Shown: positions 1 through 64,000, counted from the stretch's first letter. The stretch: DNA of 64,000 nucleotides from Pavona decussata (GCA_977016875.1 CDRNST010000025.1:2108001-2172000), one strand, 5' to 3'. Notes: generated by a model from the sequence alone, not told the origin. Numbers and translations are program-made.

Positions 1-161
1 CCCGGATAATCCGGGAGAGTTGGCATGAGTGGAAAGTCTGGTCATCATAAAAATTTAGTGGATCGGATGGTCGATGGGATGTATATGAAGGTGTGGTAAG
101 CCGCTGACTATCACAGGTAAAAGGGGGCTCATTTTGACAGTATTTGAGTGGCCTTGCAGTT

Positions 162-349
162 AACAAATAGATTCCATTTTGCCGTGCGTCTGTACTCTGA
201 TAACGCACAGATGACGTCAAAACGTGGTGAGAACAAAGAAGTACGCTACGAGCCGCAGGCGAGTAGCGTGACTGATGTTCTCACCACGTTTTGACGTCCT
301 CTGTGTGTTATCAGAGTACAGACCCACGGCAAAATGGAATCTATTTGTT
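162..349. mobile_element. Palindromic MITE-like element (possibly the end of a longer repeat running to ~948)
   Basis: aacaaatagattccattttgccgtg ... cacggcaaaatggaatctatttgtt inverted arms. ttatacaat (~350) and attgtataa (~940) are also inverted. Confidence 0.7.
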
Positions 350-1071
350 TTATACAATAACCAAGACATTTCAACACATTTCGTGGGCGAGCATCGCGTT
401 GCCTGAGCTGAGTCAAAAACTTTCCAGCAAACTCAGTTTTGGACTACTACACACATGCAATTGTGATCTTCTAAATTAGAGTATAATCCGAAAGAATTTC
501 ACTAACAATATTTTCGAAACTAACCTTTATTCCAGAAGGAAATCCTGCCCTCAAAATATTACAGCATGTAAGTCGCTTCACTGCGATCTGTAATCGATTA
601 CTCGCCATTACCGGATTTCTATCGGCGACATATTTCGACAAATATTTGCTTACTTTTCACGTCACAACAAAGTTCTAGCTTTCCTATCCTGGTTGAGATC
701 ACTCTCAACGGTCTTTGTCCAATTTTTTGTTGAACAGTTTTCCTTTCCTGAGAAAATTTGCCTGTGTTTGTCCGCTACTCGCAAAAACAGTTTGCAAAAC
801 TTTGTTGACCAGTCGCTCTGGCTGGACTCTAGACTCTGATCACGTGCGCCGGTCACACCACTCGATGACGTCAATCGTGCGTCTATACTCTAATCACACA
901 CTCCTCTAGACCAATCAAAACGCGAGCTTTACACAGTTCATTGTATAATTATTCGTAGTCGGCGGATGAGGGTTATAATGTATGGAAGGAAAGTGTTGAT
1001 AGCTGCTTTGCGCTTGGTATGCAGGTAAGTTTATTACACAAGAGAGATGAATTGTGAAATAATTTGTATGT

Positions 1072-4000
1072 TTGTTGAATGAAGCTTATTTGGTTGTGAA
1101 GGTTAGGTTGATCGAGTGTTGTTCGGGTTTAATTTTTCGTTCGTGCTCGGTTAGTACTCGTAGAAGTCACCTGACAAAGCACATGCTTTCTTGTCACAGT
1201 TCGGCATCAGTTTCGGTGGTAGGTGTTGCATGTCGTAGGAGAAATTTGTCGGAAAGGTGTTTTAGCGAAATGGATACGACTAGCGATGGATATGTTTATA
1301 GTAAGTCCCTTGTATATTCAGGGACAGAAACACCTGATAAACCCTTTACTCGCCAGGGAGTAATTTCAAAAGGCGAGGAGATGTACCGAGTGTATGTCGA
1401 ATCCCCCGCTCGCTGGGGCTATGCCATTTGTAAGGAAAGCGAGAAAGTTAGAAACAAATGGAGACAAATAAAAGCCAAATGCAAAGAAATGAGAGCCAAA
1501 TGCAAACAAATCAAAGTGAAATGTGAGGAAATCAAAGGCAAATATTGTCAAATCTGTGCTAAGTACGAGCGAGTCTTTGGGAAACGCAATCAGTGTTCTG
1601 AGTGGAGCTCTCCTGAGAATAGAAAGCACACCGAAAGTGAAAGCAGATTTACCGATTGGGAAACATTTCTAAACACCCCAAGGGATAACGCGGGAGGTAA
1701 AATGAAACATAGGATATGGAGGTCAAGGTATGTCTCAAGGTGTATATTGCATTCTAGAAAGAAACGTGAAAGAGAACCTTCTAGAATTCCTTATAAAAGA
1801 GTTATTAAATTATTTGGGAAGACTAGAAAGATTCGAGACGCTGTTAAATTATACTTTAAGAAACGAATTCCAAGTTCATCTAAGTTGAAACAAGCGCTTG
1901 TCGGGTATAATCGTTATCGTTTGAGTGATCGCTTAGCAAGATCGAAGTCGGTGTTATCAAAAAGATATATTTTCAGGCAAAACTTTTATCTTTCTACTGT
2001 GCATGTGAGAACATCGAAGCATAAGAAGTCGCCATTATTATGTATGTTTGTTGATGCGAAAATGTTAAAGTTATTAAATCACCGTGTGGTTCAGAGTTAT
2101 CCGGTATCTTGTAGAGTTATATCTCTTAGTGGTGATGTTGAAGAGAATCCAGGGCCATCATCAGCATATAGTGTTGCAGTTGGTAATACAGTTTCGCTAT
2201 TAGAAACTAGGTTGTCTAGATTTGGTAGAAGTGCATTAGATGTTGGAGGAGGTGGTGATTGCTTTTTTCGAGCTGTGTCACATCAACTGTATGGCAATCC
2301 TCATTATCATCTTCATGTGCGTAACTTTGGTGTTCAGTATTTAGTGCAGAACCCTGAACAGTTTATAGAGAGTAATACTGAGTATTCATGGCAAGGATAT
2401 TTGAGTAATATGTCCTGTCAGGGAACGTGGGCTGATGGAATTATAATTCAAGCGGTAGCTAATTGTTTCAATTTATCAATTTATATTGCTGAATCAAGTG
2501 AAACGTTTAATCCTGTGACTGTAATTCAAGCAACAAATGTGACAAGAGAATGTAGAAACATTTACATTGGACATATAGGTGAAACTCATTATGTGTCCAC
2601 TGTAGAAAATAGGAGGTGTGACTTAAACAAGAATTGGTCTGGTGAAAATCTAGTTGAAAAAAAAGTTATTGACAAAAATGAAAAACATAGAGCTTACATG
2701 AAAGAATACATGAAAAAGAGAAGAGCTGATGCTGAATTTAGAAAAAAGGAGAGTCAACGTGTCTTGCAAAAAAGACGTGATAATAGTGAAATAGCTAGGG
2801 AGAAAAAGACAGAAGCTGAGAAAAAAAGTACAGTGGCAAACCTACAGGTACAATACAAGAGGGAAATTGCTAAAGAATCTAAAAGAAAAAGAAAAGAACA
2901 GAACCCTGAGCATGTAAGGGAAATTGACAAAGAATCTAAAAGAAAAAGGAAAAGAGAGAATGCTGAGCATGTAAGGGAAATTGACAAAGAATCTCAAAGA
3001 AAAAGGAAAAGAGAGAATCCTGAGCATGTAAGGGAAATTGACAAAGAATCTAAAAGAAAAAGGAAAAGAGAGAATGCTGAGCATGTAAGGGAAATTGACA
3101 AAGAATCTAAAAGAAAAAGGAAAGAACAGAATCCAGAGCATGTGAGGGAAATTGCGAAACGGTCATTTAGAAAACGAAAGGCAGAAATTAATCGAAAAGA
3201 TATCTTTAGAGTTGCACGTAGAGAAATAGTTGATGATTTCAATATAACTCCAGTAGCTGCTGAAATGGAATTGGAAAATGTAGAACATCAATTAGTAACA
3301 GCAACTAGTAGTGGTAAGTTGCAAGGACAGCAAAATAAGGATAATGTGATTGTTATGATAAATTTGTTTCACAATAACATTAAACGTGGTCCAGAATACA
3401 TTTGTACTTGTTGTGATCAGTTGTGGTATAAGTCCTCTGTAGTGAAATGTGATAGCAGCAAGTACAAGGGGTGTTCACAAAATGTTGTAGAATGTTGTCT
3501 CACTGGTTTAAGAAGTGTAGATGACGTTGAATGGATATGCAGAACATGTGACTCAAATCTAAAAAAAGGCATATTGCCCAGCTGTTCTAAAGGCAATAAA
3601 ATGACATTTCCTGATAAACCTGAGTTATTAAATTTGACACCATTAGAAGAACGACTTATATCACCTCGTATTCCATTTATGCAAATCCGTGAACTACCAA
3701 GAGGTGGCCAGTTGTCTATTCATGGGAATGTTGTTAATGTACCAAGTGATGTCAATTCAACTGTTCATTCTCTGCCAAGACTTATGAATGAATCACAAAC
3801 CATTCCAATAAAACTAAAAAGACGTCTCAGCTATAAGCATCATTACCAGTTTCAGAATGTTAGACCTAAGAAAGTGTTAGATGCAGCGAAATATCTTGTA
3901 GAGACAAGTGATTTATTCAAATCTGAAGGCATACAAGTTGAAAATTCATGGCTAGATAATATAAGTTTACAATGTATGAATGAAGACTGGAGTGAGTTTG

Positions 4001-7000
4001 TTCAAAATCCTGGCGTATTACGTAGTGATTTGCAAATAGATGATATTGTTATGAAGGAGAATTTCACACAGAGTTCATGTGAAAACAATATTTGCAGTGG
4101 TAATGTTGTTAATGCAGGCAGTGAAACAGATGATAGTGATGAATGGTGTGAAGTTGATGAACGTCCTTCAGGAGTTACAGATACACTGTTGCAGGAACCA
4201 GATGTAGTAGTAAATGCAGACAGAATTATTTCTTTTGCTCCAGGAGAAGGAAACAAACCATTAGGAATATTCATTGATAAAGATTCTGAATATCTATCAT
4301 TCCCAACTATATTCTGTGGAAAACGGAGAGCTGACAATAAGGAAAGAAAAGTGCCTGTATTATATAGTACAGTTTGCAAATGGGAGTTGAGGTGTCAAGA
4401 TAGAAGAGTTGCAATGTCTGTTCCAAATATATTTTATAAACTCAAAAAATTGCAAATCAAACGAATTCAGGATAGTGCGTGCATTTCTCTGAGAAAGTGT
4501 AAAACAAAGGGAAAAAAGTATACTGCAGGTGATCTGAAGTCAGAAAATTATCTTAATAAGCTTGTACATCTTGATGAAGGATTCAGAGTTTTAAAAAATC
4601 TAAGAGGTTCCCCTCCTTATTTTGAGAAATGCAAAAGAGACTTGTTTGCTATGATTCGTCAACTAGGCAAGCCTACGTGGTTTTGTTCTTTTTCAGCTGC
4701 AGAAACAAGGTGGACTCATCTTCTTAAAACTTTAGGTAAAATTGTAGAGAAAAAAGAGTACAGTGATGATGAGATCAAACAAATGACATGGGAGGAAAAA
4801 TCAAATCTTATACAGAAAGATCCTGTGACTTGTGCAAGAAACTTTGATCATATGGTGCAGTTGTTTTTTCGTGACATCTTAAAGAGCAGTGTCATGCCAA
4901 TAGGAGAAATAGCTGATTATTTTTACAGAGTTGAATTTCAGCAAAGAGGAAGTCCACATATTCATGGTTTATTTTGGGTAAAGGAAGCCCCAGAATATGG
5001 GAAAAGTTCAAATGAAGAAATTGCAAAATTTGTTGATAAGTATATCACTTGTCAAAAACCAGAGAATTCAAGTGAAATGGAAGATCTTGTAAATTTACAA
5101 ACACACAGGCATGCAAAAACATGTAAGAAAGGAGAGCATAAGGTATGTAGATTTAACTTTCCATTGCCTCCAGTGCCAAGGACAATGATTTTGACACCTC
5201 TTGAGAACTCCTGTTTTGATGAAGAGATGCGGGATAAGATAAAAGAAAATGCTGACAAAATAAAAGAGGTTCTTGATAGCATGAAATATGGTGAAAACAT
5301 TACATTTGGAGATTTTCTTAAGAAGTTACAATTAACTGAAGAAAGCTACATCTTAGCTGTAAGACACACCCTAAAGCGTGACACATTATTTTTGAAAAGA
5401 GCACCATCAGAAATAAGAATCAACTCTTATAACACTGATTTACTGAAAGCATGGCAGGCTAATATGGACATTCAATATGTGCTAGATCCTTATGCCTGTG
5501 CAACATACATACTTTCTTATATTACAAAAGGTCAACGAGGTATGAGTAGACTTCTAGAAAAAGCATGTGAAGAAGCTAAATCTGGTAATAATGATATTGC
5601 AAGTAGAGTTAGGCATATTGGAAATAAATTTCTAAATGCAGTTGAAATAAGTGCTCAAGAAGCTGTGTATCTTGTATTACAAATGCCAATGAGAAGATCT
5701 ACTCGTGAATTTCAGTTTATCAGTACCTCGCCTCCAGATGAAAGGGCATTTTTGTTAAAAAAACTGGATCAGCTTAAGGAATTGCCTGACAATTCACTTG
5801 ATATAGAGTCTGACAATATCATTAAACGATATCAAAGGAGACCGAAACAATTAGAAAATTTGTGTTTGGCTGACTTTGTTGCATGGTTTAATTATGTTAA
5901 AGATGAAGATACTGATGAGGGTGGTACTGCACCATCAGTCACAATAAGTGTTGATGACTTCTTACCAGAAACTAATTGTAATGACAATATTGATGATGAC
6001 CCAGTAAATAGCATTAATGTCACTGACCTTGAATATAAACCCAATGAATACAAGCTGAGAGGAGGTATGAAACTTGTAAAACGAAAGAAGTCTAAAATCA
6101 TCAGATCAGTTAGGTACCATAAAGATAAGGACCCAGAGAACCATTATAGAGAGCAATTAATGCTTTTTATACCTTGGCGAAATGAAAGCACTGACTTGAT
6201 CAAGGATTGTCAAAGTTTCCAAGAGCGCTTTGAACAGGTTAAGGATCAAATTATAACCAATAGGGAGCAATATGAATATCATTCACAAATATTAGATAAA
6301 GCAATGGAGGAGATAAATAACACGGAATGTGAGGATTTTGATAATGTTGCTCCAAATGCAGAGCATATTAATAAACAAGACTGTGTTGTTAAAGATAAAT
6401 GTAGTGAATTATTTGGTTGCTTTGAGCCTGGCAAAAATAAGCAGCATAGGGAGTATGATTTGCTTAATGACATAGGAATATTTCCAAAAAGTAATGATGA
6501 AGTGGAACTTATTACAAAGCGCATGTGTGATGATGATTATTATGCACTTGTCCGCTCTTTGAATGAAAAGCAAAGACAGTTTTTTTATCATGTGTTACAT
6601 TCAGTCAAAACCAAAAATGAGCCTGTAAGATTGTTTTTAAGTGGAGGAGCAGGAGTTGGCAAAACTACGGTAACCAATGCATTATATGAAGCAATTATAA
6701 GATATCTGAATGGGATTGCAGGAGAAAATCCAGATGATATTAAGGTTATAAAAACAGCTTCCACTGGAAAGGCATCGTTTGGCATAAGAGGTAATACACT
6801 ACACTCGACTTTTAAGATACCTATCAATAGAGGTTTTCAGTATTGTGCTCTGGATAGTGACAAACTGAATACCATTAGGACACAACTTAAAAAACTGAAG
6901 GTGATATTCATTGATGAAATCTCTATGGTAGGAAGTGGTTTGTTCAACTTTTTGAATTTAAGATTGCAACAAATAATGGGAACCAAAGAGCCATTTGGTG

Positions 7001-8706
7001 GAATAAGTGTTATAGCTGTTGGAGATCTTTTCCAGTTGAAGCCTGTTTTTGATAAGTGGATCTTTAAAAATTCTCTTATGGGCTATAATGCTTTAGCAAG
7101 TAACATTTGGACAGAGAATTTTATCCTCTTTGAGTTAACAGAAATAATGAGACAAAAGGATGATAAAGAATTTGCTAAGCTACTCAATCGCATGAGAGAG
7201 GGAAAGCATTCTAAAGATGATATAAGAATTTTGAAACAGAGACTTCTGAGAGTTAAACCTGAAGATGATCGTTATCCTATGAATGTGCCACATTTATTTT
7301 CTACGAATGACCTGGTAGAAGCTCACAACAATGCCTTATTTACCATCTCTCAAACTGATAAAGTTCAGGTCAAGGCTGTAGACATTATAATAGGGGATAT
7401 TTCTGATGATCTTAAGGAACGAATAAAGCGTAGTATCCCAGATAATCCAACAAAGACAATGGGCTTATTTTCACTACTACCAATAGCCACTGGTGGAAAA
7501 TATGATGTCTCAATTAATGTTGATGTGGGTGATGGACTTACTAATGGTGCAGATTGTGTAATAGAGAATATTGACTACAGAGTTGAAAATTCTACTAGAC
7601 CAAGTATTATTTGGGTGTCATTTTCACATGCAGATATAGGCATAAAACAACGTAGAGAAAATTGTCATTTATACAAGGCAAACACAAATAAAAATTGGAC
7701 ACCAGTTTTAGAAGTAACAAGACAATTTCAAATCAATAAAAATAGTAAAGTGCAAATTCTGCGTCGCCAATTTCCTCTGAGAGCTGCTGCTGGCAAGACT
7801 ATTCACCGCTCTCAAGGTGACACATTAGATGAAGTCGTTGTTGACTTTCCAGCATACAAAATAGAACACATGCATTATGTTGGCTTAAGTCGGGTAAGAA
7901 ATAGTTCTGCACTGCATATTTTAAACTTAAATGAAAATAAAATAAAGGTTAGTGAGGAAGTTAAACATGAAATGAGCAGGCTAAGAACAGAAGCAAGCCT
8001 AACACCCTTAGTGGTATTACACAGTATGGAGTTTCCCCAAATGACAACAATCTTGTTTCAGAATGTTCGATCTCTTCACCTGCACATAGATGATGTGCGA
8101 AGTGATTACAACATTCAAAAAGCTGATATTAACATTTTTGTTGAAACAAAACTTTGCTTGTCAGACAGTAATGATATATATGATCTAAGGGGATTTACAC
8201 TTTACAGAAATGACTTCAATTACTCTAACATAAGAAGTTGTTATGGAACTGCTGTGTACATTAAGACTGATTTGAATTGTATACAAATTCCATTAAGATT
8301 CAACTTTAATAATGTAGAAATTACTGTTATGGTTTTAAGGCATCCAATTCCAAACACTTATGTTGTTGGTATCTACCGATCGAAAACAATTGTTACAATT
8401 TCACAATTAATTGATGCCCTTAGTCACCTTCATGATGCAGTTTTGACAGAGGCTAGAGGACCTATTATCTTGCTTGGGGATTTCAATGTTAATTTAATGC
8501 AGAATACTACAGAAGTAAGGGCTCTCCAAAAATACCTGATAACAGACAAAGGATACACACAATTGATTCATCAGTATACGACTGACTACCAAACACAAAT
8601 AGATCATATTTATACTAATGTACCACAACTTGTACAATCTTCAGGTACATTAGAGTCATACTACAGTGATCATAAGCCTGTTTTTGTTTCCCTTAAAGGT
8701 GTGTGA
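1072..8706 (+). CDS. Helentron/Helitron2-type Rep-helicase-endonuclease polyprotein (2A, OTU, Zn finger, HUH Rep, PIF1-like SF1B helicase, APE/EEP endonuclease)
   Basis: Uninterrupted 2544-codon ORF. OTU motifs GGGDCFFRAVS, WADG, HYVS. Zn finger CTCC..CRTC. HUH motif VEFQQRGSPHIHGLFW and tyrosine motif YILSYITK. Helicase motifs GGAGVGKT, IDEISMV, GDLFQLKPV, EIMRQKDD, QFPL..KTIHRSQG, YVGLSR. Endonuclease motifs FQNVRSL, LGDFN, IDHIYT, SDHKP. The ORF track starts at a TTG; the likely ATG is 1183 or 1270. Confidence 0.95.
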   Translation: MLNEAYLVVKVRLIECCSGLIFRSCSVSTRRSHLTKHMLSCHSSASVSVVGVACRRRNLSERCFSEMDTTSDGYVYSKSLVYSGTETPDKPFTRQGVISKGEEMYRVYVESPARWGYAICKESEKVRNKWRQIKAKCKEMRAKCKQIKVKCEEIKGKYCQICAKYERVFGKRNQCSEWSSPENRKHTESESRFTDWETFLNTPRDNAGGKMKHRIWRSRYVSRCILHSRKKREREPSRIPYKRVIKLFGKTRKIRDAVKLYFKKRIPSSSKLKQALVGYNRYRLSDRLARSKSVLSKRYIFRQNFYLSTVHVRTSKHKKSPLLCMFVDAKMLKLLNHRVVQSYPVSCRVISLSGDVEENPGPSSAYSVAVGNTVSLLETRLSRFGRSALDVGGGGDCFFRAVSHQLYGNPHYHLHVRNFGVQYLVQNPEQFIESNTEYSWQGYLSNMSCQGTWADGIIIQAVANCFNLSIYIAESSETFNPVTVIQATNVTRECRNIYIGHIGETHYVSTVENRRCDLNKNWSGENLVEKKVIDKNEKHRAYMKEYMKKRRADAEFRKKESQRVLQKRRDNSEIAREKKTEAEKKSTVANLQVQYKREIAKESKRKRKEQNPEHVREIDKESKRKRKRENAEHVREIDKESQRKRKRENPEHVREIDKESKRKRKRENAEHVREIDKESKRKRKEQNPEHVREIAKRSFRKRKAEINRKDIFRVARREIVDDFNITPVAAEMELENVEHQLVTATSSGKLQGQQNKDNVIVMINLFHNNIKRGPEYICTCCDQLWYKSSVVKCDSSKYKGCSQNVVECCLTGLRSVDDVEWICRTCDSNLKKGILPSCSKGNKMTFPDKPELLNLTPLEERLISPRIPFMQIRELPRGGQLSIHGNVVNVPSDVNSTVHSLPRLMNESQTIPIKLKRRLSYKHHYQFQNVRPKKVLDAAKYLVETSDLFKSEGIQVENSWLDNISLQCMNEDWSEFVQNPGVLRSDLQIDDIVMKENFTQSSCENNICSGNVVNAGSETDDSDEWCEVDERPSGVTDTLLQEPDVVVNADRIISFAPGEGNKPLGIFIDKDSEYLSFPTIFCGKRRADNKERKVPVLYSTVCKWELRCQDRRVAMSVPNIFYKLKKLQIKRIQDSACISLRKCKTKGKKYTAGDLKSENYLNKLVHLDEGFRVLKNLRGSPPYFEKCKRDLFAMIRQLGKPTWFCSFSAAETRWTHLLKTLGKIVEKKEYSDDEIKQMTWEEKSNLIQKDPVTCARNFDHMVQLFFRDILKSSVMPIGEIADYFYRVEFQQRGSPHIHGLFWVKEAPEYGKSSNEEIAKFVDKYITCQKPENSSEMEDLVNLQTHRHAKTCKKGEHKVCRFNFPLPPVPRTMILTPLENSCFDEEMRDKIKENADKIKEVLDSMKYGENITFGDFLKKLQLTEESYILAVRHTLKRDTLFLKRAPSEIRINSYNTDLLKAWQANMDIQYVLDPYACATYILSYITKGQRGMSRLLEKACEEAKSGNNDIASRVRHIGNKFLNAVEISAQEAVYLVLQMPMRRSTREFQFISTSPPDERAFLLKKLDQLKELPDNSLDIESDNIIKRYQRRPKQLENLCLADFVAWFNYVKDEDTDEGGTAPSVTISVDDFLPETNCNDNIDDDPVNSINVTDLEYKPNEYKLRGGMKLVKRKKSKIIRSVRYHKDKDPENHYREQLMLFIPWRNESTDLIKDCQSFQERFEQVKDQIITNREQYEYHSQILDKAMEEINNTECEDFDNVAPNAEHINKQDCVVKDKCSELFGCFEPGKNKQHREYDLLNDIGIFPKSNDEVELITKRMCDDDYYALVRSLNEKQRQFFYHVLHSVKTKNEPVRLFLSGGAGVGKTTVTNALYEAIIRYLNGIAGENPDDIKVIKTASTGKASFGIRGNTLHSTFKIPINRGFQYCALDSDKLNTIRTQLKKLKVIFIDEISMVGSGLFNFLNLRLQQIMGTKEPFGGISVIAVGDLFQLKPVFDKWIFKNSLMGYNALASNIWTENFILFELTEIMRQKDDKEFAKLLNRMREGKHSKDDIRILKQRLLRVKPEDDRYPMNVPHLFSTNDLVEAHNNALFTISQTDKVQVKAVDIIIGDISDDLKERIKRSIPDNPTKTMGLFSLLPIATGGKYDVSINVDVGDGLTNGADCVIENIDYRVENSTRPSIIWVSFSHADIGIKQRRENCHLYKANTNKNWTPVLEVTRQFQINKNSKVQILRRQFPLRAAAGKTIHRSQGDTLDEVVVDFPAYKIEHMHYVGLSRVRNSSALHILNLNENKIKVSEEVKHEMSRLRTEASLTPLVVLHSMEFPQMTTILFQNVRSLHLHIDDVRSDYNIQKADINIFVETKLCLSDSNDIYDLRGFTLYRNDFNYSNIRSCYGTAVYIKTDLNCIQIPLRFNFNNVEITVMVLRHPIPNTYVVGIYRSKTIVTISQLIDALSHLHDAVLTEARGPIILLGDFNVNLMQNTTEVRALQKYLITDKGYTQLIHQYTTDYQTQIDHIYTNVPQLVQSSGTLESYYSDHKPVFVSLKGV
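2110..2157 (+). other. 2A-like ribosomal skipping (StopGo) motif ...ISLSGDVEENPG/P
   Basis: ggt gat gtt gaa gag aat cca ggg cca at 2131-2157, in frame. Exact D(V/I)ExNPGP consensus. Confidence 0.85.
2860..3165 (+). repeat. Coding 57-bp (19-aa) tandem repeat, ~5 units, EHVREIDKESKRKRKREN(A/P)
   Basis: gagcatgt recurs at 2908, 2965, 3022, 3079 and 3136. Confidence 0.95.
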
Positions 8707-9861
8707 ATATACATAATTGTTTTTCACACTCAACTTTGCAATTTGAAACATTGAATAATATGAGACATTAAACTGTCTTAGCTAAAAGGTAAGTTTTTGA
8801 TGATACTGTACTTACTAATTTGAATGTACTGTATTGAATAAGCCTTTAAATCACAGAGGAAACAAATTTGTTAATACTTTGCAGAGACAAAGAATATTTT
8901 CATCTTTTTAATTAATCTACAAACTCAAAGTTAACTCATTTCCAGAATTTACCTAATGCAACAATATATTTCAAGGGGAAAAAGTAACTGTCAATATTAA
9001 TTTTCTAAGGGTAAGGAAGGAATGTCTATGTGACATTTCTTTCTACCCTTTGTGCAAGCAAAATTTAACTTGTACACAATTTAAGGTAAGTTGTTGATTT
9101 TTAATTTTTAGGGGAAGGGTGGGAAACAAACAAAATAATGGTAACTCTTTCAGTTGCAGTTATACAAAGTGTTGTTATTTAAACTCTAACACATTACTTT
9201 TGTTGTTGTGTATTGTAGGTGGAACATTTTATGCTGTGGTGTACGTGACTTTATTGTATGACACTTGTGATAGAGCTACAAACTTACCATTACTGATGAG
9301 CATGTGTTATGGTCTTTTCTCCGTCAATGGTGAAGCAGAAATAAGATTGCATCATTCAAAACAAAATGGACACTATGGATACTACCAACTATTTTATTGG
9401 AGTTCAAGTTAAAGACAGTGGATGACAGTAACGTAGTAACAATACTCCTGGCAAGACTATATTTTTATGTGTGGTATTTTCAGGAAATCTGCTGAATGTT
9501 GAAAAGCTTAAGTGACAATTGGCAAGATGAGAAGTCATTATCAACATTCATGGAAGTAATATGAAAATTGCAACACATCAAACAAACATGCAGTAAAATG
9601 AACAATTAACCAAACAATAAATGGTGACTGGAGGGATATTACAAGTATATCAAGTTTACTGTGGTTTGTTACAGTAACAGCAAGTGGCTGTCTGTAGCGT
9701 TACACTGAAGTAAATGCATGGAATGAAGGGTGACATGTTACTGAAAGAAAACATGTTTGCACATGGATGACTTGAGCAAGTTGAATTTACGTTTAAACAT
9801 CTATATATCAATATTTCGGAGATTAGAAGACTGTTTTTATATAATTTTAACTGTTCATAGT

Positions 9862-9862
<1 letters not shown>

Positions 9863-9912
<50 letters not shown>
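9863..9912. repeat. (AAT)n microsatellite
   Basis: Pure AAT run. Confidence 0.95.
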
Positions 9913-9913
<1 letters not shown>

Positions 9914-35270: not shown

Positions 35271-36303
35271 GCACAAGGAAAAGGATTTTAAGAACAAAAT
35301 CGGAAGGATGTAGTTGTGTCAGAAAGTGTACAAACTTCGTGTTTTAAACTTTCCATACATTTGTCTGTATAGCAAATCAGCTATGAACTGCTACTAAAAA
35401 TATTTTGCTGGAAAAAAATACAGACAAATGTACAGAAAATTCAAAACACGACTGGGCGCTTTCTGACACAGTTACATTCCTCCAATTTTTTTTAAAATCA
35501 TTTTCCTAATGTCAAAAGTTTCTAATTCATGAATTTTTCAGAAGTGTTTTTCTAAAATTATTTGGCATTGGATTGAATTGGAAACTTTGGGTACTGGGAA
35601 AAGGATTTTAAGAAAAACAAATGGAGGGGTGTAGCTGTGCAAGAAAGTGTCCAGTCGTGTTTTGAACTCTCCATACATTTAACGGTATAGCGAACCAGTT
35701 GTAGACTGCTACTAAAAATAGTTTGCAGGAAAAAAATATAGACAAATGTACGGAAAATTCAAAACACGACTGGAGGCTTTTTGGCACAGCTACATCCCTC
35801 CATTTTTTTTCTTAAAATCCTTTTAACAACAACATTGAAATTGAAGCTTGGAATACATCAGAAATAAATCACTATACACAGTGTCTTTTTGAATCAACAT
35901 TAATCTAGAAATGCAGATAATATCCCCTTACTTTAACCTCTTAAGATAGTGTTGACTTTTATGCTTTACCTTCGTCTGCAGAGGGAAAATCGTTTCTCTG
36001 ATACCTGTTCCCACCATCGTATTTTGGAAGATAAGGTGTTAAATAAGCAAAATGAATGTTTTTTTTCCAAAAAACACCCACTGAAGGCAAATTGAAGTCA
36101 CTAGTCAGGCAAACATGACCCTTAAAATCGCCTTGTTTTTGTGCTTCTTGGCAGCCATTTTTTTTTTTTCTTGTTTTCTTGGTCAGCTGTGTTCCTTGTT
36201 ACAGTAGCGAGCCCGCTGAACATAAGAACTGGGAGACCTGGGGAGACTTTACATAACGAGGACGACAAGGACTGGAACCAGATTTCAGAGCCCACCGGTT
36301 TTC

Positions 36304-36443
36304 ACAACTTCGTTCCCAGGGTCTCTCTTCTTCCCACCTTAGCGGGAGAGAGGAGAGAGAGGAGAGAGAGGAGAGAGAGATCTCTCTCTCTCTCATCTCT
36401 CTCTCGCTGGGGCGAGAAGAAGAGAGACCCTGGGAACGAGGTT
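36304..36443. mobile_element. MITE with ~9-bp TSD and GA-rich interior
   Basis: ccggttttc on both sides; caacttcgttcccagggtctctc / gagagaccctgggaacgaggtt. Confidence 0.85.
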
Positions 36444-36926
36444 CCGGTTTTCGCGAAAACGGTACTCGTCCAGCGTAAGCAATTACTCGGCAAAATAGCG
36501 GCATTTTTAAAATTCCAATTGCTTGTTCTCATTTCGCGTGGATAGGCAAATCAAAAAACGGAAAAATTGTGGACCCGATCTGTCCGTCAGACGCTACTGG
36601 AGCGAATAGCTGTTTTTAAAAGTTGAACGCAGCCGGAGACTGAGCGAGAAATGTAGCGAACCAGTTGTGAACTGCTACTAAAAATAGTTCGCGAGAAAAA
36701 AATACAGGGAAATCCATAGAAAGTTCAAAACAAGACCAGACGCTTTTTGGCACAACTACATCCCTGAAATTTATTTTCTTTAAAATCTTTTTCCCAGTGC
36801 CGAAAATTTCCAATTTAATAATTTTTCAGACGTGATGTTTTATGAAAATCATTCGACATCCGATTTCCATAGAAACATTATTATTTCAACATATGCTTCC
36901 CTATTTTTCAAAATGGCGTAGAAATT

Positions 36927-37275
36927 AAGTCAAGTCCAAGCAACAACCGTGGACGATAATCCTGCTGGTATACGTTGGATCAATTGTTGATCTGATCGGC
37001 TTAACAAAGACAAATGATACAAGAAGCAAAGACCGATACAACGTAGAAATACGGTTTTTATTATTTTTTGTTATTATTATTTCATTTGCTTCATATTTTA
37101 TACTGTCAATCAATTTAGTTTAACGTAGTTCCGCTATTGCACAAATATTTGTCAGCTCTATAACCGTATGTCCCAATGTAAATTTTCTTTATACCTGAAA
37201 AAAGCTGGTTTGGCCAGCCGAGATATAGTAACCTTTAAACCGTATTTCTACGTTGTATCGGTCTCTGCTTCTTGT
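36927..37275. mobile_element. Penelope-like terminal fragment with an inverted segment
   Basis: Flanked by gtagaaatta direct repeat. 37020-37057 is inverted at 37237-37275. Contains ctgaaaaaagctggtttggccagccgaga. Confidence 0.55.
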
Positions 37276-38051
37276 AGAAATTAAAACCGTGCTAATCAGG
37301 ACTGTCAACTCTCCCAGGTAATATGGGAAACTTCTGATTTTGAAGTGTATCTCCCAATCTCCATATTTATATCTTTAATCTTCCGGACAATTATGGAAGT
37401 TCGCTATTAGTAGTTGACTGCACTTTCCGACAATGAAATATGTAATGTTGAGTGTTGTTTCAGCATCTAAATTTTTGTTGTTTTGGATCTCCCAATACGT
37501 AGCTTACTTTTTAACAAGCTGTTTTTGTACCCACGGCAGATTGTGACCGTTAGCCACAAAGCCCTGCCCATTGTATGGAACGTTCGATGTTGCATCTTCT
37601 CGCGAACAAGATATCAAAGGCATACAGCAGATAACATTTTGACAAAAGAAATAAATACTTGCAAATTCGTGCCGTAAATGACGTCGTAAATCTCCTTGCA
37701 AAGAGTAAGCGAAGAAAAAGTAGTCGCAGTGATCATGCAGTATTACCTGACTTGTTCATCACCATCACATTTTACTAGTATCATGGCAGAACAAAGAGTA
37801 TACACATCTTTCAAAAGTTCAGCAGAGTGAAGTAAAAGCACACAAACCAAATTTTTTTTACCGTAACAAAATGTTTATTTAATATATTTCTATTAATTCC
37901 TATTACATATTAATTTACTTAATAACACGACGTTTCGACAAGTTCATGTCAAAAGTAGAAAACTAATGACATGAACTCGTCGAAATGTCATGTTGCGCTA
38001 TTATTTCTTCTTTACTATTTAGCTTAATTTATTTCATTTATATTTTAAATA

Positions 38052-38233
38052 CAGTAGAAATCCGCAAGTAAGAACCCGTTAGACCAAAAAAAAATTAACA
38101 GGTTTCTCACTTGTGGTCTCCTTTACAGACGTTGTTTGTGTCCGTACCATTCTCCCTTCCCAGTAGAGAAGGGAGAATGACCGACACAAACAACGTCTGC
38201 AAAGGAGGTTATCTTACACGCGGATTTGTACTG
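38052..38233. mobile_element. Tc1/mariner-type MITE with a nested small palindromic element
   Basis: TA-cagtagaaatccgc ... gcggatttgtactg-TA. Confidence 0.7.
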
Positions 38234-40222
38234 TATTTTTAAAAAAAAAAAACTCAACAAATTAAATCAGGTCCGGGTGGGTTTCCATGGATATCAGTAT
38301 ATCATCAGTATATCATCAATGCTGAAAAGAGAACAATGATAATGAGTTTACACTACTATAATTTCACGAAAATGGAGCAATCACATCTCTTTAGGCACTG
38401 GAACATACTCCAACTAGAGATCTTTTAAATGTAAATCTTTGAAAATGGAGTCGTGTTCATGAAAAATTAGACTGTAATATGAACAGACAACTTTACTGTA
38501 GCCCTGTTATGAAAGACTGCATATGGTAATAAACACTGCAGTCACTGTACAGGGTAGAAATCATTGAACACAACTGAGATTAAAACCACCATTTTGCTTA
38601 AATTCTACTCTGTCGTTTCAATAAACATTTGTGTTCTGTGAAAGTTGAGGAAAAACGCATTTTTTTAATAAAGAACTTTTTCATTGCAATTGCGTCTCGC
38701 GTAGACATTACTAAAATGCCGTATAAATTTTAAAAAGTACTGGTTTGCGATCCGTCGTTAAACTAGAAACTCACGTTATATTATATACTTCAGTCATGTT
38801 CAGTTAGGGGAATTGAAGGAAGGAAAGGTGTCGTAAAGATACTGACATTCCTGGTGGTCCTCGGTCAGAAATCGATCAAGAGCTTGTCACGCCGGATGGA
38901 CAGGCCGATGCAGATAGTTGATTTTGACCGCGTAAGACCTGGTGTTTAATTAAGCTCGCGACGCGATGTTTCCCTGATGGGACACAGCGGCAAAACGTCT
39001 ACGCATGCGCCAAGTTTGGGCATTTCCGGTCGAGATCACGCTTTCCGGTTAGGGTTATGTTTGCTCGGCGTTCTTTCGTTCTGTTGGAGGTTTAAAACTC
39101 TCCTGTTGTGGATCAGTAACCACATGTGAAAGATAAAGTGGACCAATGATTAAGAAAAGGTAAGCTAACCATAATTTCTTACAATTGTTGGTTCTGAAGT
39201 CGAGTGGTACTGATTCTCTTTTAAAAATGTGAATTGACACTGATTCGATGCGTGTTCGCCCGCCATTTCAGCACCAGCCCAAGTCATGAATATTTTGTCG
39301 TTGGTGAATTCGCATTTTAACACCTAGCTCTACTATTGCAGTTTGTCCGTTCTTTAACACATCAAATGTTCTCGGAAAGACTACTGCTACACATTCTCAT
39401 TGATATTTTTTTTTAATTTGACTCAAGGGAGACGCAAGGTTTCAAATAAGCAACGACGCAAGTTTCACTCAGTCAGTCATCTTGTCCGGTAAATGAATGA
39501 CCTCAAACCTTGAAAATTATGGTCGCCAAAGCATTCAACCTGAAGCGAAAGTTACAACATGCATGCAAGTATGGCTGAAAAAATGTTCTGGTGGCGAAAT
39601 AAGTTGGTGAAAACCGCCCACTTGAACCACTTCTGTTTTGACCCGGCCAAGCATGCTACTTCGCGTTTCATGGAAATTTCATTTTAATTTTCCTCTCAAA
39701 AAAACAAAAAAAAAAAAAACAAACAAACAAACAAAAAACGAAAAAACAAAAAGCAATTGGGAAAAATGCCACTGAAATGCTCGAATAGTGATTAATGCTT
39801 TTGCTGCACTAAGAATTGATAAAAAAAGGCTAGCATTTATGCAAAAGCCTAAATTTGCTCAAGATAATAAAAGATAACTAAGAAAAAGCTCGAAAAAAGG
39901 CATTGAACGGATAACTAATGCTTTTTAGACTGAATTTTACATCGCAATCAACTATTAAGCATGTCTTCATTGGAGTTGAAGGTTTTCTGTAGACTTCAAA
40001 CATGTCTTTCATGCACAAAAGAGCTGACATGTCGCTTATTTCTTTTCTTTGCAATGCTAAATCAACTGAAGCAAAGCATTATTTTGTGTTGTAAACAAAA
40101 GGCAAAAATTCGTTATAGTTTAAAACCCTTCAAGTAATGTTCAGTGCTAAAGTGAAGGTGAACTTTTAAGAGTTTAACAGGGCAGCATGTACAGTGTATG
40201 CCCTGATAGTGATGTAGCTCCT

Positions 40223-43200
40223 TCAATATTTTACAAAAGTGAGAGAGCAAATGTTAAATGAAAGCGACAGTTGTTGTTTTATGAAAAAAAGGAGTTCCTC
40301 TGCTTTGTCAACTGTTGCAATGCCAATCATGGCCCCAAGCTGACCATGTAGATGACTATCCATTATGAGGATGTTGTTGTCTCTTCCAACCAGGCAGATA
40401 GTTTTTCCATTCATAATAACAATCGCAGCGAGGTTGTCTTCTTGGGTAAGGCGCGGCAAATAAAATCCCAAGGAACTTTGAGGTACTGCTGGATTTTCAT
40501 TTATGATTGAAAGATCAAGAGAGTCTTCCAGTTCTACATTGCCAGTAATGTCAGGGAGGAAACGAATTGCATTGTCTACACTGTAGTATTGACCAGAGCC
40601 CTGTGTTATTTTATCATAAATTTGATTTCCAAGAGACATGCTGTTGATCATCAAATTTATCCAGGCGGGAGGTAGGGAATTGTGCTGGTTTAATGTCAGA
40701 ACAGACTTGTTGACAAAATAAAATTTTGAAACCAGTAAGGCTATAAAAGTGCAAGCATTTGAGCCATTTCGTCCAAATAGAGTGGACTGTGAAAATTGAT
40801 ATGGAAAGAACCAGATGATAGAAGATCCAAAGGCCATTTTCAAAATGTTAGGGCGAAAAACAGGAGTATTGACTGATTGATGTTGTGGCGGGGGTGACGT
40901 TTGTTGCTGTGGTTGTACTGGCTGTGCATGTTGAGGTTGTGGAACAGTGAATGAATCTAGCGTGTCATTGATTTTCCTTTGCCAAGCTTCTGATTGATAG
41001 TAGATTGCCTCATTACTGTTACAGTTGACGGTTACCTCCTCCTCATCATCAGGGCTTTCATTTGTATTAGTTGTTGATGGTGAAGTTGATGGCTTTGTTG
41101 GTTCCAGTAAACTTTGATTAAAAGATTGTGACAGTTTTTTCATTTCATCCAAGAGTGGTTTGGTACAGATAGGACACTGGTTGTTAGCCATGTTATAACA
41201 AGAAAGGTGAATAGTGTGGAAACAGGAAAGACGAATTGCAGACTCAGTTGTGTTTACAGTACAGTCTTTGAAGTCACAAATTTTTAAATTGTTAGGTAGA
41301 GTGTTTGTGCTGTTGCTATTTTGTCTCTCAAATGTATAAGCTAATGGAAGTGCTTTACTTGTGATATCAGTGTTAAAAGTTTCAAGATGGTACTTCCGTT
41401 CTCCGACAGGTTTCCCTCTTGCATTTGTTGTTGGAGGAATCTGAAAAACAAAGAAATAGTCTTGTTTTATTTTCTTACTATTGCAGCTACCCATTTGACT
41501 CATTAGGTTTATTATTTATTTACACATTTGCCCAACACTTGTCCAGGTGTGACAACATCAGGACACAGAGTAGTCTACTTGAGGCTATCTTTGTCACAGC
41601 TTAAAAGGGTCATTGGTTTGGGAGTGAAAATGCATGTCAGTGTTTCAGGGATGAAACAGATGTATTACCTTAATCTGTTTTGTCAAGACACAATAAAAGT
41701 TCTAAGTAAGTTATTGAGCCTAGAGTTCTTTTCAATTCAATCTTTAGAGCATGTAACAACATCATTAGATCTTAGTGCTGCAGCCAGGCTTGTAGCAAGA
41801 GTATCCAAGAGGCTTGTCATTTTGAACATTTTGAAGGATTGAGGGAAATTCATCTGCACCTACACAACTAGACACCCTTCTGGTGAAAACCTTGCATCCA
41901 GCATTATTTTTGAGCTACAGTTTACCATTATTGTAAATGTTATTGTGAAAATTAGTATGATAGAAATACGAGCAACCAAAGGGCTTGTGCCAGCCTCCGA
42001 GTAATAATATGCTTATGACTTTACCATTCTTGACTTCCCAATATTCTGGCCTACTCTCTTGATTATGGCAAGCAAACTCTCAGCTGTCTTCCAAACAACC
42101 ATCTCCAAACTTTTCTCAGACATTCCTCGGCAATAGGGCTTGACAAATTCGGCCATGAAGGCTTGGTTTGACTTAGACATGGCTAAAGTGATTGCCTTTT
42201 TACGTATTTCCTCAGCACAATTGTGGGCTTGGGTTGCTGCTCTTAGTACACTATGCCATATTTCCACCTTCTTTTCAGTTATTAGTGACATCCAGTTTTC
42301 TTTGCAGGAGTAATAGCAATTAAAATTGAATTTTTGATGGTAAATGTCACTGAGCATGGAAAGAGTGGACCTGTCATAATGATGGCGTTTCCAAATAATA
42401 AACAACAAAGCAAATCGAAACATGACAGAAATGTAAGTATTCAGGTTCCCAGAGCGGAACATCACTGGATAGTGGTAGAAAGATAAAGGAATGACTTCGT
42501 CCAAAAGGTGCAATATACATGCAAACTCAGCGTCCTTGCACAGTTGAAATTTCTGAAGAACCTTTGTTCGTAGCTGTAGCCATCCCAGGAAAACAGCGTT
42601 TATTAGTAAATTTATTCTGAAAGGTTTAGGTTTATGTGGAAGCTCTGATCCAAATGTTTCCTTATAGACGTTGGACAAAACAAAGTGGTAGATTTGCATA
42701 ATGTCTTCTTGCACATTTAAAGTTACATGAAAGGGACCCTGTTCTGGAATAATGGAAAGCAAAGCTGATTCTTCATTCACTTCCTGGGCAATAAGTTTCT
42801 TAAAGTAATACCAAGTAGGCCAGTCTCCTGGGGTTGGAAGAGCATACTTCTCAAGATACAGTTTTAGTTGAGGAGCAACCTCGAAGGAGTGAGACAAAGC
42901 ATTCAGGTAGTCTTCCTTGCTTTTCAAAGACTGTTCAAATTCGTCTATTAGTAAACATGAATCCAAATGGCTAAGGTCATCATTTGATCTTCCTGAGTAC
43001 ACCCTGGTGACAACAAAAAGTGACATTTGTAATAATTTTAACCACACCAAAAGGAACATACATGTAAACCTAAACTTGACTCTTTGATGTTGCCAGCAGT
43101 TATTAATTTTACAGCCCATGCAAAATGTTTTGTAGGAGTAGGTAGCACAGCTAAAGTGTACATGTTAGTCCAAAGGGGTCTTGAGGATATAAATTAACTA

Positions 43201-46200
43201 GTGTGCTTTAGTGGCAAAATTGTTGGCCTCTGATAAATTTTGAAAGGGCCACTATAAACTGTTTTGATGAAAATTATAGCCCCTTTATTGTTTAGAGGCC
43301 TGTATTGATTTCATGCAATGTGCAGAGCAAACTTTAAACGTGCTTTCAACTTCGAGAGTCTGGTTTGGTGAAAATGTATTTTAAACTACAGTATGTGCAA
43401 GCAACATTTAGACATTGACAATACCTAAATTCTTTGAGCTGAGCTTGGATGTTCTTTGGTTCCATTGTTCGTTGCTCTTCTCTCATGCTAGCCAGAAATG
43501 TTGATTTAAGTGTCCCCATGTGCTCTTGGACAAGTTGAGAAATATAGCTAATATCAATTCCACCTCTACATGTCTTGTTTTCACCTTTGGAGCTGATTGT
43601 AACAATTCTATGGATTTTGGACTTGTCAGGGGGTAGATGAATGGCTGGTACAGTAAGTTGAATGTCCAGCAAATTGGATGCCATGTGTGTAGCAAGGGAC
43701 AGTTTCATGTTAGCACCGGGTAGCCGTATGGTCTGAATGTTATGAAAATCATCCAGCAAGTAAATCATTAAACACCCATCCTGTAAACAAAAGTTAAAAT
43801 TAGTCTGAGGAATTGTGTGAATACAATCTGCATATTTTTTTCTGCTTGTAGGTTTTTTTGCTTACTGTCTTATCCAAAAATAGGTGGACACTGCACCTTG
43901 TCAGATTTGTTGGAAACCATGGGGTGACATCACTTGTGTATATTTCAATTCCCTTAACTAGATCTGTTTAAGATAACCTCTTTCAGGGAGACAGATAGAG
44001 CTGGTCCCAAGGGAGACTGCCTTTGAGAGAGTTGACTGTACTCACTTTGATTGCATTTGAAATCTTATTGTGAAGGAATTTTGGCTGCTCCCTAAGTAGC
44101 ATGGATTTATGTCCATCAACATCTCTTGGACTGGTGCTGAAGCCTAAAATTCTGCCAGAATTTACCACATCTCTGGATGCCCCATGTTGTTGAATAAATA
44201 ACCCTTCCTCCTTGTGCATTAGATTTGTCTTCTGTGACCTGAAATAATGATAATAAATACTATTTGTAGCCCCTTTTTACGTACACTGTAAGTAAAAATC
44301 TGAACAAATTATTAACATTTATCTTGTTTATTTCATTTCAGGGTTTTGATATGATAGTATATACTGAATGTGGAGATCTCATGGTGAAAGAAGAATCAAT
44401 TGTGTAATCGTATTATAGGTAGATTCTAGATTTGTCTGCTGTCATGGTTGATAAACAAGATTGTTTTAATCACAACTTTGGAGTGTTCCTCATACGCAAG
44501 GCAAGCGAAAAAATATACCTGAGTCAAGTCAAGTCAGCTTAAAAGAAACTTAATATAACGTGATTTATTGTGTAATCAAGATTACCGGAAATATGCTATG
44601 ATGTGCAACAAAACAACTGTTCTCTTTTCTTGTAATACACGATGCTCATCGCTTAGTCTTGGATCATCTCGCAAAATAGAATGTAAAATAAGATTAAAAA
44701 GGCCAGGTGCATTTTTCTCTGCAAACTTTTTCATCTCTGAGGGTGTGTACAGTGGAAGTGCATTGTTGCCCTCATAGTGTTGGTGCAAAGCCCTCTGGAA
44801 TCTCTCTACCAGGTAATCAAATGAATTTTCTGAAAAATATAACGAAAAAGGGATGCAGAATGTTTTATCTTTATAAGTACATGTAGAAACTAATAGATAG
44901 ATAGATAGTTTAATGATCAATACATCGCAGCCCGAAAGCTGAATTGCGTAATTACAAATAATAAATCGACTAATAATGGTTATCACATACTCCATCAAGA
45001 TGTTGAAATAAACTCTCACAACTAGTACCATAAGAAATATGTGGAGGATAATAATATTCTCCATGTATTTAAATAATAGTGTTCAGAATATGCATGTTCA
45101 TACTGGGGCTTAATTGCATTTCCACTGGGGTTGGGGTTGCTTTTGTGTAAGGTACATAGATGGTTGTTGTCTCCTGTAGCAGATGTTAAAAAAATATCAC
45201 AATATCGATATTACTTATTTTTGCAGTGTAATATACATGTTGATAATCGGTGTAATCCTTGAGAAAGATGTTTGGTAGAAATGCTGTTACTGAAATATTT
45301 TTTTTTTATTTTATTTTGATTCTATTTACTTTTCTTTTTTTTTGGGGGGGGGGGGGACGCTAAGTAGTTGTGTAGTTAAACTGACCTGATGAGTCTTTGA
45401 AAACTGTTTCAATGCTGTTCCATACATGTCTTTCTACTAGGACATCTCCATTACAATTGACTTTTACAGCTCCAAACGAAGTTGGAATTGTCCTCCAGGT
45501 GTCCTGATTTGGAAGCACTATTCCACAAATCTCTTCCAAAGATTTAAGTCTTTGGAAGAGATAGTAGAATAGCTTCTGCACTTGAAGAATCTTTTGTCCA
45601 GGGTTGTCTTCACTGCTGGGCTGCAAATTCTTGTATAATTTTATGATAGGAGAGGCAGCAAATTGCCAGATCTACATAAAGTAAAAATGCTCATTTGACA
45701 AAGAATACTGTTCTTTTTATGTTGTTTTGTAAACAAGGCAATGATAGAGATTTGATAAGAAATTATCAATTACTAGCTGCAATATAAAAGTTCTAAAGTC
45801 TTGCTGTAAGCCACTGACAGGTATGAGTGTGTGTGAGAAATAATAAAAATAAATTTGAGTCCTAAATGAAAGTCACTCTCAATTAATGTTTCAGTTACCT
45901 TTTGAAGTTCATCAGCTGAGGTTTGTTTAGCCTCTATGTCCTGTGGGAGAATCACATATATAAGAATTGGGATCAGGTAATATTNNNNNNNNNNNNNNNN
46001 NNNNNNNNNNNNNNNNNNNNNNNNNNNNNNNNNNNNNNNNNNNNNNNNNNNNNNNNNNNNNNNNNNNNNNNNNNNNNNNNNNNNNNNNNNNNNNNNNNNN
46101 NNNNNNNNNNNNNATAATTCAGGAAAAATGCCTTTACTTTGAACCAAAATACAACAGCTATTTTTATTAAGGTTTACTATTTGGGGTTGCAAACTTAGCA

Positions 46201-47064
46201 ACTTTAATAATGAAAAAGTTATCTTTGTTTGTGAAAGTAAAAGGCAAACTTAAAAATTATGGAACAAATCATATAAAGAGCAAGGCAGGGTATGTTTGAT
46301 AAAGAAAGACCGTGCGTTTTGAAATATTGGAAAGGAAAAATATATTTCTCTGACCGTGAAACCAGCCTTGCTCTTTATATTATCTGTTCTGTAATTTATT
46401 GCTGATTAAATCCTTTACTACAGGATCCGATATTTTTATTTTATCACGGTTGCCCTTGCAAGCACAGCTACTGCTCTTCACTTAAAAATTATGCACAACC
46501 CAGAACCCAAATTGGACAATAAAGCTCAGATTAATGTTTCCATATGCCATTAACCTGCGCGTCAGCTGTGTCAATTATCATTAGCAAAGACATGAAACTA
46601 ACCTTTTGTTTTGAAGTACGAGCCTCTTTCGGTTTATACTCTACATGCGTGGTGAACTTTTCTTCCTTGTCTACGTTCTCTGCACATTTGTTGCACCACC
46701 TTGTTCCCGGACGATACGGAACATTACCTGTTTTCCCAACAGCGTCCAGCACCGCATAAAGACGTGAAGGTATTCCGTTTTGGTGGAGGGTTCGCGAGTG
46801 GTTTTCTCGAGGAACCGAACACCGGTTGTTTTCTCTCCTTATTTCGTCCCAGTGGACCCGGCAAACTATTGAGCCAACTGGAAGTTCAGCGGCCCTGGCT
46901 AACTGAGGTGTCAAGAAGTAATGACGGCCTCCGCATTTCCGTTTCCCTGCCCTTTTACCACACTTCTCGTCTTGCGAGGAACAACATTTTAACAACAGGA
47001 CGACAACAACCACGGACAACAAAACTTTTCTTCTCAAGCGCGAGCAAGTCGCATCTTCGAGCAT
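40223..47064 (-). CDS. Predicted 8-exon, ~1259-aa putative DDE transposase with RING-H2 and C-terminal cysteine protease domain
   Basis: Exons 47064-46603, 45940-45899, 45671-45386, 44829-44586, 44238-44046, 43780-43425, 43003-42025, 41440-40223. All introns are GT..AG and phases 0,0,1,2,0,2,0 join in frame (3780 nt). The assembly gap in intron 1 could hide sequence. Confidence 0.8.
45985..46113. other. Assembly gap (N run)
   Basis: Run of n characters. Confidence 1.
46268..46382. repeat. Penelope-like end fragment in intron 1, related to 16310-16480
   Basis: gaaagaccgtgcgttttgaaatattggaaaggaaaaatatattt is the near reverse complement of 16317-16360. Flanked by the inverted repeat atataaagagcaaggc/gccttgctctttatat. 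Confidence 0.55.
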
Positions 47065-47711
47065 GGTTTTCGTACTTGGTGCAAGCACCAAACCCCTTGG
47101 TGCAAAGGTTTGAAAACAGCAAAATAAATTTACTCACCAGGAAAACAATTTTTTTGCTTAAGTTTGTTTCGTAACTCTTGAGTTTTGTTTTTAAACTTCG
47201 CGCGACGGGAGTTTTTTGTTTACGCAATAGGTTTTAATAGCTAACCGGAAATACGACACCGACCGGAAGTTCAGTGGGTGGCACATGCGCATTGCGTTTT
47301 GCCGCTGTGTCCCCTGATGGACGACTAAAGGTAGGCTATATCTATCGTTATCGATGTTTATCTAACACTTTGAAATGCCATCAAGTCTTAGAATGCGCAT
47401 TTCTGAAAAATATGTTATTTTAGCTCGACATTTTGAATAGAAAGTTTATGTCAAATGCAAGTGCTCGGCACTAACAATTCTGAATATCGAAGAAGCTAAA
47501 CTTGCTCTTGGCTCTCCCTCAACCAACTCTTACGTTTCTTTTATGCTTTCTAAACATCTCGCGTACACTACAACCATAACTATCATAACTCGATATACGT
47601 ACACTAAACACTAATCTATTCTTAAATTGCACCATACAATCCAAGAACAACGCTGTACTAATATACGGAGTTCAATTCTGTTAAATTAAAAAAGTATTCA
47701 ATTTTTGAATA

Positions 47712-64000: not shown

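Follow-up and report, generated by a model that had tools for sequence, protein, structure and literature searches.

The window, by which we mean the whole stretch of 64,000 nucleotides analysed here, contains an element with perfectly paired 17-bp terminal inverted repeats (TIRs; 17 of 17 positions match without a mismatch), which is flanked on both sides by a 9-bp direct repeat and encloses a gene of eight exons on the minus strand (Table 1). The initial annotation had described an intact element delimited in this way, and both the TIRs and the flanking repeat were confirmed. Only two sites for the TIR 17-mer are present in the window, even when three mismatches are tolerated, and the chance expectation for such a pair is 0.09. 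By phase arithmetic, the eight exons add up to 3777 nt (1259 codons). Their borders follow GT..AG throughout and their phases fit together, which at the level of the sequence agrees with the previously proposed spliced transposase of about 1259 aa. The exons were searched one by one, and the full-length architecture was taken from natural full-length relatives. Homology detected by tblastn of relatives backs exons 1 and 4 to 8, while exons 2 and 3, which are proposed from open frames and splice signals, are without cross-species support.

The sole run of N in the window, representing an assembly gap, lies within intron 1 (46602-45941), where 490 nt separate it from the donor of exon 1 and 44 nt from the acceptor of exon 2, and overlaps none of the eight exons. 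An exon or other sequence could be hidden in this gap; the relatives from Ptychodera and Branchiostoma contain no conserved segment between their matches to exons 1 and 4 that is missing from the window. A mechanically called ORF that runs across the gap (45773-46201) was rejected as an artefact, the 129 N being read as 43 codons. The start codon of exon 1 is uncertain. The first 27 residues of the predicted protein hold a hydrophobic run that distant relatives do not have, and an exact search for the product of exon 1 read from the ATG found no record, because the gene caller chose another start.

Table 1. Positions of the features of the element, counted from the first nucleotide of the window.
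Feature	Position	Strand	Remarks
Left TSD copy, ccctgatgg	38972..38980	.	9-mer present once in the empty allele
Element	38981..47311		TIR to TIR
Left 17-bp TIR	38981..38997	+	begins GAC; 3' end of the element relative to the gene
Two TTCCGGT motifs, left	39024..39049	+	44 and 63 nt from left end
Exon 8 and stop	40223..41440	-	RING-H2, low-complexity linker, VTD cysteine deubiquitinase; acceptor 41440, tblastn, alignment A4; coding part 41440-40226, followed by the stop codon
VTD (viral-tegument-like deubiquitinase) domain	40226..40861	-	predicted model and Foldseek
VTD Asp-x-His (DSH)	40352-40360	-	D382-S-H384 of exon 8 ORF
VTD catalytic Cys (GSNAC)	40751-40753	-	Cys 251 of exon 8 ORF
RING-H2 finger	41165..41278	-	C-x4-C ... 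C-x-H-x2-H-x2-C ... C-x2-C; pattern and A4 profile
Exon 7	42025..43003	-	second D, GPFH, helical insertion domain, catalytic E (predicted); homology-supported
E of VEIWHS, predicted catalytic E	42262-42264	-	exon 7
GPFH	42727-42738	-	exon 7; H at 42727-42729
D of GDWP, predicted second catalytic D	42823-42825	-	exon 7, after beta4
Exon 6	43425..43780	-	beta1 strand with predicted first catalytic D; homology-supported
DD of LLDDFHN, predicted first catalytic D	43748-43753	-	exon 6, beta1
Exon 5	44046..44238	-	helical region ahead of catalytic core; homology-supported
Exon 4	44586..44829	-	conserved helical region; homology-supported
Exon 3	45386..45671	-	alternative acceptor 45620; open frame and splice signals only
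Exon 2	45899..45940	-	14 codons; open frame and splice signals only
Assembly gap	45985..46113	.	129 N, length estimated, unfilled; inside intron 1
Exon 1	46603..47064	-	Cys/His-rich N-terminal domain; homology-supported
Two TTCCGGT motifs, right	47244..47268	-	44 and 62 nt from right end
Right 17-bp TIR	47295..47311	-	5' end of the element relative to the gene
Right TSD copy, ccctgatgg	47312..47320	.	second flank of the element

Further copies and an empty site

Three further insertions were located in public assemblies, each flanked by its own perfect 9-bp target-site duplication (TSD). The TSD is a perfect 9 bp in all four independent insertions (CCATCAGGG, GCGGTGGCC, GCCCCCGGC and CCTAAAATC), and contig L005 carries the window's site in an unoccupied state, with both flanks 99.4% identical and the 9-mer single. 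The TSD length suggested initially is thus fixed by the other copies as well as by the empty site. The alternative parsing of the ends that had been left open, as GGGAC TIRs with a 5-bp TSD or GGAC TIRs with a 7-bp TSD, is ruled out, since the three other copies diverge right outside GAC/GTC. The termini GAC...GTC are common to all four copies, one of which has a single TIR mismatch, and the left boundary at 38981 is the exact point where the likeness to copy 2 ends. A preference for GC-rich targets was suggested by three of the TSDs and contradicted by the fourth, CCTAAAATC. In a scan of JGI metagenome contigs with the TIR 17-mer, we obtained 96 matches (about 100 being expected by chance on a rough estimate), all of which were attributed to chance, with identities of at most 38% past the 17-mer. 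One of these 96 was labelled as a human-gut metagenome contig, and none of the sequence studied has a human appearance.

The filled allele occurs in the same sample as the empty allele, and hence the insertion is polymorphic. Two comparisons between copies gave identities of 99.1% and 99.0%. Between copies, 5 of 2979 nt differ in exons 4 to 8, with zero stops, while 21 mismatches and 7 gaps were counted in about 3560 nt of non-coding sequence, the exons being better preserved than the introns. Exon 1 differs from that of a 94%-identical copy by 22 synonymous and 12 non-synonymous changes. Exons 1 and 4 to 8 are all open in copy 2, and in copy 4 exons 7 and 8 gave the same ORF calls as in the window copy. 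The near-identical copies, the intact exons and the presence of both alleles in one sample bear out the earlier view of a young, possibly active transposon. Defined-end TIRs, a fixed-length TSD and an empty site with a single target agree in pointing to class II, and we are highly confident that the element is a DNA transposon of class II (TIR, cut-and-paste) which looks autonomous and moved recently.

Two other explanations need to be weighed here. The window copy may look intact and nonetheless be non-autonomous or non-functional; it would then be moved by another copy, or the family may no longer be active. The intron 1 gap and the unsupported exons 2 and 3 leave room for a hidden defect, and insertion polymorphism is a sign of past movement, not of present activity. 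We nevertheless regard this explanation as unlikely, given that all exons of the window copy are open, that its catalytic, RING and VTD residues are all there, and that both the open frames of copies 2 and 4 and the stronger conservation of exons than of introns speak against it. According to the other explanation, the gene would belong to the host and be present in a single copy, whether as a domesticated transposase or otherwise, with end repeats that arose by chance; relatives in several animal genomes are indeed annotated merely as 'uncharacterized protein'. The occurrence of the same termini at four unrelated sites, each with its own TSD, the clean empty site and the low chance expectation for the 17-mer pair make this hardly conceivable; since an empty site and paralogous copies exist, the single-copy reading is refuted. 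The preferred reading therefore remains that of a recently moved transposon. An animal DNA transposon is rarely found with intact copies and defined ends together with an empty site that is still segregating. The window element is a realistic choice for an activity assay; should it prove active, it could also serve as a new vector for gene transfer, with a TSD of 9 bp.

Domains of the encoded protein

The initial annotation had placed candidate D/D/E residues in the spliced protein, and its coordinates for the four motifs LLDDFHN, GDWP, GPFH and VEIWHS were all exact. We assessed the core on a predicted model of a full-length sponge relative (P0016; pLDDT 84.6, pTM 0.77), which is 31-34% identical to the window protein, so that the model describes the relative and not the window protein itself. 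This model shows an RNase H-like fold carrying an all-helical insertion, and all predicted catalytic residues are placed on canonical secondary-structure elements. When the core model was compared with the PDB by Foldseek, the top 43 matches were all Hermes, RAG1 or P-element transposases, with probabilities of up to 0.98 but weak E-values (0.009-0.1) and low TM-scores (0.2-0.44). PDB searches with the single core sequence and with profile A3 returned nothing. Across the family alignment, hardly any variation is seen at the second D, at the E and at the H of GPxH, and the DD pair has kept its first D in every aligned sequence covering this position. The predicted structure of the relative and the family-wide conservation support an RNase H-like core with one D on beta1, one D after beta4 and the E on a later helix, in line with what had been proposed from the motifs.

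Exon 8 encodes two domains, both of which were overlooked in the initial annotation. The first is a RING-H2 finger of the ubiquitin-ligase type by its ligands and profile similarity: all eight C3H2C3 ligands are present in the sequence, with a C-x4-C spacing of the first pair, and profile A4 matched Arkadia/RNF165/RNF38 in the PDB (E 4e-7 to 2e-5). The Pfam cut-off for RING was reached in the relative P0145, the window's own Pfam scores being under the cut-off. The C-terminal part is, by its predicted fold and active-site motif, a VTD-type cysteine deubiquitinase. The model of this domain has a pLDDT above 90, and Foldseek matched it to 8ADC, 8ADB, 8ADD and 2J7Q (E 1.5e-7 to 6e-5, with 1.5e-7 to 1e-5 for 8ADC and 2J7Q; probability 1.00); profile A4 matched 8ADB with an E-value of 0.024. 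An invariant Asp-x-His motif is the hallmark of VTDs (PMC9741609), and Cys 251, together with His 386 next to the DSH motif, is nearly invariant in alignment A4.

The N-terminal domain encoded by exon 1 is Cys/His-rich, with the conserved pattern C...C...CRVH...C...WCxxC, and is presumed to bind DNA; a PDB profile search with the alignment of this domain (A6) returned nothing. The TTCCGGT pairs are mirror-arranged at the two element ends and are candidate transposase-binding sites. We propose that the protein of about 1259 aa would grip the element ends through its N-terminal domain, the likely contacts being the paired TTCCGGT motifs that lie 44 and 62-63 nt in from either terminus. The DNA would be cut and rejoined by an RNase H-like D-D-E centre formed by the D of LLDDFHN on beta1, the D of GDWP after beta4 and the E of VEIWHS, the latter on a helix that follows about 155 inserted residues of purely helical structure, and integration would occur with a 9-bp stagger. 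The RING-H2 finger and the VTD (Cys of GSNAC, Asp-x-His of DSH) would probably edit ubiquitin marks. Such editing could make the transposase more stable, or it could be directed at chromatin or at repair factors where the DNA is broken. That the two domains contribute to transposition in this way is a conjecture, drawn by analogy from the VTDs of Helentrons and the RING finger of RAG1.

Relationship to known transposons

At E<=1e-3 the family comprises 708 representative clusters, with hosts among sponges, cnidarians, brachiopods, hemichordates and amphioxus. Full-length relatives from Ptychodera, Branchiostoma, Lingula and Oscarella are collinear with exons 1 and 4 to 8, and named members carry only 'uncharacterized' or 'hypothetical' protein labels. 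A Pfam search of seven minus-strand exon ORFs (exons 1 and 3 to 8) and the plus-strand ORF 46701-47174 yielded no match at cut-off, and among the Pfam transposase models only DUF6589 was matched in the 65 scanned members of alignment A1. Profile A3, when run against a set of 5.8 billion proteins, found members of the same family only and no distant relatives with a Pfam label. In the literature, we found no paper describing this transposon family. As judged from Pfam, the names of the relatives and the literature, rather than from Repbase or Dfam, the data fit, but do not prove, an undescribed or poorly described family. We conclude that this is an unclassified DDE transposon family with recent mobility, ranging from sponges to amphioxus. 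Since its core is invisible to Pfam and its members have generic names, genome annotations are likely to miss the copies or to label them as host genes.

The initial annotation had noted a resemblance to Academ/DUF6589-type transposases, and the element may not be a new lineage but an Academ branch with affinity to AcademH in its 9-bp TSD, in which the helicase was lost and RING and VTD were gained. We consider this possible, with less than even confidence. The hosts of the present family (cnidarians, amphioxus, hemichordates and lophotrochozoans) overlap with those from which Academ has been reported. DUF6589 is enriched in rust fungi, from which we infer that it may represent fungal Academ-type transposases, and the core of the Oscarella relative matches this model from beta4 to beta5 (E 8.9e-5). 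However, this match scores 21.8 bits where 27 are required, and it was obtained in only 1 of the 65 A1 members, with no match in nine further relatives scanned whole and no second match in nine core segments scanned separately. The TSD length is 3-4 bp for AcademX and 9-10 bp for AcademH (PMC10045372), so that the 9 bp observed here are compatible with AcademH and not with AcademX. AcademH elements are also long single-gene elements of marine invertebrates, but the window element lacks their SF2 helicase as well as the XPG nuclease of AcademX, neither of which was matched by Pfam in any exon ORF, in agreement with what had been noted earlier; a second gene, or a second long ORF with a domain, is likewise absent from the element. 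Moreover, a curated bivalve Academ-1 consensus begins with TAG, which upholds the contrast with the GAC termini that had been drawn before, and the cores were compared only via DUF6589 as a proxy. Of the Academ resemblance, the TSD length and a single match below the cut-off can be added in its favour, and it remains a lead.

The best structural matches are hAT (Hermes), the P element and Transib/RAG1, which likewise have an RNase H-like DDE core. In these, too, a large insertion made up of helices only separates beta5 from the E-bearing helix, and a conserved x-x-His motif comes directly after beta5; the PDB profile and Pfam searches showed no sequence similarity. They differ in TSD length (8 bp for hAT, 7-8 bp for P and 5 bp for Transib, against 9 bp here) and in the absence of a C-terminal RING and VTD. 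Pfam matches to the hAT dimerisation domain, to KDZ and to P element/THAP9 domains were absent from the 65 members scanned, and the 9-bp TSD in four of four insertions also departs from the 8 bp of Zisupton/KDZ; the likeness to P element/THAP9 is structural only. MuDR/MULE elements have TSDs of 9-10 bp, a length shared by the window element, whose TIRs are short, and no match to MULE, the Mutator DNA-binding domain or SWIM was found by Pfam in the same 65 members. The motif is G-P-x-H in the present family and C/D-x-x-H in hAT, P and Transib (PMC9587614), and MuDR/MULE also belongs to the C/DxxH group of DDE transposases (PMC9587614). Against this background we tentatively put forward an undescribed superfamily-level DDE lineage, currently active, which would be akin in structure to hAT, P and Transib/RAG1 without detectable sequence kinship and would carry a RING-H2 finger and a tegument-like deubiquitinase.

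VTD deubiquitinases were previously known from Helentrons and herpesviruses. The Helentron VTDs and the herpesvirus UL36/M48 USP share the papain-like fold and the Cys plus Asp-x-His site (PMC9741609) with the predicted domain of the present family, which is 11-17% identical to solved VTDs. In Helentrons, too, the VTD resides on a mobile element, but it is joined there to a rolling-circle Rep/Hel, whereas here it appears fused to a DDE transposase alongside a RING-H2 finger. This fusion opens to experiment the idea that ubiquitin signalling is manipulated by mobile elements when they transpose; if the superfamily-level reading is true, the element would bring its own ubiquitin writer and eraser to the transposition site. 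RAG1 likewise combines a RING finger and an insertion-bearing DDE recombinase in a single polypeptide. Its RING finger is N-terminal, whereas that of the present family is C-terminal; the two proteins have no sequence similarity and their TSD lengths differ. The RING-plus-DDE layout of the family most likely arose independently, as a parallel to that of RAG1.

Ends, copies and an empty insertion site

The initial annotation had described a transposon bounded by terminal inverted repeats (TIRs) and a target-site duplication (TSD), and both were found exactly as stated: the 17-mer at 38981-38997, which starts with GAC, agrees at every base with the reverse complement of 47295-47311, and the 9-mer ccctgatgg flanks the element on both sides (38972-38980 and 47312-47320). 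No further site for the TIR 17-mer was present in the 64-kb window, even when three mismatches were tolerated, and a dinucleotide-preserving shuffle gave a chance expectation of 0.09 matches on average. The similarity between the two ends extends past the perfect 17 bp. A pair of TTCCGGT motifs sits at either end, at distances of 44 and 62-63 nt from the terminus, and the two pairs mirror each other in orientation; of the eight TTCCGGT occurrences in the window, four lie at these two subterminal spots.

Further copies were located in public assemblies via exact-protein matches of the exon ORFs. The flanks compared were 2000-4000 nt long at exon 8, 400 nt at exon 1 and 6000 nt at a flanking ORF distant from the assembly gap, none of them reaching into the stretch equivalent to that gap. 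Three more insertions were found, giving four independent insertions with common termini, in each of which a perfect and distinct 9-bp duplication is present (see Table). Because the same ends recur with different duplications, the termini are fixed as GAC...GTC with a 9-bp TSD, and the alternative parses with duplications of 5 or 7 bp that had been considered for this element are ruled out. An empty allele of the window site was also found: in ERZ25073751 ctg99444 both flanks are 99.4% identical to those of the window site, a single copy of CCATCAGGG connects them, and the 8.3-kb element is absent. Since ERZ25073751 also contains the filled allele, the insertion is polymorphic. This polymorphism and the near-identity of the copies bear out the earlier description of the transposon as young, and we regard the element as a genuine, recently mobile DDE transposon that is apparently autonomous.

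In exons 4 to 8, copy 2 departs from the window copy at 5 of 2979 nt (three synonymous and two non-synonymous changes, no stops), as against 21 mismatches and 7 gaps in about 3560 nt of non-coding sequence, while exon 1 of the window copy differs from that of copy 3 by 22 synonymous and 12 non-synonymous changes. These differences between copies show that the coding sequence has been under purifying selection. The empty allele contains a 14-bp indel bordered by TTA (L005:1909-1922, 8 bp from the target 9-mer and beside window position 47329) that is missing from the filled allele; it is probably an unrelated polymorphism and not a footprint. The four TSDs all start with G or C and share C as their second base, and three of them are GC-rich (6-9 of 9) and the fourth AT-rich in a genome of about 36% GC, but four sites are too few to claim a target preference.

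Exons of the transposase gene and insertions of the element. TSDs are written in the orientation of the gene; identities are to the window copy.
Feature	Position or source	Strand	TSD	Support or identity
E1	47064-46603	minus		homology
E2	45940-45899	minus		open frame and splice signals only
E3	45671-45386 (alternative acceptor 45620)	minus		open frame and splice signals only
E4	44829-44586	minus		homology
E5	44238-44046	minus		homology
E6	43780-43425	minus		homology
E7	43003-42025	minus		homology
E8	41440-40226, followed by stop	minus		homology
Window site	ERZ25073805 ctg133263 and ERZ25073751 ctg101889		CCATCAGGG	100% over compared stretches
Copy 2	both of these samples		GCGGTGGCC	99.1% over 6.5 kb; similarity ends at 38981
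Copy 3	ERZ26692669		GCCCCCGGC	about 94%
Copy 4	ERZ25073805 ctg133300		CCTAAAATC	99.0%; single TIR mismatch

Gene model and assembly gap

All eight exons are open in frame with compatible phases and total 3777 nt. The resulting 1259 codons, the same figure as in the initial annotation, follow from arithmetic on exon phases, the exons having been searched singly. Full-length relatives matched E1 and E4-E8 collinearly in tblastn searches, and motifs that are continuous in these relatives are restored across the E5/E6, E6/E7 and E7/E8 junctions.

The only run of N in the window (45985-46113, 129 N) makes the element length of 8331 bp nominal. The splice borders on the minus strand, with E1 ending at 46603 (AAG|GTTAGT) and E2 starting at 45940 after a pyrimidine-rich CAG, place this gap inside intron 1, so that no exon uses the letters next to it. 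A mechanical ORF across the gap (45773-46201) was rejected as an artefact in which the 129 N are read as 43 codons. The gap might hide an exon, but the spacing between the E1 and E4 matches in tblastn (about 20 residues in the Branchiostoma relative and about 88 in that of Ptychodera, versus 109 codons of E2 and E3 in the window) argues indirectly against a missing conserved one. The least certain point of the model is the start codon: exon 1 codons 1-27 (46984-47064, minus strand) include a hydrophobic run, VLLSVVVVVLLL, with no counterpart in the relatives from Ptychodera and Branchiostoma, and upstream of exon 1 a donor-like ctg|gtgagt (47132-47140, minus strand, site at 47137) could belong to a non-coding 5' first exon.

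Catalytic core and relation to known families

None of the exon ORFs scanned reached a Pfam cut-off. A phmmer search with exon 7 against 1.84 billion representatives returned 708 clusters at E<=1e-3. Where members of the family have names, these are no more than 'uncharacterized' or 'hypothetical' protein (Ptychodera flava, Branchiostoma belcheri and Lingula anatina); the family also takes in an unnamed transcript ORF from the sponge Oscarella pearsei and a Nematostella member found subsequently. The family is widespread in non-vertebrate animals and is unclassified by the resources at hand. Its members and the neighbouring elements in the window suggest a marine invertebrate host, with no sign of human sequence.

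The initial annotation had proposed four catalytic motifs, and all are present in the window at the coordinates assigned to them (LLDDFHN, 43748-43753; PGDWPT, 42823-42825; GPFH, 42727-42729; KVEIWHS, 42262-42264), with a spacing of about D(168)D(186)E. For the 943-aa Oscarella protein, AlphaFold with a 65-row family alignment gave a confident model (pLDDT 84.6, pTM 0.77). In it, beta1-beta3 span residues 333-374, beta4 spans 494-500 and beta5 spans 525-529; an all-helical block then extends over residues 531 to about 686, and a helix at 687-699 comes next. Alignment and model together put the first D of the conserved DD-x-H on beta1, the D of (G/A)DWP after beta4, G-P-(L/F)-H immediately after beta5 and the E of VE-x-x-HS-x-x-R on the helix 687-699, a predicted layout that matches the canonical DDE arrangement and includes an insertion domain. 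In a Foldseek search of the PDB with this model, the best 43 matches were all to Hermes, RAG1 or P-element transposase (E 0.009-0.1, probability <=0.98), the low TM-scores being as expected for a multi-domain query. Model and matches support the RNase H-type core that had been suspected.

The 65 family members matched no Pfam transposase model (hAT, MULE, P-element, KDZ/Zisupton, Plavaka, CACTA, piggyBac, Harbinger, Merlin and RAG1 included) apart from one sub-threshold match to DUF6589. A TSD of 9 bp is also incompatible with hAT, P, Transib, Zisupton and most other groups. Merlin elements have TSDs of 8-9 bp, and by TSD length only MuDR, Merlin and AcademH are left as candidates. The likeness to Academ/DUF6589 transposases proposed initially was assessed through DUF6589, accessory enzymes and termini. 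In its favour, the beta4-beta5 region of the Oscarella core matches DUF6589 (E 8.9e-5, 21.8 bits, below the cut-off of 27), a single pointer that hints at Academ; no second match was found in the rest of the alignment, in nine more whole relatives or in nine separate core segments. However, Academ elements carry a helicase or an XPG nuclease and this element has neither, and the curated bivalve consensus Academ-1 starts with TAG instead of GAC, two differences that had been pointed out earlier and that hold. That the family is a superfamily of its own is possible, but we consider it rather unlikely.

Accessory domains, proposed mechanism and neighbouring elements

Exon 1 encodes a conserved Cys/His-rich domain (C...C...CRVH...C...WCxxC) that has no match in Pfam or the PDB and is likely to bind DNA. 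Exon 8 contains two domains that the initial annotation had left uninterpreted, separated by a low-complexity linker. The first is a RING-H2 domain with a complete ligand set at residues 76-113 of the exon 8 ORF; the family profile matched the RING domains of Arkadia, RNF165 and RNF38 in the PDB (E 4e-7 to 2e-5), and one relative reached the Pfam RING cut-off. The second, at residues of about 215-426, has a predicted fold (pLDDT >90) that Foldseek matched to viral tegument-like deubiquitinases (VTDs; 8ADC, 8ADB and 8ADD) and to the cytomegalovirus M48 protease (2J7Q), with E 1.5e-7 to 6e-5 and probability 1.00. In exon 8, GSNAC contains the active-site Cys, and DSH corresponds to the Asp-x-His signature that sets the VTD class apart (Erven et al. 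2022, PMC9741609); Cys 251 and the nearby His 386 are almost invariant across the family. VTDs have been described in Helentrons, and cnidarian genes fusing VTDs to 'transposon-associated domains' were mentioned, with no element characterised (PMC9741609). A RING-H2 and tegument-like deubiquitinase tail on a transposase is unusual.

We propose that the transposase would recognise the element ends, with the mirrored TTCCGGT pairs as candidate binding sites, excise the element and integrate it with a 9-bp stagger via the D-D-E centre. RING-H2 and VTD would act on ubiquitin. They may keep the transposase from being degraded, a role already suggested for Helentron VTDs, or may instead alter the ubiquitin marks that chromatin or repair factors carry at the break. 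A precedent is RAG1, a DDE recombinase that likewise has an insertion and bears a RING finger, with no indication of common descent of the two RING domains.

The window also contains a Helentron-type rolling-circle transposon (1072-8706, plus strand), which looks intact and has a single uninterrupted 2544-aa ORF with OTU protease, DUF6570, Helitron_like_N, PIF1 helicase (also matching Helraiser, 7LCC) and C-terminal AP-type endonuclease domains; a sequence search against the PDB found no VTD domain in it. Some 10 kb of the window is duplicated, segmentally or in tandem (11531-21118 and 25829-36287; 96-98% identity over 8.5 kb, period about 14 kb), and each copy carries a 379-aa ORF (18017-19156 and 31880-33019) with a weak RPA OB-fold match. 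Between the two copies lies a PIF/Harbinger transposase fragment (22358-23065, plus strand) consisting of HTH_Tnp_4 and the start of DDE_Tnp_4.
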